Virus record (IMG/VR): IMGVR_UViG_3300003316_000080
Span: 3,483 to 67,482 of that record
Strand: one strand, 5' to 3'
Origin: a virus
DNA: 64,000 nt
Shown here: positions 1 through 64,000 of the stretch, piece by piece
Layout: the number at the start of each line of letters is the position of its first letter
Position numbering within the stretch: position 1 is the stretch's first letter
Notes under the pieces: model-generated
Told to the model about the DNA's origin: nothing
The model's database searches: none
The model's input: the letters and a program-made list of their open reading frames with translations, nothing else
Made by a program: the position numbers and the translations under genes

Positions 1-794
1 TGCACCGCGCTGCAGCAATCCACAAAGACCTTCAGTACGAGGGCACGTACACAGGTGGCCTGTTCGGACTCATGGGCACACTCGCTAAGCAGATACGCGA
101 GATCAACGCGACGCACGTGGTCATGTGCACGGATCAGCCGCCGTATGAGCGCTCGCGCGAGTACCCGCAGTACAAGATGGTTCGCAAGAAGGCGGCCGAT
201 CCTGAACTGAAGGAACGCGTGAGGCTGTCTAAGCCATTGGCTGAGGAGTTCTGCCGGACGGTGGGGATTCCCATCGTGGGTGTGCAGGGCTTTGAAGCTG
301 ACGACTGCTCGGGGATGATCGTCAAGATGCACCGGGCCCGCTTCGACGAAATTTACCTGGGTGCCAAGGACTCTGATCTGTACCAACTGCTTGTGCACTC
401 GAATGTTCGAGTGATGAAGGGTTCTGAGCGTGAAGACATCGTCACGCGTGAAAGCCTCGCTGTGGGCAAGTTGGGCATGACGCCTGATGAATACGTGTTG
501 TCGCAATGCCTTCAGGGCACGCACAACGACGTGGAAGGCATTGATGGTGTTGGACCGGTGTCGGCCTACAAGGCTGTGAAACAGCCGGGCTACATGGCAG
601 CACTACGCGCCAAGCATGCTGACCTGATCGACAGGAACTTGGCTCTGTCAAAGCTGCCACACACCAAGATGCCGTATCTGCCACTCCCTGAGCGCGGCCA
701 CTTCGATGCACGGGCTCTGTATAGATTCGCGGGAGCGCTGGGCATCGAGGTCACGATCTCCGTGCTGGACGCGCTCAAGCAGATCTCGAAATAA
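1..794 (+). CDS. 5'-3' exonuclease / flap endonuclease (FEN-like), 5' end outside window
   Basis: Frame open from position 3 to stop at 794; GFEADD acidic nuclease motif and GIDGVGPVSA helix-hairpin-helix motif typical of Pol I-type 5' nucleases. Confidence 0.75.
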   Translation, partial: HRAAAIHKDLQYEGTYTGGLFGLMGTLAKQIREINATHVVMCTDQPPYERSREYPQYKMVRKKAADPELKERVRLSKPLAEEFCRTVGIPIVGVQGFEADDCSGMIVKMHRARFDEIYLGAKDSDLYQLLVHSNVRVMKGSEREDIVTRESLAVGKLGMTPDEYVLSQCLQGTHNDVEGIDGVGPVSAYKAVKQPGYMAALRAKHADLIDRNLALSKLPHTKMPYLPLPERGHFDARALYRFAGALGIEVTISVLDALKQISK

Positions 795-803
795 GGACAC
801 GTT

Positions 804-2255
804 GTGGAGATTCAAACCACGCTAGACGCAAGTCTGGCTGAGAACCTGTTGACGCTTCTGTGCTTTGACGACGAGCACTGCAAGCTGATCCGGTATGGGC
901 TGACGCCGCAGATGTTTGAATCGGCGGTGCTCAAGCAGATTGCCGGCGTCGCAATCGACTTCATCGATCAGTTTGGTGTCGCGGTCAAGGAGCACTTGCC
1001 CGACCACCTAGAAGACATCCTGAACGGTGAAGACCAGCGCAAGGCGAAGTCGTATCGGATGGTGCTGGAAAAGCTGTATGACTCGAAGGACGCGGTGAAT
1101 GCCGAGTTCGTCATGTCGCAGTTGCATGCATTCGTTCGCGCAGCCACGCTGAAGAGCGGACTGATGGACGCCGTTGCTCACATGGAGTCGGGCCGGATCG
1201 CGGAGTGCGAAACAGCCATGACGACAGCCTTGAGCCGTCAGGTGATTTCGTTCGAAGTGGGCACGCGACTGGACAATGCAGACAGCTTGTCGGAAGCGCT
1301 GACCAATCTGGAAGAACCGGGCTTCAACCTCGACATTGACGCTTTCGATCGCGTTGGTGCGATTCCACGCCGCAAGCAGCTGTCTGTGTTCTTGGCAGCA
1401 CGTGGCCGTGGTAAGTCATGGTGGTCGATCTACATGGGCAAGCAGGCGCTGCTGCAGCGCTGGTCCGTGCTGATTGTCACGTTGGAGTTGTCTGAGGCGT
1501 ACTACACGAAGCGCTTTCTGCAGTCGTTCTTCTCAATCTCGGACCGACAAGCCAAGGTGCTGGTGTCGGAGTTCAAGCGCGGACGTGATGGCTCGATCGT
1601 GGACGTCGTTCAGTCGGAACTGCACCGACGCACACTGCGTGACGATGACTCCTTGGAGTACATCGCAGCGCGAGCACGGCGCGAGTTCAAGCAACGCCCC
1701 CCGCTGATCATCAAGAACTTTCCTACAGCGACACTGACAGCTGAGACGCTGGAAGCGTATCTGGACGGTCTGCAGCGCCATCAGAACTTCACACCGGACC
1801 TGATCCTTGTCGACTATCCAGGCTTGATGAAGCTCGATCCCAAGAACAAGCGCATTGAGCTGGGATCGGCGGTGGAGCGTCTACGCGGCATTGCCGTAGC
1901 CCGCAACGCCCACATGGGGATCATGGCTCAGGGCAATCGTGAGTCGGAGACGGCACACACGGTCACGGCGGACATGACCGCCGAGGACATCTCGCTGTTG
2001 GCTACGGCTGACTTGTTCTTCACCTACAGCCAGACCAAGCTGGAGGAAAAGCTTAACCTCGCCCGCATCTTGTGTGAGAAGAACCGTAATGGTGTGGACG
2101 GCTTCGGGGCTCTGATCACACAAAGCTATGAGATCGGCCAGTTCTGCCTGGACTCCAGTCCGCTAGAAACTTCTTACTGGGAACTGGACGTGCACGAGCA
2201 GGAAGACGAGGACCGGCCGCGCCGCAAGAAGCGTCGCAACGAGGACGAAGAATGA
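804..2255 (+). CDS. DnaB-like replicative DNA helicase
   Basis: GTG start after AAGGA RBS; Walker A RGRGKS, DnaB-like Walker B LILVDYPGLM, MAQGNRE (H3-like). Confidence 0.7.
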   Translation: MEIQTTLDASLAENLLTLLCFDDEHCKLIRYGLTPQMFESAVLKQIAGVAIDFIDQFGVAVKEHLPDHLEDILNGEDQRKAKSYRMVLEKLYDSKDAVNAEFVMSQLHAFVRAATLKSGLMDAVAHMESGRIAECETAMTTALSRQVISFEVGTRLDNADSLSEALTNLEEPGFNLDIDAFDRVGAIPRRKQLSVFLAARGRGKSWWSIYMGKQALLQRWSVLIVTLELSEAYYTKRFLQSFFSISDRQAKVLVSEFKRGRDGSIVDVVQSELHRRTLRDDDSLEYIAARARREFKQRPPLIIKNFPTATLTAETLEAYLDGLQRHQNFTPDLILVDYPGLMKLDPKNKRIELGSAVERLRGIAVARNAHMGIMAQGNRESETAHTVTADMTAEDISLLATADLFFTYSQTKLEEKLNLARILCEKNRNGVDGFGALITQSYEIGQFCLDSSPLETSYWELDVHEQEDEDRPRRKKRRNEDEE

Positions 2256-3832
2256 TTCTGGTGTCGCGCCATGCCATCACACGCTACCTTGACCGAGAGC
2301 TAGAAACACACAAGTGGGTCAAGAAGCTGACAGAGCGTCAGCTGTGGCAGGAACTGAAGCAGCTGCGCACTGTCCCTCAGTTCAAGACTGACCCATGGCT
2401 GCACCAACTGGCGTGCTTCTATCTGGGCCTGCACTACCTGCGCTTCCTGTTCATCCTAGACATGGGGCTGGGCAAGTCGAAGTTGGTGATTGACCTGATC
2501 GAGCACCGTTTTCGGCAGAAGCGTCTCAGCATGCGCCGCGACGGACGCACAGCGCTGGTGATCGTTCCAGGCGTGCTGAATACGGTTGGATGGGGTGAGG
2601 ACATCGAGCGCCATTCACTCATGGAACCGCACCTGATCACGTGCGAGAACATTGAGCAGAAGCGCTATGAACTGCTGCACCCACAAGGTGAAGTGACCGT
2701 GATCGACATGCCGTCGCTTGCCCTAGCACTGTCCACCAAGAAGAAAGGCAAGGGTCGTGGCAAGTTGCTGGCAGACAAGCAGGCGATTGCACGCGCTCAG
2801 CAGTTGTACGGTTTCATTGGCGTTGATGAGACGCACAAGTACAAGAACCACGAAACCCTGTGGTACGACGTGCTCGATCCTCTGTGTGCAGCAGCCGACG
2901 AGGTGAAGGGGCTGACTGGAACCATCTTCAGTGCAAGTCCGATCGAGATGTGGCCGCAGTTTAATCTCGTCGACCGAGGTGAGACGTTCGAGAACCGTGG
3001 ACTCTTCCAGGCGGCCTTCTTCGACTCGAAGTCAGATCATGTGAAGGGGACTGTGTACACCTTCAGGCCTGAGAGGACACGTACTCTCAACAGGATGATG
3101 CAGCACCGCTCGATTCAGTATGACGAATCGGAGGTGCACGAACTTCCAGAGCGCGTCTATCGTCCGATCAGGATGGAACTGGCAGGCGAAGCGGACGAGC
3201 ATTACCGTCGCGCTCTGGAAGGTGTCATTAATGTTGGCGCCGCCGAGAGTAGCAAGCTAGATGGAGGCTGGGTGCGCATGCGCCAGATCTGCGGTGGCTA
3301 CCTGAAGTGGTCTGATGCACACGGAGCGCACAAGCTCATCTTTGCACAGAACCCGAAGTTGGACATGCTGATGCGCCTGCTGGAGGACATCGGAAGTAAG
3401 AAGGCTGTTGTGTGCCATGACTACACCGACAGCGCGGAACTGATCGAAGCGCGGTTTAAGAAGGAGGGCATCAAGTACGCCACGTGCTCAGGGCGGACGA
3501 AGGACAAACCGGCAGAACGCGCTCGCTTTCTCGATGATCCAACCTGCCGCGTCTTCTTGATGCAGAACGCGGCTGGGGGAACAGGCACTGACGGCCTGCA
3601 GAAGGTGTCCAACTACATGATCTTCTTTGAGTCGCCAGCCTCCCCGGGTCTGCGCAAGCAAGTAGAAAAGCGCATACATCGTCCAGGTCAGACACAGAGG
3701 GCGTTCTACTACGATTTGACATATGGGCGCACCGTCGATAGCGGCATCCGTGAAGCACACAAGCAGGGTTTTGACCTATACGAAGCCGTGATGTCTGGAC
3801 GCTCTTCGACCTTGAGAGGGCTCATGAGTTGA
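2252..3832 (+). CDS. SF2 helicase, SNF2/DEAH-like
   Basis: Motif I LDMGLGKS, motif II GVDETHKYKN, C-terminal helicase domain with GGTGTDG and HRPGQTQ. Confidence 0.7.
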   Translation: MILVSRHAITRYLDRELETHKWVKKLTERQLWQELKQLRTVPQFKTDPWLHQLACFYLGLHYLRFLFILDMGLGKSKLVIDLIEHRFRQKRLSMRRDGRTALVIVPGVLNTVGWGEDIERHSLMEPHLITCENIEQKRYELLHPQGEVTVIDMPSLALALSTKKKGKGRGKLLADKQAIARAQQLYGFIGVDETHKYKNHETLWYDVLDPLCAAADEVKGLTGTIFSASPIEMWPQFNLVDRGETFENRGLFQAAFFDSKSDHVKGTVYTFRPERTRTLNRMMQHRSIQYDESEVHELPERVYRPIRMELAGEADEHYRRALEGVINVGAAESSKLDGGWVRMRQICGGYLKWSDAHGAHKLIFAQNPKLDMLMRLLEDIGSKKAVVCHDYTDSAELIEARFKKEGIKYATCSGRTKDKPAERARFLDDPTCRVFLMQNAAGGTGTDGLQKVSNYMIFFESPASPGLRKQVEKRIHRPGQTQRAFYYDLTYGRTVDSGIREAHKQGFDLYEAVMSGRSSTLRGLMS

Positions 3833-3871
3833 TATACAATCTGCTGCAAGATAAACAAGAAGGCGGCAAAC

Positions 3872-4942
3872 ATGACTGGGCGGGTCTTTCGTTGGCGTGA
3901 ACTATTTGACGAACATCACGTTCGTTACATAGAGCGCGGCGCCAACGTGAAGCGCGGGGAGATCAACATCAAGTGTCCGTTCTGTGGCGCAGCTGATCCC
4001 AGCTACCACATGGGCGTCAACCTTGAATCAGGCTTTTGGGCCTGTTGGCGTAATGAGAACCACCGGGGCAAGTCGCCGCTGCGTCTCATCGTCACGCTGC
4101 TCAAGGTGTCGTACTACAGGGCCCGCGAGATCGCTGGCTTTGGTGACGACTACATCGATCCCGAGGGCTTCTCTGCTATGGCTGCACGCGTGCTGGGCCG
4201 CGACGGCCTGCTCGCTGGTGGCCGCACGGTTGACGAGGACCGGCAGCACCTGAAGTTCCCGCGTGACTTCGACACGCCACGCCGTCAGCGTGGATCGCGC
4301 GTGTGGAATTACCTCGCACGTGAACGCGGTTTCGGTGTCTTCACAGATGAGTTGATCGACTACTACAGCATCAAGTGGACTCAAGGCGCTGAAGTCAACG
4401 AGAAAGATCCCGACGCGTGGAAGAAGAAATACGCCTGGACGGATCGCGCCATCATTCCGTATTACCTCGACCACAAGCTGATGACCTGGACAGGCCGCAC
4501 GGTAAACGGTCATGCGATCCGCTACAAGGATCTCTCAGTGGACGAGTCCATCAAGCCCCCCAAACAGACGCTGTTCAACTTTGATCGCACGATCAAGGGC
4601 GGTCGGGTGCTGCTGGCTGTCGAAGGTCCCATTGATGCACTGAAGGTCGATTTCTTCGGTGCAGAGGTCAAAGTGCGCGCTGTGGCGATGAGCACCAACA
4701 GCATGACGGATGAGCAGGTATATATGCTGGCCGACGCTGCCGAACGCTTTGACCGCCTGTTGTTCATGCTCGACAACAAAACGCAATTCGGCATCGTCGA
4801 TTCGATGAAGATCAAAGCCAAGCTGAGCCACATCCCGAACGCGGGTGTGATCAGTGTTCCCTACGGCTTGGGGGATGCTGGGGCGCTCAGTCCCAAACAA
4901 GCAACGGAATGGACGGACAAACTTTCTTCGGGGGAGCTATGA
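3872..4942 (+). CDS. putative DNA primase (zinc-binding N-terminus, TOPRIM-like core)
   Basis: CPFCG...ACWRNENH zinc-binding arrangement; LLAVEGPIDALKV and LFMLDNK acidic motifs; position between helicases and polymerase. Confidence 0.5.
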   Translation: MTGRVFRWRELFDEHHVRYIERGANVKRGEINIKCPFCGAADPSYHMGVNLESGFWACWRNENHRGKSPLRLIVTLLKVSYYRAREIAGFGDDYIDPEGFSAMAARVLGRDGLLAGGRTVDEDRQHLKFPRDFDTPRRQRGSRVWNYLARERGFGVFTDELIDYYSIKWTQGAEVNEKDPDAWKKKYAWTDRAIIPYYLDHKLMTWTGRTVNGHAIRYKDLSVDESIKPPKQTLFNFDRTIKGGRVLLAVEGPIDALKVDFFGAEVKVRAVAMSTNSMTDEQVYMLADAAERFDRLLFMLDNKTQFGIVDSMKIKAKLSHIPNAGVISVPYGLGDAGALSPKQATEWTDKLSSGEL

Positions 4943-5259
4943 GGTTCAATCACGAGATGAACACGCATTTCCGCGACTGCACGTTGATCGCGGAAGCCTA
5001 CGACAGTCACCGCGATCGCCACGTGACGCTGCACATCCTGCCGGGCACTGAAGATTGCGTGGGTGTCACGGACGGCACAGACGCGTGGCTGTGCCCGATC
5101 AGCGTGGATGCGTTCGGCATCAACATCGCCAAGGCGCGCTCAGACGTGCGCGACGGCAAAGACCCCATCCGACGACAGAAACCGGCCGCGCGCCGCAAGC
5201 TGTTGCTGGAGGATCAACCCACCAGCAAGACCCGTCGTGCTTTGCTGGTGGAGGTGTGA
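4939..5259 (+). CDS. hypothetical protein
   Basis: ATG preceded by GGGGAG; overlaps primase stop; stop abuts next start. Confidence 0.35.
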   Translation: MRFNHEMNTHFRDCTLIAEAYDSHRDRHVTLHILPGTEDCVGVTDGTDAWLCPISVDAFGINIAKARSDVRDGKDPIRRQKPAARRKLLLEDQPTSKTRRALLVEV

Positions 5260-5260
5260 A

Positions 5261-5848
5261 ATGCGCAAGCAACTCGTTGCACACAAGGTGGCTCCGTTGC
5301 CGTTCGAGGGCAAGATAGCCGGCTACGTCGTGAACAACCTGGAGATGTGGAAGTACGAACCGCTCTTCACGTACAACGACATGATCCAAGAAGCCACGCT
5401 GGTGTGGCTGAAGTGCGGACAGGAATACCCGCACGTCGTCAGTAAACACTTTATGGCCCTGTTCAAGACGGCGTGGTATCGGCGCTGTGTCGATCTCGCC
5501 TATGAAGCATCGGAGTGCCGCGCACAGATCGCGATCACTTTCGGCGATACATACGGTTCGGATGACGAAACCATTGCGCTGGCTAAAGAACCGATGGGCG
5601 ATGAAGAGAACGCGGGCTACATGCGCACCCTGATCCGTCAGATCACGGAGCAGGCACCGGAAGAAGTCGTCAGCGTGTTCACGCTGATGCTCAATGCGCC
5701 GGTTGAACTGCTTGAACTGGCGTCGAACGCACTGGGACGTCGCAACAAGAACAACTCCAACATGATGGTTGCTCGTTGTCTGGGCCTGCCCGATGACAGC
5801 AAGCCTGTAGACGCAGCAAAAAGTTATGTACGCAGCGCACTGAAATAA
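5261..5848 (+). CDS. hypothetical protein, possible sigma-factor-like regulator
   Basis: ATG with GGAGGTG RBS (track ORF 5063 is an upstream extension); weak resemblance of NDMIQEATLVWLK to sigma region 2. Confidence 0.5.
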   Translation: MRKQLVAHKVAPLPFEGKIAGYVVNNLEMWKYEPLFTYNDMIQEATLVWLKCGQEYPHVVSKHFMALFKTAWYRRCVDLAYEASECRAQIAITFGDTYGSDDETIALAKEPMGDEENAGYMRTLIRQITEQAPEEVVSVFTLMLNAPVELLELASNALGRRNKNNSNMMVARCLGLPDDSKPVDAAKSYVRSALK

Positions 5849-5921
5849 GCAAAGCGCTACGTATACTTGTCCAGCTGCACAGAGCAGCAATTTCCAACCC
5901 CCTCCAAAACAAGGAGTTCCC

Positions 5922-6905
5922 GTGAGCAAGATCCAGAAAGAACTGCAGGACGTGACCGGCGTGAATCCGGCCGAGGACCAGTCGATCATCGACCCGGCCT
6001 ACATGAAGAAGGTCGTCAAGGCCGCTTCGAAGGACATTCCCGAGAAGGACTGGGACAAGCTGTCCGAGGAAGCCAAGGACTGGGTCAACGCGGCTGTGGA
6101 CGCGATGAACGAGCGCGAAGACATCAAGCCGTATCCCGACTACAAGGAACCGGCAAAGGAAGAGAAGAAGTCGACCCGCCGCCGCACCGATGATGACGAA
6201 GGCGACAAGCCGGCCGCTGCCGCCTACGCCGTCGGCGACGAGGTCGAAGTGACCAAGACCAACGGCAAGACCGTGGCCGGCGTCGTCAAGAACCTCGATG
6301 ATGACGGCGACCTCGTCCTCGAAGACGAAGAAGGTGAACTGGCCGTGCAGCTGAGCAAGATCGAGGCGGTCGTCGTGACCAAGGCCGCGAAGCCGGCCAA
6401 GGAGGAGAGCAAGCGTCGCCGCAACGATGACGACGAGGACGATGCGAAGGATGCGGGCCCCGGCGTCGGCGACGAGGTCAAGATCGTCAAGACCAACGAC
6501 CGCACCAACGAGGGTGTGATCACCTCGATCGACGAAGACGACATCGTCATCAAGGACGAAGACGGCGACGAGATCACGATCGCCCGCAGCAAGGTCAAGA
6601 CCGTCGAGATCATCAAGAAGGCGAAGAAGGCGTCTGCCAGCAAGTCCGACGTGAAGGACGACGCCAAGGACGACGAAGGCGACGGCAAGCGCAAGCGCGC
6701 CGGCAAGGGCGAGGATGGCGTGTCCGCCGCGCAGCGCGTCTTCGAGATCATGTGCGAAGACCCGCTGGACCCGCCCTCGCTGGAAGAACTGACCAAGCAG
6801 ATCCAGAAGGAAGGCCGCGACTGCAACGCCAACACGCTGAAGATCAACCACACGACCGCGTCGAAGATCTTCACGCTGCTGAAGGCCGGCAAGCACCTGA
6901 AGTGA
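5922..6905 (+). CDS. highly acidic protein with two tandem KOW-like repeats
   Basis: GTG start after AAGGAG; repeats GDEVEVTKTNGKTVAGVV.. and GDEVKIVKTNDRTNEGVI..; D/E-rich linkers. Confidence 0.6.
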   Translation: MSKIQKELQDVTGVNPAEDQSIIDPAYMKKVVKAASKDIPEKDWDKLSEEAKDWVNAAVDAMNEREDIKPYPDYKEPAKEEKKSTRRRTDDDEGDKPAAAAYAVGDEVEVTKTNGKTVAGVVKNLDDDGDLVLEDEEGELAVQLSKIEAVVVTKAAKPAKEESKRRRNDDDEDDAKDAGPGVGDEVKIVKTNDRTNEGVITSIDEDDIVIKDEDGDEITIARSKVKTVEIIKKAKKASASKSDVKDDAKDDEGDGKRKRAGKGEDGVSAAQRVFEIMCEDPLDPPSLEELTKQIQKEGRDCNANTLKINHTTASKIFTLLKAGKHLK

Positions 6906-6941
6906 TCGCCACACGGCAGCGCCCGCAAGGGCGTTGAACAG

Positions 6942-6977
6942 AGGGGCCCTGTATATTGCGGGGCCCCTTTTCTTTTG
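6942..6977 (+). terminator. rho-independent terminator
   Basis: GGGGCCC/GGGCCCC stem followed by TTTTCTTTT. Confidence 0.6.
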
Positions 6978-6988
6978 TCGGAGAACCC

Positions 6989-8155
6989 ATGACCACAATC
7001 GACAGAAGCTCGATCATGCGAGCGTGCGCCCAGGTGCGCCCCGCAGTGAGCAAACAGCCGTTCATTCCCGCGTTCACGCACTTCTGCTTCAACGAGGGTG
7101 CCGTGTTCGCATACAACGACACGCTGCTGCTCATGATGTCGTTGCCTGACGACGCGGCCGAGATGCCATCTTGCTGCGCGCCTGCCGACGTACTGACAGA
7201 AGCCCTGCGCAGCATGGGCGGCGACACAATGGAGGTGCAGCACGACACTGACTCTCGCGAACTGCACATCAAGGCCGGCCGCTCGAAGTTCAACCTCAAG
7301 ACGCTGCCGACGGAAGACTTCCAGATGCACCTGGAGCTACCCACGGCCGAAGAGAAGAAGCGCGGCTGGAAGTTTGATGCGTCTGCCGACTTCATCGAAG
7401 GCTTGCGGGCCTGCCGTATGGCCGTAGGCAACAACCCCAACCATCCGGCCTCCATGGGCATCACGCTGGGTAGTGTGAGCGGCAATGCGGTGCTGTACGC
7501 AACGGACAACGTGACCATCACGCGCTATGCCGTCGACATGGAACACGATGGAGAAGATGACGCGATCCTGCCCACACCATTCTGCGATGCCCTGCTCAGC
7601 TTCGCAAAGGCCATGCCCAACGACAGGATCGAGATCTCTGTGCTGCGCGGCGTGGTGAGCGCCACATTCCACGATAAGCGGGACAAGCACGGGATCGGCG
7701 GCGTCATCGTCACGAAGACACTGACAGACTTGGCCGCCCTCGACTATGAGCAGATCATGCGCAAGCACGTGGACATGAAGCGCGTGGCGGACATTCTGTC
7801 ACCGCTGCCGGCAGACATGGGTGCTGTGTTCGAGCGTGCCGCCGCAGTCGGCGTGGATGAGCCGCGCACCACACTGCGCCTTGTGTCGGGCTCCGATAAC
7901 GAGGTCAGCGTCAGCGCATCGGGCGTGGGTGCTCAAGCGTCAGACGTGCTCGTGTTCGATGGCAAGCGCTCAGACGAAGCTTTGGCCGCGCTCGACGAAG
8001 AAGCGGAAGACGTCAATGCTGCGCATGTGCTGCGCGCGGTCAAACACACTGACCGACTGGCTTTCGTCAAGAACGCGCTGCTGTTCGGAGACGCTAAAGC
8101 GAAGCTCCTTCACCTCGTGGGGTATATGGCACCCATCAAGAAGTCCAAGAGGTAA
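6989..8155 (+). CDS. DNA polymerase sliding clamp (beta/DnaN-like)
   Basis: ~388 aa; SKFNLKTLPTEDFQ resembles the DnaN RFSLSTLPAADFP segment; adjacent to polymerase and clamp loader. Confidence 0.55.
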   Translation: MTTIDRSSIMRACAQVRPAVSKQPFIPAFTHFCFNEGAVFAYNDTLLLMMSLPDDAAEMPSCCAPADVLTEALRSMGGDTMEVQHDTDSRELHIKAGRSKFNLKTLPTEDFQMHLELPTAEEKKRGWKFDASADFIEGLRACRMAVGNNPNHPASMGITLGSVSGNAVLYATDNVTITRYAVDMEHDGEDDAILPTPFCDALLSFAKAMPNDRIEISVLRGVVSATFHDKRDKHGIGGVIVTKTLTDLAALDYEQIMRKHVDMKRVADILSPLPADMGAVFERAAAVGVDEPRTTLRLVSGSDNEVSVSASGVGAQASDVLVFDGKRSDEALAALDEEAEDVNAAHVLRAVKHTDRLAFVKNALLFGDAKAKLLHLVGYMAPIKKSKR

Positions 8156-8158
8156 GGC

Positions 8159-10792
8159 ATGTCGTTTTTCTTCGCAGAGACAAAGCGCGCCAAGAAGACA
8201 GGCGCTCCGTCGAAGAAGGCCGTGATCCCCATCGCAAGCCTGCAGCGTGCCGGCTGCACTGTATGTCCGCGCAAGGCAGACTGGGACGACGGCATCAAGA
8301 CGCCACAGATGAAACCGGCCGGCCATCAGTCGCCGACGGTGTATCTGCTAGGCACGGCCCCGTCTGAGAAGGAAGACCGACTGGACGAGCCCTTTGTGTC
8401 CACAGCCTATGAAGAGGTGCTGTCGAAGTTGCCGGCGTCTCTGAGGCGGTATAGCCGCGTCGGCTATCTGACGCAGTGCAAGGCCGCCAGTAAAAACTTG
8501 ATGCTGGAGATGTCGCCGGACCACGCGGAGATCGAGTGCTGCCGTCCTCGCGTGATCGCAGACATCGAAGAGACGAAGCCGATTGTCGTGATCGGCATCG
8601 GCGACAAAGCGCTTAATTGGGCCCTCCCCTTCTCATCGGGCGTCACCTCGATCACGCATCGAGGCACCTTGTTTCCGGTGAAGTTCGGGACGCACACGTG
8701 CTGGTTTTACAGCGTCATGTTCCCGGCATATGTGCACCGAGAAAAGCGCAAGTATCCGACTGAGTACGAGATCGCGCTGACGCACGACCTACGCAATCTC
8801 GCTAAGTTGATCAACAACGAAGAGATTGGTGTTCCGAAGATCTACGCAGACAAGTGGGAAGAGGGTATCGAGATCGTGACAGGTCACGATGCCGGAGACT
8901 TCCAGCGTGTGGAGCGCGCACTTGCAGACATGGCAGCGCTGCCCGATGTCGCACTCGACATCGAAACCAATGGCCTGCGGCCCTGGCACTTGAACAAGCC
9001 CAGGTTGTGGACTGCCGCAGTAGGCACATTCGAGCGTGTGATCGCCTTCCCGATTGATCATCCTGACGGCTGGGGCGCTGACGCGCGCATCCGCAAGATG
9101 CACGGTCTGTTCGCTGAGTGGCTGTGGCAATCGCGCCGGAAGTGGGCACATAACCTTGCAATGGAACTGGAGTGGTTTAACTGGTTCTACAGTCCGCACG
9201 CGATCATGGGCAATGAGTGGGGCGACACGATGGCCCTTGCCCATGTACTCGACGAGCGCAAGGGCACGAAGTCATTGGAGGTGCAGACGATCATTGGCGC
9301 CGGCTTCAACCTGAAGTCCATGAGTCCAGTTGATCCGTCGTTGCCTGACTGGATCAGTAAGTACCCGATTAAGACGGTGCTGAAGTACAACGGTGGAGAC
9401 TCGAAATGGACGGACTTCCGTCGCCGCCAGCTGCAGCCGATCGTGGAGGCCGACGAAAAGCTCCATGACGTCTATCAGCACAAGATTCGAATGGCGCCGG
9501 CTTTGATCCTCACAGAGGCCAAGGGCCTACCGGTGTCTGTGCCGCGTGCTGAGAAGATGAATCGCGCACTGACGGAGCAACTGCACAAGATTGAAGACAA
9601 GCTGCGGGCTGATGTGGCTGTGCGCCGCCATACAACGCAGTTCGGCCAGTTCAGCCCGACGAACTCCGATCATGTGCTCGCGCTGATGGAAAAGACCCTC
9701 AAGCGCGATGAGATCTACATCATTGAGAAAGACGGGTCTGAGTCGAAGTCAGTCGCTGAAGAAGTGCTGGCGCTGATGCCTGAAGATGAGGTGCCATCAG
9801 CGAAGTTGATCCTGGAGCACCGGGGCATCTCCAAGCTGAAGTCGACGTATCTGGAGCCAGTGATCAAGGGCACGATGATCAGCGTCGATGGCTATGTGCA
9901 CTCGAAGTACAGCAGTCTGTTCGCCGCGACCCACCGCCTGAACTCTGAAGATCCCAACGCGCAGAACTGGCCTAAGCGCAAGCACAAGGAAGTTCGCTCG
10001 ATCTTCTACGCGGAAGATGATGAAGAGATTCTGGCGTGCGACTACGGCCAGATCGAGTTCCGCGTCGTGGGCATGTGCTCGGAGGACGACAACCTGTGCC
10101 GGGCCGTGTGGACCGGGTACGACGTGCACTTGCACTGGGCAGAGCGGATCGTCGCCCTGTATCCCAAGATCAAGGACTGGATCAGATCAGAGTTCGAGGT
10201 GGACTGGGATGAGAAGGGCATCAAGACGCTGCGCCAGGAGGCCAAGAACAAGTGGGTGTTTCCGCAGTTCTTCGGTGCCTCGATCAAGTCGTGTGCAGCC
10301 TCTCTGCACTTGCCTGAAGAGGTCGCGCAGGATCTGGCTGATGAACTATGGGATGAGTTCCGAGGCGTCAAGCGCTGGCAAGACAAGTTGATGGAGTCGT
10401 TTGCGCGCAAGCTCTACGTGGAGACGCTGGACGGTGCGCGCCGTCGTGGGCCCATGACCAAAAACGAGATCATCAACATGCCGATCCAGGGCACAGCGGC
10501 CCGCATCGTGCAGACCGCGCATGCAGCTTTGGCTGAACGCGGCTTCATCATGGATCGCGGCGTGTATATCCCATCGCTGAACGTACATGATGACCTCTCA
10601 ACCTGGAGCAAGAAGGCAGAGCGGGAGGCCAACGTGAAGATCATCGTCGAAGAGATGTGCAAGCACCGATTTGACTGGATCAACGTGCCGCTGCTGGTGG
10701 AAGTGTCGGCCGGGCCTGACTGGTCCGACCTGACCGAGATCGGCAAGTACAGCAGCCATGAGCTGTTCAACATCAGGAACCCTTACCAATGA
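8159..10792 (+). CDS. DNA polymerase, family A, with N-terminal uracil-DNA glycosylase (family 4-like) domain
   Basis: N-term GTAPSEKEDRLDEPFV (UDG family 4 motif); exo DIETNG; pol motifs DYGQIEFRV, QGTAARIV, NVHDDL. Confidence 0.85.
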   Translation: MSFFFAETKRAKKTGAPSKKAVIPIASLQRAGCTVCPRKADWDDGIKTPQMKPAGHQSPTVYLLGTAPSEKEDRLDEPFVSTAYEEVLSKLPASLRRYSRVGYLTQCKAASKNLMLEMSPDHAEIECCRPRVIADIEETKPIVVIGIGDKALNWALPFSSGVTSITHRGTLFPVKFGTHTCWFYSVMFPAYVHREKRKYPTEYEIALTHDLRNLAKLINNEEIGVPKIYADKWEEGIEIVTGHDAGDFQRVERALADMAALPDVALDIETNGLRPWHLNKPRLWTAAVGTFERVIAFPIDHPDGWGADARIRKMHGLFAEWLWQSRRKWAHNLAMELEWFNWFYSPHAIMGNEWGDTMALAHVLDERKGTKSLEVQTIIGAGFNLKSMSPVDPSLPDWISKYPIKTVLKYNGGDSKWTDFRRRQLQPIVEADEKLHDVYQHKIRMAPALILTEAKGLPVSVPRAEKMNRALTEQLHKIEDKLRADVAVRRHTTQFGQFSPTNSDHVLALMEKTLKRDEIYIIEKDGSESKSVAEEVLALMPEDEVPSAKLILEHRGISKLKSTYLEPVIKGTMISVDGYVHSKYSSLFAATHRLNSEDPNAQNWPKRKHKEVRSIFYAEDDEEILACDYGQIEFRVVGMCSEDDNLCRAVWTGYDVHLHWAERIVALYPKIKDWIRSEFEVDWDEKGIKTLRQEAKNKWVFPQFFGASIKSCAASLHLPEEVAQDLADELWDEFRGVKRWQDKLMESFARKLYVETLDGARRRGPMTKNEIINMPIQGTAARIVQTAHAALAERGFIMDRGVYIPSLNVHDDLSTWSKKAEREANVKIIVEEMCKHRFDWINVPLLVEVSAGPDWSDLTEIGKYSSHELFNIRNPYQ

Positions 10793-11754
10793 CACGACGC
10801 AAACTGGCCGATGAAGTCACGCACGGTAAAGACCTCGCGCAGCGCTGGCGACCTCGCAATCTGGGTGAGGTGGTCGGACAAAGCGCAGTGGTTCGCTCGC
10901 TCGAAGCGATGCTGAAGCGCGAGACGCGTCCGCACTGCTTCATCTTCACTGGACCCTCGGGCGTGGGCAAGACCACACTGGCGCGGATCGTCGCTCAGGA
11001 GTTGGGGGCACAGCACAACATTGTGGAGATCGACGCTGCGACCAACACGGGCGTTGACGCAATGCGTGATGTGCTGGCAGGCACGATCTACAGCGGCTTT
11101 GGCAGCAACTCCAAGTTCTATCTGATCGACGAGGCACACATGCTCTCGAAGGCAGCGTGGAACTCGATGTTGAAGACGCTGGAGGAACCACCCGACCACG
11201 TTTACTTCGCGATCTGCACGACGGAGCCAGAGAAGCTGCCGGCAACGATCAGCACACGCGGTCCTGTCTATGCACTGAAGTCTGTGCCGCGCAAGGACAT
11301 CAGCAACCACCTGATCCTGATTGCTGAAGAAGAGAGCCTGGAAGTCACAGATGAGGGGCTGGATAGGATCGCAGAGGCTGCTGGCGGCTCGCTGCGCGCT
11401 GCGATCAACATGATGGTTGCAGCAGACGGTGTGAGGGGTGATGACCTGGATGACATCATCGAACGTGCAGATGCGGGCGGCAACAAGCAGGTCATTGATC
11501 TGGCCCGCGCATTGGTCAACGACCAACTGACGTGGACGAAGCTGACGGGCATCCTGAAGGATCTGGAGGGCCAGAGCGCGGAGGGCGTCCGCATTGTTGT
11601 GGTCAACTTCACAGCTGCGTGCTTGATGAAGGCCACATCAGACAAGCAGATCGCACGGCTGTTGAACGTGCTGCACGCCTTCTCCACCCCATACACCACA
11701 GCCGACAAGATGGCACCCTTGCTCCTCTCGTTCGGCAACCTTCTGTATAAGTGA
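10789..11754 (+). CDS. AAA+ clamp-loader subunit (DnaX/RFC-like)
   Basis: Walker A GPSGVGKTT, Walker B YLIDEAHML, sensor TRGP. Confidence 0.7.
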   Translation: MTRRKLADEVTHGKDLAQRWRPRNLGEVVGQSAVVRSLEAMLKRETRPHCFIFTGPSGVGKTTLARIVAQELGAQHNIVEIDAATNTGVDAMRDVLAGTIYSGFGSNSKFYLIDEAHMLSKAAWNSMLKTLEEPPDHVYFAICTTEPEKLPATISTRGPVYALKSVPRKDISNHLILIAEEESLEVTDEGLDRIAEAAGGSLRAAINMMVAADGVRGDDLDDIIERADAGGNKQVIDLARALVNDQLTWTKLTGILKDLEGQSAEGVRIVVVNFTAACLMKATSDKQIARLLNVLHAFSTPYTTADKMAPLLLSFGNLLYK

Positions 11755-12257
11755 TCATGGACATCGCCTATTTCCGCTCGCGCATCAAGGTCAGCCAGCA
11801 CACGCTGGCGGAAGATCTGGAGATCCATGCTGACCATATGGAGAAGATCGGCCGTAAGTCAGCAGCAGCAGCCCGGGCAGAGGCCAAGGCCAAGCAGGCG
11901 CGCGACGAGACAGAGGCGAGGTTGATAAAAGATTTACTGGAGGACAACGAGCGCATGGCGCTCAACAAGGCGCAGGCGACTGCCAAGGCGTCGCGCGAGT
12001 ATCAGCAGGCCCAGTCCGTATATCTCGACGCACAGAACGAACTTGCCGAATGGCAAGAGGTGGAGAAGGCGTGGTATCAGCGTGGCTTCGATCTGCGGGC
12101 GCTCGTCGAGTTGTTCTCGGCCCAGTACTTCCAGATCGATCCCACTGCCGGCGCAGGCCGGGCTGAATCGCGCCGCTCCGTGTCTGAATACATGAGCAAT
12201 CGAGACAAGGGCGAAGAGAAGCGCAACCGCCAACGACGGAGCTTGAACGATGAGTGA
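11751..12257 (+). CDS. hypothetical coiled-coil protein
   Basis: Start overlaps clamp-loader stop; charged alpha-helical composition. Confidence 0.45.
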   Translation: MIMDIAYFRSRIKVSQHTLAEDLEIHADHMEKIGRKSAAAARAEAKAKQARDETEARLIKDLLEDNERMALNKAQATAKASREYQQAQSVYLDAQNELAEWQEVEKAWYQRGFDLRALVELFSAQYFQIDPTAGAGRAESRRSVSEYMSNRDKGEEKRNRQRRSLNDE

Positions 12258-12375
12258 ATTTTTGGCATTGGTAGTGGGCGCAGTCGGCGGCGTGCTGGCG
12301 GTCTACATCTGTGTGCGGGTCGCCTCAGCCGCATATTTCAAGTCACTGAGGCAACACAATGAGGAAACCAAATGA
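12250..12375 (+). CDS. small hydrophobic protein (41 aa)
   Basis: ATG..TGA ORF MSEFLALVVGAVGGVLAVYICVRVASAAYFKSLRQHNEETK, one predicted TM helix; too short for the ORF track. Confidence 0.3.
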   Translation: MSEFLALVVGAVGGVLAVYICVRVASAAYFKSLRQHNEETK

Positions 12376-13601
12376 GAAACCGTGACGATGATGACCGTGG
12401 TTCGCGCCGTGGTCGCGATGATGACGATGACCGCCGCAGCAGCCGTGGCCGTGACAGCGGTTCGAGCCGTGGCGGTTTCGTCTACAAGCAGCGCAGCGCC
12501 GAAGAGAACCGCAAGCGCGCCGAGAACACCGGACGAGACTTCGAGTCGATTTACAAGGACGGTGTCAACCTATACAAGGTCAAGGACGGCGACAACAGCG
12601 TCCGTGTGCTGCCGCCGACGTTCAAGGGCGCCCAGCACTACGGACTCGACATCCAGGTCCACTTCGGCATCGGGCCCGACCGCGCGACGTACCTGTGCCT
12701 CAACAAGATGCTGGACAAGCCGTGCCCGATCTGCGAGGCACGCCAAGAAGCGCAGCGTGACGGGGACGACGAACTGGCGAAGGAACTGGCACCCAAGCAG
12801 CGTGTTCTCGTCGCCCTGATCGATCGTGATGATGAGAAGGCCGGTGTGCAGATCTGGGGCATGCCCTGGACCGTCGACCGTGACCTGGCCCAGGTTGCCG
12901 TCGATCGCAAGACCAAGGAAGTGCTGCCGATCGACCATCCTGAAGAAGGGTATGACGTCTTCTTCACGAAGACGGGCAAAGAGCGCAACACGAAGTACGG
13001 CGGCATCTCTGTGGACCGGCAGCCGTCAGAACTCGGCCGGCGCGGCGACGAGTGGCTGGACTGGATTCAGGAACACCCGCTGGACACGCTGCTGAACTAC
13101 GCCAGTTACGATGACATCGCCAAGGCGTTCAACGGCGGCGGCTCTGGTGGCGGTTCGCGTCGTCGCGATCGCAGCGATGACGACGATGACCGCTCTTCGC
13201 GTCGTGGCCGTGATCGTGACGATGACCGCAAGAAGGACGATGTCCTGTCGTGGGATGACGTTCACGGCATGAAGCCGCGCGAACTCGAAGACCTCGCAGC
13301 TGAGCACGGCATTAAGTCGTCCAAGTACGACGATGACGAAGAACTGGCTGACGCGATCTGTGAAAAGCTGGACATCAGCAAGCCCAAGCCGCGACGCTCG
13401 CCTGGACGTGATGGCGATGACGACGATGACCGCTCTTCGCGTCGTGGCCGTGATCGTGATGACGATTCCAATGAGAAGACGGCGCGTCGTCGGTCCAATG
13501 ATGACGACGAGGACGACACCCCGCGCACCCGTCGCCGTGAGGCCAATGACGACGATGACGCGGAAGAAGGTCTGCGCAAGATGCGCCGCCGCGCGGAGTG
13601 A
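12372..13601 (+). CDS. gp32-like single-stranded DNA-binding protein with Arg/Asp-rich repeat termini
   Basis: H-x12-C-x8-C-x2-C (HFGIGPDRATYLCLNKMLDKPCPIC) matches the T4 gp32 zinc-site pattern; located between clamp loader and RecA-like gene. Confidence 0.55.
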   Translation: MRNRDDDDRGSRRGRDDDDDRRSSRGRDSGSSRGGFVYKQRSAEENRKRAENTGRDFESIYKDGVNLYKVKDGDNSVRVLPPTFKGAQHYGLDIQVHFGIGPDRATYLCLNKMLDKPCPICEARQEAQRDGDDELAKELAPKQRVLVALIDRDDEKAGVQIWGMPWTVDRDLAQVAVDRKTKEVLPIDHPEEGYDVFFTKTGKERNTKYGGISVDRQPSELGRRGDEWLDWIQEHPLDTLLNYASYDDIAKAFNGGGSGGGSRRRDRSDDDDDRSSRRGRDRDDDRKKDDVLSWDDVHGMKPRELEDLAAEHGIKSSKYDDDEELADAICEKLDISKPKPRRSPGRDGDDDDDRSSRRGRDRDDDSNEKTARRRSNDDDEDDTPRTRRREANDDDDAEEGLRKMRRRAE

Positions 13602-14707
13602 TCATGGCAGCACGCAAAACGACCAAGCCTGCGGTGAAGCAGGCAGCGCCCAAGTCGGTCGCGGCTCGCAAGCGTGCTGTTCTCCGTGATGTGGATGAGG
13701 GCTCTGACGAGTTCGTCGAGCCCTCCTACTTCTCTGCGGGGGACAGCAAAACCAACATCGAGTTCATCTCAACTGGATGCACGATCCTGGACGAGGCGCT
13801 GGGTGGGGGTGTCGCTGAAGGACGTGTGCTGAATGTCGTCGGTGACTCGTCCACGGGCAAGACACTGCTGGCAATGGAGATCGCGGCCAACTTCGCGCTG
13901 AAGCATGCGGAAGGACTCGTCCGTTACGCTGAAGCAGAACTGGCCTTCGACGATGATTATGCGGAAGCGATGGGCATGGACCTGTCGCGTGTCGAGCGCA
14001 ACAGCGGCTCGCGCCTCGTGGGCACCGTCGAGCAGTGGCACGATGATCTCGTCGACTTCATGAAGAGGCTGAAGGGTCGTCCTGGCCTGTACATCCTCGA
14101 CAGCCTCGACGCGATCTCCGATGACGATGAGGTGAAGGCCGAGTTCGGTGAAGCCAGCTACGGCGGCAAGAAGCCCAAGCTGATCTCCCAGCTGTTCAGG
14201 CGCACGATCAATGATCTGCATGCGGCCAACGTGACGCTGATGATCGTCTCGCAGACGCGAGACAAGATCGGTGTGACCTTCGGGCCGACGAAGACGCGAT
14301 CAGGCGGCAAGGCGCTGGAGTTCTATTCGTCACAGATCGTTTGGCTGGCGCATGTCGGCAAGATGGACAAGACGATCGATGGCATCAAGCGCGTGATCGG
14401 TCATGAGGTCCGCGCCAAGGTCAGCAAGAACAAGTGCGGACTGGCGCACCGGACTGTCGACTATCCCGTGCTGTATGGCTACGGAATCGACGACATGATG
14501 GCGGGCGTGACGTGGCTGATCGAGAACAAGTGCGATGAAGCTCTGGAAGAACTCGAACTGACCAAGGCCGGTGCGAAGACTTCAGTGGCGGCCATGCGCA
14601 ACAAGCCGGAGCGCGCTCGCGAGTTTCGTCCGAAGATGCGCAAGATCGTGCGTAGGGAATGGGCGCGCATCGAAAACCTGTTCTTGCCTAAGGCCCGTAA
14701 ATACTGA
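13598..14707 (+). CDS. RecA/UvsX-like recombinase
   Basis: FISTGCTILDEALGGGVAEGRVLNVVGDSSTGKTLLA matches the RecA N-terminal/Walker A region. Confidence 0.8.
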   Translation: MIMAARKTTKPAVKQAAPKSVAARKRAVLRDVDEGSDEFVEPSYFSAGDSKTNIEFISTGCTILDEALGGGVAEGRVLNVVGDSSTGKTLLAMEIAANFALKHAEGLVRYAEAELAFDDDYAEAMGMDLSRVERNSGSRLVGTVEQWHDDLVDFMKRLKGRPGLYILDSLDAISDDDEVKAEFGEASYGGKKPKLISQLFRRTINDLHAANVTLMIVSQTRDKIGVTFGPTKTRSGGKALEFYSSQIVWLAHVGKMDKTIDGIKRVIGHEVRAKVSKNKCGLAHRTVDYPVLYGYGIDDMMAGVTWLIENKCDEALEELELTKAGAKTSVAAMRNKPERAREFRPKMRKIVRREWARIENLFLPKARKY

Positions 14708-14817
14708 CGATGTGAAACGCCATGCGGTCTTGACCTACAAGACAACGTGGCGTTCACCTACTGTCTGTTACCGCAGGTCGTGGCAAAAGGTCTATACCGT
14801 CGGACAAAGGAGTCTCT

Positions 14818-14988
14818 ATGCAAACCCGTCACGCACACACAAGCCTGTCTCTGAAGGAACTGATTACCAAGCACACCCAGCCTTGCTGGAAGTTTTGGCA
14901 CCCAGGCTCCGGCCTCGTCGGTGGCCTGATCACCTCAGTCCTTCTGCTGGTGATCGTGCCTGCACTGTGGCAAACCTTCTTCAAGTGA
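14818..14988 (+). CDS. small membrane protein (56 aa)
   Basis: AAGGAG RBS then ATG; C-terminal hydrophobic helix LVGGLITSVLLLVIVPAL. Confidence 0.35.
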   Translation: MQTRHAHTSLSLKELITKHTQPCWKFWHPGSGLVGGLITSVLLLVIVPALWQTFFK

Positions 14989-14989
14989 C

Positions 14990-15589
14990 ATGACCAGTAA
15001 AAAGTTACTGTGTGGAATCGATCCGGGCGCCAAGGGCGCCTTGGTCGTTTTGGATGAAGACGGCACGGTGATCGCGTGGTTGCTGATGCCCATGATCAAG
15101 CAGGGAACTCAGGAGCGTGTGAACGCTGCGGCTGTGGCGGCATTCCTGAAGCCCTATGCCGCCAACATCACAGCGAATCTCGAACTGGTCGGAGCAATGC
15201 CGGGTCAGGGCGTCGCCAGCATGTTCAGCTTTGGTCACTCGGCCGGCGTAGTTACTGGGGTACTGGGCGCACTGGAGATCCCTGTCACGCTGATCACGCC
15301 TCAGAAGTGGACGAAGCACTTCAACCTGGGTTCGAAGACAAAGAGCCCAGACCAAGCACGCGGCCTCGCAGCACGCTTCTGGCCCGCGTGGCGTGAACTT
15401 GACTTCAAGGGCAAAGGCGGTGCACTGGCAGACGCGGCGTTGATCGCGCGCTACAGCCTCGGACTCAATCGGGAAGCCATCGCGTATAACTCGGCACCGC
15501 GCAAGACGCGTCATGTGCTGAAAGAACTCGATGAAACTCCCCGCACTGCTGGTCGCCGACCTGCACCTGACGGCAAGCCCAGCCGATGA
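14990..15589 (+). CDS. RuvC-like Holliday junction resolvase
   Basis: N-terminal GIDPG, C-terminal ADAALIARY; RuvC-like size and layout. Confidence 0.7.
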   Translation: MTSKKLLCGIDPGAKGALVVLDEDGTVIAWLLMPMIKQGTQERVNAAAVAAFLKPYAANITANLELVGAMPGQGVASMFSFGHSAGVVTGVLGALEIPVTLITPQKWTKHFNLGSKTKSPDQARGLAARFWPAWRELDFKGKGGALADAALIARYSLGLNREAIAYNSAPRKTRHVLKELDETPRTAGRRPAPDGKPSR

Positions 15590-16526
15590 GTACCGGTGGG
15601 ATCTTTTCCCCTGGCTGCTTCACACGCTGCAGCAAGAGCGTGTAGCAACACTGAACATCCTTGGCGACATCACTGACGCCAAGGACTACCACCCGGCCAA
15701 GTTGGCAAACAGGCTGGTGGGTGAAGTCCAAAAGTTGTCCCAGGTGGTGCCCGATGTGCGCATCCTGATGGGCAATCACGATTACCTGAAGCGCCAGGAG
15801 GCGTACTTTTCTTTCCTGTCCTATCTGCCCGGCGTGCGCTACATCGATACGGCCTGGGAGGACACACTAGACGACGGCCCGTCTGTCTACTACCAGCCCC
15901 ACACGAAAGACCCTGTGAAGGATCTGGCTGGCGACTTCACTCATTACGACTACCTGTTTATGCATCAGACAGTGAAAGGGTCTGTTGCATCGAACGGTCA
16001 GGAGATGCCGGGCTACGGAGACAGTCGCATCAAGGCGCTGAAGATCTACAGTGGTGACATCCACGTGCCCCAGATCATCAATGGCGTCGAGTACGTCGGC
16101 TCGCCCTACCACGTTCACTTCGGCGATGACTTCAAGCCACGTGCAGTGCTGCTCGACAAGAAAGGTCGCGCCCATGATCTGCACTTTGACTCACCACGGC
16201 GCGTGATGCTTAAGGTGGGATCGCTGAAGCAGTTGCGTGCTCTCCAACTGGACAAGGGTGATCACGTCAAGGTCACGTTCAACCTGGAACCGTCTGATGC
16301 GGCGGATTGGTCGCAGATTCGCCGTGCTGCTGCACGCGTGCTGGGCGACAGAGGTGTGATCACGCATGAACTCAAGATGTCCATGAACAAATCGGATCGC
16401 CGTATATCGAGCCAGCAGGCCACGCAGATGGCGCTGCTGCGGCCGGAGGACATCATGACGCGCTGGGTTGAGCGCGAAGAACTGGGCGGCGAGGCCCTTG
16501 AGATCGGATTGGAGCTACTGAAATGA
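15531..16526 (+). CDS. SbcD/Mre11-like nuclease (calcineurin-like phosphoesterase)
   Basis: ADLHL, GDITD, GNHD metallophosphoesterase motifs. Confidence 0.8.
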   Translation: MKLPALLVADLHLTASPADEYRWDLFPWLLHTLQQERVATLNILGDITDAKDYHPAKLANRLVGEVQKLSQVVPDVRILMGNHDYLKRQEAYFSFLSYLPGVRYIDTAWEDTLDDGPSVYYQPHTKDPVKDLAGDFTHYDYLFMHQTVKGSVASNGQEMPGYGDSRIKALKIYSGDIHVPQIINGVEYVGSPYHVHFGDDFKPRAVLLDKKGRAHDLHFDSPRRVMLKVGSLKQLRALQLDKGDHVKVTFNLEPSDAADWSQIRRAAARVLGDRGVITHELKMSMNKSDRRISSQQATQMALLRPEDIMTRWVEREELGGEALEIGLELLK

Positions 16527-16840
16527 GGCAACCGCCGAAGCGCTTCCAGAAGATGGGAGGGGGTCACACGCGCAAGTACGTGGTGCAAGGCGTGTGCGCC
16601 AACGGTGAAACGCACGCTGTAGCTGTCTTCACCTATGCCATCGACGCAGAGGCGTTCTCACTCGTCTGCTATGCCGCCCAGATTGAGGCGCCAGTGCCCA
16701 GTGACAAGCTGCCGGCGAACAGTGATGCATACCGGCGTGCTGTGCAGACGTGGCGAGGAAAGCACCCTCTCGGCCGCACCGCCAACCCTCGACATGACCA
16801 CTTCGAGGTGCATCCAGCGCCTCTGATGATTGGGTACTGA
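16523..16840 (+). CDS. hypothetical protein
   Basis: ATGA overlap with SbcD stop. Confidence 0.4.
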   Translation: MRQPPKRFQKMGGGHTRKYVVQGVCANGETHAVAVFTYAIDAEAFSLVCYAAQIEAPVPSDKLPANSDAYRRAVQTWRGKHPLGRTANPRHDHFEVHPAPLMIGY

Positions 16841-16841
16841 T

Positions 16842-17033
16842 ATGCAAGACTCTCGGCGCCGAATGCCCTCATACATCAAGCCTCACATCTTCCTTCACCA
16901 CAACGGCTTTTGGTACGTGACGAAGTGCCGCACGCCATTTCGGAGGCGCACGGATTCACAAGTGAAGATGTGGGACGCTGCTTATCGTGCCGTGATGGCT
17001 TTGAACGCCGGCAGAAAGATCCCACGAGAATGA
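16842..17033 (+). CDS. hypothetical small protein
   Basis: ATG 2 nt after upstream stop; stop overlaps SbcC start (ATGA). Confidence 0.3.
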   Translation: MQDSRRRMPSYIKPHIFLHHNGFWYVTKCRTPFRRRTDSQVKMWDAAYRAVMALNAGRKIPRE

Positions 17034-18997
17034 TCCCGCTGTCCATCACCATCAAGGATTGGGGCCCGTTCGTGGGCTCCCACACCTTCAAGTTCTCTGA
17101 GGCACCGGGCCTCTATTTCCTGTGGGGAGAGAACCGCGCAGAACCGCGCCTAGGCTCCAACGGCGCCGGCAAATCTCGCCTGTGGCAGGCGCTCACGTGG
17201 GTCTTTCATGGCAAGGATCTCGACGGCAAGAAGGCTGGTGACGTCGCGAACTGGAAGGTGGGTAAAGGCGCCTCCGTCGAGTTCTGCTACAGCATGGGTG
17301 GTGAGCAGTGGGTGATCGTCCGCCGCTGGTCGCCGAACGCATGGGAACTGCTGAGCGAGCACGGAGAGGTGTTTGACCTAGCAAAGGACAACACCAATTT
17401 GGCGCTGGTTCACGTCAAGTTGTCCTTTACGGCTTGGAAGCAGACCGTCATGCTCGGACAGGACCAAGACCTGTTCCTGGATCTCGGCGCTGAGCAGAAG
17501 GCAGCACTCTTCGCCGAGTTGATGAACCTCGATCATTGGCTGGATCTGGCCGCCAAGGCGTCGAAGAAGTCGACGGAAGAGGATGGACGGGCCCGCACGC
17601 TAGAAGCGCACATGGGTCGCTTGGAAGGGCAGTTGCAGCAACTGGATAACGACACGGGCGCGGAAGCCTCGCGTATCTGGGAGGAAGACCGCCAGAAGCG
17701 CCTGGGCGTCTACACACACGAGTTCGAGGCTGGAGCAACACGCCAAGCAAAGATGAAGGACGGTCTGAAGGCTGTGGAGGCCCAGGCAAATGAAATGCGC
17801 GAGCGGGCACGCAAGGCGCGTGAGCAGGAAGACAGCATTAGGCTCATGTACACGGAGTTGGACAAGACAGAGCCTGATGCGCGAGCAGAGGTGACTTTGC
17901 TTCAGTCACAGCTGGATGCGCTGATCAAGCACGAAGCAATGCTGGATGAGATGGACGACTGCCCAACGTGTGGTCAGACGATCGACACCAAGCACAAGCG
18001 CAAGGAACAAGAGGCCGTGTCCAAACAGGTCTTCGCCCTTGATCGTGATTTGGCAGCGGCCAAGCGCCACCACTCTGACGTCAAGGCCAAGGCGCGCGAA
18101 TGGGAAGACGCCTTTAACAAGGCAGTAGAGGAAACAGAGAAGCTAACTCAGCGCGTGCGTGAGCTTGAGCAGGACATCAAGGACCGCACACGCTCGATCA
18201 CACTGATGGATCGGGACCTGGACGATATCGAGATGCGCGTAGAGCGTCTGGAAGCACAGACGAACCCTCACGCTGCCGCAGACACCAAGCGTGCTGAAGA
18301 GCGTGAGCGTTTGACAGAAGCTGTACGAGCGACAAGGCGCCACCTCGACCAAGCCTCGAACCGCGCTGCGTACTTCAGCTACTGGGCACGCTGGTGCAAA
18401 GACATCCGCCTGATGTTGATCTCTGAGGCGCTGGCCCAGCTGGAGATCGAGGTCAATAACGAGTTGCACGCGGCCGGCCTCGATGAGGGGTGGGCCCTGC
18501 AGTTTGCTGTGGATCGCGAGACGAACGCCGGCACGGTGAAGCGCGGGTTCAACGTGCTTGTGCTATCGCCACACAACGATCGTGCAGTGCCCTGGGAGAT
18601 GTGGTCAGGTGGAGAGGCTCAGCGACTGCGTGTTGCAACTCAATGCGGCCTTGCCAACCTCGCCCGGGCACAGACAGGGGCATCCATCAACCTAGAGGTG
18701 TGGGATGAACCCACCAACGGGCTGTCGGAACAGGGCATCAACGATTTACTGACGATGCTCGCGCGTCGGGCAGAAGACGAGCAACGTGCGATCTGGGTTA
18801 TCGACCATCGATCGCACAGCTTCGGCGGTTTCGCCGGATCGTCTGGCGTGATCAAGACAGACGCCAGTTCTTCGTTTGACCAGACCGGTCTGTATAACGG
18901 AGGGGGCAATGTCGAAGTACATGAACAGCCCGTATCTGAGGCAAGCAATCGTGCGGCACATGATGTCCGCCGAATCGGACGCAAGGAACTCACATGA
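17030..18997 (+). CDS. SbcC/Rad50-like ATPase
   Basis: Walker A GSNGAGKS, long coiled coil with CPTCGQ zinc hook, signature SGGE, Walker B WVIDH. Confidence 0.8.
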   Translation: MIPLSITIKDWGPFVGSHTFKFSEAPGLYFLWGENRAEPRLGSNGAGKSRLWQALTWVFHGKDLDGKKAGDVANWKVGKGASVEFCYSMGGEQWVIVRRWSPNAWELLSEHGEVFDLAKDNTNLALVHVKLSFTAWKQTVMLGQDQDLFLDLGAEQKAALFAELMNLDHWLDLAAKASKKSTEEDGRARTLEAHMGRLEGQLQQLDNDTGAEASRIWEEDRQKRLGVYTHEFEAGATRQAKMKDGLKAVEAQANEMRERARKAREQEDSIRLMYTELDKTEPDARAEVTLLQSQLDALIKHEAMLDEMDDCPTCGQTIDTKHKRKEQEAVSKQVFALDRDLAAAKRHHSDVKAKAREWEDAFNKAVEETEKLTQRVRELEQDIKDRTRSITLMDRDLDDIEMRVERLEAQTNPHAAADTKRAEERERLTEAVRATRRHLDQASNRAAYFSYWARWCKDIRLMLISEALAQLEIEVNNELHAAGLDEGWALQFAVDRETNAGTVKRGFNVLVLSPHNDRAVPWEMWSGGEAQRLRVATQCGLANLARAQTGASINLEVWDEPTNGLSEQGINDLLTMLARRAEDEQRAIWVIDHRSHSFGGFAGSSGVIKTDASSSFDQTGLYNGGGNVEVHEQPVSEASNRAAHDVRRIGRKELT

Positions 18998-19347
18998 AAG
19001 ACCAGAAGCAAGAGCCGATGTTTCCGGAGATCGACTTGGAGAACATCGACGCGGGGGATCTGATCGGCGTGACCGATTGGCAGTTTCCACGAGGTGGGGA
19101 GATCCCGACGCAGAACGGTTGGTATGAGGTCAATGACTTCAACAGCGCTGTGGGATCACCTGAAGAGGTGGAGCGGCGCCAACTTGCACAGCGTGCTTTC
19201 TGGTCCGACGGAACCTGGATGTTTCCCAGTGAGAAGTATGCGGTCACCGGTTTTCAACTGCTCCAGGCCGGCCAGCCCTACGGCCACATCACTGTGGCGA
19301 ACATCGTCTGGCGTGGCCTGAAGGCACCGTGGCCGACGCAGGAATGA
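18994..19347 (+). CDS. hypothetical protein (GWYEV-motif family)
   Basis: ATGA overlap with SbcC stop; shares PGWYEV...W..DG.W pattern with the next ORF and with 26718..26960. Confidence 0.45.
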   Translation: MKDQKQEPMFPEIDLENIDAGDLIGVTDWQFPRGGEIPTQNGWYEVNDFNSAVGSPEEVERRQLAQRAFWSDGTWMFPSEKYAVTGFQLLQAGQPYGHITVANIVWRGLKAPWPTQE

Positions 19348-19697
19348 AGCCGCTGCCGGAGGGGATGTCAGACTGGTTCCCCTTCCCTCCTACGCTGCCC
19401 GGTTGGTACGAGGTGCTGCCACTCTTGTCTGTGGGATGGACGCCGGCACACGGCGCTCGCTGGAAGAAGCTCTACGGCTACACGCCAAGGCTGCAGACGA
19501 TCGCACAGCGCCACTGGGATGGGTCAAGCTGGTCAGACCCTGTCGAGCCTGATGCAACGCACCAGCAGCGCGTCCAGGCGTGCCAGCGTCGACGTCTGCC
19601 AAGACAACTGAACACCAGCACGCTATGGCGCGGTCGGTTGCAAGATGGCTGGCCTCCGCGTCCCCTGATCATTAGGGAGGTTCTACGCGATGCGTAG
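19344..19697 (+). CDS. hypothetical protein (GWYEV-motif family)
   Basis: ATGA overlap; paralogous motif to the preceding ORF. Confidence 0.45.
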   Translation: MKPLPEGMSDWFPFPPTLPGWYEVLPLLSVGWTPAHGARWKKLYGYTPRLQTIAQRHWDGSSWSDPVEPDATHQQRVQACQRRRLPRQLNTSTLWRGRLQDGWPPRPLIIREVLRDA

Positions 19698-19709
19698 ACA
19701 ATCCACGTC

Positions 19710-20651
19710 ATGACTGTCTATTACAACGAGTTCAATCTGCACGCAGCCAAGTGGATTAGCAATCTGATCAAGGCAGGTTTGATAGCACCCGGGATTGTCG
19801 ACACAAGGAGCATTGAGGATGTCAGACCGCGAGACTTGCGAGGGTTCAAGCAGTGTCATTTCTTCGCCGGAGTGGGCGTGTGGAGCTATGCACTCCGACA
19901 AGCGGGATGGGCAGATGACAGAGAGGTCTGGACAGGTAGTTGCCCCTGCCAACCTTTCAGCTCGGCAGGCGCAAAAGCTGGGTTTGATGACGAGCGGCAC
20001 TTGTGGCCCCACTTCCACTGGCTCATCGGCGAGTGCCGACCTACAGTCATTTATGGAGAGCAGGTTGCAAGCAAGAACGCGGACCCTTGGATCGACCTTG
20101 TATGTTCTGACCTGGAAGCCTTGGGTTACGCCTTCGGGGCGGTCCCGTTTGCGTCAGCGGGCGTCGGCGCCCCGCACGCGCGAGAGCGTACGTACTGGAT
20201 GGCCCACACCAACAACAAGGGACTGGAAGGACGGCAAGGGTTGCGACAACGTACCGGCGAACGCGCTGCTGGGGCGTGTGGTGTGGCTGGCCGGTTGGGC
20301 AACGCCGACTACGTTGCACAACAAGCGGACGGAGGCTTTCGCGGCGGGCCGCACTCCGACGCCTTCGGAAGTGCTGCCGACCTGCCAGCCGGCCCGACTA
20401 ACGGCTACTGGAAAACTGCTGACTGGCTCTTCTGCCGGGATGAGCAGTGGAGGCCCGTTGAACCCGGCACATTCCCGTTGGCTGATGGCGCTGTTGCCAG
20501 AATGGGACGCGTGCGCGCCTATGGAAACGCTATCAATGCTGAGCAAGCCCGAATCTTTATTGAAGTGGGCATGGAAGCCTTGCACGCCCAGACACAAGCT
20601 GAGAACACCTCGGCATCAACTGCGCGGAAGCAACTGAGAGGCCCTACGTGA
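19710..20651 (+). CDS. DNA (cytosine-5)-methyltransferase
   Basis: Motif I FFAGVGVW, motif IV GSCPCQPFSSAG, ENV-like YGEQV, motif VIII LEALGYAFGAVPFASAGVGAPHARERTYWMA, motif X-like RAYGNAINAEQA. Confidence 0.7.
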   Translation: MTVYYNEFNLHAAKWISNLIKAGLIAPGIVDTRSIEDVRPRDLRGFKQCHFFAGVGVWSYALRQAGWADDREVWTGSCPCQPFSSAGAKAGFDDERHLWPHFHWLIGECRPTVIYGEQVASKNADPWIDLVCSDLEALGYAFGAVPFASAGVGAPHARERTYWMAHTNNKGLEGRQGLRQRTGERAAGACGVAGRLGNADYVAQQADGGFRGGPHSDAFGSAADLPAGPTNGYWKTADWLFCRDEQWRPVEPGTFPLADGAVARMGRVRAYGNAINAEQARIFIEVGMEALHAQTQAENTSASTARKQLRGPT

Positions 20652-20881
20652 AGATCACTGACGTGTCCAACAAGAAGACAGTGGTGTGTGGCTTCACATG
20701 CTGGCATTGCCGCCGCGTGGTGTTATCTGGTGGCGCCGCTGAAGTCGTCGAGATCTCGATCAAGTTGCGGCCGGGCGCTGACAGACGTGAGCGTGCAAAC
20801 CGCCTGAGAATGGCCCGTGCTGAACTGCGCCATGCCCTTGCTATATTCCGCGCCAACAAAGAACTTGAGGACCTCGCATGA
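20648..20881 (+). CDS. small zinc-ribbon protein
   Basis: GTGA overlap upstream, ATGA overlap downstream; CGFTCWHC cysteine cluster. Confidence 0.4.
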   Translation: MKITDVSNKKTVVCGFTCWHCRRVVLSGGAAEVVEISIKLRPGADRRERANRLRMARAELRHALAIFRANKELEDLA

Positions 20882-23370
20882 GTGTGCGTTGTGTTGACTG
20901 CCTTGTGGGCCTGCGCCAGCTTCCAGATGCATCCGTTGATGCCATCGTCACGGATCCGCCCTACGGCCTGAGCGAGCAGAAGCCAGCGGAACTCGCTGCT
21001 TGCATCGCTGCATGGCTGGCCGGCGAGGTCTACCAGCCGAAGGGCAAGGGCTTCATGGGCAAGTCCTGGGACGCCTGGGTGCCTGGGCCCGAAGTCTGGC
21101 GCGAGTGCTTCCGCGTTCTCAAGCCGGGCGGACACATCCTGGCCTTCGCCGGCACGCGCACGCAGCACTTGATGGCGCTGTCGATGGCCCTGGCTGGATT
21201 CGAAATCAGGGACATGATCGCCTGGGTGTATGGCTCCGGGTTTCCGAAGTCGCTGGACGTGTCGAAGGCGGTCGACAAGGCAGGCGGAGCCTCGCCCGTC
21301 GAGCAGGCTGAACTGCTGCGCCGCAAGCGCGTGGCGGCCGGCCTGACGCGAGAGCAGGTCGCGGAACACTGCGGGTGCACTCCATCGAGCGTTCGAGACT
21401 GGGAAGAAGGCCGAGCGCGCGCCGTCGGTGCCGCCGTTGAGTTCATCGTCCCGAGCGACGAGTACCGCACCAAGCTGGCCGACTTGCTCGGTTACAGCGT
21501 GGACGAGCGCAAGCTGATTGGAACCTCGGCTGACCGGCGCGGCGATGGCACCGTCTACGGGGTGGGCCACAGCGGAGAGTTGCGCGCTGGCGGCAACACC
21601 GACGCTGCCCGCCAGTGGGAAGGCTGGGGCACCGCCCTGAAGCCGGCCCTTGAAACGGTTACTTTCGCTTCAAAGCCGTATACCGAAGAGCAGGAACGGA
21701 GTATAATTCAATCGAACCTAATTCGATTGGAGGCCCGTTTATGGTTGCTGTCGTCTGCGAGTGCTGCGGAAAAGAGTTCAACGTCAAGCCAAAGCGAGTA
21801 CGGCGCGGCGTGCGCTATTGCTCAATGGAGTGCCGACGAAATCACCAGTACACGGGCCGCTTTGTGCGGTCAGATGGATACGTCGCTGTTCGAGTGGGCA
21901 GCGACTACCAGCTTGAGCATCGTGTCGTCATGGAGGCGCACATTGGTCGAAAGCTGGAGCGATGGGAGCACGTCCACCACCGAAACGAAGTCAAACACGA
22001 CAACCGACTCGAGAACCTTGAAATTCTCACTGTCGCAGATCACGCCGAGCACCATCATCAAGGCCTGCAGCCTTCCCGGTGGGTTCAATGCGAATGCCTC
22101 CACTGCGGAAAGCCACTTCAACGCCTCGCTGTTGTTGTTGCAAAGCATCCGCACACTTTCTGCGACCGAGCCTGCTATATCGCAGGCGCAGCACGAACAC
22201 CTGGGCGCGGGCGTAAAGCCGAACCTTGATCCATGCATCATGGCGCGCAAGCCGCTGGTCGGAACGGTCGCGGCCAACGTTCTGGAGCACGGGACGGGGG
22301 CGCTGAATATCGACGGGTGCCGCGTGGGCGATGAGGAGCGGGTGAACGGCGCCGGATCTGTGACCTCGCTTCAGCGTCAATCACGGGTCGCGGCGGGATA
22401 CCGCGATGATGCTGGCGTTGGCCCAGGCTCTGACGCGAAGACCGTTGTTGGCCGTTGGCCCGCCAACCTGATCCACGACGGCAGCGACGAGGTGCTGGCG
22501 GCGTTCCCGAACGCGCCTGGTCAACTCGCGACGGCGAGCACCAGCGACACGCAGCGCTCCGGACAGAACACCTACGGTGCGATGACCCGTGGCAGCACGG
22601 GACAAGAACCGCGCGACGAGCTCGACAAGAGCGCCGCCCGATTTTTCAAGGAGTGTGCATGGGACGAACCTCGATCTGTTGCGAGCACTGCCGCGCAGCC
22701 TTTGTGCCTGCAAAACCAAGTCGCCGATTCTGTTCAGAGCGCTGCAGCAACTTGGGCCAGCCTCGCGGGAATACTCTCAAACGATTCGAAGGAACGTTCT
22801 ATGAACGTAACTCCGATCGAGTCAAGAGCGATCGCAGAAACCGTTATCACTGCGACGACGAGTATCGCAAGCGGGTTCTCGCTCGAGTCGCAGCACGAAA
22901 GGCTCACCCCGTGCCGCAGCCTTGTGAAGACTGTGGTGCGCCGAACGCCGATCGGCATCACGACGATTACGACAAGCCTCTCTCGATCCGATGGAAGTGC
23001 CGGAGCTGCCACGTTCACCATCACGCCGACGAGCTTGGATCGTGGGGATCTGGGCTCGCGGTTTGAGTACTGCGCCAAGGCTAGCAAGAAGGATCGCGGC
23101 GAGGGTAACAACCACCCTACTGTCAAGCCGACCGCGCTGATGCGGTATCTCGTCCGCCTTGTTACCCCTCCGGGTGGCACTGTACTTGATCCTTACACGG
23201 GCTCTGGTTCAACAGGAGTGGCCGCGCAAGCGGAAGGCTTCAAGTTCATCGGATTTGAGAATGACCCTGCTTCTTGTGCGATTGCAAACAGGCGAATGGG
23301 ACTCACGGGCCTGCTTGCTGTGAACAAAGAGCGCCGCCAGCTGCGTCTTCGCAAGCAGTTGATTGAGTGA
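20878..23370 (+). CDS. N6-adenine/N4-cytosine DNA methyltransferase (DPPY class), open frame interrupted by two HNH-gene inserts
   Basis: N-term VTDPPYGL; embedded XRE-like HTH; GWGTALKPA../..ARKPLVGTVAANVLEHGTGALNIDGCR; C-term HPTVKP and VLDPYTGSGSTG; 830-aa frame with no stop. Confidence 0.7.
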   Translation: MSVRCVDCLVGLRQLPDASVDAIVTDPPYGLSEQKPAELAACIAAWLAGEVYQPKGKGFMGKSWDAWVPGPEVWRECFRVLKPGGHILAFAGTRTQHLMALSMALAGFEIRDMIAWVYGSGFPKSLDVSKAVDKAGGASPVEQAELLRRKRVAAGLTREQVAEHCGCTPSSVRDWEEGRARAVGAAVEFIVPSDEYRTKLADLLGYSVDERKLIGTSADRRGDGTVYGVGHSGELRAGGNTDAARQWEGWGTALKPALETVTFASKPYTEEQERSIIQSNLIRLEARLWLLSSASAAEKSSTSSQSEYGAACAIAQWSADEITSTRAALCGQMDTSLFEWAATTSLSIVSSWRRTLVESWSDGSTSTTETKSNTTTDSRTLKFSLSQITPSTIIKACSLPGGFNANASTAESHFNASLLLLQSIRTLSATEPAISQAQHEHLGAGVKPNLDPCIMARKPLVGTVAANVLEHGTGALNIDGCRVGDEERVNGAGSVTSLQRQSRVAAGYRDDAGVGPGSDAKTVVGRWPANLIHDGSDEVLAAFPNAPGQLATASTSDTQRSGQNTYGAMTRGSTGQEPRDELDKSAARFFKECAWDEPRSVASTAAQPLCLQNQVADSVQSAAATWASLAGILSNDSKERSMNVTPIESRAIAETVITATTSIASGFSLESQHERLTPCRSLVKTVVRRTPIGITTITTSLSRSDGSAGAATFTITPTSLDRGDLGSRFEYCAKASKKDRGEGNNHPTVKPTALMRYLVRLVTPPGGTVLDPYTGSGSTGVAAQAEGFKFIGFENDPASCAIANRRMGLTGLLAVNKERRQLRLRKQLIE
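21741..22229 (+). CDS. HNH homing endonuclease nested in MTase gene
   Basis: Own GGAGG RBS; CxxC clusters; EHVHHRNEVKHDNRLENLEILTVADHAEHHH; +2 frame relative to MTase. Confidence 0.8.
   Translation: MVAVVCECCGKEFNVKPKRVRRGVRYCSMECRRNHQYTGRFVRSDGYVAVRVGSDYQLEHRVVMEAHIGRKLERWEHVHHRNEVKHDNRLENLEILTVADHAEHHHQGLQPSRWVQCECLHCGKPLQRLAVVVAKHPHTFCDRACYIAGAARTPGRGRKAEP
22659..23066 (+). CDS. HNH homing endonuclease nested in MTase gene
   Basis: AAGGAG RBS; CEDCGAPNADRHHDDYDKPLSIRWKCRSCHVHHH; +2 frame relative to MTase. Confidence 0.75.
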   Translation: MGRTSICCEHCRAAFVPAKPSRRFCSERCSNLGQPRGNTLKRFEGTFYERNSDRVKSDRRNRYHCDDEYRKRVLARVAARKAHPVPQPCEDCGAPNADRHHDDYDKPLSIRWKCRSCHVHHHADELGSWGSGLAV

Positions 23371-23484
23371 CACAATGAACACTCTTTCGTGACCTCTCGA
23401 TGGAACAGATCAACCGACCGGAAAGGATGGGTAGGCGCATGCGTTGAAGCGAACAGGACACGCCCACGTGGGCATTTAGGCAAA

Positions 23485-23520
23485 AGGCCCCTGACTCAAC
23501 ATCAGGGGCCTTTATGCTTT
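23485..23520 (+). terminator. rho-independent terminator hairpin between convergent units
   Basis: AGGCCCCTG...CAGGGGCCT stem followed by TTATGCTTT. Confidence 0.5.
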
Positions 23521-23538
23521 CGAGCGGAGGGGAGGGTG

Positions 23539-23961
23539 TCAGAACGTGACACCCATGCGCTTCAATTTCACCTTGATCTCATCCACCGTGTGGATCACCT
23601 CGGGTCGAGAGAACAAACCCCAGCGATCTTTGTGCACCATGCACGACACGTCGTCGACGATCAGTGACGCATTGGCAACGAGGGCAAACGGCAGGTCCAT
23701 CACCTTGGTGTTGGTTGCGAAGGCTGCTGTCTGTCCGTTGAGGCAGAACAGCAACCGTGTGAGTTGTGGTTGCTCAGAGCGACGCTTGCGCTCGTCCACA
23801 TCACGCTTGACCGCGCGCAGCAGATGGTGGACGACGGCCACAGCACGGCGCTGATCAGGTGTGCTCTGGCGAGCCACCATACAGTCAAGCTCATGCACCC
23901 ACCACTGGCCCTCTTGGAAGTCCTCCAGTGGACTTGTCCCGTCACACTTGTCATTGCTCAT
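23539..23961 (-). CDS. hypothetical protein
   Basis: Last gene of leftward operon; start overlaps upstream gene stop. Confidence 0.45.
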   Translation of the reverse strand: MSNDKCDGTSPLEDFQEGQWWVHELDCMVARQSTPDQRRAVAVVHHLLRAVKRDVDERKRRSEQPQLTRLLFCLNGQTAAFATNTKVMDLPFALVANASLIVDDVSCMVHKDRWGLFSRPEVIHTVDEIKVKLKRMGVTF

Positions 23962-24151
23962 CGCTTTTCTCCTTTGATGCTGCGAAGCTCTTGGTGTCCG
24001 CAGGAATGTCGTCCATGAGTGGACCCAGACCGAATGCGTCTGCTATCACCCGAGTGAATGGCTGAACCGGGCAGTGCACGTACCAGTGACCGCGCTGGCC
24101 GCAAGTGACGCACTCGCGCTCCGGGTTGAGTTGTTGTGGATCAGCTGGCAT
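23951..24151 (-). CDS. CCHC zinc-knuckle protein
   Basis: GGAGG RBS then ATG (MPADPQQ); C-x2-C-x4-H-x4-C in CVTCGQRGHWYVHC. Confidence 0.45.
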   Translation of the reverse strand: MPADPQQLNPERECVTCGQRGHWYVHCPVQPFTRVIADAFGLGPLMDDIPADTKSFAASKEKSDEQ

Positions 24152-24290
24152 TGGTGCCTCCGATGAAGTCCGCTGGATCAGGCCGGCGCTCGTCGAACTC
24201 ACGGCCGTCGCGGGCGGCTGCGAACATGCGCGCGTACCATGACTCCAGCGCTGCTCGATAGCGCATCAGCGCGCGGAACTCGGCGCTCAC
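24141..24290 (-). CDS. hypothetical small protein (49 aa)
   Basis: GGAGG RBS then GTG; overlaps neighbours by 4-11 nt. Confidence 0.3.
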   Translation of the reverse strand: MSAEFRALMRYRAALESWYARMFAAARDGREFDERRPDPADFIGGTNAS

Positions 24291-24409
24291 GATCCGCCTC
24301 CCTGGGACAGCGCGGCACTATCGGTTTCAGCCATGTAGCGATGCGCTGCGGATTGCGCTTTCAAGCGTTCGATCAGCGCTTCCAGCGCCTGGGTGCGTGA
24401 GGTGGTCAT
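24287..24409 (-). CDS. hypothetical small protein (40 aa)
   Basis: AAGGA RBS then ATG; translationally coupled to next gene. Confidence 0.3.
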   Translation of the reverse strand: MTTSRTQALEALIERLKAQSAAHRYMAETDSAALSQGGGS

Positions 24410-24458
24410 GGGTGTCCTTGGTGCGGGAATGTGGAATGTGGATAGGACTTAAGCCGTG

Positions 24459-24746
24459 TCAGGCGGGTCGAACAGCGTCAGGTGACACCGTGGCGAAGCG
24501 GCTCCGAGGGCTTTTGTAGTAGTCCATTTCAACGCGAAGTTGAATGCTGGCAGTCGTGCCGCTGCCAAAGTTCCAAGTGTGTACGGTGCAGCCCCAGATA
24601 GTGGCCGGTGACGGATTGACTTGGCGGCTGCTGAGTAGCACCCCGACACGTGTTCCAACTGGATAGAGGTCTGCGGCCAGGGCGAGTGCGTCGTCATGGG
24701 CTTTACCAACGGCGCCCAGTAGTTGGTTCAGGGCCTTTTCGTTCAT
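24459..24746 (-). CDS. hypothetical protein
   Basis: AAGGAGA RBS lying inside the C-terminus of the upstream gene. Confidence 0.5.
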   Translation of the reverse strand: MNEKALNQLLGAVGKAHDDALALAADLYPVGTRVGVLLSSRQVNPSPATIWGCTVHTWNFGSGTTASIQLRVEMDYYKSPRSRFATVSPDAVRPA

Positions 24747-24747
24747 G

Positions 24748-24981
24748 TCAGTTCTCCTTCACGATAGATTGCTTCAGTTGGGGATACTTTTCCTCCAAGT
24801 CGTCCAGCTGCTCGCGGGCGTGTTCACGTGTTTTCTCAAACACGGAGGTGAGCATGCTGGTCCATAGTGCATGACGCCGGCACGCCGACTCCCACATGCG
24901 CTGGTCGAAGGATTGGGCGAAGTCTTTGGGCACGGTGGTCCTGTCAGCGCGCTCTGATGCGCACCAGTATTCCCAAGCCAC
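24748..24981 (-). CDS. hypothetical protein, start uncertain
   Basis: C-terminal part looks coding and carries the RBS for the next gene; N-terminal limit unresolved (possible GTG at 24981). Confidence 0.3.
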   Translation of the reverse strand: MAWEYWCASERADRTTVPKDFAQSFDQRMWESACRRHALWTSMLTSVFEKTREHAREQLDDLEEKYPQLKQSIVKEN

Positions 24982-25270
24982 TGCCGCAGTACGTTGCGTG
25001 CACGCGGCATGCCTCTTCCAACGAGGCGCATTGCTGCAGGCGCGACCACGGGTGAAACCTGGACACACGCACTTGGACCTCCCAAGGAAACTGAAAGATG
25101 TGTTGCCGCTTGCGTTCAGCTTCACGATGCAATCGCTCCACAGCCTCAGTGGAGGATGGAAACCAGTCCTCCCACGAGGTGGGCTTGTGTGACGTGCCCC
25201 ATGCACCAGAGATCAGTGTCTGGATGTCCGCCAGGATTTGGTCACGCGATTTTTCGTCCCAGGTGGTCAT
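24944..25270 (-). CDS. hypothetical protein
   Basis: First gene downstream of the leftward promoter element at ~25300. Confidence 0.4.
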   Translation of the reverse strand: MTTWDEKSRDQILADIQTLISGAWGTSHKPTSWEDWFPSSTEAVERLHREAERKRQHIFQFPWEVQVRVSRFHPWSRLQQCASLEEACRVHATYCGSGLGILVRIRAR

Positions 25271-25296
25271 GTCTTGTTTCAGTGCGCTGTAGATGT

Positions 25297-25356
25297 GGAG
25301 ATTGTATATAAACTTCAAGCCAGAACGCAAGCACTTTCTTAGAAACTTTTTACTGC
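25297..25356 (-). promoter_or_regulatory. conserved ~60-bp leftward promoter element (copy 1 of 3)
   Basis: Minus strand reads CAGTAAAAAGTTTCT, then TTGCGT-N18-TACAAT; near-identical elements at 59170-59217 and 62156-62213. Confidence 0.5.
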
Positions 25357-25526
25357 CCTCTACAATGAGCCACCTGACCTGCTGCGCGTGGCGGTCTGGG
25401 GTGGAAGGTGATCCAGCATCAGGCTGGTGACTACAGGGGCGCCAGCTTCTAACGAACTTCCACGCTCACGTGTGCCCGGCGGTGGGTTGCCGTCGGGCTC
25501 TTTTACACAGAATCGTTGGGGGTTGT

Positions 25527-25940
25527 ATGCACCACATCAAGGGGAACTTGTACGCGGCGCGTCTCAACGAACGAGGCGACGTCCGCTTGGTCAAACTGAC
25601 CAGTCAGGCGGGTACGCGGGAGGTGGACTTTGACAAGCCCCTGCCTCCGCAGATCGTCGCGGTAGACACCATCCTAGACGCTGGCACATTCGCGGCCTTG
25701 GTAGTTGCTGTCAGCGCCCGTGGTGATGATTACAAACATACGCACTACCATCAGGTTCTTGCGAACCACCAGAAGCCGCAGTCAGCCGCTAGGCGCTACC
25801 TTGATGCCATCGTGTCGGCGTATAACGTAGCGGGTGAGTACGCTAAGGCGCGCGCAGTGGAGAGCATGGGAGAAGGTGATCTGCACCGTGCGATCGACAT
25901 GCTGCTTGCTGACTATGTGAACCGCCAGGAGTCAACATGA
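25527..25940 (+). CDS. hypothetical protein
   Basis: ATG MHHIKG; divergent from the leftward operon. Confidence 0.5.
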   Translation: MHHIKGNLYAARLNERGDVRLVKLTSQAGTREVDFDKPLPPQIVAVDTILDAGTFAALVVAVSARGDDYKHTHYHQVLANHQKPQSAARRYLDAIVSAYNVAGEYAKARAVESMGEGDLHRAIDMLLADYVNRQEST

Positions 25941-26149
25941 ACGAATACAACGCACTGGAGCGCCGGTGCCGCGAGGTGAACCAGTTGCCGGCATCGCCGG
26001 AGCGGGACAGGCTGGCGCGCGAACTCCAGATTGATCTGGGCGCAGCTTACTGCGAGATGGAAGCGCGACGCATCCGCACGACGAATCGAGTGCTCGTTCT
26101 GATCATCGCTGCTGTGATGGCAGCGGTGTACATCCTCCTGGAGGGCTGA
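25937..26149 (+). CDS. small membrane protein
   Basis: ATGA overlap; C-terminal TM helix VLVLIIAAVMAAVYILL. Confidence 0.45.
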   Translation: MNEYNALERRCREVNQLPASPERDRLARELQIDLGAAYCEMEARRIRTTNRVLVLIIAAVMAAVYILLEG

Positions 26150-26150
26150 C

Positions 26151-26297
26151 ATGCTTCTACGCCACTACACCAAGGTGTCTGACAACCCGGAGCGCTGGGA
26201 ATACCAGTGGATCACGCTGGAGGAATTCCAGCAGCGTGTGCAGCAACGAGTGGAGCAATCTGTACAGGAGGTGCCAAATGATCAAGTGGATCGGTGA
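26151..26297 (+). CDS. hypothetical small protein (48 aa)
   Basis: ATG 1 nt after upstream stop. Confidence 0.3.
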   Translation: MLLRHYTKVSDNPERWEYQWITLEEFQQRVQQRVEQSVQEVPNDQVDR

Positions 26298-26385
26298 CGT
26301 GTTCGAACTCGTGTGCACCTTCCTGATGGCAGTCGTCACTGTCTGCATCGGTGGAGACGAATATGACGACGAAGAGGATCTGTGA
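26278..26385 (+). CDS. small membrane peptide (35 aa)
   Basis: AGGAGG RBS; hydrophobic core then acidic tail. Confidence 0.25.
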   Translation: MIKWIGDVFELVCTFLMAVVTVCIGGDEYDDEEDL

Positions 26386-26563
26386 GTGCGCGGTGTGCAT
26401 TGCAGTGGACCTGCAGTACCAGCGCGAATGTGCACGCAACGAAGCGCGCCCGGCCGCCGTGCTGACTGATGCTGAGCGTGAACACGTCAGCTTCGAGGGC
26501 ATGGACGACATGGCTGAGTACCAGCGTCTGGAACTGCAGATCAAGAAAGAACTGGGGTGGTGA
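26363..26563 (+). CDS. hypothetical cysteine-containing small protein
   Basis: GGTGGAG RBS then ATG; CECAVC cluster. Confidence 0.4.
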   Translation: MTTKRICECAVCIAVDLQYQRECARNEARPAAVLTDAEREHVSFEGMDDMAEYQRLELQIKKELGW

Positions 26564-26721
26564 CCAGAACCAAGAGAACACCAAAGTCACCTCACACAGG
26601 GTGGCCGCCTGGACTTCTGCAAGACGATTGCCGCGAACTCTCGATCTGGTTCGCAAGCAAACCTGAAGCCCGCTACCTAGTTAGACAGGTCGCAGCAGAG
26701 ATCAAACGGAGCAAACAATGA
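26560..26721 (+). CDS. hypothetical small protein (53 aa)
   Basis: GTGA overlap upstream, ATGA overlap downstream. Confidence 0.3.
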   Translation: MTRTKRTPKSPHTGWPPGLLQDDCRELSIWFASKPEARYLVRQVAAEIKRSKQ

Positions 26722-26960
26722 GCAAGAAGGCAAAGAAGTTCAAGGCCAAAGAGTCGAAGTTGACACCTTGGTTTTCCGCACACGAATTCCCCAGCCGTCC
26801 TGGGTACTACCAGCGTGAGTACGAAAGCGGGCGGCACACGGAAGAGGCACCAGACTACTGGGACGGTCAGTGCTGGATCCTGTGCGACTTCTTTGGAAAC
26901 TTCTTGCATGAGTCTAGTGTCTGGCGCCGTTGGCGCGGCTACACCACACGTCAGGAGTGA
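26718..26960 (+). CDS. hypothetical protein (distant GWYEV-family paralog)
   Basis: PGYYQREY...YWDGQCW resembles the 18994 and 19344 proteins. Confidence 0.5.
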   Translation: MSKKAKKFKAKESKLTPWFSAHEFPSRPGYYQREYESGRHTEEAPDYWDGQCWILCDFFGNFLHESSVWRRWRGYTTRQE

Positions 26961-26962
26961 AC

Positions 26963-27181
26963 ATGATCGACAGACGCACGCTGAGGCAAAGTGACCCCAA
27001 CAGTCTGGCGTCGCGTATCTGTGCCTTCTTCTCCAACAATCCCGACGAGATGCTCACGTACAGCGACATTGCTGTGAAGTTTGACTGTACGGTTGAACAA
27101 GCTCGCAATGCTGTGAATGATCTACGCAAGAGGAAGAAGGGCGTAGACACCAGTCACATCGTACACAGAGCGGGTCAGTAA
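26963..27181 (+). CDS. hypothetical protein, possible winged-helix DNA-binding
   Basis: AGGAGTG RBS; helix-turn-helix-like LTYSDIAVKFDCTVEQARNAVNDL. Confidence 0.4.
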   Translation: MIDRRTLRQSDPNSLASRICAFFSNNPDEMLTYSDIAVKFDCTVEQARNAVNDLRKRKKGVDTSHIVHRAGQ

Positions 27182-27192
27182 AAACTTTCTGG
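27176..27192 (+). promoter_or_regulatory. palindromic CAGTAAA..TTTCTG motif
   Basis: CAGTAAAAACTTTCTGG overlapping the stop of 26963..27181. Confidence 0.4.
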
Positions 27193-27199
27193 AGCAGAC

Positions 27200-27409
27200 A
27201 TGGCAGAACAACTCACACACGAGCAGTTGGAGCAACTGGCAGACAAGATCACAGCACTGAGCGAGCAGCGTCTAGTTGCAGTCCGTGAACGTAACTGGAA
27301 GGCAGCACGCGATATGACAGAGCAGATGAAGGACTTGCACAAGCAGTATCTGGAGCAGTTTGACATGCTGTCTGCACAGGCACGTGTACTGCGTGTACTG
27401 AACAAGTAG
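27200..27409 (+). CDS. hypothetical protein
   Basis: Helical, charged; RBS GGAGCA. Confidence 0.5.
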   Translation: MAEQLTHEQLEQLADKITALSEQRLVAVRERNWKAARDMTEQMKDLHKQYLEQFDMLSAQARVLRVLNK

Positions 27410-27501
27410 CAAGACACTCGCACTGAACAACAAGTAAAAACCCAACAGACAAACACCACACTGATCAGGAGGCCCCTAGCAAACCTACATGAGATTTTGA
27501 T

Positions 27502-27921
27502 ATGGACGAAAAACGCAAACGTGGTCGGCCGGCTGGAGCAATGAACAAGCTCAGTCAGGAGGCTGTCAACCTCGCAAAGCAGACAGGTAAGTTGCCCCAT
27601 GAGATCTTGCTAGAGATCGCACGGGGCAATCCCATTTGTGTGCTGAGTATGGAAGAAGGCGTTCTGAAGCCTGTCTATGTCATGACAGATCCTGCACAGG
27701 TGCTTGATGCAGCAAAGGCAGCAGCACCGTACTTCGCGCCGAAGATTTCTACAGTTGAAGTGATTGCAGGGGTATCTGACCATGAACTTGATCGCATCAT
27801 TGCGCTCGCTGCCGCCGAAGCAGGCATTAGCCTTGGCGCTAGCGGAGAAGGCGAAGAGACAGAGGAAGAGGAACCAACTGAGCGAAGCAGCCGAAAGGGC
27901 CGTAGACAGCTACGCGAGTGA
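27502..27921 (+). CDS. terminase small subunit
   Basis: N-terminal KRKRGRPAG DNA-binding-type motif, PYFAPK motif, acidic tail; directly upstream of large terminase. Confidence 0.6.
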   Translation: MDEKRKRGRPAGAMNKLSQEAVNLAKQTGKLPHEILLEIARGNPICVLSMEEGVLKPVYVMTDPAQVLDAAKAAAPYFAPKISTVEVIAGVSDHELDRIIALAAAEAGISLGASGEGEETEEEEPTERSSRKGRRQLRE

Positions 27922-29629
27922 AGCAGAGGGGCCTCCTGTCCCTCTGCAGGTTTCCTCAGTCGTACTAGACGACACGCACGTAATCAGCCAACTGCTTACA
28001 ACAGGCAAGTTGTGTGCGGGTCCGTCTGCACAGCACATCCGCTACAAGATCTACTGGGGCGGTCGTGGTGCTGTGAAGTCGTGGGGCATGGCAGAAGCAC
28101 TAGTACGTCTGGCAGCTGCCAAGCCTCTACGCATACTGTGCTGCCGTGAGTTTCAGAACTCGATCAAGGACAGTGCACACAAACTGCTGAAAGACACGAT
28201 CGAGAGACTTGGTCTGTCTACGTGGTTCACTGTCACTGCCGACAGCATCAAGTCTCGTGTCGGTGCAGAGTTCATGTTCAAAGGCCTGCACAACAACGAG
28301 AACGGCATCAGGTCGACTGAAGGCGTAGATATCTGCTGGGTGGAAGAAGCACACAGCGTTACTGCACTTAGCTGGCAGAGCCTACTGCCCACGATCCGTG
28401 GTGACGAGTCAGAGATCTGGATCTCGTTCAACATGGTCGAAGAGAGTGATGCTACGTACCAGATGTTCGTAGCAAATGAACGCCCTCACTCGATCGTTCA
28501 CCACATCAATTACGACAGCAATCCGTTCCTACCGAAAGTGCTCCGTGATGAAATGGAGCACGACAAGAAGACGGACTACGCGCTGTACGAGCACATCTGG
28601 CTGGGCAAGCCTCGCAAGCGTAGTAACGCAATCGTCCTCAACGGCAAGTACCGCATTGAGGAATTCCCAGATGATCTGTACGAACACGCAGATAGGTTGT
28701 TCTTCGGTGCTGACTGGGGCTATGCAGAAGATCCGTCCACGCTGGTGCGTTGCTTCATCCTGAACAACAAGCTGTACATCGAGTACGAGGCATACGGCAA
28801 GCACATCGAACTGAACGACTACGCTGCGTTCTATGACCAAGTGCCCGGGTCACGTGACTGGCCTATCTATGCCGACAGCGCGTTGCCAGCAACGATCTCG
28901 CATGTGCGCGGTCTGGGCTTTGCGATCGATGCGGCAGAGAAGTGGCCGGGCAGTGTCGAAGACGGCATCAAGCATCTGCGGGGGTACGACGAGATCATCA
29001 TTCACCCGCGCTGCAAGATGGCGGCCGACGAGGCTTACAAGTGGCGGTACAAGGTCGACAAGAAGGTGCTGGATGCCAACATGCAGCCACTCGTACTGCC
29101 CACGCTGGTAGACGCACACAATCACTGCATTCCGGCTGGCGTGCTTGTGTCTACTGCGTGTGGCGATGTGCCTATTGAGCAAGTACAAGTAGGCGACCTC
29201 GTGTGGACGCGTGTTGGTCTGCGTCCTGTGTTGTGGGCAGGTGCCACAGACACGAACCGTGAAGTGCTGGAGATCACGTTGTCATCTGGTCATGTAGTGC
29301 GCTGCACTCCTGACCACGAAGTCTTCGTGAATGGTGAGTTCATTCGTGCAGACGCTGCTCAGGTGTCTGACAACATGAACACACTCGACAGCACGGCACA
29401 TGGCAGGCGAATTGGCACTGCGTCTGTAGTCTCTATCACTCGCATCGCGGAAAAGGCTGATGTTGTCTATGACGTAACGGTCGATGGACAACACGAGTTC
29501 TTCGCGAATGGTGTGCTGGTTCACAACTGCTGGGACGCGGTCCGGTACGCCCTACATGGCTACATCCCCAGATCGGGTGAGATGGGCGTGTGGAACAGAC
29601 TAGGCGCCCAAGCTCTGGGACAATCCTGA
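27782..29629 (+). CDS. terminase large subunit, intein-containing
   Basis: Walker A-like YWGGRGAVKS, C-terminal nuclease domain; start uncertain (first in-frame ATG overlaps TerS by ~140 nt). Confidence 0.8.
   Translation: MNLIASLRSLPPKQALALALAEKAKRQRKRNQLSEAAERAVDSYASEAEGPPVPLQVSSVVLDDTHVISQLLTTGKLCAGPSAQHIRYKIYWGGRGAVKSWGMAEALVRLAAAKPLRILCCREFQNSIKDSAHKLLKDTIERLGLSTWFTVTADSIKSRVGAEFMFKGLHNNENGIRSTEGVDICWVEEAHSVTALSWQSLLPTIRGDESEIWISFNMVEESDATYQMFVANERPHSIVHHINYDSNPFLPKVLRDEMEHDKKTDYALYEHIWLGKPRKRSNAIVLNGKYRIEEFPDDLYEHADRLFFGADWGYAEDPSTLVRCFILNNKLYIEYEAYGKHIELNDYAAFYDQVPGSRDWPIYADSALPATISHVRGLGFAIDAAEKWPGSVEDGIKHLRGYDEIIIHPRCKMAADEAYKWRYKVDKKVLDANMQPLVLPTLVDAHNHCIPAGVLVSTACGDVPIEQVQVGDLVWTRVGLRPVLWAGATDTNREVLEITLSSGHVVRCTPDHEVFVNGEFIRADAAQVSDNMNTLDSTAHGRRIGTASVVSITRIAEKADVVYDVTVDGQHEFFANGVLVHNCWDAVRYALHGYIPRSGEMGVWNRLGAQALGQS
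29126..29527 (+). mobile_element. mini-intein within terminase large subunit (134 aa)
   Basis: Begins CIPAGVLV (block A), TPDH (block B), ends GVLVHN followed by +1 Cys; no endonuclease domain. Confidence 0.7.
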
Positions 29630-29654
29630 ATGTTTTCAACGAAGGGGAACTGAA

Positions 29655-31892
29655 ATGCCACGTGTCTTGACACCATCGCCTCTCACCGCCGAACTGCGTG
29701 CGGCAGGGTTTCCATGGGCAGATGATTCCGGTGTACTGCGCGCTGCCGATGGCACTGTCATCAGTAGCGGTGGGGGTGCGTCGACCTTCACTGCGCTGAC
29801 GGATAGTGCGAGTGCAGACATTCCTGCCACCAATGCACCGACAGCAGCAGCACTCGCTCTGAAGGCTAGTCTGGTGAATGGCGGTGTACCGACATCGCAA
29901 CTGCCGCGATCCACTGCAGCCGTGACGCTCTCTGCAACGACGAGTGCAACTCCCACAGACGGCACCTTTGCTGCGCTGCCGGCGCAGGCGTGTACGGAAC
30001 TGGAGGTATTCAACGACAGCCAAGTGCCCGTCGAGTACCGCCGTAATGGCGCCGGCAACGTCGTCACACTCCTGGCGAATCAGCGTCGCCGCATCCTCGG
30101 CATCACCGACGCCAGCCAGATCGCATTCCGGCGCTCTGACTACGCAGTGGCCGGCCGGACGCAGCCGACGACGATCTCTGTCCGTGCTCGCACGAACACG
30201 GACACGTACACGCTTGCCGGCACGCTGTCGATGGTGCTCAGTGGTGGTTCGTACACGGCGTTTAGCAGCCTCGCGTGTACGTCCATGGAGATCTTCAACA
30301 ACTGCAACCACGACATCCTCTTCACGATCGACAGCGGCACGGCGTACAAGCTGCGTCACGGTGAGTCGGCTGTGATTCTGGGCATCGCCAACGCCAACCA
30401 AGTGCGTGTCAAGACCTATGATTCGATCGCTCGTCAATCTCGCAATCTCGAGGCCGAGTGCTGGACGGTAGGTCTGGGTCGGGAGACGCTGAGTCCGTAC
30501 CGTGCAGACGCCATCACGGCTGAAGCCGACATTCTCAACGGCGAGCCCAACTATCCGAACCTTCAGCCAATCGGCGCGGTCCTGACGCTGGGCAACCTGC
30601 GTCCTGTGCCGCGTCTGCGCAAGAAGCCGGTGGAGTTGGCGAAGTGGGATCTGGCGGCCAATGTGGTCACCAACCGTGCGGCTGACTTCGCTGACATCAC
30701 ACCGGCCGCTGTGGGCAAGGACGAGATTACCTTCGGCACCACGATCGTCGAGTACACGCAGTCTCAGACGGCGGAAGTACTGATCGCTCCTGCTGGTGTG
30801 CAGTCCACACCGGTCGACGTCTCCAATGGCTCGATCCACTTCACGCATGTGTGGCCGGACAACGCCGGCAACAACTACGGCGTGAACGGGCCTTCCAGCT
30901 TCATCATCGAACTGCACAGCGCGGGCTCGCCGTCAGCGCCCACGGCCAACTACCACACCAGTGGCGTACTGAACTCGCTGAATGCGGGCTTCATGGGCGC
31001 GTCCACGCTGGGCTATAACCTGCAGCGCTGCTTCTCTCTGCCGATCAACGCATTCACTGCGGCTGGCACGGGTGCTACGCTGACGGCGATCACCTGGGCC
31101 CGCATTCGCATCACGGGCCCGTCGGCGTCCAACGGCTGCAAGTTGCGCCCTGTCCGCCTCGACTTCGTGCCCAACGCGTTGACGAAGGGGACGGTGATCT
31201 TCACCTTCGACGACCTGCACGCGGGCGCCTGGACCAACGCGCTGCCGATCATGTCGAAGTACTCGTACCCGGGCGTCCTGTGCATGGACACCACGGTCAA
31301 GATGGGCCAGTCAGGCTTCCTGACACCCGAGCAGATCATTCAGATGCACCAGACGTACGGCTGGGAGGTCGGCTATCAGGTCTATCAGAACGAAACGGGG
31401 TTCAACCTCAACTCCGAATCCTGGATGCGCCAGGTCGGCAAGTGGGTGCTGGAGATGAACCGTCTGGGCATCCACGAGACGTACAACGGCTCGTACGGCT
31501 CGGGCACTGTGACGAACGTCGACGAAGAACGGCTGATGGCTGCTCGCCGTGCACTGTCGACGATGCGTCGCTTCACCAGTGGCACGAACACGTCCCCGCC
31601 CTTCAAGAACCCGGAGACGGTGCCCTACGGCGACCCGTACAACCTGCGGTGCCTCAACATGAGCAGTGGCTTCACGGCCGGCACGATCTACGATCGCTGG
31701 AAGGATCACGTCGATCAGGCCGTTGCTGCAAAGGGCGTGGCGATCTTCGCGTGTCACAGTGAATTCAACGGCGCCGGTGAAGCGCTGACGGCACTCGGTA
31801 CGCTCTGCGCGTACATCCGCACGCTGGAACTGGCCGGCAACTGCCAAGTGACCACCTTCGCCGGTCTGAACAAGCAGGCTTACGGGGTCTGA
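29655..31892 (+). CDS. large protein with C-terminal polysaccharide deacetylase (CE4/NodB-like) domain
   Basis: AAGGGGA RBS; C-terminal VIFTFDDLHAGAWTNALPIMSKYSYPGVLCMDTTV matches the NodB motif-1 region; N-terminal ~450 aa Ser/Thr/Ala-rich. Confidence 0.55.
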   Translation: MPRVLTPSPLTAELRAAGFPWADDSGVLRAADGTVISSGGGASTFTALTDSASADIPATNAPTAAALALKASLVNGGVPTSQLPRSTAAVTLSATTSATPTDGTFAALPAQACTELEVFNDSQVPVEYRRNGAGNVVTLLANQRRRILGITDASQIAFRRSDYAVAGRTQPTTISVRARTNTDTYTLAGTLSMVLSGGSYTAFSSLACTSMEIFNNCNHDILFTIDSGTAYKLRHGESAVILGIANANQVRVKTYDSIARQSRNLEAECWTVGLGRETLSPYRADAITAEADILNGEPNYPNLQPIGAVLTLGNLRPVPRLRKKPVELAKWDLAANVVTNRAADFADITPAAVGKDEITFGTTIVEYTQSQTAEVLIAPAGVQSTPVDVSNGSIHFTHVWPDNAGNNYGVNGPSSFIIELHSAGSPSAPTANYHTSGVLNSLNAGFMGASTLGYNLQRCFSLPINAFTAAGTGATLTAITWARIRITGPSASNGCKLRPVRLDFVPNALTKGTVIFTFDDLHAGAWTNALPIMSKYSYPGVLCMDTTVKMGQSGFLTPEQIIQMHQTYGWEVGYQVYQNETGFNLNSESWMRQVGKWVLEMNRLGIHETYNGSYGSGTVTNVDEERLMAARRALSTMRRFTSGTNTSPPFKNPETVPYGDPYNLRCLNMSSGFTAGTIYDRWKDHVDQAVAAKGVAIFACHSEFNGAGEALTALGTLCAYIRTLELAGNCQVTTFAGLNKQAYGV

Positions 31893-31897
31893 TCGCC

Positions 31898-32239
31898 ATG
31901 GCAACAACACCCACTCCAGCAGCACGCACTCTTGTGGTGGGCCCGAGTGCTTTCCGCGTCATCGACTTCGGCAAGCAGGCTCAACTCGATCTGTGCTTTG
32001 ACTGGTCGCAGACGACGTGGCTGACTGCGATCACGTCGTACACGCTGTCAGTTCCTTCTGGGCTCACCATCGAAGCAGAGAGCTTTGCCGACAAGAAGGT
32101 GACGGTCACACTGAAGTTCACTGATCCCACTGCGCTGTACGAAGGGCAGCTGTTCGATGTGGAGTGCGAGGTGATCACGAACGACACCCCTCCCCTGTCT
32201 GACACACGCAGCATCACCGTGCGTGCAGTCAGTCGCTAG
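31898..32239 (+). CDS. hypothetical protein
   Basis: Immediately follows the 745-aa gene. Confidence 0.45.
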   Translation: MATTPTPAARTLVVGPSAFRVIDFGKQAQLDLCFDWSQTTWLTAITSYTLSVPSGLTIEAESFADKKVTVTLKFTDPTALYEGQLFDVECEVITNDTPPLSDTRSITVRAVSR

Positions 32240-32461
32240 CGTGCGTATACTGGGAGCGGGCGGACCGGAACGCCGCCCCTCCTAGTCTTGTCTCCTCCTG
32301 CGATATAGAGCAAAGGGCTCCTCCTCACGGTGGGGCCCTTTCAATTTGTGCGTCTGACAGTTCGCCACTCCCCCAAAAGGGGGATGTAATGTCTTACAGG
32401 TTGACGCCGGACAATTCTCACGTTCCTTCAACGAACGTGCTCTATGAACAGGAGAACTGCC

Positions 32462-32572
32462 ATGAAATGGATGTACCGCTTCGGCCTCGCGGCCGTGCTC
32501 GCCTTCGTCTCTTCCCTCGGGCATGTCCAGGCCACGGACGCACACCCACAAGCACAGACAGCGCGGCAGTAA
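32462..32572 (+). CDS. small secreted peptide (36 aa) with signal peptide
   Basis: AGGAGA RBS; MKWMYRFGLAAVLAFVSSLGHVQA then TDAHPQAQTARQ; too short for the ORF track. Confidence 0.35.
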   Translation: MKWMYRFGLAAVLAFVSSLGHVQATDAHPQAQTARQ

Positions 32573-32584
32573 ACAGTTTCTGCC
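32565..32584 (+). promoter_or_regulatory. palindromic CAGTAAA..TTTCTG motif
   Basis: GGCAGTAAACAGTTTCTGCC followed by TATATAGGG. Confidence 0.4.
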
Positions 32585-32633
32585 GTATATAGGGCGCGGG
32601 AGCGATCTTGCGCCCTTTCCTTTTGGAGAACTC

Positions 32634-33239
32634 ATGAGCTACTCATTCACCAAGCGTGCTGCGACACGCTCAGCCTTGCTGGCGCTGGTCTGCCGTGAAC
32701 TCGATGTGATCGCGAAGCAGCAACCCCTGCATGAACACGATTTCGACCAGATCCTGAGCAACTTCGCCAATGCCGCGTCACTGGTGGCGCCGGACAAGGA
32801 TCGTCCCTACTCCGGCCACATGCTGCAAGCCGCGCTGAACGGATATGTGTCGTGGCGCAGCCGCAAGCATGAAGGTATCGAAGAGCCCGAGATCGTCGGC
32901 GTCAACATCTCGTGCAGCGTGTCGTGGTGCCAGATGACGCAAGCCGAACTGGCGGACGAGGCTGCGACGCGTGTGAGCGACCCCAGCGTGTACGGCTCCG
33001 GCGAGGGTGCGAATCCCCAAGTGGGCAATCCGCCTTACGGACAGGAAGAAGGCAGCGCTTACACGCCGCCGATCAACACGCAGATGTCGGCCATGGAAGC
33101 TGCCATCACCCGTTCTGGCCCGGCGCACCAGCCCCGTGATGAAGGCCCCTGCGGCATCACGAACTGCGATGCTTCGTGTGACAACCACAAGGGCTGCAGT
33201 GGCCTGACTGACACCGGCACCGGCCTGGGCACGGACTGA
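32634..33239 (+). CDS. hypothetical protein
   Basis: TGGAGA RBS then ATG (MSYSFTKRAA). Confidence 0.5.
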   Translation: MSYSFTKRAATRSALLALVCRELDVIAKQQPLHEHDFDQILSNFANAASLVAPDKDRPYSGHMLQAALNGYVSWRSRKHEGIEEPEIVGVNISCSVSWCQMTQAELADEAATRVSDPSVYGSGEGANPQVGNPPYGQEEGSAYTPPINTQMSAMEAAITRSGPAHQPRDEGPCGITNCDASCDNHKGCSGLTDTGTGLGTD

Positions 33240-33241
33240 CC

Positions 33242-33625
33242 ATGGTCACTGGTGAGTACCCAGTGCCTGGGACGGGCACCAAGGCGGCTGGTGTGGACGT
33301 CGGCGCCATCGTGCAGTCGCGTGACGCTCAGTACGGCGGCTTCGCGAACGTGGCGCGTGTCACGCAGACGATCAAGCACATCATTCGCGAGGAAGCGGAA
33401 GGCAGTCGTTTCCGTGCGATGACTGCCGACCAGCAAGAAGCCCTCGATATGATCGCTCACAAGATGGCGCGGATCATCTGTGGTGACGCTAACTGCATCG
33501 ACTCGTGGGCTGACATCGCCGGCTATGCGAAGCTGGTGGCTGATCGTCTGCAGTCAAGCGACAAGCCGGCCTGCGGCAGCGCAAGGCCGATGACGCGTCC
33601 TCACGACATCGGCACCGACCACTGA
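33242..33625 (+). CDS. hypothetical protein
   Basis: ATG 3 nt after upstream stop. Confidence 0.5.
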   Translation: MVTGEYPVPGTGTKAAGVDVGAIVQSRDAQYGGFANVARVTQTIKHIIREEAEGSRFRAMTADQQEALDMIAHKMARIICGDANCIDSWADIAGYAKLVADRLQSSDKPACGSARPMTRPHDIGTDH

Positions 33626-33642
33626 TCGACACTTGACCACCG

Positions 33643-33672
33643 AGGGCCCGTATACCTGCGGGCCCTTTTCAT
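33643..33672 (+). terminator. rho-independent terminator
   Basis: GGGCCCG...CGGGCCC stem followed by TTTTCATTT; same hairpin family as 6942-6977. Confidence 0.6.
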
Positions 33673-33685
33673 TTGGAGAAACAAG

Positions 33686-33889
33686 ATGAACGAGAGGCTC
33701 ACGGGACGGATACGACATCGACTCGGGTATGAAAGTGCCGGAGGGTTTCGGCCGCCACGCGCTGTGTTGGTCCTGCAAGTTGAAGTGTCACGTGAGGACG
33801 GGCCGCCCGATGGACAGGGCATGCCTGCATATCTGGCTGCTGTCTATTGGCGTGATGCCCGTGTCGAAGACATGCACCTGATCACATGA
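33686..33889 (+). CDS. hypothetical small protein
   Basis: GGAGA RBS. Confidence 0.4.
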   Translation: MNERLTGRIRHRLGYESAGGFRPPRAVLVLQVEVSREDGPPDGQGMPAYLAAVYWRDARVEDMHLIT

Positions 33890-34177
33890 ACATGCCAACC
33901 TGGGCTGACGTGGCGACCCTCGTCGCCTTCATCATTGCGGTTGCTGTCGTGGACCGCTTACTAGACTGGATGGACGAATGAACACACATGCTGCGGAAGG
34001 GCGCGCTCTTCAGTTGCGCTGCGCGTGTGAAGGCTGCGCAGAGGTTGCTGCCACACGGCGCCAACTGACTGCATATCATAACGACGATAGCAACTGGAAC
34101 TAGTTGTGCTTGTGGCACCAAGCTGAAGCCGATGCGTACTGGCAGGAACGCTGGGCTGACTACTATGGAGGTCTGCT

Positions 34178-34372
34178 ATGACTGAACTGACACGTGTCCG
34201 CAACGAAGAACGATGCAAGGCTGTGCCGGGCGCGTACATCACTGATGACGGACACGTGCTTGTGGACAGCACCAACGCAACGTCACCACTTGAAGTGCTG
34301 TGCGCGATCGCAGTGCTGGTGACTGCAAGGACAATGCGTCGGATGAAACACCCGCCCGTGCCGACACGATGA
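34178..34372 (+). CDS. hypothetical small protein
   Basis: GGAGG RBS; ATGA overlap with downstream HNH gene. Confidence 0.35.
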   Translation: MTELTRVRNEERCKAVPGAYITDDGHVLVDSTNATSPLEVLCAIAVLVTARTMRRMKHPPVPTR

Positions 34373-34824
34373 AGCTCACCAAGAAACAACGTGAAGCCCT
34401 TAAACAGAAGTTCGGGGGCTTTTGTGCATATTGCGGCTGCAAACTTGGTGAGCGCTGGCAGGCGGATCACATACAGGCCGTTCAGCGCAGTGTGCAGGGA
34501 CATTGGGTGCGCCAAGACCCTAGCAAGCGCTGGTCGCCGATGGTGTTCAAGCGCACCGGCGTCACTGTGGGTCGGCCGGAACTGGACATCCTTGACAATC
34601 TTGCACCAGCGTGCGGACCTTGCAACGGCGATAAGTCCGATATGGACCTAGAGACGTGGCGCCATCGCCTCTCTCAAACATTGACCGTGCTGGGCAACAA
34701 CTACGGTCGGTACAAAGACGCCCTGCGCTTCGGGTTGATCGTCGAAACCCCCAAGCCCATAGAATTCCACTTCGAGCGGTGGCAACGGACCCCGCGCCGC
34801 CAACTGAAAGAGGACACCCTATGA
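34369..34824 (+). CDS. HNH endonuclease (packaging-associated position)
   Basis: CAYCGCKLGERWQADHIQAV...NLAPACGPCNGDK; immediately upstream of portal. Confidence 0.75.
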   Translation: MKLTKKQREALKQKFGGFCAYCGCKLGERWQADHIQAVQRSVQGHWVRQDPSKRWSPMVFKRTGVTVGRPELDILDNLAPACGPCNGDKSDMDLETWRHRLSQTLTVLGNNYGRYKDALRFGLIVETPKPIEFHFERWQRTPRRQLKEDTL

Positions 34825-36383
34825 GCAACAAGGTATCCGTGCGCGCTGCCAAGCAAGCTGCCGTCCGGGAGGACACGCGGGCCCGTAAACAACTTACTGG
34901 TGATGCTCAGCCACAGCTAGGTGCAGTCACCACGATCGACAGCTTCCAGAACCTCGCTCATCGTCTGGGCGTCGGTGCGGATAACGTGCTGTCCTACGGC
35001 TCATATGCCTTCAACCCCCTCACACGCAACCGCGTGCTGCTGGAGTGGATCCACCGGGGCTCGTGGATCGGCGGGCAGGCGATCGACATCATCCCGGAGG
35101 ACATGACGAAGAACGGGATTGAGATCGAAGGCGAGATGGACCCGGCTGATGTGCAGCACATCGAGCGCATCGCCACTGCAACTGATGTGTGGGGGCAGAT
35201 CAACGAAACGCTGCAGTGGGGACGCCTGTACGGTGGCGCTATCTGTGTGGCGCTGATCGACGGACAGGATCTGCGCACGCCCCTCAATCTCGATACCGTC
35301 GGCACTGGGCAGTTCAAGGGCCTGCTGACGCTGGACCGGTGGATGGTGGAACCTACACTGGAAGACCTCGTGACGGAGATGGGCCCTCATCTGGGTCTGC
35401 CGAAGTACTACCGCGTCAACGACAGTGCCCCGGCCCTGCGTGGCCGTGTCGTGCACTACACGCGTGTGATGGTGCGGCATACGGGCATCAAGTTGCCGTA
35501 CCAGCAGCGCCTGCAAGAGAACCTGTGGGGCATCTCGGAACTGGAGCGCCTGTATGACCGCATGCTGGCCTTCGACACAGCCACCATGGGCGCAGCACAA
35601 CTCGTGTCCAAGGCGTTCTTGCGCACGCTGTCGGTGGAGAACCTGCGCGATGTGGTCGCTGCTGGTGGCAAGCCTCAAGCAGGTCTGTACAGCTACGTCG
35701 AGATGATGAGGCGCTTCCAGGGCGTAGAAGGCATCACGCTGATCGACGCCAAAGACAAGTTCGAGGCACAGGCAGGCGCCCTCACCGGCATGACGGGCAT
35801 CAAGGAAGTGCTGCTGAGCCTTGCTGAGCAACTCGGCGGCGCGCTGCAGATGCCACTGACGCGATTGCTGGGCCAGTCGCCTGGTGGCCTGAACAGTGAC
35901 GGCGACGGCGAGATGCAGACGTACTACAGCGGCATCAAGCGGCGCCAGGAAAGAGATCTGCGCTTCGGCGTCAACACGATTTATCACCTGATCGCACGCT
36001 CGATCGGCATCAAGATTTCTGACGACGTCAACATCAGTTTCTGCGATCTGTTCGAGCAGTCTGACGACAAGAAGTCGGATATCGCCACGAAGACGGCGAC
36101 GGCAGTCACGGAAGCCTATGACGCCGGCTTGATCAATCAGCAGGTCGCTATGAAGGAACTGCGTCAGTCCTCGCGCCGTACTGGTCTCTTCTCCAATATC
36201 ACCGCCGAGATGATCGAGAACGCAGACGAAGAGATCCAGGCGCCCGGCATCGAGGAACTGCAAGCGGCCATGAAGGCTGGAGGTACGGAAGATGGCAACA
36301 ACACCCCGCCGAATGGGCAGCAGCAAGAGAAGCCGGTGGGAGCCGAAAAGACACCTCGCAAACAGCTACTACAAGCAACTTGA
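34821..36383 (+). CDS. portal protein
   Basis: AAGAGGA RBS; ~520 aa acidic protein between packaging and head-morphogenesis genes. Confidence 0.65.
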   Translation: MSNKVSVRAAKQAAVREDTRARKQLTGDAQPQLGAVTTIDSFQNLAHRLGVGADNVLSYGSYAFNPLTRNRVLLEWIHRGSWIGGQAIDIIPEDMTKNGIEIEGEMDPADVQHIERIATATDVWGQINETLQWGRLYGGAICVALIDGQDLRTPLNLDTVGTGQFKGLLTLDRWMVEPTLEDLVTEMGPHLGLPKYYRVNDSAPALRGRVVHYTRVMVRHTGIKLPYQQRLQENLWGISELERLYDRMLAFDTATMGAAQLVSKAFLRTLSVENLRDVVAAGGKPQAGLYSYVEMMRRFQGVEGITLIDAKDKFEAQAGALTGMTGIKEVLLSLAEQLGGALQMPLTRLLGQSPGGLNSDGDGEMQTYYSGIKRRQERDLRFGVNTIYHLIARSIGIKISDDVNISFCDLFEQSDDKKSDIATKTATAVTEAYDAGLINQQVAMKELRQSSRRTGLFSNITAEMIENADEEIQAPGIEELQAAMKAGGTEDGNNTPPNGQQQEKPVGAEKTPRKQLLQAT

Positions 36384-37065
36384 GCAGATCGTCAGGGTCG
36401 TGCGCCAGTTGATCACTGGCATCGATCCTGACGGCGATCTGAGGCTTGCTGGTGAGGTGTCGCGGGCGCTGACCACCTACGCTCAGGTGCTCACGCCCTG
36501 GGCAGAGGCTGTGGCCGGCCAGATGATTGCTCAGGTCGCACAGTCCAACTGGAACCAATGGGACCAGTGGATGAACCACAGTCGTGACATCAGCCGGGCC
36601 CTGAAGCACGAAATCGAGTTCGCTCCTACGGGTGTCACGCTGCGTGCGCTGCAGGCTGAGCAGGTCAAACTGATCAAGTCCCTGCCCCTCGATGCAGCAG
36701 AGCGTGTACAGGATCTCGCACTGGGCAATCTGTACTCTGGTGAGCGCGCAGACGTGCTGCGTAAGCATTTACTGGAGACATCAGAGATCACAGAGAACCG
36801 GGCCAAGTTGATCGCTCGCACGGAGACATCTCGTGTGCACACCAATCTGATCAAGGCACGTGCTGAATACGCGGGGTCAGTGGGCTTTATCTGGCGCACC
36901 AGTCGTGACGGCGATGTGAGGCACTCTCACAAGGAGCAAGAAGGCAAGTTCTTCCAGTGGGATAACCCGCCCAAAACCGATGCTGGATTGGCCCCATACG
37001 TTGCAGGCGCAGGTCCGAACTGCAGATGCTGGCCTCAGCCAGTGTGGCCTGACGACGATGACTGA
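36292..37065 (+). CDS. head morphogenesis protein (Mu gpF / SPP1 gp7-like)
   Basis: C-terminal RTETSR...GFIWRTSRDGDVRHSH...PNCRCW motif; start uncertain. Confidence 0.65.
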   Translation: MATTPRRMGSSKRSRWEPKRHLANSYYKQLEQIVRVVRQLITGIDPDGDLRLAGEVSRALTTYAQVLTPWAEAVAGQMIAQVAQSNWNQWDQWMNHSRDISRALKHEIEFAPTGVTLRALQAEQVKLIKSLPLDAAERVQDLALGNLYSGERADVLRKHLLETSEITENRAKLIARTETSRVHTNLIKARAEYAGSVGFIWRTSRDGDVRHSHKEQEGKFFQWDNPPKTDAGLAPYVAGAGPNCRCWPQPVWPDDDD

Positions 37066-37139
37066 TACACTGGCGGCGCCTGCGGTGGTCTGAACAGCGC
37101 CGCAGGCTGTTTGTCTCCAATGTGGCTAATCACCACTTC

Positions 37140-37170
37140 AGCCCGGTGCAACACACCGGGCTTTTTCTTT
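37140..37170 (+). terminator. rho-independent terminator
   Basis: AGCCCGGTG...CACCGGGCT stem followed by TTTTTCTTT. Confidence 0.5.
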
Positions 37171-37255
37171 GCTACGATGCTTACGCTTTCACGAGCAGAC
37201 TCCGAGAGAAGGGGAATAGACGTGAACCGGGGCCGATACCGGTGATCGTCGGCTA

Positions 37256-37342
37256 GGGCCGGTTGACACGTGGGGTCACCGGCCCTTGTTTTATGTTCTC
37301 GCGGGATATCTATAATCCCTGCCACCAGTAAAAAGATTCAGG
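37256..37342 (+). promoter_or_regulatory. hairpin plus promoter-like region upstream of head genes
   Basis: GGGCCGGT/ACCGGCCC hairpin containing TTGACA, then TATAAT (37311-37316), then CCAGTAAAAAGATTCAGG (37325-37342). Confidence 0.4.
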
Positions 37343-37353
37343 AAGCTCCCTAC

Positions 37354-38853
37354 ATGAAGCTCTTGGTCAAATCCTCTTGGTGGAGGTCACTTGTGACACG
37401 AAAACGAGTTCGCACCATTGACCGCGCTGCCGGGGATTTCCACACTCCCCTGCAACTAGGCCCGAAGCGCCGTATGACGCCGGAAGGCTTCCTACTCTGT
37501 GAAGACGTCCCCATTGGACGCACAGGTGAACTGCTCTATGCAGCTGGTGAAGTTCCGGTGGAACCTGACCGGCGCGGTCTCATCACCATCACCCGGGATG
37601 CCGCCGCCCTCTTCCACCCCGACACGATCGCCAGTTTCAACGGCAAGCCGGTTACCGACAATCACCCGCCCGGTATGGAGGTAAGCCCGGACAACTACCT
37701 GATGTACGGCAAAGGCTTCACGGTGAATGCCCGCCGTGGTGAAGGTGAGTACAGCGACTGCATCGTGGCAGACCTACTCATCATGGATAAGCACACCATC
37801 GCGAAGATCATCGCGGGGAAGGTCGAAGTCTCGTCGGGATACAAGGCAGACTACGAAGACAACGGCGGCGGCTTCGGCCGTCAAATCGCCATCCTGGGCA
37901 ATCATGTAGCGCTGGTCGATAAAGGTCGCTGTGGCCCGCGCTGTGCTATCGGCGACCATGACACCACTGAAGGAGAAGAGGAAATGCCAACACCGAACGC
38001 CAAACCGGCGAACAAGGGTCAGCGTGCGCAACTGCTCGCACACGCGCTCAAGGCTGCTCTGACCGCCGACGAGGCGGGCGAGTTGGCCGATCAACTGGCC
38101 GGCGACAACGCGGGTGATCCCGTCGACGGCGCCACCCACATCCATTTCCACAGCAGCGGCGCCACGCTGAGCCCCACGGGCGCTGACGGCGGCGCTGCCT
38201 CGAAGACCGGCACCACGACCGGCGACGAGCGCATGGACAAGCTGGAGAAGATCGTCGGCGACATGGGCACCACGCTCAAGACTGTCGGCGATTCCGTCGC
38301 TGAACTCATGAAGAAGTTCGGCGGCCCCGGTGGCGACAGCGCCGCGACGACCGAAGAAGACGGCAAGAAGACGGGCGACGAAGGCTCCGGCGAGGATGAC
38401 AAGTCCAAGACGGGCGATTCCGCCGCTCTGGCGACCAGCTATGCCAAGCTGGCCCAGGACTGCGAGATTCTCGTGCCGGGCTTCAAGCCGCCGACGCTGG
38501 ACACCAAGGCCAAGCGCAGCGCTACCGTGGACAGCATGTGCGCGATCCGTCGCAACGCGCTGGGCCACTTCGCGATGGCTCCCGGTGCCGCCCAGGTGAT
38601 CCAGGCCGCGTCGGGTGATGCCCAGTTCAACGTGGCAACCGCCGACTGCGCCACCGTCGCTGAGGTGTTCAGCGCCTCGGTGATGGCGAAGCGGATGGCG
38701 AACAACCAAGCCGCCACCGGTGACGCTGCCAAGATCCCGGCGCTGCTCAAGCCTGTCGGTGTCTCGTCGTCTGGCGCTCCGGCGTCCCTGAGCCCTGCTG
38801 ACCTCAACAAGCAGTACTCGGACTTCTGGGCCAAGCAGAACCGCATGAACTGA
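37354..38853 (+). CDS. prohead protease / scaffold-like protein
   Basis: AGGAAG RBS; N-terminal EGFLLCEDVPIGRTGELLY resembles phage prohead protease (XkdF/DUF2213-like); Gly/Asp/Thr-rich C-terminus. Confidence 0.5.
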   Translation: MKLLVKSSWWRSLVTRKRVRTIDRAAGDFHTPLQLGPKRRMTPEGFLLCEDVPIGRTGELLYAAGEVPVEPDRRGLITITRDAAALFHPDTIASFNGKPVTDNHPPGMEVSPDNYLMYGKGFTVNARRGEGEYSDCIVADLLIMDKHTIAKIIAGKVEVSSGYKADYEDNGGGFGRQIAILGNHVALVDKGRCGPRCAIGDHDTTEGEEEMPTPNAKPANKGQRAQLLAHALKAALTADEAGELADQLAGDNAGDPVDGATHIHFHSSGATLSPTGADGGAASKTGTTTGDERMDKLEKIVGDMGTTLKTVGDSVAELMKKFGGPGGDSAATTEEDGKKTGDEGSGEDDKSKTGDSAALATSYAKLAQDCEILVPGFKPPTLDTKAKRSATVDSMCAIRRNALGHFAMAPGAAQVIQAASGDAQFNVATADCATVAEVFSASVMAKRMANNQAATGDAAKIPALLKPVGVSSSGAPASLSPADLNKQYSDFWAKQNRMN

Positions 38854-38854
38854 A

Positions 38855-38872
38855 GCAGTAAACAGTTACTGC
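38855..38872 (+). promoter_or_regulatory. perfect palindrome GCAGTAAACAGTTACTGC
   Basis: Sits 1 nt after the protease/scaffold stop and upstream of 38899. Confidence 0.45.
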
Positions 38873-38898
38873 AACACCTTCAACTCCAAGGAACCGAA

Positions 38899-39594
38899 AT
38901 GAAAAACGTGCTCAAGCGCTTCGACGCGATCCTGCTGGTGGGTCTGGCCGCCGTCGTTGCGACCATTTCCACCGTTGTGCAGACGGTGGCCGGCTTCGCT
39001 GCCTACGTCGTCCACACCCTGAAGGAAACCGGCCTGCGCATCGTGTGCGGCCCGCAAGTCTCCCTGACCCCGACTGGCGATGTCGCCATCACCTACCGCA
39101 TGGGTGGCGGCACCCCCGGTGACGTGAACCGCACTCATCCGTTCTCTGTGCTGCCCTGCCTGATGGACGCGGCCAACCCGGTGCTGTTCTACGGTGATGC
39201 TGTCTTCGTCGGCACTGCCTCGAACGTGCGTCGTGTGGCGACCACCGACGGTTCTGCGACGGCTGGTCCGCTGTACGGTGTGGCGGCCCGTCCGTACCCG
39301 ATCCAGCAGACCAGCGGCGGCATGTCGTCGTCGTTTGGCGTGGCCCCTGTGTCGTCCAATCAACCGCTCGACGTGGTGCGCCAAGGCTTCGTGATCGTGA
39401 AGCTGCCTGCTGGCGCTGTCGTCAAGAAGGGTGATCCGGTGCAAGTGTGGGCGGCTGCTTCGGCGGGTGCCAACGTGCAAGGTCAGTTCGTCGCTGCGGC
39501 GTCGGGCACCAACACTTTCACCGCGACCAACGCGAAGTACAACGGCCCGGCCGATGCCGACGGCAACGTCGAAATCGAAATCTGGGCCGCCTGA
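38899..39594 (+). CDS. hypothetical head protein
   Basis: AAGGAA RBS; between protease/scaffold and major capsid. Confidence 0.45.
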   Translation: MKNVLKRFDAILLVGLAAVVATISTVVQTVAGFAAYVVHTLKETGLRIVCGPQVSLTPTGDVAITYRMGGGTPGDVNRTHPFSVLPCLMDAANPVLFYGDAVFVGTASNVRRVATTDGSATAGPLYGVAARPYPIQQTSGGMSSSFGVAPVSSNQPLDVVRQGFVIVKLPAGAVVKKGDPVQVWAAASAGANVQGQFVAAASGTNTFTATNAKYNGPADADGNVEIEIWAA

Positions 39595-39635
39595 TCCGCC
39601 TCGGCGTCACCTCAGCAACTACCAAGGAATCCATC

Positions 39636-40856
39636 ATGAAATTCCCGAAGATCTTCACGCCGAAGCGCTCCATCGTGCGCGTGGTGCGTGGTCACATGAC
39701 TGGCGACAACGGCAGCGCCCTTGCGGCACTGCTGGCCGGCGCCGGTCACAACACCTTCGACGCCAACGCGGTCGGCGCGCTGCTGGCCGCTCCGACGGCC
39801 TCGATCGATCTGTACGGCAACCAGCGCGGCCACACCCTGCAACACCCGGTGCAGATCAAGACCGCTGACGGCCAGATGCGCACGGTCGACTCGACCGGCG
39901 CCTTCATGGTCGGTGAGCTGGAGCGCCTCGACCCGACCATGAACATGCCGCTGGTCGACGTGTCATGGTCGCGTGACATCGACCTGCGCGAAGACGTGTC
40001 GCTGGCCGACGAACTGTCGTCGTACACGCTGAGCCAGATCGCGGCGGCTGGTGGCCTCGCTGCCGGCGCCGGCATCCGCAACGGTAAGGCGTGGATCGGT
40101 AAGGTGTCCAACCAGATCGGCGGCGTGTCCGTCGACATCTCGAAGATCACCAACCCGCTGACGCTCTGGGGCATGGAAGTCAAGTACTCCATCCCGGAAC
40201 TGGAGAGCGCCGCGCGCGCCGGTCGTCCGATCGATGAACAGAAGCTGGAGGGCCTGCGCCTGAAGCAGCAGATGGACGTCGACGAGCAGGTCTACGTGGG
40301 TGACGCCCAGATCAACGTGGGCGGCCTGTGCAACCACTCGCTGGTCACCAACGTCGCCAACCTGCCCAACGGTGCGGGCGGCTCGCCGCGCTGGTCCCTG
40401 AAGACGGCCGATGAGATCCTGACGGACGTCAACGCGATCCTGACCTCCGCGTGGCGCGCGTCAGGCTACGCGCAGATCCCCAACCGCCTGCTGCTGCCGC
40501 CCACCGTGTTCGGCATGCTGACGACCCGGATCGTGTCGTCTGCCGGCTCCGTCTCGATCCTGCGGTACCTGCTGGAGAACAACATTCTTACCAAGCAGGG
40601 CAAGGGTGATCTGGAGATCTTCCCGGTCAAGTGGCTGGTCGGCTGCGGCGTCGGCGGCACCATCGGCACGGAAGGCGGTGTCGACCGCATGGTGGCGTAC
40701 CGCAAGGACAAGCGTCTGGTGCGCTTCCCCATGACCGGCCTGCAGCGCACCCCGGTGCAGTTCTCGTCGATCTACCACAGCACGACGTACTTCAACCGCC
40801 TCGGCGTCGTCGAGTTCGTCTACCCGGAGACGGCGGCCTACAGAGACGGTCTCTAA
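39636..40856 (+). CDS. major capsid protein
   Basis: AAGGAA RBS; ~406 aa; follows protease/scaffold as in XkdF/XkdG-type head modules. Confidence 0.6.
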   Translation: MKFPKIFTPKRSIVRVVRGHMTGDNGSALAALLAGAGHNTFDANAVGALLAAPTASIDLYGNQRGHTLQHPVQIKTADGQMRTVDSTGAFMVGELERLDPTMNMPLVDVSWSRDIDLREDVSLADELSSYTLSQIAAAGGLAAGAGIRNGKAWIGKVSNQIGGVSVDISKITNPLTLWGMEVKYSIPELESAARAGRPIDEQKLEGLRLKQQMDVDEQVYVGDAQINVGGLCNHSLVTNVANLPNGAGGSPRWSLKTADEILTDVNAILTSAWRASGYAQIPNRLLLPPTVFGMLTTRIVSSAGSVSILRYLLENNILTKQGKGDLEIFPVKWLVGCGVGGTIGTEGGVDRMVAYRKDKRLVRFPMTGLQRTPVQFSSIYHSTTYFNRLGVVEFVYPETAAYRDGL

Positions 40857-40877
40857 TGTGAATTCATAGTGTACCAT

Positions 40878-40903
40878 GGGGACCTTTTCACAAGGAGGTC
40901 CCC
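40878..40903 (+). promoter_or_regulatory. hairpin sequestering the RBS of the GIY-YIG gene
   Basis: GGGGACC...GGTCCCC stem; 3' arm contains the AAGGAGG RBS, ends at the ATG. Confidence 0.45.
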
Positions 40904-41569
40904 ATGGACACAAGAGTTCGCAAGGTTTACGCGTTGATGGACCCACGTGGGGCTGTAACCAGCGTCCGATATGTCGGGTGCACGCTTCAGAAGATTCTGA
41001 ACAGGTTGCAGTCCCACATTTACGAAGCAGAGACGAGTCCTGATGTCACACCAAAGCTTGTGTGGTTGCGAGCGCTGGCCGACGCGGGTTTAAAGCCTCT
41101 GATCGTGCACTTGGAAACAGTGGCACCTGAAGACGACTGGCAAGAGCGTGAGAAGTACTGGATCGCGAAATACAGCGGACCTGAATTGCTCAACACAACG
41201 ACAGGTGGTATCGGGGCACAGGGTTTAGCCCAAGATGTTCGTGATCGAATTTCGGAAGCGCTGCGCGGTCGTAGCCTGAGTGAAGAGCACAAAGCAAAGC
41301 TACGGAAGAACGCAGCAGAGAACCCATACAAGCACACAGAAGAAGCGAAGCGCGCTATCTCGGAGTCCAAGAAAGGTCTGAAGTTAGGACCCTTGTCCAA
41401 CGAAGCCAAGCAGAAACTGCGTGATGCCATGGGCTCTCTGGTGTGGATCACCAACGGGCGGGAAAACCGACGTGTGAAAGCAGATGCCATTCCGGCTGGG
41501 TGGCAGAAGGGGCGAGCCCCAAAGGACCAGCCAAAGCAATCACGCCGCGTACTTCGCGACGACCTTTAA
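40904..41569 (+). CDS. GIY-YIG homing endonuclease with NUMOD3-like repeats
   Basis: KVYALMDPRGAVTSVRYVGCT (GIY-YIG); C-terminal repeats HKAKLRK, EEAKRAISESKKG, NEAKQKLRDAMG. Confidence 0.8.
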   Translation: MDTRVRKVYALMDPRGAVTSVRYVGCTLQKILNRLQSHIYEAETSPDVTPKLVWLRALADAGLKPLIVHLETVAPEDDWQEREKYWIAKYSGPELLNTTTGGIGAQGLAQDVRDRISEALRGRSLSEEHKAKLRKNAAENPYKHTEEAKRAISESKKGLKLGPLSNEAKQKLRDAMGSLVWITNGRENRRVKADAIPAGWQKGRAPKDQPKQSRRVLRDDL

Positions 41570-41585
41570 CCCAAGGAGAGCCGAA

Positions 41586-41873
41586 ATGGCAAAAGCCCCG
41601 ACGAACACCAACAAGTCGACGAAGTCCACGGCGCGCAACACGCTGCTGACCACGGACAAGTCGCCGATTCCGCAGCCGGAAGGCCATGGCCCGACGGAGA
41701 CGGAGAAGCTGGCCGCTGAAGACAAGGTGCGTGTCTTCGTGCCCAAGGCGTTCAAGATCACGCTGGACGATGGCGACATGGTCGACATCGCGGCCGGTGA
41801 ACAGAAGATGCCCAAGTCGCTCGCCGAGCACTGGTACTCCAAGGTCAACGGCGTCGAGATCGCTGAAGACTGA
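41586..41873 (+). CDS. hypothetical head protein
   Basis: AAGGAGA RBS. Confidence 0.45.
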   Translation: MAKAPTNTNKSTKSTARNTLLTTDKSPIPQPEGHGPTETEKLAAEDKVRVFVPKAFKITLDDGDMVDIAAGEQKMPKSLAEHWYSKVNGVEIAED

Positions 41874-41902
41874 GGACACGTCGCACTGCTGCAGGAGATC
41901 GT

Positions 41903-42373
41903 ATGGACTGCTCTACCTCGGATGTGGTTGTCACGGTGACGGGCTTTCGGGAGACGTTTCCCGAGTTCGTCAACGACGTGGCGTACCCGGCGTACATGAT
42001 CGAGCCGCTGCTGACACTGAACAAGCAGCTGGTGAACCAAGCGCGCTTCGGGGATCTGACGGCCTACATGATCTACCTGCGCACTGCGCACATGCTGGTG
42101 ATCCAGAAGCAAAGCATGAACGCGGCGGCACGCGGGGGTGTGCCGGGGATGTCGGTCGGACCCATGAGCAGCAAAGGCGCTGAAGGCATGTCGGCTTCGT
42201 ATGAGGTCGGTGCCGTCATGGAAGACGGTGCGGGATGGTGGAATGGCACCGTCTACGGCCGTATGTGGTGGTCGTACAAGAACCTGTTTGGCGCAGGTCC
42301 CATGCAGGTCGGTGGCCCCGGTCCTGCTGTGCTGACGGCGTGGCCGGGCCCAGGTGGTTTCTTCCCTGTGTGA
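41903..42373 (+). CDS. hypothetical head-tail joining protein
   Basis: GCAGGAG RBS; position between capsid and tail genes. Confidence 0.45.
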   Translation: MDCSTSDVVVTVTGFRETFPEFVNDVAYPAYMIEPLLTLNKQLVNQARFGDLTAYMIYLRTAHMLVIQKQSMNAAARGGVPGMSVGPMSSKGAEGMSASYEVGAVMEDGAGWWNGTVYGRMWWSYKNLFGAGPMQVGGPGPAVLTAWPGPGGFFPV

Positions 42374-42379
42374 GGCCAC

Positions 42380-42979
42380 ATGGCAAACAGCAAACGCGAT
42401 GTGCCCAAGGAGTTACCCTCGTCCCTGAGTGTCACCAAAGACAACATGGCGGCGCTCTTCAGTGGACTCTCGCGTCTGGTGAGCCGTGAGGTGCTGGTGG
42501 GCTTTCCCGAGGGGGAAGACAACGAGCGCAAGCCTGAGCCTGGTGAGCCCGAAGGTCTGACCAACGCGGCACTGGGCTACATCCACGACAACGGATCTGA
42601 AGACGCACATATCCCTGCGCGTCCGTTCATGGTGCCCGGTCTGGAGTCTGTGAAGGAAGAGACTTCCAGCGCACTGGGCGGCGCTGCACGTGTAGCTCTG
42701 TCGGCGCGCGGGGGTGATGCTGTCGAGCAGCGTCTGCACCGTGCCGGCAGCATCGCAGCCAACGGTATCAAGGCCAAGGTCAATGAAGGTGTGCCCCCTC
42801 CACTTGCAGACGCCACCGTGCGTGCACGTGCTCGTCGCGGCCGCAAGGGCGCCAAGGAGGAATTGGAGCGCCGCAGTCAAGGTGAAGCCCCCGGCACTGA
42901 TCTCGCGAAGCCCTTGGTCGACACAGCCCAGATGCGCAACGCGATCACCTACGCAATCCGCAACAGGGAGGCCGAATAA
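42380..42979 (+). CDS. hypothetical neck protein
   Basis: Tightly packed, position. Confidence 0.45.
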   Translation: MANSKRDVPKELPSSLSVTKDNMAALFSGLSRLVSREVLVGFPEGEDNERKPEPGEPEGLTNAALGYIHDNGSEDAHIPARPFMVPGLESVKEETSSALGGAARVALSARGGDAVEQRLHRAGSIAANGIKAKVNEGVPPPLADATVRARARRGRKGAKEELERRSQGEAPGTDLAKPLVDTAQMRNAITYAIRNREAE

Positions 42980-43389
42980 TGGGCACCTTGGACATGACCG
43001 ACGTGTTTATGTCGGAAGAGTTCTGCGATGACGCGGGCTTCTACGTCATTCAGCGCTTCGAGACGATCAACGACAAGGGACGCAGTGTCGTCAACGAAGT
43101 GCGCACGGGGCCTCACTTCGGAACGTGTGTCTACGGCAAGATGCCAACCAGCCGGGCTGAAGATCACCAATCGACGTGGGCACCTCTGATCATCATCACG
43201 CAGTTCCAGCTGAATGGCGCGTCTGAGGGCCGCCAGCCTGATCAAGTCGAATACAACGGGCGTCTGCACACGCTGATCGAGGTCAAGCCCTACGACCGCT
43301 TCGGGCAGGGCTTCTGCCGCGCAATCTTGGTGGTGCAGCAGTCCAACACACCGCCCACACAACAGCCAGGGGAAGATGATGGCGAGTGA
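42979..43389 (+). CDS. hypothetical neck protein
   Basis: ATG overlaps upstream stop. Confidence 0.45.
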   Translation: MGTLDMTDVFMSEEFCDDAGFYVIQRFETINDKGRSVVNEVRTGPHFGTCVYGKMPTSRAEDHQSTWAPLIIITQFQLNGASEGRQPDQVEYNGRLHTLIEVKPYDRFGQGFCRAILVVQQSNTPPTQQPGEDDGE

Positions 43390-43966
43390 TTCGTCAGTGG
43401 CCGGCTACCTGCCGTTTACGACCGACAACGGTCTGTATGACGACGCGCTGGAGGACTTCTATCACGACGTGCTGGTGGGGCTAACTGGTCTGCCCAACAA
43501 CCTCGTGCGTCCGAAGTTCATTCAGGAGCCCTCGCAGCAACCTGGGTTCGAGGTCAACTGGATGACGTTCTCCTTGCTGCAGACGTCCGCAGACTCGCAG
43601 CATTACGAGGGTCATGATCCTGAAGACGAGGGCACCACCACGATCGAGCGCGATCGCATCATCACGGCGCGGCACACCTTCTACGGGCCCAACATGACGC
43701 AGTACGCAGAGCGCCTGCGCACGATGCTCAGCCTGAGCCAAAATCGCGACCAACTGATTGGCGCGGGCTTCGGCTGGATCTCGACAGGTGACCTGATCCC
43801 ACTGCCGGCGCTGATCAAGGAACGCTGGGTACACAAGTGCGAGATCCTTGTGCGCTACCGGTTCCGTGCCGCTACTCTCTTCCGTGTTCTCAACCTTCTG
43901 TCGGCACAAGCGACAATCAACACAGACGAGCCGCCGCGCTCAGTCAGCATCGAAGTCAACCCGTAA
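43376..43966 (+). CDS. hypothetical tail completion protein
   Basis: Position upstream of sheath. Confidence 0.45.
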   Translation: MMASDSSVAGYLPFTTDNGLYDDALEDFYHDVLVGLTGLPNNLVRPKFIQEPSQQPGFEVNWMTFSLLQTSADSQHYEGHDPEDEGTTTIERDRIITARHTFYGPNMTQYAERLRTMLSLSQNRDQLIGAGFGWISTGDLIPLPALIKERWVHKCEILVRYRFRAATLFRVLNLLSAQATINTDEPPRSVSIEVNP

Positions 43967-43975
43967 GGAGCCAAC

Positions 43976-45481
43976 ATGGCAACCACGCCCGTTCAATTAC
44001 CGCTGTCTCGTCTGATCAACGTCGCTGTTGTTCTGACCGCAGCAGCTGCTCAAGCGCAGAACCTGTCGACCCTGCTCATCCTGGGCACGTCATCTGTGAT
44101 CGACACCGTGACGCGCCAGCGCGATTACGAATCCCTCACCGATGTCGGCGCCGATTTCGGCAGCAGCGCACCTGAATATCTGGCCGCCCAGATCTACTTC
44201 GCGCAGTCGCCTCAGCCCACCACGCTGAAGATCGGCCGCTGGTTCCTGACGGCCGCTGCGGGCTCGCTGGTGGGTAAGACACTGAGCGCGGCTGAACAGA
44301 CACTGGCGAACTTCACTGCCGTGACCTCGGGTGGTTTCACCTACACCAAGAACGGCGGCGCTCCGACCAACGTGACGGGCATCAATCTGTCCACGGCAAC
44401 CAACCTCAACGCGGTTGCCTCGCTGATCACGGCGGCGCTCACGGGTGCCACGATGGTCTGGAATGCGCAGTACCAGCGCTTCGAACTGACTTCGGCCGCC
44501 ACCGGCGCGACTTCAGCGATCAGCTTTCTGACGGCGCCGGGCTCTGGCACCGACATCAGTGCACTGCTGGGCATGACGGCCGCATCGTCGGGTGCCTACC
44601 AAGCGCCCGGTGCTGACGCAGAAACGCCGATCGCCGCAGTAACGTTGTTCGAGCAGAACTGGGGCCAGACGTGGTACGGCCTGCAGATGCTGGGTATCAG
44701 CGGTGGCGGCGCAACTGCTGACCATCTCGCTGTCGCTCAGTTCATCGAAGGCACGAACACGAAGCACGTGTACGGCATCACGACTCAGGATGCAGCGGCC
44801 CTCGTGCAGGGCAACACCACCAACGTCGGTGCGGTCATGAAGGCCAACGGCCTAGACAAGACGATGGTGCGCTATTCGTCGAAGTCGCCGTATGCGGTCG
44901 CAACTGACTTCGGCCGCATGCTGACGGTGAATTACAACGGCGAAAACACCGTCATCACGATGATGTACAAGCAGACGCCGGGGCTGGAGGCTGAGGCCAT
45001 CAACAGCACGCAGGCGAACGCGCTGCAGTCCAACAACATCAACGTGTCGGCGGGCTACTCGAACGGCACCGCAATCACGCAGTACGGCGTCATGTCGTCG
45101 GGTGAATACATCGACACGATCTTTGGCATCGACTGGCTCGCGGTGACCGTGCAGACGAATCTGTACAACGCCCTGTACACGACGACCACGAAGATCCCCC
45201 AGACCGACGCCGGTCAGAACCTCCTGAACACCAAGGTGGAAGAGGTCTGCCAACAGGGTGTGACCAACGGTCTGCTGGCACCGGGCGTGTGGAACGCAAC
45301 AGGCTTCGGCACGCTGAAGCAAGGCGACTACATGGAGAAGGGCTACTACGTGTACAGCGCTCCGATGCGCACGCAGAACCAGTCCGATAGGCAAGCACGC
45401 AAGTCGATGCCGATCCAGGCCGCTGCCAAGCTCGCTGGTGCGATCCACACGGTGCAACTGACCGTTACCGTCAACCAGTAA
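43976..45481 (+). CDS. tail sheath protein
   Basis: ~500 aa Thr/Ala/Gly-rich protein immediately upstream of tube and chaperone genes. Confidence 0.6.
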   Translation: MATTPVQLPLSRLINVAVVLTAAAAQAQNLSTLLILGTSSVIDTVTRQRDYESLTDVGADFGSSAPEYLAAQIYFAQSPQPTTLKIGRWFLTAAAGSLVGKTLSAAEQTLANFTAVTSGGFTYTKNGGAPTNVTGINLSTATNLNAVASLITAALTGATMVWNAQYQRFELTSAATGATSAISFLTAPGSGTDISALLGMTAASSGAYQAPGADAETPIAAVTLFEQNWGQTWYGLQMLGISGGGATADHLAVAQFIEGTNTKHVYGITTQDAAALVQGNTTNVGAVMKANGLDKTMVRYSSKSPYAVATDFGRMLTVNYNGENTVITMMYKQTPGLEAEAINSTQANALQSNNINVSAGYSNGTAITQYGVMSSGEYIDTIFGIDWLAVTVQTNLYNALYTTTTKIPQTDAGQNLLNTKVEEVCQQGVTNGLLAPGVWNATGFGTLKQGDYMEKGYYVYSAPMRTQNQSDRQARKSMPIQAAAKLAGAIHTVQLTVTVNQ

Positions 45482-45507
45482 GAACTTTCATCTGAAGGAG
45501 AGCCACC

Positions 45508-45951
45508 ATGGCTGCAAAAACCTACTCGTTCGCGGATGTGGTTGCCGCGCTGTCGGGCCCCGGTGGCTTGATCAACGTCGGCGCCGGCGCGGGCCCGTCG
45601 AAGGAAGGTGTGACCGTCACCCCGGGCGCGGACGCCAACATCATGCAGATCGGCGCTGACGGCGGCGGCCAGCACAGCATGACGTCCGATTTCTCCGGCA
45701 CGATCACGATCCGTCTTCTGAAGACGTCGCCTACTAACGCACTGCTGGCGGCGATGCTGAGCTTCCAGCGCGCGTCGGCGGCCAACTGGGGTCAGAACAC
45801 CTTCAGCCTCGCGGACAAGAACCGCAACGACATCGTGACGGCCTCGCAAGTCGCTTTCAAGAAGTGGCCTGACCTGACCTTCGCGGAAGAAGCCGGCGTC
45901 AACGAATGGGTGTTCGACGCCGTGCGTATCTCGATGGCACTCGGCGCCTGA
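45508..45951 (+). CDS. tail tube protein
   Basis: 147 aa; between sheath and chaperone. Confidence 0.55.
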   Translation: MAAKTYSFADVVAALSGPGGLINVGAGAGPSKEGVTVTPGADANIMQIGADGGGQHSMTSDFSGTITIRLLKTSPTNALLAAMLSFQRASAANWGQNTFSLADKNRNDIVTASQVAFKKWPDLTFAEEAGVNEWVFDAVRISMALGA

Positions 45952-45986
45952 TCCACCTCCCCTTCTCTCCCTGTCAAAGCAAAATC

Positions 45987-46472
45987 ATGAGCAACATCGT
46001 AGAAGTCCAAGGTCAGAGGTACTCCATCGGAAGACTCGACGTGTTTGTGCAGATGCACATTGCACGTCGAGTCGGTACCGTCATCAACGAGATCGAAGCG
46101 GCCAAGTACGAGATGTACCAAGACGGCACGCTGGCAGAACTGATCGAAGGCGAAGATCCGGTGCTGAGGGCCTCGCGAATCATGCATGGCATGGTAAAGG
46201 CAGGCTGGCGCGCAATGGGCGCCATGGCACAAGATGACGCCGACTACGTGATGTTCGAGTGCCTGAAGGTCGTCCAGCGCGAGCAGCAAGGTGGCGACTG
46301 GGCCAAGGTCGTCACGGGCAAGCAAGCACTTTTCGCGGACATGACGGGACAGGTGCTGATGCGTCTGGTCGTCGAAGTCTGCAAGGAGAATCTGGCCGAT
46401 TTTTTTCCTTTGCTGAGCGGCATGCAAGATTCCTCGGAGAGTGCCGACACATCGTCGGCGACGGGGGCGTGA
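45987..46472 (+). CDS. tail assembly chaperone (zero-frame product)
   Basis: Between tube and tape measure; contains T7 slippery run near its 3' end. Confidence 0.55.
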   Translation: MSNIVEVQGQRYSIGRLDVFVQMHIARRVGTVINEIEAAKYEMYQDGTLAELIEGEDPVLRASRIMHGMVKAGWRAMGAMAQDDADYVMFECLKVVQREQQGGDWAKVVTGKQALFADMTGQVLMRLVVEVCKENLADFFPLLSGMQDSSESADTSSATGA

Positions 46473-46657
46473 CGCTCATAGGGCTGGAAGGAGGTGAGCA
46501 GTTCCTTCTCCAGCCCGTGCACGCAGGGATGTGCACATATCTGGATCTGAAGAACGGTTCTCTGTCCCTCTATGACGTGGCTCTGCTCAATGAGTACCTG
46601 GAAATGGAGGCAGAGAACAGAGCCCGCCTAGAAGCGGCACGACCAACAAGGAGTTGA
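46400..46657 (+). CDS. tail assembly chaperone -1 frameshift extension
   Basis: Heptamer T-TTT-TTT at 46400-46406 (codons gat ttt ttt); -1 frame stays open to 46657, 1 nt before tape-measure start. Confidence 0.5.
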   Translation, partial: FFSFAERHARFLGECRHIVGDGGVTLIGLEGGEQFLLQPVHAGMCTYLDLKNGSLSLYDVALLNEYLEMEAENRARLEAARPTRS

Positions 46658-46658
46658 C

Positions 46659-48104
46659 ATGGCAGCTGGTTCCTCTGAAGTCCTGCGCGAGTATCTGATT
46701 CGTCTGGGCTTCCAGATCGACCAGCGCGGCCAACGCAACTTCGACACGGCAACGGTCAACATCCAGAAACGCGTGATGGGAATCGCGCAGGCTGTGACCG
46801 CCGTGACGGGTGCTGCAACCGCAATGGTTGTCTCGTACACCCGCGACATGGAGAAGATGTATTACGCCTCCCGTAAAGCGGAGGCGCCTGTCGCAGCGCT
46901 GAACAACCTCGCATACGGATACCGTCAGATCGGACTGGATGGTAAACAGGCGATTGCCACAGTCGAAGGCATTGCACGCAGCATGCGCAGCAACCCGGGC
47001 TTGACGGCATTGCTGAAGGACCTGGGAGTGCCCGTGCAGGGCCGCACCAAAGATCAGGTACTGCTGGACCTCGTCGGTGCCTTGCGCAAGATGCCTGAGC
47101 ACATCGCCATCCAGTACGGCAACCTGTTTGGGATCGACCCTGATCAGCTGAAACTTCTTACTGAAGGCTATGACAAGTTGCTGGCTGCTGAGAAGCAGCG
47201 CCAGATGATGACGCAGGGTCTGAACATCGATACAGAGGCAGCGGCAAAGGCTGCTGTCGAATATGCGAATGCACTCGACAAGGTGACGGAGCGCGCCAAG
47301 ATCCTGTTTAGCGTCATTTCCGTTGGCATGCTGCCTTACTTCAAGCAGATGACGTCCAATCTGGACGAGATGCTGAAGAGCATGACACGCGTCGCTGCTT
47401 TTGCTCAAAAGGCCACGCCTGCTGAATTCTGGGCAGAGACGAAGAATCAGGCCCGGCTGCTGTGGGAGACGCTGTCGGGCAGTCGCGGCAGTGTGACGCT
47501 GAGCCCGCGAGCCCAGGCGCAGAAGGACACAGCAGGCTTGTCGGGCCTCCCCGCCCTCCCACCAGGGCCGCCAGCGCCAGCTGGCAATTTGCCCCTAGGC
47601 CTGCGGAACAACAATCCTGGCAACTTGCGCGCCGGCTTGGGTCAGACGGGCATGAACCGGGGGTTCGCAACTTTCGACACGCCGGAGCAGGGCCTTGCTG
47701 CAATGGCGCGGCAGCTACTGCTGTACCAGAACCGCGACGGCCTCAAGAACATCTCGCAGATCATCAAGAAGTACGCACCGGCCAGCGAGAACAACACACA
47801 GGCATACATCGACGCAGTAACGAAGGCGACAGGCTTCAACTCTCAGGAGTACATTGACCTCAACGCGACAGGCAATCTGGCCGCGATCATGGAGGCCATG
47901 GTCAAGCACGAGAATGGGCGCAATCCGTTCTCGTCTGCCCAGTTTGAGACAGCGGCACGTCAGGGTGCCGCCTTCCAGCAGCAGACCAATATCACCGTCT
48001 ATGGCGCCACAGACCCCACAGCAACGGCAAATGCCATCGGCGGTCAGCAGCGCTCTGTCAACTCCGATCTGATGCGTCAGATGGGCACACGCAAGGTGGA
48101 ATAA
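46659..48104 (+). CDS. tail tape measure protein
   Basis: AAGGAG RBS; long helical protein following chaperone pair. Confidence 0.55.
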   Translation: MAAGSSEVLREYLIRLGFQIDQRGQRNFDTATVNIQKRVMGIAQAVTAVTGAATAMVVSYTRDMEKMYYASRKAEAPVAALNNLAYGYRQIGLDGKQAIATVEGIARSMRSNPGLTALLKDLGVPVQGRTKDQVLLDLVGALRKMPEHIAIQYGNLFGIDPDQLKLLTEGYDKLLAAEKQRQMMTQGLNIDTEAAAKAAVEYANALDKVTERAKILFSVISVGMLPYFKQMTSNLDEMLKSMTRVAAFAQKATPAEFWAETKNQARLLWETLSGSRGSVTLSPRAQAQKDTAGLSGLPALPPGPPAPAGNLPLGLRNNNPGNLRAGLGQTGMNRGFATFDTPEQGLAAMARQLLLYQNRDGLKNISQIIKKYAPASENNTQAYIDAVTKATGFNSQEYIDLNATGNLAAIMEAMVKHENGRNPFSSAQFETAARQGAAFQQQTNITVYGATDPTATANAIGGQQRSVNSDLMRQMGTRKVE

Positions 48105-48740
48105 ATGTCAGGTGTCGGCATCATCGCAGCGGGGGCCCAACTGGGCCTCCAGTCCATTGTGGTTAAGCCCCGCCGCTCCATCGGCACACTAAGTCCACAG
48201 GTGACGATCTCTGAACTGCACACGGATGAACTCGACATCACGGACCATCCTGTCGAGCGTGGTTCTGTGATCACCGATCATTCGTACAAGCGACCGGCCG
48301 AGGTGGTCATTGAGTGCGGGTGGAGCAACTCGCCGTCGGAAACGGGCTACTTCAATGGGCTGCTCTCGGGCCTTGCCGGCACTGTGACTGGCGTTCAGTC
48401 ACTGCTGTCAGGCAACTCGGCGAGTCAGGTGCGCGAGTGGTACACGAAGTTGCTCAAACTGCAGGCCGATCGCGAGCCCTTCGATGTGTACACGGGCAAG
48501 CGCGTGTACAAGAACATGCTGATTCGTCAGATCATCACCCGCACCGATAAGAACACAGAAAACGTGTTGATGGTCACGGTGACTCTGCGTGAGGTGCTGC
48601 TGGTCAGCACCAAGGTGGTCACGCTGGCTGCTGACAAGAGCGCACAGAAGACACCGGACAAGACGCAGCCCACATCTGATCGCGGCACACAGGCCCTGGG
48701 TCCCGGATCGAGCTACACGACCCCAGGCCCGTCTAACTGA
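48105..48740 (+). CDS. tail/baseplate protein
   Basis: Position after tape measure. Confidence 0.45.
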   Translation: MSGVGIIAAGAQLGLQSIVVKPRRSIGTLSPQVTISELHTDELDITDHPVERGSVITDHSYKRPAEVVIECGWSNSPSETGYFNGLLSGLAGTVTGVQSLLSGNSASQVREWYTKLLKLQADREPFDVYTGKRVYKNMLIRQIITRTDKNTENVLMVTVTLREVLLVSTKVVTLAADKSAQKTPDKTQPTSDRGTQALGPGSSYTTPGPSN

Positions 48741-48747
48741 GGTGGCT

Positions 48748-49056
48748 ATGACTCCCTACGAAATTCCGTTGGTCAACGATCCGCAGACGCTGCAGATCCC
48801 GCTGGGCGGCGTCGTGTACACGCTCACGGTGCAATTCAACAGCATTGCCGGTTCGTGGACCCTCGACATCGCTGATGCGCAGCGCGTTCCTATCGTGTCT
48901 GGAATTCCACTGGTCACAGGTGTGGATCTGCTGGAACAGTACGAGTACCTGGGCATCGGCGGCCGGCTGGAGGTGCAGTCGGACGGTGATGTGACGGCTG
49001 TGCCCCAGTTCAACGACCTGGGAGTCACCGGTCGCCTCTTCTTCGTGGTGGAGTGA
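48748..49056 (+). CDS. small tail protein
   Basis: GAGGTGG RBS. Confidence 0.45.
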   Translation: MTPYEIPLVNDPQTLQIPLGGVVYTLTVQFNSIAGSWTLDIADAQRVPIVSGIPLVTGVDLLEQYEYLGIGGRLEVQSDGDVTAVPQFNDLGVTGRLFFVVE

Positions 49057-49997
49057 TGGCGAACTCTGATCTTCAGTACAAGCGCAAGTGCACCTTGGTC
49101 GTGACCGAGGGTGAGAAAGGTCTGGACCTTTCTGAACTGCGCATTACCTTCGCCACGCAGCAGCAGGACGTGGAAAGCCCTTCCAATGTGCTGATCCGCG
49201 TGTACAACCTCGCAGACGACACGGAGAAGCGCATCCGGGGCGAGTTCTCACGTGTGACGCTACAAGCTGGCTATGACGCTGCGTTTGGCGTCATCTTCCA
49301 AGGCCAGATCAAGCAATTTGGCATGGGCCGTGTCGATGCCAAGAACAAGTATCTGGACCTGCTTTGCGCGGATGGCGATGAGGCATACAACTTCGCTTAC
49401 GTCAACAAGACGTTGGCGGCAGGATCGAATGCGCGCGATGAGGTCAACGCGGCAGGTGCTGCCATGAAGCCCCACGGCATTGATATGGGCTACATCGCTG
49501 ATGCGACGGGCGGTGTGCTGCCGCGCGGCAAAGTGCTGTTCGGCCTCGCACGTGCGTCCATGCGCCGGGCAGCGCGCAACATGGGCACAAGCTGGACGAT
49601 CAATAACGGTCAGGTGAACGTGGTGCCGCTTGACGGCTACCTGCCTGGGGAAGCTGTCGCACTGAACTCGCAGACCGGCATGATCGGTGTGCCCCAGCAG
49701 ACGGAAAACGGACTGATCGTCACGTGCCTACTGAACCCAAAGATTGTGGTGGGTGGCCTCATCCAGATCAACGAGCGGGACATCAATCGCGTGATTGGTG
49801 CTCCTGGCAACACGGCTAACGTCGCTTACAACACGTACACAGGCGTGCAGCGCTTTGCGACCACGACCTTCGACGGCTTCTATCGTGTGATCGTTGCGGA
49901 ACACCGAGGCGACACGCGCGGCCAAGAGTGGTACACGACAATGACCTGCCTCGCAGTCAACCGTGACACGCTGAAGATTGCACCGGAGACGACATGA
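49053..49997 (+). CDS. baseplate hub-like protein
   Basis: ATGA overlap; position. Confidence 0.45.
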   Translation: MMANSDLQYKRKCTLVVTEGEKGLDLSELRITFATQQQDVESPSNVLIRVYNLADDTEKRIRGEFSRVTLQAGYDAAFGVIFQGQIKQFGMGRVDAKNKYLDLLCADGDEAYNFAYVNKTLAAGSNARDEVNAAGAAMKPHGIDMGYIADATGGVLPRGKVLFGLARASMRRAARNMGTSWTINNGQVNVVPLDGYLPGEAVALNSQTGMIGVPQQTENGLIVTCLLNPKIVVGGLIQINERDINRVIGAPGNTANVAYNTYTGVQRFATTTFDGFYRVIVAEHRGDTRGQEWYTTMTCLAVNRDTLKIAPETT

Positions 49998-50734
49998 GCG
50001 ACCGCCGCGAACGCATTGACGATCTGCCCACTGTCATGCAGGGCATGCTGGAGCAGTTCCAGTCCACCCTGTGGACGGCCATGCCGGCGCGGATCGTCAG
50101 CATCACCTCGATGCGAGACAAGATCATCGTGGATTGCCAGCCAACCCTGCGCTGCAAGTTCAACAACAAGGATGGTGGCTTTGAGTGGGTCGACATGCCA
50201 GTGCTCGCAGACGTGCCAGTTGTCTTTCCGTCAGGTGGTGGCTTCATGCTGGCCTTTCCACTGAAGATCGACGATGAGGTGCTGGTTGTCTTCGCCAATC
50301 GATGCATTGATGCTTGGTGGCAGAGCGGTGGTGTTCAGAACCAGATCGAGTTCCGTACCCACGACCTTTCTGATGGCTTCGCACTGCCGGGTCCTTTCTC
50401 ACAGCCACGTGTGCCCCCTCAACCACTGAACAGCAACAATGTGCAGTTGAGGAACATGGAAGGTGACACTTTCGTGGAGATCACACCAAGCGGAACGGTG
50501 CGCATCAAGGCGACAGAGAGCTTGGAAGTACAGACACCGGTGGTGACTATCGCTGCTACTGACCATATCCTTCTGAGCGCGCCGACGATCCAGATCAGCG
50601 GCGACGTCCAACAACTTGGCGGTGATGTGTCCTTCGCTGGCGGCACCCTCACCCACCAAGGTGTCAATGTGGGCAGTACCCACAAGCACAGTGGTGTGGC
50701 GCCGGGCAGCAGCAACACAGGAAACCCAGTATGA
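49994..50734 (+). CDS. baseplate spike protein (gpV-like)
   Basis: C-terminal GVNVGSTHKHSGVAPGSSNTGNP resembles the gpV/gp5-type spike tip. Confidence 0.6.
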   Translation: MSDRRERIDDLPTVMQGMLEQFQSTLWTAMPARIVSITSMRDKIIVDCQPTLRCKFNNKDGGFEWVDMPVLADVPVVFPSGGGFMLAFPLKIDDEVLVVFANRCIDAWWQSGGVQNQIEFRTHDLSDGFALPGPFSQPRVPPQPLNSNNVQLRNMEGDTFVEITPSGTVRIKATESLEVQTPVVTIAATDHILLSAPTIQISGDVQQLGGDVSFAGGTLTHQGVNVGSTHKHSGVAPGSSNTGNPV

Positions 50735-51087
50735 AGTACCGCAAACAAGATGCTGACGGCGACTACATCTTTGGGCGTGGTGACGCCCAGTTGTTTGTCG
50801 ATTCACCTGAAGGCGTTGCCCAGGCCATCAAGACGCGGCTACTGCTCGCCACTGGTGAGTGGTTCTTGGACGTCGACGCTGGCACGCCCTACAAGGAAAG
50901 CATTCTGGGCTACGGCACGCAGGGTTCGCGGGATCTCGCCGTCAAGGCGCGCATCCTCGAAACACCCGGAGTGTCTGAGATCCTAGAATACTCATCGGAC
51001 GTGACGAACCGTCAATTCACTGTGTCTGCCCGGGTGCAGACGATCTACAGCACCACGGTTCTGCCCACGATCAACGTGACCTTTTAA
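50731..51087 (+). CDS. baseplate protein W (gp25-like)
   Basis: 118 aa, GxW-type composition, between V-like and J-like genes. Confidence 0.55.
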   Translation: MKYRKQDADGDYIFGRGDAQLFVDSPEGVAQAIKTRLLLATGEWFLDVDAGTPYKESILGYGTQGSRDLAVKARILETPGVSEILEYSSDVTNRQFTVSARVQTIYSTTVLPTINVTF

Positions 51088-51096
51088 GAGGGCCGC

Positions 51097-52287
51097 ATGG
51101 CAACCTACCCGCTTTCCACGCTCGCCGCACAGGTCACAGCGACCGGCATCTCCGCTCCGTCCTATGCCGACATCTTCGAGTCGCTGAAGGCGTCGGCGCG
51201 CAACATCTTCGGACCGGATCTGTATCTCGAAGAGGACAGCCAGGACGGCCAACTGCTGGCTGTGTTTGCCTTGGCGATTCACGATGCCAACCAGACGGCG
51301 ATCAAGGTGTACAACGGCTTTAGTCCGCAGACGGCCCAGGGTGTGGGCCTGTCCAACGTGGTCAAGATCAATCACATCAAGCGAGCCCCTGCCTCAAATT
51401 CACAAGTTCTGCTAGAACTGACAGGCGTCGCCGGCACGACTATCAACACTGGTGTGGTGTCGGATGTCTTCGGCAATAAGTGGAACCTGCCAGGGGTTGT
51501 GGTGATTCCACCAGCCGGCACTATCACCGTGACGGCCGCGGCACAAGAGGTCGGCGCACTCAGTACCGGAATCGGCACGATTACTCAGATCGTCACTCCC
51601 GTCGCTGGCTGGCAGACAGTGACGAACCCAGCAGTACCCTCGCCGGGTCAGGCTGTCGAGTCTGATGCCGAGTTGCGCGCCCGTCAAGAGATCGCACCGG
51701 CACTGAACTCGTACACAGTATTGGATGGCCTTACCTCCAACCTGGAGGCGCTCACTGGTGTTGACTACGTGCGTGTGTACGAGAACGACACCAACGCGAC
51801 CGATTCCATGGGACTGCCAGCACACTCGATCGCTGCCGTGGTGCGCGGTGGTGACCTGCAAGACATTGTGGAGACGATCTACAAGTTGAAGGGACCCGGC
51901 GTCTATACGCATGGCACTACCAGTGGCACCGTGACTGACGTGAGCGGCACCGTCCACACGATCAGATACTTCGAGCCCACTGAAGAACCAATCAAGGCGG
52001 TGATCAACATCACGGCACTGACCAACTACACCAGTGTGACGGGCGACCGCATCAAGCAGGCGTTGGTTGACTATGTGAACGGCATGGACGTGGGTGAAGA
52101 CCTCGTGGTTAACCGCCTGTACACGCCAGCACTCCTGAATGGCGACCAGATCAACGAGACGTACAAGATCACGTCTCTGACAGCCTCGTTGTCTTCTGGA
52201 ACGCCTGGTACTGCCGACGTGCCCATCGCCTTCAATGAAAAGGCCATCTCTGATCTGTCTCAGATCACCCTTAACGTGACGGTCTGA
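51097..52287 (+). CDS. baseplate protein J-like
   Basis: ~396 aa following W-like gene. Confidence 0.55.
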   Translation: MATYPLSTLAAQVTATGISAPSYADIFESLKASARNIFGPDLYLEEDSQDGQLLAVFALAIHDANQTAIKVYNGFSPQTAQGVGLSNVVKINHIKRAPASNSQVLLELTGVAGTTINTGVVSDVFGNKWNLPGVVVIPPAGTITVTAAAQEVGALSTGIGTITQIVTPVAGWQTVTNPAVPSPGQAVESDAELRARQEIAPALNSYTVLDGLTSNLEALTGVDYVRVYENDTNATDSMGLPAHSIAAVVRGGDLQDIVETIYKLKGPGVYTHGTTSGTVTDVSGTVHTIRYFEPTEEPIKAVINITALTNYTSVTGDRIKQALVDYVNGMDVGEDLVVNRLYTPALLNGDQINETYKITSLTASLSSGTPGTADVPIAFNEKAISDLSQITLNVTV

Positions 52288-52289
52288 TC

Positions 52290-52931
52290 ATGTTCAATTA
52301 CACGAGTCTGATCACGAGCGAGCACCAGAAGCCGAAATTTACGGCGTGGGTGGAGGCGCTGACACAGCCATTCAACGACATCAACACCACGCAGGAAAAG
52401 ATTCAGGCCGGCTTTGACGTTGACGTGGCTGTGGGCGAACAACTGGACATGGTCGGCCTCTGGGTGGGCCTCAGCCGCGTTCAACAGGTGCCAATCGACG
52501 GCGTCTTCTTCACCTGGGACGATGCAGACCTGGGCTGGAACTTTGCTGTGTGGAAAGGCCCATTTGAGCCGACTCAAGGTGTTGTGTCGCTCGATGATGA
52601 GTCCTACCGCGCCGCAATTCTGGGCAAGATCGCCAGTAACTATTTTCTGGGCACCATCCAATCTGCAAACGAAATCGCGATGAACAGCTTCACGCTTTTT
52701 GGCGTGAATTACTTTTTCATCGATCACCAAGACATGAGCATTGACATCTACATCGCTGGTGGTGCATCGGCGGTGTTGATTGAAATGATCAGGCGTGGTG
52801 ACATCATCCCTAAGACGGCTGGTGTGCGCATCAATAGCATCACAGTTGCTCCGGGCCCGTTCTTTGCCCTCGATGCGCCCACAACACCTTTCAGCGCTGG
52901 CCTCGACGTTGGCGTCTTCAGCACCACCTAA
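52290..52931 (+). CDS. tail protein I-like
   Basis: Position between J-like gene and tail fibre. Confidence 0.5.
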   Translation: MFNYTSLITSEHQKPKFTAWVEALTQPFNDINTTQEKIQAGFDVDVAVGEQLDMVGLWVGLSRVQQVPIDGVFFTWDDADLGWNFAVWKGPFEPTQGVVSLDDESYRAAILGKIASNYFLGTIQSANEIAMNSFTLFGVNYFFIDHQDMSIDIYIAGGASAVLIEMIRRGDIIPKTAGVRINSITVAPGPFFALDAPTTPFSAGLDVGVFSTT

Positions 52932-52940
52932 GAGGAAACT

Positions 52941-53651
52941 ATGGCTACCACTGAGTATGTACCTTTCGCTAATGATCCGGCCGCGAATACACAGACGCCG
53001 GCTACATACACCGCAGACAGTCAGCGCACGATCGGCAACCAGCCCGGTATTGCTCGCAGTGAGTTCGTCAATACATCCTTGCGACAAGCATGCACAGGTG
53101 TGGCTGGCGTGGCTCAGTTTGCCGTCACAGAAGGCACGTTGGATCTGCCAGATGACGGTGATCCTGCCACTTTTGCGGCGGCGCTGAAGAATGCTATTCA
53201 GGCCCTCATCACCGGTGCGCAGTTCTGGAAGCCCGGTGATGTGAAAGCCACGATGGATTCAGGTGCGCAAACTGGTTGGCTCGAACTGAACGGCCAATTC
53301 ATCTTGCAAACGTCCTATCCAGCGCTGTATGCCATTGGTGTTGCGAATGGTTGGGCCACTACCGGCACTGGCCCGACAGCTGCTGTGCAGCTTCCTGATG
53401 GCCGCGCTGAATTCCTGCGTGGTGCTGATCTAGGTCGTAATGTGGATCCTGGGAGAACGTTGGGCAGTGCTCAAGGCTTTGCTATCCAGTCGCATACCCA
53501 CCAGATCATCGGTCTGCGTGATGCTGGGTCGGGTGGCCTTGACATCAACGGAGGCACTGGCCCTGTTGACGCTACTGGCAACACACAGGCCACTGGTGGC
53601 AGCGAAACGCGCCCCCGCAACATCACCGTCCGTTATCTGATCAAGACTTAA
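52941..53651 (+). CDS. tail fibre protein with collar domain
   Basis: AEFLRGADLGRNVDPGRTLGSAQGFAIQSHTHQ...ETRPRNI matches tail-collar motif; N-terminus similar to the next gene. Confidence 0.6.
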   Translation: MATTEYVPFANDPAANTQTPATYTADSQRTIGNQPGIARSEFVNTSLRQACTGVAGVAQFAVTEGTLDLPDDGDPATFAAALKNAIQALITGAQFWKPGDVKATMDSGAQTGWLELNGQFILQTSYPALYAIGVANGWATTGTGPTAAVQLPDGRAEFLRGADLGRNVDPGRTLGSAQGFAIQSHTHQIIGLRDAGSGGLDINGGTGPVDATGNTQATGGSETRPRNITVRYLIKT

Positions 53652-53660
53652 GGAGCCGTT

Positions 53661-55745
53661 ATGGCGACCAATGAATTTCTGCCCTTTGCCACAGACGCTG
53701 GCGCCGAGGTTGATACTCAGGCTGTGTGGGCTTCTCCTAGTGGTTACCGCCCGGTAGGTTATGGACCTGGGATTCTGACGAAAGAAAAGCTGAACAAGGC
53801 TCTTCGTCAGAGCACCTCTATCGCCTCTGCCGTCGCTCAATTGATGGCAGAGAACCTGCCCAGTGAAGACATCCTGGATAACGGTGACATCAACACGTTG
53901 GTGGACCAACTCTCGCGGGCTGTGATCACCGGTACATTCCTGAGTGGCACTGCCAGCACGCAGGGCTCGAACGCCGTTGGCACGCGTCAGAACTTGGCAG
54001 GGGCTGTCGATCGCACACAACATGAAAAGAACGCCGACTTCATCAGCGTGAAGGATTTCGGTGCTGTTGGTGACGGTGTGCACGATGACACGACGGCTTG
54101 CGTGGCCGCAGCCACGGCCGCTCTTGCAGTTGGAGCGGGTCTGTATTTTCCAGACGGCCGCTATTACATCAACGGACTTTTCAGTGTCCCGAACAAAGTA
54201 TCTTTGTATGGGTCTGGTAAGACTACCAGCGAGATCCAGTTCGGTTCCTCTGGAAGCCTTCGTGTGGTCGGCACATCACCCAGCTACGTGGGGCGTTTGT
54301 CTATCAGTCGACTAGGCTTGACCAATCAGGGCGCGGGTTCCCCCTTCGGCATTCAGTTCACGTATGCGACTCGCATCACGATGTACGACTGTGTCGTCTA
54401 TAACACCAGCATTCAACTGTCTGCGTTCTCGTACATCACCTTTGAAAACTGTGACCTGTTTGGTGGCAGCATTCAAGGCGACCACCCCACAGTCAACGAG
54501 ATCAGTGAAGCACTGAAGATCATCGGCTGCAACGGCAGCAACTTTGCGATTAACGTGAAGGACACTGCCGACGTTCTCGTGTCACGTACACATCTGCTTG
54601 GGCCCACCTCACAGATCATGATCCAGCGTGGCGAGCAAAACAGCGCGTTTTACCCACCTGTACAGATTGCCAATTGCATTGTGGATTCTGGTGATGATGA
54701 AGGCATTTATCTGATTGGCGTTGCGCCAAGAATTTCGGATACCTTCGTCAGCAGTGGTCGCACCAACCTGAAGTCAGGTGTGCGCTTGAATGATTGCATT
54801 GAAGGCAGCTTGATCGGTGTTACGGCGCGCTTTTGCGGCAATCATGGTCTGCATGTTGGCTTCAGCAAGCAGATCAAGGTTTTGGGGGGCCATTTTGACG
54901 ACAACAAGGTGTCGGGTGTGCGTATCGGTGATTCGTCAGATCTGACTTTCATCGGCAATACGATGATGAACCAGCCATCGTGGTTCGGTGGTAGCTACCC
55001 ACAGGTAAACGGCATCACGGATGAGCCCTCGAACTGCACGAACATCACATGCATCGGAAATCAGACGGTGGGCAACACGAGTGCTCAGGTGTACCTGCCG
55101 TCTGCTACCAACATCATCCACAGCAACGTCGGATACAACGAAGGTCGCCTGACCTGTGATAGCTGGCGCAACAACACGGACAATGCGGCGTCTCTTGGGA
55201 CTGCCGGCGCTAGATACACCGTGGTGCATGCGGTCAGTGGCACCATCAACACGTCAGATGCCAATGAAAAGCAGGATATCGAAGATATTCCTGTGGAGTG
55301 GTTAGAGGCATGGTCCTCCGTAAGGCGTGTGCGCTTCAAATGGAAGGACGCTGTGCAGAAGAAAGGCACCGGTGCCCGTTGGCACATCGGTCTGATTGCA
55401 CAAGAGATCTGGGAGGCTTTCGCCGCTCGCGGTATCGACGCGTTCGAGATTGGTCTTCTGTGTTATGACGCGTTCGAAGAAGTACCAGAGCGCACGGTGG
55501 AAGTGCCTGAAATCCCGGCACTCGTCATCGAGCACCCAGAAGTTCCTGAAGTGCTGGATGAAGACGGCCGTGTCATACAAGAATACAAGCCAGGATGGCA
55601 CGAAGTGGTCGAAGAAGCGCAGCCAAGCCGTGTAGTAGTCGTCCAGGAGTACAAGCCTGCTGGTGGTCGCTATGGTGTGCGTTACGAAGAGGCTGAGGCA
55701 CTAGAGGCCGCTTGGGTTCGCTGGAAATTGGAATCTCTTCAGTAA
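53661..55745 (+). CDS. tailspike: pectate-lyase-like beta-helix with C-terminal S74-type intramolecular chaperone
   Basis: KDFGAVGDGVHDDTTA (pectate-lyase-superfamily start), repetitive beta-helix region, C-terminal SDANEKQDIEDI...WHIGLIAQEI. Confidence 0.65.
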   Translation: MATNEFLPFATDAGAEVDTQAVWASPSGYRPVGYGPGILTKEKLNKALRQSTSIASAVAQLMAENLPSEDILDNGDINTLVDQLSRAVITGTFLSGTASTQGSNAVGTRQNLAGAVDRTQHEKNADFISVKDFGAVGDGVHDDTTACVAAATAALAVGAGLYFPDGRYYINGLFSVPNKVSLYGSGKTTSEIQFGSSGSLRVVGTSPSYVGRLSISRLGLTNQGAGSPFGIQFTYATRITMYDCVVYNTSIQLSAFSYITFENCDLFGGSIQGDHPTVNEISEALKIIGCNGSNFAINVKDTADVLVSRTHLLGPTSQIMIQRGEQNSAFYPPVQIANCIVDSGDDEGIYLIGVAPRISDTFVSSGRTNLKSGVRLNDCIEGSLIGVTARFCGNHGLHVGFSKQIKVLGGHFDDNKVSGVRIGDSSDLTFIGNTMMNQPSWFGGSYPQVNGITDEPSNCTNITCIGNQTVGNTSAQVYLPSATNIIHSNVGYNEGRLTCDSWRNNTDNAASLGTAGARYTVVHAVSGTINTSDANEKQDIEDIPVEWLEAWSSVRRVRFKWKDAVQKKGTGARWHIGLIAQEIWEAFAARGIDAFEIGLLCYDAFEEVPERTVEVPEIPALVIEHPEVPEVLDEDGRVIQEYKPGWHEVVEEAQPSRVVVVQEYKPAGGRYGVRYEEAEALEAAWVRWKLESLQ

Positions 55746-55782
55746 ACTTCTTACTGGGCCGCTGAAGTGGCGGCCTTTACAC
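55740..55782 (+). terminator. palindromic motif plus terminator hairpin after late operon
   Basis: CAGTAAACTTCTTACTG overlapping stop codon, then GGCCGC...GCGGCC hairpin and TTTACAC. Confidence 0.45.
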
Positions 55783-55793
55783 AAAGGGCGGAC

Positions 55794-56153
55794 ATGAGCC
55801 ATAACAGCTTGGAGGAGCCTTTCCGTTTGGGCAATGTGCCTGACGGACTGGCTTCTGGGGAGGCCAAGATCCTTGCGCAGATGATCATTGCCGTTGATCG
55901 TCGGTGCGAGCAGACGCACGAGGATCTGCCCGACATGATCTCAACCGCAGTGGCACGGCACCTGGAGGAGCGTGCATTGACGCCGGAGCAGCGGCAGTTC
56001 CTGCTGATGCTGATCAAGCGTGAAGAGCGACGCGATGCCCTGCGCAAGGCAGTGATCGAAAAGACGGTGACGGGTCTAATGTGGTCCCTCGTCGTGGCTG
56101 CAGGCGTCATCCTGCGGGAGTGGTTTCAATCTCACATGGGGAAGACGCCGTGA
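55794..56153 (+). CDS. putative holin
   Basis: Small protein with C-terminal TM helix, directly upstream of lysozyme. Confidence 0.4.
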   Translation: MSHNSLEEPFRLGNVPDGLASGEAKILAQMIIAVDRRCEQTHEDLPDMISTAVARHLEERALTPEQRQFLLMLIKREERRDALRKAVIEKTVTGLMWSLVVAAGVILREWFQSHMGKTP

Positions 56154-56938
56154 GCAAACTCGACGATGCCATCGCGCGACTGAATGCGCGGAACTTCAAC
56201 TGGCCCATTCCCTGGGAGGTCGTCGAGACGATGGCCCGCAAGGAGAACTGCTTTCTGGTCGCGTATCTGTGCCCTGCCGGCGTGTGGACGTGCGGCTGGG
56301 GCGAGACAGAAGGTGTGACGGCTTCGACGCGCTGGACGGCTGATCAAGCTGACCAGCGCTTCTTCGATTCCGTCAGCAAGTTCGCGGCCAAGGTGGAAGC
56401 GCTGTGTGCCGACGCACCTACCACACCGAACCAGCTGGGCGCCATGACCTCACTAGCGTACAACATTGGACTGGCCGGCTTCAGCACCTCGTCTGTGCTG
56501 AAGGCCCACAAGCGTGGAGAGAGTGCTGCTGCGGCCCGCGCCTTCTCCCTGTGGAACAAGATGCGTGTGGGCGGCAAGGGTCCGCTGGTGGAAGCTCGGG
56601 GCCTGACGGCCCGGCGCGCCATGGAAGCGGCGTTGTACCTCAAGCCCGAAGATGAAGCACCGGCCGAACTGACCAGTCAAGCCGTTGCTGACGAGAGCAA
56701 GCTGACAGCCTCGCCGATCAGCCAAGCCGGTGCTGCCACGGCGGCCACAGGTGTCGCGGCGACGCTGGCCTCCGTGAACGATCAGGCATCGACGGTGCAG
56801 ACGCTGACGTCGACGGTTGCCGGTATCGCGACGTCGATCGGTGTCCAGCCTGGGGTGCTGCTGGGCGCGGTGCTGGTGGGTGCCGGCGCTGTCACGTTGT
56901 ACTGGCGCTACCAGCAGCGCAAGGGTGGCTGGGCGTGA
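56150..56938 (+). CDS. endolysin, lysozyme-like with C-terminal membrane anchor
   Basis: GTGA overlap; GVWTCGWGETEGVT lysozyme catalytic motif; C-terminal hydrophobic helix. Confidence 0.7.
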   Translation: MSKLDDAIARLNARNFNWPIPWEVVETMARKENCFLVAYLCPAGVWTCGWGETEGVTASTRWTADQADQRFFDSVSKFAAKVEALCADAPTTPNQLGAMTSLAYNIGLAGFSTSSVLKAHKRGESAAAARAFSLWNKMRVGGKGPLVEARGLTARRAMEAALYLKPEDEAPAELTSQAVADESKLTASPISQAGAATAATGVAATLASVNDQASTVQTLTSTVAGIATSIGVQPGVLLGAVLVGAGAVTLYWRYQQRKGGWA

Positions 56939-57450
56939 TCTCAGCGCTTCTTTGGCTTGGCGGCCGTGCACTGAAGGTGTTGGGAAGCATCCCTGTGTGG
57001 GCGTACGCTGCGGCGGCACTCTTTGCCTGGGGTGCTTACGGCCACCACAAGGCTACGAGCGCCAAGCTGGAGGCCGTTCAGCAGGAAGCGCGGGCCGAAG
57101 CCAAGTTGCGTGAGCAGCAGGAGAGCAACAGAAATGACGAGTGGACACGGAACGAATCGAATCGACTCATCGCTGCCAGTCTGGCAAAAGCAAGGGAGCA
57201 TAGTCGGGCTGTTGAGCGTGATGCTGCTGGCCGGATGCGGGCACTTGCCGCAGCCTGGGCAGCAAGTGCAGCCAGTGCGGGTGCCGCCTCCTGCGCCGCA
57301 GCTGATGGAACCCCCGCCGTCGCAGTCCTTCGTGACGACGTTAGAGAAGTGCTTGTCAGCAACGCGGCCGTCGCGGACGGATTGCGAGATCAAGTGAAGG
57401 GTCTGCAGGACTACGTCACCAACGTATGCCGGCCCGCCAGCGCTCCTTAG
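56935..57450 (+). CDS. i-spanin (Rz-like)
   Basis: N-terminal TM, Ala/Glu/Arg-rich coiled coil; after endolysin. Confidence 0.55.
   Translation: MISALLWLGGRALKVLGSIPVWAYAAAALFAWGAYGHHKATSAKLEAVQQEARAEAKLREQQESNRNDEWTRNESNRLIAASLAKAREHSRAVERDAAGRMRALAAAWAASAASAGAASCAAADGTPAVAVLRDDVREVLVSNAAVADGLRDQVKGLQDYVTNVCRPASAP
57134..57397 (+). CDS. o-spanin (Rz1-like lipoprotein) embedded in i-spanin gene, +1 frame
   Basis: Lipobox LLAGC after hydrophobic segment; Pro-rich mature region; entirely within 56935..57450. Confidence 0.45.
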   Translation: MTSGHGTNRIDSSLPVWQKQGSIVGLLSVMLLAGCGHLPQPGQQVQPVRVPPPAPQLMEPPPSQSFVTTLEKCLSATRPSRTDCEIK

Positions 57451-58061
57451 TACCAGCCCTCCAGGCCGAGTCGAGTTCGCTGCTCACTCGGTAGACGCGC
57501 CTGCCCATCGGTGTAGTCGCGCAGCAGCTCCCGGGCCCGCGACAGATCGACCAGATCCTTTTCCGTGCTCAGGATCTCAGTCTGCTTGCCTTCAATCTTC
57601 TGTTGTATCAGGCCGCCGATCACGTTCTCGCCTGTCTCCTTGAGAAACCGCACAGACGACGCCTTGCGTGTCAGAAACGCGAGATCTTGTTGCAGATGCC
57701 TGATGGCTCGCTGGACCTGCGTGATGCGGTCAGCGATCACGATGTCCGTTGACTCGATCACGTCCATCAGGCCGGGCGCGTTCATGTTGGCCGTCAGCAC
57801 AGCACTGACAGCGTTCAGCATCACCTCGCGAGCATCAGTGTCCTTGTCGACCTGCTCGATGCGCTTTTCTTCATCCCATAGTCGGCGCTTCTCCGCGTCG
57901 AGCAGGATGCGCGCTGCCTCGTTGATCTGAACCATCACGGCCGGGTCGCCGCCGCGATCCGGGTGATTGTCCCAAGCGAACTTGCGCCGGGCCTTCTTGA
58001 TGTCGTCCAGGCTGCAATTCTTGTCGAGTTGCAGGATGCGATAAGGGTCGAAGTTGTCCAT
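57447..58061 (-). CDS. J-domain (DnaJ-like) protein
   Basis: DPYRILQL...ARRKFAWDNHPDRGGD with HPD tripeptide. Confidence 0.75.
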   Translation of the reverse strand: MDNFDPYRILQLDKNCSLDDIKKARRKFAWDNHPDRGGDPAVMVQINEAARILLDAEKRRLWDEEKRIEQVDKDTDAREVMLNAVSAVLTANMNAPGLMDVIESTDIVIADRITQVQRAIRHLQQDLAFLTRKASSVRFLKETGENVIGGLIQQKIEGKQTEILSTEKDLVDLSRARELLRDYTDGQARLPSEQRTRLGLEGWY

Positions 58062-58063
58062 GT

Positions 58064-58480
58064 TCAGCTTCCGTAGTTCTTGATCAGATAGTCACGCAGC
58101 GCTTCATAGCCGGCCATCCACTGGCCGTCCGCGCATGCATCCCGATTGCTCTTCAGGAATTCTTGTGCCGTGGGGATGTGTGCTGGGATCGTCATGGTGC
58201 GCGGCATGTTCTGGGAATAGCCCGTGCCGGACACAGACCCTAGGCCAACTACGGCCTTGCGCATAGGCACGCCCTTGGAGTCTTTGCTGGAGGACCCGTC
58301 TTCGATCATCCAGTGTCCCGTTGCTTTGGGCACGTTGTCGCGGGCCCATTTCCAGCCGTTAAGCCAGGATTGGCGTTGCCCGTCAAAGAAACGATCAAAT
58401 CTTGACGGTGGTGCCTCATGAATGCCCTTGCCAGCCCGATAGGCGTCCACGCCCTGCTGCCACAAACTGATGCTGTTCAT
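58064..58480 (-). CDS. hypothetical protein (paralog pair, long member)
   Basis: Shares WQ.G.DA.R.G.G..AP...W.NGW.WA N-terminal pattern with 58477..58677. Confidence 0.5.
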   Translation of the reverse strand: MNSISLWQQGVDAYRAGKGIHEAPPSRFDRFFDGQRQSWLNGWKWARDNVPKATGHWMIEDGSSSKDSKGVPMRKAVVGLGSVSGTGYSQNMPRTMTIPAHIPTAQEFLKSNRDACADGQWMAGYEALRDYLIKNYGS

Positions 58481-58677
58481 GTCTCTTCCCTCAGTTGCCG
58501 CCGCTCACGCAGTTGATGCCGGCGCTTGCGTGCTTGTTGTGATTCCGCCCACAGCCAGCCGTTGGTCCACGACCAGCTAGGTCGTCCGTCTTGCTCCCGT
58601 GGGGCATCACCACGCCCTTCCCCACGCCGGAAGGCATCACAGCCCTCCTGCCAACGAGAGACGAAACGATTCACCAT
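58477..58677 (-). CDS. hypothetical protein (paralog pair, short member)
   Basis: ATGA overlap; paralogous N-terminal motif. Confidence 0.45.
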   Translation of the reverse strand: MVNRFVSRWQEGCDAFRRGEGRGDAPREQDGRPSWSWTNGWLWAESQQARKRRHQLRERRQLREET

Positions 58678-59141
58678 GACTTCGGCGGCGGGATAGGGGT
58701 GTCGTCGTCCAAGGGCACAAAGAACCTGACCGCCGCTGGATTCGTTGCTTTGTGGAAAGCTGCTGACATTTCTTTCTGAAGTTGATGCTCGAAGTTCTTG
58801 ACCTCGTCATTCGCTTCCCGCGCCACGCTCTCAGGATCGAGCAGCATGCGAAGTTGTTGGTAGTGGCTGGAGTGGCGGATCACAGACGAGTCGTACATCA
58901 GGTCACGGGCACGGTTCAGGCGCGCTTGCAGTTCCACGTTGGCGTGGCGCAGCTTGCCTGATTCATGTGCTTCCGCCAGCCGCAGAGAGCGGCACTCAGC
59001 GTGGTGCGTGCGCTCCGTGTCCAGATCCGCCTGCACGATCGCGACTTGATCCTTCGCACACATCCAGCCTATGAACAGACCCACGATTGCCCCGAAAAGC
59101 ATGAGGGTCACCATCGCTCCACCGATCATCCAGTCCGACAT
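58671..59141 (-). CDS. membrane-anchored coiled-coil protein
   Basis: GGAGCAA RBS; N-terminal TM IGGAMVTLMLFGAIVGLFIGWM then helical region. Confidence 0.5.
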   Translation of the reverse strand: MSDWMIGGAMVTLMLFGAIVGLFIGWMCAKDQVAIVQADLDTERTHHAECRSLRLAEAHESGKLRHANVELQARLNRARDLMYDSSVIRHSSHYQQLRMLLDPESVAREANDEVKNFEHQLQKEMSAAFHKATNPAAVRFFVPLDDDTPIPPPKSW

Positions 59142-59169
59142 GTTGTTGCTCCAATGAGAAAGGGTGCAG

Positions 59170-59217
59170 AGATTATATACAAACCTCTGCACCCTCTACA
59201 AGAAACTTTTTACTGGT
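59170..59217 (-). promoter_or_regulatory. conserved leftward promoter element (copy 2 of 3)
   Basis: Minus strand: CAGTAAAAAGTTTCT, then TTGTAG-N18-TATAAT; overlaps the stop of 59217..59666. Confidence 0.5.
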
Positions 59218-59666
59218 CAGCGCAGGAACAGCACATCTCGTAGATACCTCATGACGTGTTCCTGTATCACATCGTTGTAGCAGTCCAGCACCACGTGTGA
59301 AAAGCGCAGGCCACGCAGCATGGCGAGATCTTCCAGGCGATCGAAGGCGAAGGCCATCATGACGTTGGTCAGGTCGCTCTTCCGAGTCACGATGATCGGG
59401 TTGCTGTTGCGGTTGAAGCTAAAGCCCTCCCCGGCCAGTAGTCCCGTCGCGACCATACGACGCAGGTGCTGCTTGCCTTGGATCAGGAGCAGCATTTGCT
59501 CAGGCTCCGCGTGCCTCTTGGTCTGTTGCTCCAGAGCCTTCGCCGCCCTTTCCAGCGCCTGGGCGGCTGCTTCCTTGTTGCCGACGGCGAGGTCATCGGA
59601 AAGGATGCCGACGGCCAGTGCTCGAACGAGTTCCGCGTCGGTCACTTGGTTCTTCGCTTCAGTCAT
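59217..59666 (-). CDS. hypothetical protein
   Basis: Leftward gene. Confidence 0.5.
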   Translation of the reverse strand: MTEAKNQVTDAELVRALAVGILSDDLAVGNKEAAAQALERAAKALEQQTKRHAEPEQMLLLIQGKQHLRRMVATGLLAGEGFSFNRNSNPIIVTRKSDLTNVMMAFAFDRLEDLAMLRGLRFSHVVLDCYNDVIQEHVMRYLRDVLFLR

Positions 59667-59893
59667 GTCTTGATCTCCATATGATGCAGTTGGTTGTTGA
59701 TGTCCTGAAGCTCTTGCTTGATGCGAGCGATCTTCTCTCTGGTGCGCGTGGCTTCATCAGTAGACCACCCGAGGGTGCGCATGCGATCACACGCCTTCTG
59801 CAGGGCCTGGAGATCCAAGGCCCGGTGAATGTCCGATCGGATGGACGCGTGGCGCTGTAGTTCAAGCGCACTCAGTTGCTGGATCTTGCTCAT
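59663..59893 (-). CDS. hypothetical protein
   Basis: GGAAGGAAA RBS; ATGA overlap downstream. Confidence 0.45.
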   Translation of the reverse strand: MSKIQQLSALELQRHASIRSDIHRALDLQALQKACDRMRTLGWSTDEATRTREKIARIKQELQDINNQLHHMEIKT

Positions 59894-60011
59894 TGCTTTC
59901 CTTCCGATTTGATGATGACCCACAGCACAACGATGCTGCCCAACAGAATCACCCACGACATATAGCTCTCCAGGCGTATGCGAAAGGAGGCGCACAGACC
60001 TCCTTGATGCA

Positions 60012-60812
60012 TCAGCCCATGAACGGCTCCGGCTGCGACATCACCTCCCGATGACGACGCACGTGCTCTTCCAGGACCGCCAGCATGTTGGGAGCGATGT
60101 AGTTCACACCCTTGATCCACTTGCCGTCAGGTGTCTTGTCGATCTTGCCGGTCGCCGGGTTCGCCTTGGAGGCGTTTCCGCGATTGGCTTCGACGAAGGC
60201 TTCGCGCCCAGGCACACCGGCCGCGAGAGAGAAGCCAGCTGTGACCACGGCAACGTCAGCGGCGCCGTCGATGATCTCTTTGAACATGGACAGAGGCGGG
60301 ACCGTACTCCAATGGTCGGACACGCTTTCCAGCAGTTTGCGGATCTTCTTGGATTGATAGCCCATGTTCGATCGAACTTGCTCAATCGAGATCACTGCAT
60401 CTCGCAGGGCCGGTGCTTCGTTTCCACACCTCGACGCCAGGATTGCCACCAGCGCTTCACCCAGTTCACTGGCTTCTTCCAGGATCAGTGCGTAGTACAT
60501 CAGCGCACCCTTGTTGATCTCCGGCAGGTACGGCAGCTTCTGATCGGACGCAGCCATCAGGTGGCGCTGCAGAGCCCAGATGTCGACGCAGCCCAGCTTG
60601 TCGGCCGCCTTGCGCTCTTCCGGCTGCATAGTCTTCTTGGCTTCGTGCCACCAGTAGGCCAGCAGCGCCGTTGCGAACACACTCGCAATCAGAAGCACGG
60701 TCAATTCCGTGTTCCAGCCGTTGGCGTAGGCAGCGTCTAGTCCACGCACGATCTGCGTGACGCTGAACACGATGAGGACCAAGAACAGGTCCGCGAGGTT
60801 GAATCGTTTCAT
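60012..60812 (-). CDS. membrane-anchored protein, possible MazG-like NTP pyrophosphohydrolase domain
   Basis: GGAG RBS; two N-terminal TM helices; YYALILEEASELGEALVAI weakly MazG-like. Confidence 0.4.
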   Translation of the reverse strand: MKRFNLADLFLVLIVFSVTQIVRGLDAAYANGWNTELTVLLIASVFATALLAYWWHEAKKTMQPEERKAADKLGCVDIWALQRHLMAASDQKLPYLPEINKGALMYYALILEEASELGEALVAILASRCGNEAPALRDAVISIEQVRSNMGYQSKKIRKLLESVSDHWSTVPPLSMFKEIIDGAADVAVVTAGFSLAAGVPGREAFVEANRGNASKANPATGKIDKTPDGKWIKGVNYIAPNMLAVLEEHVRRHREVMSQPEPFMG

Positions 60813-60841
60813 GTTTTCTCCAGTGTGGTTCGTGTGGTGGC

Positions 60842-60958
60842 TCAGGTCGGCTGCGTGTGCTTGTACAGCGTCAGTCCGAAGACCTTGACGCGAGTCACGA
60901 GCAGATTCATGTGTGTGGCCGTTGCCGTGCGCTCGTAGGTGGTGACGACGTGGATCAT
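60842..60958 (-). CDS. hypothetical small protein (38 aa)
   Basis: GGAG RBS then ATG. Confidence 0.25.
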   Translation of the reverse strand: MIHVVTTYERTATATHMNLLVTRVKVFGLTLYKHTQPT

Positions 60959-60999
60959 GGAAAACTCCAAAGTGGTTGGGGTGGCGGGAAGATATACAG

Positions 61000-61347
61000 T
61001 CAGCGACGACCAAACGGATTGCGCTCGCGCTTCCACTGGGCCTTCTGTTTGCGCGGCTTGGCAGGTCCGTGGTTGTCCAGTTCTTCCGTATAACCTACGG
61101 ACACAGGCATGGTTTCCATTTGCGCCAGCAGGTGTCTCTCTATGTCGGAATAGTCCACCTCCCCCAATTGAGTTCGCTGCTGTTCACGCGAGGACTCTTG
61201 CCGGCTGCGCATGATCGCGTCCAGAGTGGTGACGACCCGTCCTGTGACCGTCCTCACTACTAGTGTGATTGCTTTTCCTGTTGGAGGCGGTATGTCTCGC
61301 CCAAGGCCAACCGGCGCGTTTCGGCCCTTGTCGTCTTCAGTGTTCAT
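61000..61347 (-). CDS. hypothetical protein
   Basis: Leftward operon member. Confidence 0.4.
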   Translation of the reverse strand: MNTEDDKGRNAPVGLGRDIPPPTGKAITLVVRTVTGRVVTTLDAIMRSRQESSREQQRTQLGEVDYSDIERHLLAQMETMPVSVGYTEELDNHGPAKPRKQKAQWKRERNPFGRR

Positions 61348-61348
61348 G

Positions 61349-61618
61349 TCAGATCCCGTATGCACGCCGGAAGTGCTCCAGGTCCTGGAACTTCTCCCGC
61401 AGGCTGTAGCAGTCGCGCAGATAGGGATCCGGTCCAGCCGATTCCATCGGAACCATGATGTGCACACGAATACGCCCGGAAGAAGACACGCGCACTTCAG
61501 GGCTCAGATAAGCATGCACACAGGGACGTATCACTTCCAGGCTTGCCGGCTCGTAGGGAGCGCCTGAGATGGACTCCGAAATGTCCAGAGCTTCTTCTGC
61601 GGTCAGGATACGTTCCAT
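61349..61618 (-). CDS. hypothetical protein
   Basis: AGAGGA RBS. Confidence 0.4.
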   Translation of the reverse strand: MERILTAEEALDISESISGAPYEPASLEVIRPCVHAYLSPEVRVSSSGRIRVHIMVPMESAGPDPYLRDCYSLREKFQDLEHFRRAYGI

Positions 61619-61677
61619 GTTGTCCTCTTTTGGTAACTCCACTCGCCAGCGCCTCGCGAGGCGCTGCGCGGCTGGGG

Positions 61678-61911
61678 TCAGGCGGCCCGGATGAGGCGGT
61701 AGGCTCGCGCGAAGTCGCCTAGGGTCTCGTATTCCTCGACCGTTCGACCATTGATGCTCACGCCGTAGGTGCCGCCGTCATATGCGGTAAACGACTGGTT
61801 GCCCGGCAGATGGATGGCGTGGTGCAGCCTCGCCTCAACGGCGGCCAGTGCCACCATGGCCTTGTAGATGGCTCGTGCGTCAGACTTTGCTAATGCGGCG
61901 GGCTTGCTCAT
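61678..61911 (-). CDS. hypothetical protein
   Basis: Leftward operon member. Confidence 0.45.
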   Translation of the reverse strand: MSKPAALAKSDARAIYKAMVALAAVEARLHHAIHLPGNQSFTAYDGGTYGVSINGRTVEEYETLGDFARAYRLIRAA

Positions 61912-62114
61912 GCTGCGCGCTCCACGTTGGCATAGCCGCAGGCCTGACGAATCCCGCGAGCGATGGCGCAGGCTTCGCGATAGGTCATGGGGCTTGAAGG
62001 CTTTAGCTCTTCACCGCGATTCCAGGCAGACATGACAACCCAGGAGCGGGGCTTTCCGGTCGAAGCTGCAACAGCGTTGATGAACTGCTGCGCCGTCTTG
62101 TTGGTCTTGCTCAT
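61908..62114 (-). CDS. hypothetical protein
   Basis: AGGAGCAG RBS; first gene after promoter element. Confidence 0.45.
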   Translation of the reverse strand: MSKTNKTAQQFINAVAASTGKPRSWVVMSAWNRGEELKPSSPMTYREACAIARGIRQACGYANVERAA

Positions 62115-62155
62115 GTCGTCTGCTCCTGTTGCTGCGCCGGGGTGGCGCGTCGATG

Positions 62156-62213
62156 CGGAGATTGTATATAAACTCTGCACCGTTGCAAGCACTTTCCAGA
62201 AACTTTTTACTGG
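62156..62213 (-). promoter_or_regulatory. conserved leftward promoter element (copy 3 of 3)
   Basis: Minus strand: CAGTAAAAAGTTTCT, then TTGCAA-N16-TACAAT. Confidence 0.5.
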
Positions 62214-62230
62214 TGAAAACGCACAGACAG

Positions 62231-62270
62231 AAAAAAGCCCCGTGGCGTTGCGGGCACCACGGGGCAAAAC
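62231..62270 (-). terminator. rho-independent terminator for ParB-like gene
   Basis: Minus strand: GCCCCGTGG...CCACGGGGC hairpin followed by TTTTTT. Confidence 0.55.
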
Positions 62271-62312
62271 GACGGGCCAGTGACGGAGGGGAGGTGGGGC
62301 CCGTCGGTCGGA

Positions 62313-63284
62313 TCAAACCGTCAGGGACACTTCATTGCCGGCCGCCCGCTGCAGGCCGGCCAGGGTGCCGAAGGTGAAGGCCAGCGCCATGTCCTCATCG
62401 CCCCGGATGCGGCGCATCAGGTCAGCACCGGGCTTGATGCCCTGCTCTTCCATCAGCTTCGCGAGCGCCTCAGACACTTCCAGGCCCAGCTTGTTCAGTT
62501 CGGCGTCGGTCAGGGCACGCATCTTGGCGACACGGCCGCGCTTGGCTTCCTTCTCCACGCGCTTGCGCTCGACGTCGCGCTTGACCTCGGCCAGTTCGCC
62601 TTTGTCCTTGGCGCTGACGGCGCGGCGCGTCAGTTCCTTCTGGGCTTCCTTGTCGCCCTTGGCCGCCGTGGCGATCTCCTTGGCGAGGGTGGCGCCCATC
62701 TTGCCCTTCTTGACGGCATCCTTGACCTCGTCGTCGGCCGAGATCAGGTTGAGCGTCTTGATGACGTGGGGGCCCGACCGCGACACGACAGCCTTGATGC
62801 CTTCGATCGTCAGGCCCTCTGCTCGCATGTCGGCGTAGAACGCAGCTTCTTCGAGAGGCTCCATGTTCTTGGCGGCGTTGGCCTCAGCCATCTCGATCAG
62901 TTCTTCCAGGCGCGTCATCGGCGGCGACACCAGAGCGCCGATGCCCTCGGGGAAGTTATACGCCAGTTCGTGCTTGGGGTCTTTGGCGTAGTGCTCCAGC
63001 ATCAGGTCGATCGCGGCCATGCGGCGCTTGCCGTCCTTCAGACGGTACTTCTTGCCGTCGATGGGCTCCTTCAGTTCGATCAGGTGCACGTCATGCAGCA
63101 GGCCACCGGCGCGGCCGACGTCGACCGCTTGGTGCTTGATGGAGCGCGCGAGGCCCTCCAGGTCACCGAGGTCGTACCGCTTGTTGTTGGCGTTGTCGGT
63201 GGTGATCTGGTCACGCTTGACCATCATCCGTTCCACCGGATGCACCGGCTTGCTGCTGTCCTTCAGGGTGGCTCGTTTCGTCAT
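62313..63284 (-). CDS. ParB-like protein (partition or nuclease-type)
   Basis: ParB N-terminal-type motifs KRYDLGDLEGLARSIKHQ and YRLKDGKRRMAAIDL; Lys/Glu-rich C-terminus. Confidence 0.6.
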   Translation of the reverse strand: MTKRATLKDSSKPVHPVERMMVKRDQITTDNANNKRYDLGDLEGLARSIKHQAVDVGRAGGLLHDVHLIELKEPIDGKKYRLKDGKRRMAAIDLMLEHYAKDPKHELAYNFPEGIGALVSPPMTRLEELIEMAEANAAKNMEPLEEAAFYADMRAEGLTIEGIKAVVSRSGPHVIKTLNLISADDEVKDAVKKGKMGATLAKEIATAAKGDKEAQKELTRRAVSAKDKGELAEVKRDVERKRVEKEAKRGRVAKMRALTDAELNKLGLEVSEALAKLMEEQGIKPGADLMRRIRGDEDMALAFTFGTLAGLQRAAGNEVSLTV

Positions 63285-63333
63285 GATTTTCTCCAGGGAA
63301 TGTGGTGATGTTGAACAGGGGACCGCGTTTATA

Positions 63334-63669
63334 TCAGCAGAGGTAGAACGCGGAGTAACCGGAAATGGTGTTGGCGTGAAGTGCGACCGTGAGTTGGACG
63401 GTCGGCCCACCACGCATGCGCGCCGCCATGTCCGTCAGCATCTCGATCAGAGAGGTCCGCGTGACCTGCACCGCACATTCGTAGTGCTGCGACTGTTGGC
63501 GCGGCGGCTGGTGGGGAGTGTTCGCTTCCTGACGCACCTTCGCATACACGAAGAACTCCGTCTTCGAGCGCTGCGACCGCACCAGATCAAGGGTCTGGCT
63601 GATCGTCAACGTGTGCGTCTGCTCGCGCTCGATCTTGTCGATCGTCTTGTCCGTGGTTTCAGTGTTCAC
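63334..63669 (-). CDS. hypothetical protein
   Basis: GAGAGGAAG RBS then GTG. Confidence 0.4.
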   Translation of the reverse strand: MNTETTDKTIDKIEREQTHTLTISQTLDLVRSQRSKTEFFVYAKVRQEANTPHQPPRQQSQHYECAVQVTRTSLIEMLTDMAARMRGGPTVQLTVALHANTISGYSAFYLC

Positions 63670-63680
63670 GTGTCTTCCTC

Positions 63681-63911
63681 TCACCTGTGAATTTCGGTAA
63701 CGGTCCACCCGAAAGAGCGCCAGCGCTCCTTGTTGGGCTCTTGATGGGCAGGCATGTCCGCGCCCAGTTGAACTTCACGCTTGCGCCAAGCCGCGTCGCC
63801 ATCTGCGGCGATCTCCCACACGTCTTCGGAACGCATCGGAAAGGATTGGTCAGAACGCAGCATGTCCAAAGGGAATGGCGAGTTTCCAGTGACGGTGTAG
63901 ATGACTCTCAT
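63681..63911 (-). CDS. hypothetical protein
   Basis: AGGAAG RBS then ATG. Confidence 0.4.
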   Translation of the reverse strand: MRVIYTVTGNSPFPLDMLRSDQSFPMRSEDVWEIAADGDAAWRKREVQLGADMPAHQEPNKERWRSFGWTVTEIHR

Positions 63912-64000
63912 GTGTTTGTCTTCCTGTGAACTAACTCTATGCACAAGCGCCCAGCAGGCGCTGTGTGGCTAGGGTCAGCCGGAGCCGTCGCCGTCGCCGT

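What the first reader, a model, noticed from the sequence alone, without database searches (positions are those of the whole stretch)
29126..29527. Mini-intein inside the terminase large subunit
TerL residues 455-588 begin CIPAGVLV (block A with Cys1), contain TPDH (block B) and end ...ANGVLVHN followed by Cys (+1). There is no endonuclease domain (134 aa). The exteins join as ...LVDAHNH/CWDAVRYALHGY in the nuclease region, so TerL activity would depend on splicing.
Basis: partly seen in the sequence, partly recalled or inferred. Interest (0 to 1): 0.6.

Follow-up and report, generated by a model that had tools for sequence, protein, structure and literature searches.

The report
Mini-intein splitting phage terminase nuclease site
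A 134-residue self-splicing protein element (a mini-intein) sits inside the DNA-cutting active site of a phage's DNA-packaging enzyme; it looks genuine, but many other phages carry inteins at this same spot, so it is an ordinary new example.

Summary
Window 29126-29527 (+) is 134 in-frame codons inside the large terminase gene (27782-29629). It starts with Cys, contains TPDH, ends in His-Asn and is followed by Cys. Curated intein and Hint profiles match above their thresholds. An AlphaFold model (pLDDT 97.5) superposes on solved mini-inteins at TM 0.75-0.85. All 119 other best TerL homologues lack the segment and carry an unbroken H-x-x-D-x-x-R-Y motif. The closest one (85% aa) aligns at DNA level up to 29125 and resumes at 29530.

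Removing the segment in silico restores a full Terminase_3C (RNase H-like nuclease) match. The insertion falls between the residues that align with SPP1 gp2 H400 and D403, the ligands of catalytic metal A. The precursor should therefore be nuclease-dead until it splices.

The kind is known. TerL inteins are common, and phage Mic1 has a published nuclease-domain mini-intein. Of the 150 nearest intein cluster representatives, 33 occupy exactly this site. The nearest relatives are about 325-residue inteins. In the one checked at DNA level (and in a second large TerL intein four residues downstream) the central region holds an out-of-frame HNH endonuclease gene, which the window's copy lacks.

Verdict: a real class 1 mini-intein, a new member of a known kind, of low interest. 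Splicing itself is inferred, not shown.

The parts
27782..29125 (+). TerL N-extein (448 aa): Terminase_3 ATPase domain and most of the RNase H-like nuclease domain. It ends ...LVDAHNH; the last His (29123-29125) aligns with SPP1 gp2 H400.
   Evidence: Pfam Terminase_3 134 bits and TIGR01547 172.7 bits. Sf6 gp2 4idh E=2.6e-58. The start at ATG 27782 is supported by conserved homologue N-termini and by the identical 615-aa P0001. 2wbn alignment.
29126..29527 (+). Class 1 mini-intein, 134 aa (14.4 kDa), with no endonuclease domain.
   Evidence: Intein and Hint HMMs above threshold. PDB sequence hits to NrdJ-1, gp41-1 and RecA mini-inteins. AF2 pLDDT 97.5. Foldseek TM 0.75-0.85 to solved inteins. 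Absent from 119/120 homologues. DNA alignment to L004 breaks at 29125 and resumes at 29530.
29126..29128 (+). Cys1 (block A), the nucleophile for the N-S acyl shift.
   Evidence: Read directly. Invariant in alignments A2 and A4.
29306..29317 (+). Block B, T61-P-D-H64 (TxxH).
   Evidence: Read directly. T61 and H64 are invariant in 31 aligned inteins. Aligns with IRCTPDH of the NrdJ-1 intein.
29465..29527 (+). Blocks F and G: VYDVTVDGQHEFFANGVLVHN, with block F Asp116 and His123, penultimate His133 and terminal Asn134.
   Evidence: TIGR01443 intein_Cterm 31.3 bits. N134 invariant; V114, Y115 and H133 at least 90% conserved.
29528..29629 (+). TerL C-extein (33 aa plus stop). Cys +1 is at 29528-29530. 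Asp at 29534-29536 aligns with SPP1 gp2 D403. Begins CWDAVRYALHGY...
   Evidence: Cys is the native residue at this position in 74 of 119 intein-free homologues.

Best explanation
Window 29126-29527 encodes a canonical class 1 mini-intein inside the large terminase (TerL, PBSX/Terminase_3 family) of a tailed phage.

TerL is translated as a 68.8-kDa precursor. In it the intein lies between the His and Asp of the nuclease H-x-x-D motif, which binds catalytic metal A. The Hint domain is then expected to run the standard four-step splicing reaction:
1. N-S acyl shift at Cys1.
2. Trans-thioesterification to Cys +1.
3. Cyclisation of Asn134, which releases the intein.
4. S-N shift, which forms a normal peptide bond.

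The expected products are a 54.4-kDa TerL with the contiguous motif ...DAHNH-CWDAVRY... and a free 14.4-kDa intein.

The intein has no homing endonuclease, so it cannot home on its own. It is inherited with the gene or moved by recombination. It belongs to a clade of inteins specific to this exact TerL site. Its closest relatives in that clade are about 325 residues long; the one checked at DNA level carries an out-of-frame HNH endonuclease gene in its centre.

What is shown: the sequence anatomy, fold, precise insertion, active-site location and family relationships. What is inferred: splicing activity, inactivity of the precursor, and how the endonuclease-free state arose.
For: - Boundaries and motifs were read directly.
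- HMMs pass their curated cut-offs: Intein_splicing 53.8/35.8, Hint_2, PT-HINT, intein_Cterm and intein_Nterm.
- PDB sequence hits go to NrdJ-1, gp41-1, NpuDnaB and RecA mini-inteins.
- The AF2 model built with a 31-sequence alignment has pLDDT 97.5 and pTM 0.90. The top 50 Foldseek PDB hits are all inteins or close Hint relatives (BIL and hedgehog Hog domains); examples are gp41-1 at TM 0.81/0.85 and NpuDnaB at 0.85/0.81 with rmsd 2.1.
- C1, T61, H64 and N134 are invariant, and H133 and C+1 at least 90% conserved, across 31 related inteins.
- 119 of the 120 best TerL homologues are 408-527 aa, lack the segment, and all have a contiguous H-x-x-D-[AGSC]-x-R-Y motif.
- DNA of the closest intein-free relative (L004) aligns to 27419-29125 and then to 29530-29657.
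- The precursor gives no Terminase_3C hit. The in-silico spliced protein matches it end to end (profile positions 1-154 of 155, 30.9 bits).
- The SPP1 gp2 nuclease (2wbn) aligns DNHTIDATRY with HNHCWDAVRY. H400 and D403 coordinate metal A, and H400A or D403N abolishes nuclease activity in vitro (PMC3592435).
- Same-site inteins occur in 33 of the 150 nearest cluster representatives. The window intein groups with same-site inteins P0132 and P0137 in an all-same-site clade of 24.
- Intein GC3 is 0.545 against 0.69 for the exteins. That lies in the lowest 0.13% of 134-codon windows from 19 genes, consistent with foreign origin.
Against: - No experiment shows splicing of this protein.
- Only one sequence of this allele exists (P0001 is identical), so purifying selection on the intein could not be measured.
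- The contig comes from a metagenome, so viability of the phage is unknown.
- The neighbour-joining tree has no support values and rests on about 124 positions.
- The low GC3 is shared in part by the 5' third of terL (0.59-0.63), so the compositional argument is modest.
Confidence: 0.9

Rival explanations
1. It is a decayed, splicing-dead intein relic. The terL gene would then be inactivated and the contig would be a defective phage or prophage remnant.
For: Mini-inteins without an endonuclease are at the late stage of the homing cycle and can decay. Only one copy of this allele was found. The exact protein was not on record in the contig index, so its abundance is unknown.
Against: Every catalytic position is intact: C1, T61, H64, D116, H133, N134 and C+1. 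The fold is predicted with very high confidence. The reading frame is open through both exteins. The surrounding replication, packaging and head genes are intact. A terminase that cannot splice would be lethal to the phage.
Confidence: 0.05
2. It is a non-splicing Hint or bacterial intein-like (BIL) domain, or a permanent structural insertion that stays in mature TerL or only self-cleaves.
For: PT-HINT also matches (32.5 bits). A BIL domain (2lwy) is among the PDB hits.
Against: The segment has the terminal His-Asn and a +1 Cys. It sits in a strictly conserved catalytic motif of an essential enzyme rather than in a variable secreted protein. 119 of 120 homologues lack it. A 134-aa domain left between the metal ligands aligned to H400 and D403 is incompatible with the RNase H-like active site. 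Simple cleavage would separate the last 33 residues, which include the catalytic Asp.
Confidence: 0.02
3. It is a functional intein whose splicing is conditional, for example redox-gated through Cys1/Cys+1 or delayed until late infection. It would then act as a post-translational switch on terminase nuclease activity. This refines the best explanation rather than excluding it.
For: The position inside the catalytic metal site makes the precursor an obligate zymogen. The authors of the Mic1 paper proposed such control for TerL inteins (PMC7156551). Both splice-junction nucleophiles are cysteines.
Against: Nothing in the sequence indicates regulation. Inteins prefer conserved active sites in general (PMC5050341), which is explained by homing-site conservation and selection against imprecise loss. 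74 of 119 intein-free homologues already have Cys at +1, so the site is simply permissive.
Confidence: 0.1

Closest known systems
Same-site TerL inteins in metagenomic Terminase_3 terminases (P0132, P0137, P0174 and P0267 large; P0233 mini) and in archaeal virus Caudoviricetes sp. vir335 (BK063680)
   Same: They share the same host protein family and exactly the same insertion point (…NH | C-x-D-A-x-R-Y). They are class 1 inteins with Cys1 and Cys+1, 51-55% identical over the splicing domain (vir335 36.5%). The window intein clusters with P0132 and P0137.
   Different: The nearest relatives are 323-329 aa. P0132, the only one of them checked at DNA level, holds an out-of-frame HNH_3 ORF in its central region; the window copy has only a short linker there. 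No same-site intein above about 57% identity was found.
Microcystis phage Mic1 TerL nuclease-domain mini-intein (PMC7156551)
   Same: This is a published mini-intein in the nuclease domain of a TerL, with Cys1 and Cys+1, in the same H..D-A-x-R-Y motif.
   Different: It sits in a different TerL family and is inserted one residue later (DHL | CDALRY). It is 28.9% identical. Mic1 TerL also carries a second, large intein in its ATPase domain.
Acinetobacter phage vB_AbaM_Highwayman TerL intein (OZ038341)
   Same: It has the best intein match among isolated phages (44% over the splicing parts). It is in the same TerL family and the same nuclease motif.
   Different: It is inserted four residues downstream (…NHYIDA | CRYA). 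It is about 330 aa and has a nested out-of-frame HNH_3 gene.
Mycobacteriophage TerL inteins (Kelley et al. 2016, PMC5050341)
   Same: These are inteins in phage large terminases at catalytic motifs. They were shown experimentally to splice, with the argument that splicing is needed to build the active site.
   Different: All seven reported sites are in the ATPase domain. Most carry LAGLIDADG endonucleases, and the host terminase families differ (Terminase_1 and Terminase_6).
Structurally characterised mini-inteins (gp41-1 6qaz, NpuDnaB 4o1r, Mtu RecA 3ifj, NrdJ-1 8ubs)
   Same: They share the Hint fold (TM 0.75-0.85), size (125-150 aa) and the block A, B, F and G residues.
   Different: They share only 19-27% identity over the structural alignment. 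Their host proteins differ, and several are split or engineered.

Membership tests
Intein (class 1, HINT superfamily) | Hint-fold splicing domain | tested here: met
   Pfam Intein_splicing 53.8 bits against a 35.8 cut-off; Hint_2 33.9 against 28.4. AF2 pLDDT 97.5. Foldseek probability 1.00 and TM up to 0.85 to solved inteins.
Intein (class 1, HINT superfamily) | Nucleophilic first residue (Cys/Ser, block A) | tested here: met
   Cys1 at 29126-29128. Invariant in alignment A4.
Intein (class 1, HINT superfamily) | Block B T-x-x-H | tested here: met
   T61-P-D-H64 at 29306-29317. T and H are invariant across 31 inteins.
Intein (class 1, HINT superfamily) | Blocks F and G with a C-terminal (His-)Asn | tested here: met
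   VYDVTVDGQHEFFANGVLVHN. TIGR01443 31.3 bits against a 15.6 cut-off. N134 invariant and H133 at least 90% conserved.
Intein (class 1, HINT superfamily) | Cys/Ser/Thr as the first residue of the C-extein | tested here: met
   Cys at 29528-29530.
Intein (class 1, HINT superfamily) | In-frame insertion with exact boundaries in a host protein whose orthologues lack it | tested here: met
   119/120 homologues lack it and have the contiguous motif. The DNA alignment to L004 is interrupted at exactly 29126-29529. The Terminase_3C match is restored after in-silico excision.
Intein (class 1, HINT superfamily) | Demonstrated protein splicing (ligated exteins plus free intein) | not testable with these tools
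   This needs expression followed by SDS-PAGE and mass spectrometry. Expected sizes are 68.8 -> 54.4 + 14.4 kDa.
Mini-intein | No homing endonuclease domain, in frame or nested | tested here: met
   The segment is 134 aa in total. No endonuclease family matched among the Pfam or NCBIfam hits. The loop between blocks B and F is about 45 aa. 402 nt cannot hold the roughly 215-aa HNH ORF seen in two large TerL inteins.
Class 3 intein | Trp-Cys-Thr triad with block F Cys as the nucleophile, usually without Cys1/Ser1 | tested here: not met
   Cys1 is present and the block F position is Asp116 (VYD), not Cys.
Bacterial intein-like (BIL) / pretoxin Hint domain | Hint domain in variable, often secreted proteins, generally without a +1 nucleophile and not at a conserved host site | tested here: not met
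   A +1 Cys is present and the host site is the invariant TerL nuclease motif. The PT-HINT score (32.5) is lower than the Intein_splicing score (53.8).
PBSX / Terminase_3 large terminase (host protein) | N-terminal Terminase_3 ATPase plus C-terminal RNase H-like Terminase_3C nuclease | tested here: met
   Terminase_3 134-135 bits; TIGR01547 172.7 against a 105 cut-off. Terminase_3C matches profile positions 1-154 of 155 after in-silico splicing. Sf6 gp2 and SPP1 gp2 structures match.

The most novel reading that the evidence does not exclude
The window's allele may be the endonuclease-free state of a large clade of inteins specific to the TerL nuclease H|C-x-D site. That clade has not been described systematically. 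In the one clade member checked at DNA level, the homing endonuclease is a nested HNH_3 gene in a different reading frame.

If the mini form is ancestral rather than a deletion product, it would be a natural 'before' state for invasion of a splicing-only intein by a free-standing HNH gene (the splicing-first model of intein evolution).

Alternatively, the intein could act as a conditional switch that keeps the terminase nuclease off until late infection.
Probability: 0.15. Interest if true: 0.4.

Novelty: new member of a known kind. Interest (0 to 1): 0.2.

Why it matters
The practical consequence is for annotation. The terL gene should be recorded as one gene encoding a 615-aa precursor with an intein at residues 449-582, not as a fused, frameshifted or unusually long terminase.

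The finding adds one more, fairly divergent (at most about 57% identity) natural Cys1/Cys+1 mini-intein of 134 residues. Small inteins like this are useful starting points for protein-engineering tools.

The comparison also shows that the H-x-x-D-A-x-R-Y metal-binding motif of terminase nucleases is a recurrent intein target, with at least three neighbouring insertion points across several TerL families. In two large TerL inteins checked at DNA level (one at this exact site, one four residues downstream), the homing endonuclease is an out-of-frame HNH gene. This fits the general rule that inteins settle in the most conserved catalytic sites of essential phage genes. It does not change that picture.

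Tried and rejected
- A megablast of terL against 50,697 phage records found nothing, so there is no close cultured relative.
- A word-indexed protein search with the intein alone returned no scored hits, not even the identical P0001, so that search was wasted. The exhaustive representative search replaced it.
- Single-sequence AlphaFold gave an unusable model (pLDDT 38.8). It was replaced by an alignment-based model.
- A look-up of the contig encoding P0001 found nothing on record, so the sample of origin is unknown.
- A second intein elsewhere in the window (DnaB-like helicase, PolA and other genes) was looked for with phmmer and with an HMM built from 31 inteins over all six-frame ORFs of at least 60 aa. 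Only the TerL segment matched.
- No free-standing homing endonuclease was found in the neighbouring genes scanned.
- The large inteins' in-frame central regions gave no Pfam hit. The endonuclease turned out to be in another reading frame.
- The CL131 cyanophage paper was checked for a TerL nuclease intein. Its intein is in dCTP deaminase, so it is not relevant.
- Class 3 intein, BIL domain and permanent structural insertion were considered and rejected (see the membership test).

Full report
**1. The observation**

The ORF 27764-29629 (+) encodes a large terminase. The codon TGC at 29126 opens the stretch CIPAGVLV. TPDH lies at 29306-29317. The stretch ends ...FFANGVLVHN at 29527, and TGC (Cys) follows at 29528. 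The segment is 402 nt, or 134 codons, in frame and without stops. The flanks read ...LVDAHNH | CWDAVRYALHGY.

The conserved N-terminus of homologues (MxLIxSLRSLPPKQ) and the identical 615-aa database protein P0001 point to ATG 27782 as the start. That makes the intein residues 449-582.

**2. Is it an intein?**

- *Profiles.* The segment passes curated thresholds for Pfam Intein_splicing (53.8 bits, cut-off 35.8), Hint_2 and PT-HINT. It also passes NCBIfam intein_Cterm (31.3, cut-off 15.6) and intein_Nterm (24.9, cut-off 24.5).
- *Solved structures by sequence.* The segment matches NrdJ-1, gp41-1, NpuDnaB and Mtu RecA mini-inteins. Block B (IRCTPDH) and blocks F/G (HNFFANDILVH) line up residue for residue.
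- *Predicted structure.* A single-sequence AlphaFold model was useless (pLDDT 38.8). With an alignment of 30 related mini-inteins the model reached pLDDT 97.5 and pTM 0.90, an all-beta fold. All top 50 Foldseek hits in the PDB are inteins or close Hint relatives (BIL and hedgehog Hog domains), at TM 0.75-0.85 for the best ones; examples are gp41-1, NpuDnaB (rmsd 2.1 Å), Ssp DnaB and RecA.
- *Catalytic residues.* Across 31 related inteins C1, T61, H64 and N134 are invariant. H133 and Cys+1 are at least 90% conserved. Cys1 together with Asp (not Cys) at the block F position makes it class 1, not class 3.

**3. Is it an insertion that must be removed?**

Of the 120 best TerL homologues, 119 are 408-527 aa and lack the segment. 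Only P0001, which is identical to the window protein, has it. The alignment shows a clean 134-column gap between ...NH and C/I/A-W-D. All 119 carry a contiguous H-x-x-D-[AGSC]-x-R-Y motif. The residue after the His is Cys in 74, Thr in 14 and Ser in 4. The site therefore already offers a splicing-competent +1 residue in most relatives.

The closest intein-free relative is P0002 (85% aa identity, contig L004). At DNA level it aligns to window 27419-29125 at 81% identity and resumes at 29530-29657 at 87%. The insertion is exact to the codon.

The precursor gives no match to the Terminase_3C nuclease model. The in-silico spliced protein matches it end to end (profile positions 1-154 of 155).

**4. 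Where in the enzyme?**

The spliced nuclease domain aligns with the SPP1 gp2 nuclease (PDB 2wbn), pairing DNHTIDATRY with HNHCWDAVRY. With the chain offset anchored on D266, the His before the intein corresponds to H400 and the Asp at +3 to D403.

In SPP1 gp2, D266, H400 and D403 coordinate catalytic metal A. H400A and D403N abolish nuclease activity in vitro, and H400A also blocks packaging (PMC3592435).

A 14.4-kDa domain between these two ligands should make the precursor nuclease-dead.

**5. Context**

The window is a tailed-phage genome.
- Replication module: DnaB-like helicase, SNF2 helicase, sliding clamp, family A polymerase and gp32-like SSB.
- Two DNA methylases.
- Packaging and head module: terL, a 745-aa ORF, portal, MuF-like protein, DUF2213 protease/scaffold and major capsid protein.

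The nearest cultured TerL is Edwardsiella phage vB_EpM_ZHS (60.7% aa), which has no intein. No other intein is present in the window. No free-standing homing endonuclease was found in the genes scanned.

The intein's third-position GC (0.545) is lower than that of the exteins (0.69). It lies in the lowest 0.13% of 752 134-codon windows from 19 genes. This is a modest sign of foreign origin.

**6. Relatives of the intein**

An exhaustive search of 1.84 billion representative proteins gave 6,943 hits at E<=1e-3, with a best identity of about 57%. I located intein boundaries in the best 150 proteins and sorted them by flanking sequence:

| Insertion point | Inteins found |
|---|---|
| H \| C-x-D-A-x-R-Y (same as the window) | 33 (11 mini, 22 large) |
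| H-x \| C-D-A-x-R-Y (one residue later) | 11 |
| After the Asp-Ala | 13 |
| Other terminase motifs (W \| CDE; LEDQL \| C) | 12 and 9 |

Pfam confirms that P0132, P0137, P0174 and P0233 are Terminase_3/Terminase_3C proteins carrying an intein at the same site. A neighbour-joining tree of the splicing domains places the window intein with P0132 and P0137, inside a clade of 24 inteins that are all at the same site. The tree has no support values.

Among annotated phages:
- Archaeal virus vir335 has a same-site mini-intein.
- Mic1 has one a single residue later. It was published as a nuclease-domain TerL mini-intein (PMC7156551).
- Acinetobacter phage Highwayman has a large one four residues later.

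The 2016 survey of mycobacteriophage TerL inteins found only ATPase-domain sites (PMC5050341).

**7. The missing endonuclease**

The large relatives have a central region of about 200 aa whose in-frame translation matches no Pfam family. In the two cases where I had DNA, that region contains an ORF in another reading frame encoding an HNH_3 endonuclease:
- L005 4602-5261 (40.5 bits).
- Highwayman L001 1779-2426 (51.9 bits).

The two ORFs are 36% identical to each other. Out-of-frame endonuclease genes inside inteins were reported recently for actinobacteriophages (bioRxiv 10.1101/2025.01.02.630785).

The window's intein has only a short linker at this position. It is either a deletion derivative or a never-invaded form, and my data cannot decide which. 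Without an endonuclease it cannot home by itself.

**8. Mechanism**

The following is inferred from family membership. The steps are an N-S acyl shift at Cys1, trans-thioesterification to Cys+1, cyclisation of Asn134 assisted by His133, and an S-N shift. This converts the 68.8-kDa precursor into a 54.4-kDa TerL and a 14.4-kDa intein.

**9. Rivals**

- *Dead relic.* This is unlikely because all catalytic residues and the frame are intact and terL is essential (about 0.05).
- *Non-splicing Hint/BIL domain or permanent insertion.* This is contradicted by the +1 Cys, the catalytic-site location and the absence from 119 of 120 homologues (about 0.02).
- *Conditional, regulatory splicing.* This is possible, but nothing in the sequence supports it (about 0.1). 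It is compatible with the main explanation.

**10. Verdict**

Inteins in phage terminases are well known, and this particular site is heavily used. It is a new, moderately divergent member of a known kind. Interest is low (0.2).

Noticed in passing
L005 4602-5261 (+) inside the intein of P0132 (terL 3001-5412); L001 1779-2426 (+) inside the Highwayman terL intein: Two large TerL nuclease-motif inteins carry a 215-219-aa HNH_3 endonuclease ORF in a different reading frame from the intein. P0132 is inserted at the window's exact site; Highwayman's intein lies four residues downstream. The in-frame translation of that region matches no family. The two nested ORFs are 36% identical to each other. 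A 2025 preprint reports out-of-frame EndoVII-like and in-frame HNH endonucleases in actinophage inteins, so an out-of-frame HNH_3 at this TerL motif may be a further variant.
   Followed up: partly
Proteins P0121-P0270, classified: The H-x-x-D-A-x-R-Y metal-binding motif of terminase nucleases is a multi-site intein hotspot across several TerL families. There are 33 inteins at H|CxD, 11 one residue later and 13 after Asp-Ala. Further TerL sites are W|CDE (12) and LEDQL|C (9).
   Followed up: partly
window 29126-29527 compared with the rest of the window: Intein GC3 is 0.545, against 0.69 in the exteins and a mean of 0.74 (sd 0.08) over 752 134-codon windows from 19 genes. Only 0.13% of those windows are as low. 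The 5' third of terL is also rather low (0.59-0.63).
   Followed up: yes
window 29655-31892 (+): A 745-aa ORF sits between terL and the portal gene, an unusual position. It gives only a weak, sub-threshold polysaccharide deacetylase match (20 bits) and a match to phrog_19032, which has no known function.
   Followed up: no
window 8159-10792 (+): A family A DNA polymerase (877 aa) has an N-terminal uracil-DNA glycosylase superfamily domain (residues 57-202). Together with the two DNA methylases at 19710-20651 and 20878-23370, this may hint at modified DNA or an unusual replication strategy.
   Followed up: no
window 27502-27921 (+), overlapping the terL start: A 139-aa ORF lies immediately upstream of terL and overlaps it, in the position of a small terminase. 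It matches only phrog_15261 (unknown function, E=1e-7).
   Followed up: no
L004 position 3083 (P0002): The closest intein-free TerL (85% aa identity) has Ile (ATC) where the window has the +1 Cys (TGC). Ile cannot support splicing, so that allele could not tolerate this intein without a further change. 74 of 119 homologues have Cys at this position.
   Followed up: partly
Proteins P0124, P0143, P0145, P0186, P0201, P0240, P0255, P0259, P0268: Some proteins contain tandem arrays of 130-135-aa Hint domains, each ending ...HN and followed by K-G-G-(G) rather than a nucleophile. These are repeated non-intein Hint modules of unknown role that appeared among the intein's relatives.
   Followed up: no

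Follow-up and report, generated by a model that had tools for sequence, protein, structure and literature searches.

The TerL-portal interval

The question raised by this locus is whether some 5 kb between the TerL terminase and portal genes form an accessory insertion and, if so, what they carry. A preliminary description of the window (the whole 64,000-nt stretch of viral DNA analyzed) had proposed a moron-like island with its own regulatory signals and host-interaction or anti-defence functions. The TerL-portal gap measured 5,191 bp, and its flanks were annotated as follows.

27782..29629, + strand, TerL (left flank), Terminase_3 (Pfam E 5e-39)
29126-29527, + strand, mini-intein of 134 aa inside TerL (Pfam Intein_splicing/Hint)
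34821..36383, + strand, portal (right flank), Phage_portal_3 (Pfam E 2e-87)

The mechanical TerL ORF spans 27764-29629, and its likely true start is 27782. Intein boundaries were CIPAGV...VLVHN followed by C; the ZHS TerL is uninterrupted there. Genes 3' of the portal were Mu-F, DUF2213, cement protein and MCP. Head and neck genes, including the cement protein, were of the E217/XM1 type, and a separate canonical baseplate tailspike was located at 53661-55745.

The island features first described (745-aa ORF, small ORFs, signal-peptide ORF, terminator, HNH) were all recovered on the + strand, with positions equal or close to those given. The full inventory comprised ORF745, ORF113, a 36-aa signal-peptide ORF (sp36), ORF201, ORF127, four tiny ORFs, an HNH gene and four strong terminator-like hairpins; gene calls on an identical Logan contig returned the same set, minus ORF67 and the 31-aa and 41-aa ORFs. 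GC3 was 0.69-0.77 in ORF745, ORF113, sp36, ORF201 and ORF127, and weaker (0.54-0.60) in ORF67, ORF41 and ORF64, of which the coding status is uncertain. Long minus-strand ORFs over ORF745 were rejected as high-GC artefacts. Composition and codon usage of the island carried no foreign signature.

Comparison with relatives

Synteny was compared across ~60 relatives holding both TerL and portal (36 + 27, some duplicated between collections); all were distant (portal identity ≤62%), and the comparison is therefore informative only at long range. TerL-portal spacing ranged from -45/30 bp to ~6.4 kb, and the cargo of the gap was mutually unrelated (DNA methylase, TnpB, a topoisomerase-IB-like gene, a Big_2 (Ig) protein, unknowns). 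ORF745, ORF113, sp36, ORF201 and ORF127 were found in the gap of none of the ~60 relatives, and only the HNH gene recurred, patchily, in ~5 relatives and at varying positions. As gap size varies, cargo is unrelated and HNH alone recurs, the locus is a hotspot and the island accessory. The TerL-portal segment is a real, lineage-specific accessory insertion at a hypervariable spot, as first proposed, and no relative among the ~60 carried the same genes here as conserved structural components.

ORF745 and ORF113

29655..31892, + strand, ORF745, putative virion fibre/spike (GC3 0.77, homologues, AF2 model, Foldseek)
29761..31909, + strand, horizontally exchanged block (85.9% nucleotide identity to contig L007 by blastn, both junctions inspected)
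31898..32239, + strand, ORF113, Ig-like, Gp77 family (GP4 'fibre-tail adaptor'; Pfam PF23148)

ORF745 begins 25 nt past the TerL stop, with GAAGGGGAA as its Shine-Dalgarno sequence. A phage-specific N-terminal anchor (aa 1-35) and a low-confidence linker (aa ~37-86) precede two tandem beta-sandwich repeats of ~95 aa each (aa ~89-272). A lectin-like domain rich in beta structure follows (aa ~326-506), and the C-terminal part (aa ~512-745) is an alpha/beta domain resembling CE4/NodB; pLDDT of the AF2 model was 72.7. The top Foldseek match was the HFTV1 turret head protein (8qpg, E 1e-14, TMt 0.62), followed by the CE4 deacetylases 3rxz, 7ax7 and 6hm9. BFVD matches were phage proteins of the deacetylase, esterase and 'minor tail protein' kinds, and phrog_19032 was matched twice in the N-terminal part. 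A PgaB-type FTFDD motif (D519, D520) was present, and FTFDD, R632 and H701 were invariant. The CE4 metal-binding H-[ST]-x-x-H motif was not evident and the Pfam score of 20 bits lay under the cut-off of 23.1, thus catalysis by ORF745 is uncertain. To our knowledge, the virion esterases so far characterized (e.g., G7C gp63.1, Vi-antigen acetyl esterases) are SGNH-type, whereas the enzymatic domain here has a CE4/NodB fold. Neither a signal peptide nor a TM segment was found in the ORF745 sequence; an enzyme on surface polysaccharide would therefore get to its substrate only from the virion. The lectin-like and CE4-deacetylase-like domains support the suggested host-interaction role for this, the largest gene.

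Across 18 homologues the body was conserved and the N-termini were variable. Their contexts were those of podo- and sipho-like phages: three lie directly 3' of SU10-type adaptor genes (L002, L008, L009), two directly 3' of P22-like portals (L004, L098), and the 92%-identical L007 homologue follows a gpJ-like tail-tip gene and immediately precedes lysis genes on a siphophage-like contig. The L006 homologue adjoins a Peptidase_M15_3 gene on a contig where no phage structural gene was identified. The 5' edge of the exchanged block falls after codon 35 of ORF745 and the 3' edge 12 nt into ORF113. Judged by these alignments, the homology to L007 from codon 36 on has the classic look of a fibre body exchanged onto an anchor specific to the phage. 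Modular tail fibres and tailspikes likewise combine a variable N-terminal anchor with a body, receptor-binding or enzymatic, that is exchanged horizontally, and the occurrence of close homologues across morphotypes and the BFVD neighbours labelled minor tail protein or esterase add to the likeness; ORF745 differs in that its gene lies between terminase and portal, not in the tail module.

ORF113 starts 5 nt past the ORF745 stop, with no clear Shine-Dalgarno sequence, and scored 32 bits against PF23148 (cut-off 27, E 1.9e-7). HMMER matches were Gp77-like proteins of 89-124 aa; such genes lie in the head modules of other phages, between portal and capsid. Its closest relative, P0024 (304 aa), is 58% identical in the C-terminal domain and has a 190-aa N-terminal extension, a repeat region, that ORF113 lacks. 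The AF2 model was a beta-sandwich (pLDDT ~90 across aa 30-110), for which Foldseek returned only generic cadherin/Ig matches (E ≥ 0.012), GP4 gp77 not among them.

No terminator-like hairpin occurred in the 25-nt TerL-ORF745 gap, and tandem terminators first appear 3' of ORF113; ORF745 and ORF113 are therefore probably co-transcribed with TerL, which misfits a moron. Together they look like a virion structural module of fibre and Ig-like adaptor.

Where ORF745 would sit on the virion

HFTV1 gp31, the turret head, forms a trimer on capsid hexamers and has galactose-binding-like and deacetylase-like domains (PDB 8QPG; Sci Adv 2025, PMC12494034); at the virion surface, its proposed task is the binding or modification of host glycans ahead of engagement by the tail (PMC12494034). 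In gp31 as in ORF745, a lectin-like beta-sandwich is followed by a C-terminal polysaccharide-deacetylase-like domain. However, HFTV1 is an archaeal siphovirus, its gp31 has 413 aa and sits on the hexamers through a beta-barrel base protein, and no turret-base homologue was identified in the window phage. ORF745, at 745 aa, adds to this plan an anchor, a linker and two beta-sandwich repeats, and sequence identity is only ~14%. Since gp31 belongs to the capsid and to neither tail nor neck, this best fold match counts against a neck-hung ORF745 fibre.

A counterpart of the turret head that decorates capsid hexamers instead of neck or tail, possibly mounted on ORF113 in the role of a Hoc-like Ig base, would agree with this structural match, by far the best, with the place of the gene in the head module and of two homologues next to portals, and with the common decoration of hexamer centres by Ig-like proteins (Bas63 Hoc-like protein, PMC12609058). 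We consider it unlikely nonetheless: the L007 homologue occupies a classic side-fibre position, three others follow SU10 adaptor genes, anchor swapping is typical tail-fibre behaviour, the ORF113 family is a neck adaptor and not a beta-barrel turret base, and the capsid already bears an E217/XM1-type cement protein.

Attachment at the neck has models among known phages. The 93-aa Ig-like gp77 of GP4 rings the head-to-tail adaptor and holds fibres (Zheng et al., 2023, J Mol Biol 435:168258, as cited in PMC11445570), and the myophages Bas63, Sf14 and XM1 have homologous Ig-like collar-whisker complexes (PMC12609058). In the GP4 and collar-whisker systems, an Ig-like ring at the connector bears the fibres or whiskers (PMC11445570; PMC12609058). 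ORF113 resembles gp77 as a ~90-aa Ig-like domain in the head module beside a large fibre-like gene. In contrast, ORF745 as putative fibre partner is unrelated to both GP4 Fiber-1 and the Bas63 whisker, a 'rope' protein or extension is absent here, the ORF113 ring is putative, and phage collar proteins were not singled out by Foldseek for ORF113.

The pairing itself may be a by-product of recombination, because the Gp77-like domain of the one related phage, L093/L092, goes with the downstream sp36 cassette and has different upstream Ig proteins. Gp77 matches were found in 0/10 genes near ORF745 homologues, a subset of all neighbours. On another reading, ORF745 would be a conventional baseplate or tail side fibre or spike. 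ORF113 would then be what is left, without function, of a longer protein with Ig domain, truncated by the recombination that imported ORF745. The end of L007-type DNA just inside ORF113, the repeat region present in P0024 and missing here, the want of a clear Shine-Dalgarno sequence and the tail-module contexts of ORF745 homologues would all fit. But ORF113 retains a complete Ig domain (GC3 0.69) and the length class of stand-alone 89-109-aa Gp77-like proteins, the 5-nt spacing permits translational coupling, and the gene adjoins head genes, far from those of the baseplate; we hold this reading to be quite improbable.

Hairpins and the sp36-ORF201-DUF6378 cassette

32250-32285 and 32315-32338 with T-tract to 32348, + strand, two tandem terminator-like hairpins 3' of ORF113 (fold, scan, tail motif)
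32462..32572, + strand, sp36, 36-aa ORF with signal-peptide-like N-terminus (SD AGGAGA; called on Logan contig)
32591..32626, + strand, terminator-like hairpin, 11-bp stem and T-tract, into the ORF201 SD (custom scan, tail motif)
32634..33239, + strand, ORF201, Cys/Gly-rich C-terminal tail (copy in L092)
33242..33625, + strand, ORF127, DUF6378 protein (Pfam 30.5 bits, cut-off 27.1)
33642..33677 (stem 33642-33667), + strand, terminator-like hairpin with T-tract, into the ORF67 SD (custom scan, tail motif)

The four strong hairpins fall within 32250-33677. RNA folding of 32240-32470 gave z = -4.9, and the 3' tail GSGCCCTTTYMWTTTG was common to 3 of the four, with 4 matches in the window vs. 0.27 expected. 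Of the regulatory signals attributed to the island, the terminator first reported (stem 33642-33667) is real and terminators are enriched; promoters are not, with 0 sigma-70-type promoters found in the island vs. 2.8 expected.

sp36 plausibly carries a Sec signal peptide (MKWMYRFGLAAVLAFVSSLGHVQA/TDAHPQAQTARQ); its peptide is 100% identical in L092, the two nucleotide differences found there being synonymous. The mechanical 238-aa ORF for ORF201 begins too early. ORF201 had no match in Pfam, PHROG, NCBIfam or PADLOC and only two homologues among 5.8 billion proteins; the L092 copy has 88% nucleotide identity and there, too, adjoins ORF127, for which PHROG matches were phrog_16943/17775/474. 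The cassette, the second in the island, has hairpins at its bounds, was found again in one other phage and could be moron-like.

Morons are a concept reportedly set out by Juhala and colleagues in 2000. The island shares with them extra DNA between genes that some relatives have side by side, terminator-like hairpins at its bounds and content that differs from phage to phage; it differs in that no island promoter was found, the largest unit is structural-looking and probably transcribed with TerL, and composition is not atypical. As independently transcribed, non-structural moron cargo, the whole island would serve host manipulation (e.g., lysogenic surface-polysaccharide conversion) or counter-defence. 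The clearly non-structural genes at the relatives' hypervariable locus (methylase, TnpB, topoisomerase-like), the partition by four hairpins, the resemblance of sp36 and its conserved leader to a self-contained unit, and the absence of an assigned function for ORF201, ORF127 and the tiny ORFs speak for this, but we rate it the least probable of the readings: no promoter was detected, ORF745 lacks an export signal although its fold is of a kind working on polysaccharide outside the cell, its homologues occupy structural modules in six or more further phage contigs, the ORF113 family is structural, and PADLOC gave no defence-related matches beyond generic HNH. The moron label first given to the island thus does not suit ORF745 and ORF113, with their structural look and hairpin-free 25-nt TerL gap; for the sp36-ORF201-DUF6378 cassette only, it may hold.

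Tiny ORFs and HNH gene

33686-33889, + strand, ORF67 (GC3 weak; absent from L092)
33886-33981, + strand, 31-aa TM peptide ORF (conserved in L092)
33978-34103, + strand, ORF41, 41 aa (GC3 weak)
34178-34372, + strand, ORF64 (GC3 weak)
34369..34824, + strand, free-standing HNH endonuclease (Pfam HNH 24.3 bits, cut-off 21.4; phrog_2118 E 3e-43)

The tiny ORFs have overlapping ATGA junctions, and outside support was obtained for the 31-aa TM peptide only; none of the four (33686..34372) had a family match in PHROG or NCBIfam. The HNH protein has the pattern CxxC...DH...N...CxxCN and is probably a homing-type endonuclease; its stop overlaps the portal start (ATGA). The PADLOC search of the island for defence-related genes returned generic HNH matches only, and no result obtained here indicated an anti-defence function.

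Proposed organization of the island

The reading we favour, at slightly better than even confidence, is that the hotspot holds a late virion module (a neck-hung ORF745 fibre and its ORF113 adaptor), a cassette, and the tiny ORFs with HNH. Gap variability, the exchanged block with its breakpoints, the fold and family assignments and the hairpins are observations; virion presence, neck attachment, the partnership of ORF745 with ORF113, enzymatic activity and a part in adsorption are inferred from them. The TerL-portal junction of the E217/XM1-like myophage lineage is a recombination hotspot gathering optional genes. In the first, late-expressed unit, the ~35 N-terminal residues specific to the window phage would anchor the ORF745 fibre or spike, and its body of repeats, lectin-like and CE4/NodB-like domains was gained by horizontal exchange from unrelated sipho- and podo-like phages. 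ORF113 would most likely form a Gp77-family ring at the neck, the head-to-tail connector, modelled on GP4 and the collar-whisker complexes of Bas63, Sf14 and XM1, and the fibre would hang from it. Binding of the fibre to an acetylated polysaccharide on the host surface, perhaps with deacetylation, would be a first reversible adsorption step complementing the baseplate tailspike. The hairpin-bounded sp36-ORF201-DUF6378 cassette would travel as one unit, and the tiny ORFs and the putative homing-type HNH would make up the third. The island is most likely ordinary, though tidy, phage mosaicism and not an anti-defence island, its main cargo being a horizontally swapped virion fibre with a small adaptor.

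Organization of the terminase-portal island

The island separates the gene of the large terminase subunit (TerL, 27782-29629) from that of the portal protein (34821-36383) in an E217/XM1-like myophage. The flanks were assigned by Pfam as Terminase_3 (left) and Phage_portal_3 (right), and the TerL stop (29629) is separated by 5,191 bp from the portal start (34821); all coding in this interval is on the + strand:

29655-31892, + strand, ORF745 (745 aa), putative virion fibre or spike
31898-32239, + strand, ORF113 (113 aa), Gp77-like protein
32462-32572, + strand, sp36, 36-aa ORF with a signal-peptide-like N-terminus
32634-33239, + strand, ORF201 (201 aa)
33242-33625, + strand, ORF127 (127 aa), DUF6378
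33686-34372, + strand, four tiny ORFs
34369-34824, + strand, HNH endonuclease gene, its stop overlapping the portal ATG

The features listed for this region in the preliminary description were all real and located in the island by Pfam, ORF and hairpin scans. The sole identical sequence found was the same phage, reassembled from SRR1926121; the same gene set, minus ORF67 and the 31-aa and 41-aa ORFs, was called on this identical contig, which comes from another public run. Coding was backed by GC3 for the five larger or conserved ORFs, and GC3 was weak for ORF67, ORF41 and ORF64. Base composition and codon usage were not deviant and carried no foreign signature; a 'compositional island' was therefore rejected. 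Among the head and neck genes, those for Mu-F, DUF2213, a cement protein, the major capsid protein (MCP), a DUF4054 connector (41903-42373), a neck terminator and a DUF3383 sheath were of the E217/XM1 type; the neck proteins include ones of 199 and 136 aa. TerL probably starts at 27782 rather than at the mechanical 27764. A 139-aa ORF (27502-27921), a small-terminase candidate kept in about 20 relatives, overlaps the TerL start by about 140 nt in a different frame.

Comparison with related phages

Megablast of window positions 27.5-36.5 kb against 50,697 GenBank phages returned no match, and no close relative was found in GenBank phages, IMG/VR or JGI metagenomes (best portal identities 54-62%, and 57-62% for IMG/VR and JGI). 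The synteny comparison was accordingly long range only, all relatives having at most 62% portal identity; TerL and portal were placed by tblastn in every fetched locus. In the nearest annotated phage, the Edwardsiella myophage vB_EpM_ZHS, the gap was 1.7 kb and held four small unrelated genes. Elsewhere it ranged from about 0-30 bp (L164, L119) and 240-370 bp (L031, L165, L170) to 5.3-6.4 kb (L037, L040, L041, L067), so that the window phage carries an insertion between genes that are adjacent, at 30-370 bp, in L119, L165, L170, L031 and others. Cargo in the relatives' gaps comprised an N6/N4 DNA methylase, a TnpB/IS605 element, a topoisomerase-IB-like protein, a Big_2 protein, a peptidase and several large proteins with no assignment. 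ORF745, ORF113, sp36, ORF201, ORF127, ORF67 and ORF64 were found in none of the relatives' tblastn-located loci; only the HNH gene recurred.

Since gap length and cargo differ among relatives and the island genes, bar HNH, are absent from them, the TerL-portal junction is a hypervariable hotspot and, over the evolutionary range compared, the island is accessory. The accessory insertion proposed in the preliminary description is borne out by this comparison, in which gaps of about 0 to 6.4 kb held unrelated cargo; relatives with the same genes as conserved structural components at this position were looked for, and apart from HNH the island genes were absent.

The TnpB/IS605 gene (OrfB_IS605 plus Cas12f1-like TNB) lies at 1181-2269 of L064, inside the gap. 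Gap proteins of 294-710 aa in several relatives were also seen to share an N-terminal leader, 'MAKHIHIH...KHPR..NGQFG.GGGG', joined to different C-termini, which in L049 is topoisomerase-IB-like. The leader may serve in the packaging or targeting of cargo proteins. The genes concerned are:

L028, 2380-3264, leader-bearing gap protein
L035, 6265-7668, leader-bearing gap protein
L037, 5584-6531, leader-bearing gap protein
L039, 2658-4790, leader-bearing gap protein
L049, 4666-5619, leader-bearing gap protein

Fold and putative activity of ORF745

The AF2 model of ORF745 had a mean pLDDT of 72.7, and its beta domains and C-terminal alpha/beta domain were well predicted. The top PDB match in Foldseek was the HFTV1 turret head protein (8qpg_TA, E 1.1e-14, TMt 0.62, 497 aligned columns), whose lectin-like plus deacetylase-like architecture is matched by ORF745 and which was also retrieved from BFVD. 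The HFTV1 protein forms a trimer on capsid hexamers, combines galactose-binding-like and Zn-containing deacetylase-like domains, and has been proposed to bind and modify host glycans ahead of tail engagement (PMC12494034). The next matches were CE4 deacetylases (3rxz, 7ax7, 6hm9 and 5lgc; E 5e-6 to 2e-4, probability 1.0), and BFVD yielded phage proteins whose annotations read polysaccharide deacetylase, esterase or minor tail protein. The host-interaction part of the preliminary description is retained on the strength of this lectin/CE4-like turret-head match.

At the sequence level, ORF745 scored 20.0 bits against PF01522, just below the cut-off of 23.1; among its homologues L098 scored 23.4 bits and P0004 had a precomputed hit. 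A PDB profile search retrieved PgaB/BpsB at E 7e-5, over motif 1 only. In CE4 enzymes the TFDD of motif 1 supplies the catalytic base Asp and a metal-binding Asp, and the H-[ST]-x-x-H of motif 2 the two metal-binding His. Motif 1 is present in ORF745 as F516-T-F518-D519-D520, aligned with the TFDD of PgaB/BpsB, and F516, F518, D519 and D520 are invariant in the 18 family members. The distorted (beta/alpha) barrel was recognized by Foldseek, and H701 (...FACHSEF), in the place of the C-terminal catalytic His of motif 5, is invariant, as is R632. The motif 2 region, in the block after GWEVG, reads YQVYQN at about 574-579, with Q575 invariant and the two His missing; the nearly invariant H522 could be a substitute. 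As H-[ST]-x-x-H is not evident and the Pfam score is below threshold, catalysis by ORF745 is plausible but unproven.

Homologues and exchange of the ORF745 body

A search of 5.8 billion proteins yielded only 18 homologues besides the query, nearly all unannotated, and tblastn against GenBank phages matched only a stretch of about 60 aa in small proteins of Erwinia N4-like phages. The genes placed by their neighbours are as follows:

L002, L008 and L009: directly after two SU10-type adaptor genes, P22-portal podophage-like contigs
L004 and L098 (contig of the Burkholderiales species Roseateles chitinivorans, the nearest genomic homologue): directly after portal
L007 (92% identical): after a 1,383-aa gpJ-like tail-tip protein and just before endolysin, siphophage-like contig
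L006: adjoining a Peptidase_M15_3 gene, no phage structural gene identified on contig

L006 aside, these contexts are structural. The main rival explanation, that ORF745 is located as a capsid turret, is favoured by the fold match to HFTV1, but the homologue contexts favour tail or neck. No homologue of the hexameric turret base protein, into which the HFTV1 trimer inserts, was recognized among the neighbours of ORF745, ORF113 being Ig-like, and no Gp77-like partner was found when ten genes near the homologues were scanned.

In the family alignment the N-termini were unrelated and the body was conserved. At the DNA level, blastn gave 85.9% identity between ORF745 and L007 from 29761 (codon 36) to 31909 (17 nt past the stop). 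Judged from the sequences, homology of this kind is a textbook sign that the distal part of a receptor-binding protein has been swapped and joined to an anchor specific to the phage. No export signal is present in ORF745; thus an enzyme or lectin for surface polysaccharide would reach its substrate only within the particle. The gene starts 25 nt after TerL with a good SD, and the first terminators come only after ORF113, as would be expected if it were expressed late, together with the genes for packaging and the head.

A separate canonical tailspike is encoded at 53661-55745 (pectate-lyase-like beta-helix plus Peptidase_S74 intramolecular chaperone), and a lysozyme gene (56081-56938) comes after it. 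The phage therefore appears to have two different glycan-active virion proteins, the tailspike and ORF745, the latter putatively in the virion.

ORF113 as a putative neck adaptor

ORF113 matched Pfam Gp77 (PF23148) with 32.0 bits against a cut-off of 27 (E 1.9e-7, 81 of the 84 profile positions), in agreement with a precomputed Gp77 hit on the identical database protein. According to the account of Zheng et al., 2023, given in the DEV paper (PMC11445570), Gp77 is the 93-aa, Ig-like 'fibre-tail adaptor' of Ralstonia podophage GP4, fifteen copies of which ring the head-to-tail adaptor and hold the fibres. Homologous Ig-like collar-plus-whisker assemblies occur in myophages Bas63, Sf14 and XM1 (PMC12609058). 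The AF2 model of ORF113 was a six-stranded beta-sandwich (pLDDT ~90 for aa 30-110), a small Ig-like protein as in the Gp77 family. Foldseek against the PDB gave generic Ig/cadherin matches, with Milano neck proteins at E ~0.05 and GP4 gp77 outside the top 50, so that ORF113 is assigned to the family by its sequence profile; a PDB sequence search found nothing significant.

An exhaustive HMMER scan recovered stand-alone relatives of 89-109 aa that align with ORF113, and one 304-aa protein with a C-terminal domain 58% identical to it. A short relative was present in the head modules of L094-L096, in the order TerL - portal - Gp80 - x - x - Gp77 - protease/MCP; a neck-adaptor gene beside the portal is therefore normal for the Gp77 family, and in the window, too, the gene lies in the head/neck module near portal and a putative fibre gene. 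ORF113 lacks the N-terminal extension of its nearest relative and the exchanged DNA ends inside it, so the adjacency of ORF745 and ORF113 could be a by-product of recombination.

The sp36-ORF201-DUF6378 cassette and its signals

A second phage was pieced together from L093 and L092, two small contigs of the same sample that share a 19-nt overlap at a hairpin. In it a 607-aa Ig-domain protein precedes the 304-aa Gp77-like protein; then come sp36, with a hairpin on either side, homologues of ORF201 and DUF6378, another hairpin and the small TM peptide. The sp36-ORF201-DUF6378 block and the upstream Gp77-like domain are therefore common to both phages; ORF745 and ORF67 are not shared. About 260 nt around sp36 (32388-32650) were ~99% identical to L092, vs 85-88% in the flanks, and the two substitutions within sp36 were both synonymous. 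The block covers the sp36 ORF, a leader of ~75 nt, the downstream hairpin and the start of ORF201. Such identity would reflect either an unexplained constraint or a recent conversion. In IMG/VR neither sp36 (exact search) nor ORF201 (protein search) was found. A PDB sequence search with ORF127 gave nothing significant; DUF6378 is mentioned in the literature in annotations only. For the island, NCBIfam gave nothing meaningful and PADLOC generic HNH similarity only, and the anti-defence functions suggested in the preliminary description thus found no support in the PADLOC search.

Four strong hairpins were located in 32250-33677. T-tracts accompany those at 32315-32348, 32591-32626 and 33642-33677, the last being the terminator claimed in the preliminary description, confirmed here as an 11-bp stem (33642-33667) followed by its T-tract. 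Three of the four carry a common 3' tail, GSGCCCTTTYMWTTTG, with 4 matches in 64 kb vs 0.27 expected. The same tail was seen on a hairpin at 6962-6977, and at about 23.5 kb (23485-23510) there is a hairpin that forms a perfect bidirectional terminator. Rfam gave no match above gathering scores, and its sub-threshold sRNA matches were merely the terminator hairpins. Manual inspection of the conserved sp36 leader revealed no convincing -35/-10 pair. A moron with its own signals, as first proposed, is supported in its terminators and in its insertion between otherwise adjacent genes, but the overall reading is unsupported, with 0 sigma-70 promoter sites in the island vs 2.8 expected (the scan covering the sigma-70 type). 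The hairpin-bounded cassette may be moron-like.

HNH gene and other selfish elements

The island HNH protein scored 24.3 bits against Pfam HNH (cut-off 21.4) and matched phrog_2118 at E 2.8e-43, with CxxC / DH / N / CxxCN in its sequence. An HNH gene was found in the gap of about 5 distinct relatives out of about 60, at differing positions. A terminase packaging cofactor, as in HK97-like cos phages, was rejected because most relatives sharing TerL and portal lack HNH. The best-supported reading is a selfish, putative homing-type free-standing endonuclease.

TerL itself holds a 134-aa mini-intein (29126-29527, CIPAGV...GVLVHN|C) between LVDAHNH and CWDAVRYAL. ZHS TerL has no interruption there; among the relatives, about half gave a TerL match in two pieces skipping the intein, and in the remainder the match ended at the insertion point. 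A free-standing endonuclease-like ORF with a NUMOD3 motif (40904-41569), a GIY-YIG type candidate, directly follows the major capsid gene. Genes of selfish-element type in the head module thus number three (HNH, TerL intein, NUMOD3 ORF).

Interpretation

The island would comprise three units. ORF745 and ORF113 would form an optional virion adsorption device acquired by module exchange, most likely a fibre held at the neck by a ring of Ig-like adaptor proteins; the second unit would be the hairpin-bounded sp36-ORF201-DUF6378 cassette, and the third the putative selfish HNH endonuclease. In a wider reading, an archaeal-virus-turret-like lectin/deacetylase would be carried on the neck or capsid of a bacterial myophage, with a Gp77-type Ig ring as its mount. 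The TerL-portal junction would serve this lineage as a dedicated slot for swapping such auxiliary adsorption organelles, together with leader-tagged cargo proteins in relatives, among sipho-, podo- and myophages. The CE4-like domain, in which the canonical His-His pair for metal binding is lacking, would either have a metal site of a new type or be a lectin-type pseudoenzyme. This combination is considered unlikely.

The finding adds a case to kinds already known, namely hypervariable accessory loci, modular receptor-binding proteins that include a domain of carbohydrate-esterase fold, and Gp77-type adaptors, and does not overturn current understanding. It shows that terminase and portal flank a clear recombination hotspot in a little-studied lineage, the E217/XM1-like myophages of roughly 60-72 kb, and gives a precisely bounded case in which a fibre body was exchanged between phages of different morphotype, the breakpoints lying at codon 36 and 17 nt beyond the stop. 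Should ORF745 and ORF113 prove to be virion proteins, a CE4-like fibre would join the pectate-lyase-type tailspike as a second glycan-active device for adsorption, with a bearing on host-range prediction and engineering, and the 'turret head' lectin-deacetylase architecture of HFTV1 would extend to bacterial phages.

Follow-up and report, generated by a model that had tools for sequence, protein, structure and literature searches.

The closest described structure to the protein reported here is the turret head protein gp31 of the archaeal virus HFTV1. It is trimeric, 413 aa long and short-stalked, combines a CBM-like with a NodB domain, binds Zn and is seated on a gp30 hexamer atop the capsid hexamers (PMC12494034). 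Its Zn sites superimpose on those of 3RXZ, and the HFTV1 turret base and head proteins are encoded by adjacent genes. The HFTV1 authors described the turret head protein as lacking homology to bacteriophage proteins (PMC12494034). A second described system is the Gp77 fibre-tail adaptor family, whose members form a ring on the head-to-tail adaptor. In the myophage Bas63 a Gp77-homologous ring on the connector carries the whiskers, and the whisker protein gp5 is a few gene numbers away from the capsid gene gp8. A functional analogy is offered by Pectobacterium phage Possum and Acinetobacter phage Aristophanes, in which a virion-borne domain reportedly modifies acetylated host polysaccharide at adsorption. 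The tail fibres or tailspikes of these phages reportedly carry an unrelated SGNH Ser-His-Asp esterase fold, and the activity of their deacetylating domains is said to have been shown experimentally. In contrast, the protein described below did not have the SGNH fold and its sugar-modifying role is predicted.

The window, a stretch of 64,000 nucleotides of viral DNA, contained the following features at this locus.

29655..31892, + strand: whole fibre gene, 745 aa, ATG start; predicted modular virion fibre or appendage protein
29655..29906, + strand: aa 1-84, N-terminal anchor of variable sequence with a segment rich in Gly, Ala and Thr, predicted to be disordered in the monomer model
29907..30158, + strand: aa 85-168, β-module 1 (phrog_19032-type), PHROG 19032 E 1.7e-26, β-strands in the model; tblastn matches of about 60 aa in N4-like Erwinia phages
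30159..30479, + strand: aa 169-275, β-module 2, tandem duplicate of module 1; second PHROG 19032 stretch
30480..30629, + strand: aa 276-325, low-confidence linker
30630..31172, + strand: aa 326-506, β-sandwich resembling a CBM, a match to the galactose-binding-like domain in HFTV1 gp31
31173..31889, + strand: aa 507-745, NodB/CE4-like (β/α) barrel of "Gln-type", from CE4 homology and predicted fold
31209..31214, + strand: D519-D520, the two Asp of CE4 motif 1, which serve canonical CE4 enzymes as catalytic base and metal ligand
31377..31394, + strand: Q575...N579-E580, replacing CE4 motif 2 H-[ST]-x-x-H, from HMM alignment to CE4 structures
31755..31757, + strand: H701, His of CE4 motif 5, the catalytic acid of canonical CE4 enzymes, aligned to the His of 7AX7 "IILLHD"
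31898..32239, + strand: gene for a 113-aa Ig-like protein of the Gp77 "fibre-tail adaptor" type, separated by 5 nt from the stop of the fibre gene; candidate collar or anchor for the fibre
32591..32616, + strand: hairpin resembling a terminator, with an 11 bp stem that includes 7 GC pairs, 3' of the fibre and adaptor genes, a consensus match only

The 745-aa ORF was recovered exactly as given in the preliminary description of this DNA, and a Shine-Dalgarno-like AAGGGGA was present 7 nt 5' of its start. Since the protein had 19 homologs (33-92% identity) and the profile of its C-terminal domain matched 2,267 cluster representatives (50%-identity clusters, E<=1e-3), the ORF is a real gene and not a chance ORF in high-GC DNA. 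A 493-aa antisense ORF (29436..30917) was dismissed as a gene, the conserved frame being that of the + strand. A look-up of the exact 745-aa sequence returned no record, and megablast found no near-identical DNA in cultured phages. Matches by tblastn were limited to one N-terminal module (60 aa), which N4-like Erwinia phages carry in hypothetical proteins, and to weak matches to Gordonia minor tail proteins (E 3e-4 to 4e-2).

The N-terminal part had been described as rich in Thr, Ser, Ala and Gly and as β-like. The compositional bias was real and weak, with these residues making up 41% of aa 1-450 vs 35% of aa 451-745, and the region was β-rich by prediction, comprising the two tandem β-modules (aa 85-168 and 169-275) and the β-sandwich (aa 326-506). 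The two modules were 29% identical (BLASTP, E 2e-10). The region upstream of them (aa 1-84) varied among homologs from different phage types. In the monomer model pLDDT was <50 at aa 1-8 and 37-84, and again at aa 282-315 in the linker.

The best structural match of the predicted model was HFTV1 gp31 (PDB 8QPG), at a structural identity of 15%, the higher Z of this match arising partly from the two domains being aligned together. The β-sandwich and the NodB barrel that follows it were arranged relative to each other in the model as they are in gp31, so that both proteins share a two-domain cassette of CBM-like and NodB/CE4-like parts. Many phages of bacteria, the present one among them, have this cassette. 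The likeness was structural: searches of the PDB with two family profiles (A2 and A3) did not detect gp31 (8qpg), even at E<=10. The two proteins differ in length (745 vs 413 aa, with about 325 extra N-terminal residues in the window protein) and in the metal site, both motif-2 His ligands being replaced (Q575, N579) in the window protein whereas gp31 binds Zn. They also differ in setting: the window protein comes from a myophage of bacteria and has a Gp77-type adaptor as its partner, whereas gp31 belongs to an archaeal virus and has a gp30 base.

A distorted (β/α) NodB barrel was found for the C-terminal domain both in the predicted structure and by fold search. The single sequence scored 20.0 and 21.2 bits against PF01522, below the cutoff of 23.1, covering profile positions 5-67 of 124, and this family was matched by 23 of 54 relatives. 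With a family profile of the domain, the match to PplD (6DQ3) reached E 2.3e-14. The resemblance to CE4 motif 1 that had been pointed out from the strings VIFTFDDLHAGAWTNALP (located at aa 514) and YPGVLCMDTTV (at aa 538) is therefore real and statistically supported at the family-profile level. F518-D519-D520 was invariant in the close-family alignment (A1) and aligned to the FDD of PgaB, PplD and 7AX7; among the non-redundant Gln-type domains D519 was kept in 100 of 102 and D520 in 101 of 102. The H701 position was His in 167/169 family domains and in all 93 Gln-type domains. The barrel, the F-D-D of motif 1 and the motif-5 His are thus shared with the homologous CE4/NodB deacetylases (6DQ3, PgaB/BpsB and 7AX7, and the "NodB1.2" structures 3RXZ, 3QBU, 1Z7A and 5Z34).

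Motif 2 differed. HMM alignment placed "GWqiasQayste" opposite "GCELASHSYTHQ" of 7AX7, with Q575 and N579 at both positions of the metal-ligand His, and the same was seen in 20 of 20 close family members. Across the family the first position was Q in 116 domains and H in 52, and since canonical "GWDIGNHTxxH" members occur in the same HMM family, the substitution of His by Gln is real and not a misalignment. No RPPY (motif 3) was present. "NGSYGSG" (611-617) aligned to "IAYPSG" of PplD, with the assignment of motifs 3 and 4 uncertain, and an "ETVPYGDP" block was found at 654-661. The canonical motif-3 Arg was not evident, the family having the blocks "GSYGSG" and "ETxPYGDP" instead; in NodB2 members the Arg reaches the active site from elsewhere. 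Unlike PplD, PgaB/BpsB and Xyl-CE4, the window protein therefore has Q-x-x-x-N-E for H-[ST]-x-x-H and no recognisable "RPPYG", and its NodB domain shares one polypeptide with a CBM-like domain and a fibre and scores under the Pfam cutoff as a single sequence. No SGNH or other esterase fold was matched in Pfam, PHROGs, NCBIfam or fold searches. The earlier suggestion of a polysaccharide deacetylase accordingly stands as to the NodB fold, the DD pair and the motif-5 His, and CE4 homology was supported through the family profile. It does not stand as to the two His of motif 2, and of the two metal-binding residue types that had been named, the Asp is present and the motif-2 His are absent.

The Gln-type site is common to more than 100 non-redundant relatives (<70% identity), and E580 and S613 are conserved and co-vary with Q575 in Gln-type domains (in statistics that ignore phylogeny). 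The resulting signature is DD ... G-W-[QE]-x-x-x-Q-x-x-x-[TN]-E ... G-S-Y ... E-T-x-P-x-G-D-P ... H. Because of this spread and co-variation the pocket looks remodelled rather than decayed. Judged from its sequence, the window protein is probably incapable of binding Zn in the manner of gp31, and since the two zinc-binding histidines of ordinary deacetylases are missing, its handling of host surface sugars is probably unconventional. Departures from the Asp-His-His triad on the same fold are also seen in PuuE allantoinase (3CL6/1Z7A), BA3943, Ba0150 and EcCDA (2VYO), and 1Z7A, BA3943 (7bkf/6hm9) and Ba0150 (4m1b) were among the fold matches of the window protein. In PuuE, however, both motif-1 Asp are absent and Trp replaces the second His, whereas the window protein keeps DD. 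EcCDA has also lost the catalytic Asp, whereas the window family keeps DD and the motif-5 His, and its first His is specifically Gln. The word "Gln" occurs nowhere in the text of the NodB review, and literature searches on BA3943, pseudoenzymes and CE4, and on CE4 tail fibres, found nothing. Papers that name a phage "polysaccharide deacetylase" were uninformative.

These observations bear on three readings of the domain. Homology, fold, the invariant motif-1 DD and motif-5 His, and the closest structure, gp31, with its Zn sites superimposable on 3RXZ, would all agree with a canonical metal-dependent CE4 deacetylase on a tail fibre, with an Asp-His-His Zn site and an Asp-base/His-acid pair, which strips acetyl groups from host cell-wall or capsular polysaccharide. 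We regard this as improbable, given that Q575 and N579 replace both His ligands in the profile alignments and in all 20 close family members, that the Pfam score is under the cutoff and that the gene sits outside the tail-fibre module. The domain could instead be a catalytically dead, lectin-like pseudoenzyme, with the fibre just binding host glycan through the old substrate groove. Enzyme folds are often reused for binding in phage receptor-binding proteins, and the loss of the metal site and the lack of an evident motif-3 Arg would fit such a reuse. Loss of the motif-2 His pair has elsewhere been read as a sign of inactivity (2VYO; PMC10967932), and presumed-inactive CE4 members are known, BA3943 and Ba0150 among the fold matches and 2VYO by judgement. 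However, about 100 non-redundant Gln-type domains keep the base Asp (100/102) and the acid His (93/93), the conservation and co-variation of Q575, E580 and S613 is the pattern of a remodelled working site, and 2VYO has lost the catalytic Asp that the window family retains; we consider a dead lectin possible and somewhat doubtful. Equally tentative is the suggestion that Gln-type NodB domains form an undescribed catalytic class derived from CE4, in which the His2Asp zinc site would be swapped for a Gln/Glu hard-metal or a metal-independent mechanism, possibly using Ser613 and His701. In that case the Gln type would be the commonest enzymatic head on a mobile CBM-NodB cassette, with which tailed viruses of bacteria and archaea edit host surface glycans from their capsids, necks or tails.

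In the window the fibre gene lies between the terminase and portal genes. Its 113-aa neighbour matched PF23148 (32 bits, above the cutoff of 27, E 1.9e-7), and PF23148 was also the precomputed assignment of an identical protein (P0168). This neighbour found only itself in a database of 5.8 billion proteins and only insignificant Ig/cadherin-like matches in the PDB. At another locus (L016) a Gp77 domain (35.2 bits) was fused to P22_Tail-4, a P22 gp4-type adaptor and neck component, directly upstream of the fibre homolog, and a Gp77 domain was also present in locus L022. The same type of phage was not met again in loci L001-L014, where tblastn gave no match to the window's Gp77-like protein, TerL, portal or sheath. 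Since the fibre homologs are encoded within the structural modules of genomes of podo-, sipho- and myovirus type, an appendage of the virion is the likeliest role of the 745-aa protein. The position between terminase and portal and the adjacent Gp77-type gene point, by inference, to a fibre at the neck or collar. The pair resembles GP4 gp77 and the collar-whisker arrangement of Bas63 and Sf14 at the level of genes, a small Ig-like Gp77-family protein being encoded beside a fibre gene. GP4 Fiber-1 and Bas63 gp5 are not known to carry NodB domains, whereas the window fibre has one, and neither GP4 Fiber-1 nor the Bas63 whisker was among the top fold matches of the protein, searched without a separate N-terminal query. 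Because the closest relatives (68-92% identical) had no Gp77 gene nearby and occupied other genomic positions, the neck assignment rests on one Pfam match and on adjacency.

Two other placements were weighed. The protein might decorate the capsid as an HFTV1-like turret on the capsomers, with the 113-aa neighbour as its base. The best structural match is indeed a turret head, the HFTV1 base and head genes are likewise adjacent, and the gene has a head-module position in the window and in several other loci, where it follows the portal gene or lies next to scaffold or major head genes. We nevertheless consider a capsid turret unlikely, as the neighbour belongs by its match to a family that forms rings on the head-to-tail adaptor, the Gp77 domain of L016 is fused to a neck component, close relatives of the gene follow tail adaptor genes or stand at the ends of tail modules, and the roughly 325 additional N-terminal residues are missing from the turret head protein. 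Far less probable is a soluble or secreted phage enzyme outside the virion, serving lysis, superinfection exclusion or biofilm penetration. The gene immediately precedes lysis genes in two loci, and one report on a Ralstonia phage lists a "polysaccharide deacetylase" with the lysis module. The last slot before the lysis cassette is, however, also the usual position of side fibres, and every other context was within an operon for head, neck or tail morphogenesis. The protein is built of modules like a fibre, its N-terminus varies, and neither family scans nor the structural model gave any pointer to secretion.

We favour, with moderate confidence, a modular virion-surface fibre bearing a turret-head cassette, mounted at the neck through a Gp77-type ring and contacting host glycan through a remodelled Gln-type pocket. 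From its N-terminus on, the fibre would comprise a short anchor of variable sequence, the pair of duplicated β-modules and, at its far end, the cassette of CBM-like β-sandwich and NodB/CE4-like barrel, as in HFTV1 gp31. Unrelated phages exchange this cassette, and the virion site that carries it differs among them. The present phage has a contractile tail, and its fibre, presumably a trimer, would most likely sit at the neck, borne by a ring of the neighbouring Gp77-type Ig-like protein in the manner of the GP4 fibre-tail adaptor and the Bas63 collar whiskers. There, ahead of baseplate engagement, it would meet polysaccharide of the host surface, whether LPS, capsule or EPS, the host being probably a member of the Burkholderiales. 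Because DD and the motif-5 His are kept, the Zn His are replaced and E580 and S613 co-vary, the NodB domain, a member of a large Gln-type subclade, probably engages acetylated or amino-sugar glycans through the remodelled pocket, and it may act as a non-canonical esterase or deacetylase (metal-independent or with a hard metal) or by binding only.

As the HFTV1 turret-head cassette is present in many bacterial phages, the CBM-like and NodB domains form an adhesion module common to archaeal and bacterial viruses. Most of its phage members have a conserved pocket of Gln/Glu/Ser type instead of the His-His zinc site, so that either a variant of CE4 chemistry has gone unrecognised or lectins have evolved from a deacetylase repeatedly in phages. 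The cassette passes between virions of podo-, sipho- and myovirus type, and Gp77 collar domains are found at its side more than once. It offers a concrete case of an accessory receptor-binding device re-plugged onto different virion sites, which may be of use in host-range engineering.

The window belongs to a contractile-tailed phage. Its replication module encodes a 5′-3′ exonuclease, a DnaB-like helicase, a SNF2 helicase, PolA and a gp32-like protein. The family-A DNA polymerase (8159-10792, 877 aa) carries an N-terminal uracil-DNA-glycosylase-superfamily domain (aa 57-202). The head genes (intein-bearing large terminase, portal, head maturation protease, major head protein) are accompanied by tail genes for sheath, tube, tape measure and baseplate and by the phage's own tail fibre/spike genes at 52941-55745. 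The putative fibre gene was located outside the tail module, with the large terminase gene before it and the portal gene after it:

27764-29629, large terminase (Terminase_3)
29655-31892, + strand, fibre gene, 745 aa
31898-32239, Gp77-like protein, 113 aa (PF23148), starting 5 nt after the fibre gene stop
32523-33239, ORF of 238 aa as listed, followed by a 127-aa ORF for a DUF6378 protein
32591-32616, strong terminator-like hairpin, 11-bp stem, 3′ of the fibre and Gp77-like gene pair
33642-33667, strong terminator-like hairpin, 11-bp stem
34300-34824, HNH endonuclease gene
34656-36383, portal ORF with the listed GTG start

The fibre ORF, with its ATG start, was found as the preliminary description had it, and the peptides quoted there were located at aa 514 and aa 538. 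A Shine-Dalgarno-like AAGGGGA lies 7 nt 5′ of the start. Since the window DNA is ~59% GC, long ORFs arise by chance on either strand; an overlapping 493-aa antisense ORF was rejected as a true gene, the + frame being the one with homologs. The + frame is a real gene. Its protein has 19 homologs (33-92% identity), and when 1.84 billion proteins were searched with a profile of the last 250 residues, 2,267 cluster representatives matched at E<=1e-3.

The 113-aa neighbour matched PF23148, “podophage GP4 fiber-tail adaptor gp77”, with 32 bits against a threshold of 27. It is a very divergent member of this family: a 5.8-billion-protein database yielded no relative beyond its identical copy, on a 67,482-bp contig. 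In GP4, 15 copies of the ~93-aa Ig-like gp77 encircle the head-to-tail adaptor and anchor fibres (PMC11445570), and the connector of the myophage Bas63 has a homologous collar ring that bears whiskers (PMC12609058). The first hairpin falls within the listed 238-aa ORF, whose true start is therefore probably farther downstream, close to the “MSYSF” methionine. The true portal start is likewise probably later than listed, because the HNH gene just upstream overlaps the GTG. The terminase contains a 134-aa mini-intein (aa 455-588, about 29126-29527) spanning “CIPAGV” to “VLVHN|C”, for which Pfam Intein_splicing and Hint_2 scored above cutoffs and PT-HINT just under (27.4 vs 27.7 bits). Given the HNH gene and this intein, the terminase-portal interval, with ~5 kb of inserted genes, looks like a mobile-element hotspot.

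A full-length AlphaFold2 model of the 745-aa protein (mean pLDDT 74) and a second model of aa 316-745 from 54 sequences (pLDDT 87, pTM 0.90) divided it as follows:

aa 1-84, N-terminus, low confidence, differing among homologs
aa 85-168, β-module 1
aa 169-275, β-module 2
between β-module 2 and the β-sandwich, linker
aa 326-506, CBM-like β-sandwich
aa 507-745, α/β barrel of NodB/CE4 type

The N-terminal part was previously described as rich in Thr, Ser, Ala and Gly; the enrichment is real but modest (41% vs 35%). The β-modules are a tandem duplication (29% identical, E 2e-10), and both match PHROG 19032, a family without known function. N4-like Erwinia phages also have the ~60-aa core of β-module 1 (29907-30158), in hypothetical proteins of ~214 aa; in Erwinia phage Ea9-2 such a gene (5560-6204) directly follows DNA polymerase I, among replication genes and outside any structural module.

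In printed profile alignments, D519-D520 aligned on the CE4 motif-1 Asp pair and H701 on the motif-5 His. Q575 and N579 sit on both motif-2 histidines (“GWqiasQayste” against “GCELASHSYTHQ” in 7AX7). Misalignment was ruled out as the cause, since the same HMM family holds canonical “GWDIGNH[TS]xxH” members. Of the fetched domains, 116 had Gln and 52 had His at position 575; thinning to <70% identity left 102 domains of the Gln type and 46 of the His type. In the Gln type, D519 (100/102), D520 (101/102) and H701 (93/93) were kept. E580 was present in 73/101 Gln-type vs 7/44 His-type domains, S613 in 90/102 Gln-type domains (mostly Ala in His-type), and G612 and Q571 also changed with Gln575, although the Fisher p-values for these partners ignore shared ancestry and indicate a trend only. 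Motif 3, “RPPYG”, was not recognisable. Where it is expected, Ser613 (31491-31493) lies within a “GSY” block and might have a new role in catalysis or ligand binding.

On our reading of these alignments, the Gln-type pocket appears remodelled and under constraint. A canonical Zn-dependent CE4 deacetylase, with the classic mechanism, is disfavoured by the motif-2 substitutions and seems unlikely. The domain could plausibly be a pseudoenzyme or lectin, but a catalytic Asp and His that do not vary fit this uneasily; non-canonical catalysis and binding alone appear about equally probable. The best stand-alone matches of the domain (3RXZ, 3QBU, 1Z7A, 5Z34 and 5ZNT) belong to the poorly conserved “NodB1.2” subclass in a review of NodB variation (PMC10967932), in which PuuE allantoinase is a NodB enzyme without metal and 2VYO is judged inactive. 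Unlike 2VYO, which is without the catalytic Asp and both motif-2 histidines, Gln-type domains keep the catalytic Asp. “Gln” occurs nowhere in the text of that review.

The β-sandwich and barrel together form a two-domain cassette of the type seen in gp31, the turret head protein of the archaeal virus HFTV1 (PDB 8QPG), which its authors reported to be without homology to bacteriophage proteins (PMC12494034). This unit is present in the bacterial myophage of the window. Foldseek searches of predicted viral structures also detected it, over ~440 columns each, in Bacillus phage G Gp673, an Arthrobacter phage Qui “esterase”, an uncultured myovirus “putative polysaccharide deacetylase” and others. 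Similarity to gp31 is, on the models, structural only, as no sequence profile reached 8QPG, and the Z advantage of gp31 is due partly to alignment over two domains.

Homologs were found in structural modules of unrelated phage types. In podophage contigs, homologs 68-79% identical directly follow two SU10-type adaptor genes, and a few genes downstream the tail module of two contigs encodes a weak GNAT acetyltransferase-like protein (L004, 17016-17579; L006, 18224-18835), of interest beside a deacetylase-like fibre. Elsewhere a homolog directly follows the portal, and in a Duganella prophage it has the major head protein gene on one side and the genes for head closure, neck and tail terminator on the other. 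A 92% identical homolog closes a tail module of siphovirus type, ahead of the endolysin, and in another prophage a lysis gene immediately follows the homolog. Homolog P0016, in a P22-like contig, is immediately preceded by a gene whose product joins a P22 gp4-type adaptor to a Gp77 domain (42.9 and 35.2 bits, each above cutoff). In another P22-like contig, P0043 (461 aa, turret-head-sized) lies two genes after the coat and three before a Gp77-domain protein. No Gp77 gene was found near the closest relatives of the fibre gene, and none of the retrieved loci resembled the phage of the window. Roseateles and Duganella genomes and a Thiobacillus MAG carry copies, which suggests Burkholderiales-type hosts. 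A 475-aa turret-head-sized Gln-type relative (P0033) on a 743-kb contig (GCA_031583705.1) neighbours collagen-repeat, radical SAM, PhoH, Hfq-like and DnaB genes; the contig could come either from a very large phage or from a cell.

Positions in the head module would suit an HFTV1-like capsid turret, but the Gp77 and adaptor associations and the long N-terminal extension argue against it. As for a non-virion enzyme of lysis or exclusion, only two of the contexts fit. The analysis shows that the gene is real and establishes its domain layout, CE4 homology, motif states, conservation and synteny; presence in the virion, position at the neck, trimerisation, the glycan ligand and catalysis are inferred. 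We consider it quite probable that the 745-aa protein is a virion-borne CBM-NodB appendage.

A virion protein with CBM and deacetylase-like domains is already known from HFTV1, as are deacetylating fibres of another fold, so this is not a new kind of system. What is new is that bacterial phages of several morphotypes are recognised to carry the cassette, that it is repeatedly associated with Gp77 collar domains, and that the NodB active site has a Gln-type variant, a large group of which no description was found. We suggest a modular appendage whose distal cassette, with its Gln-type barrel, would engage a polysaccharide of the host surface, and whose variable N-terminus would let that cassette be mounted at different sites. 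For the phage of the window the most likely docking site would be a Gp77-type collar, and we give a neck location about an even chance. Mounted there, the protein would act as an accessory adsorption device apart from the baseplate fibres.
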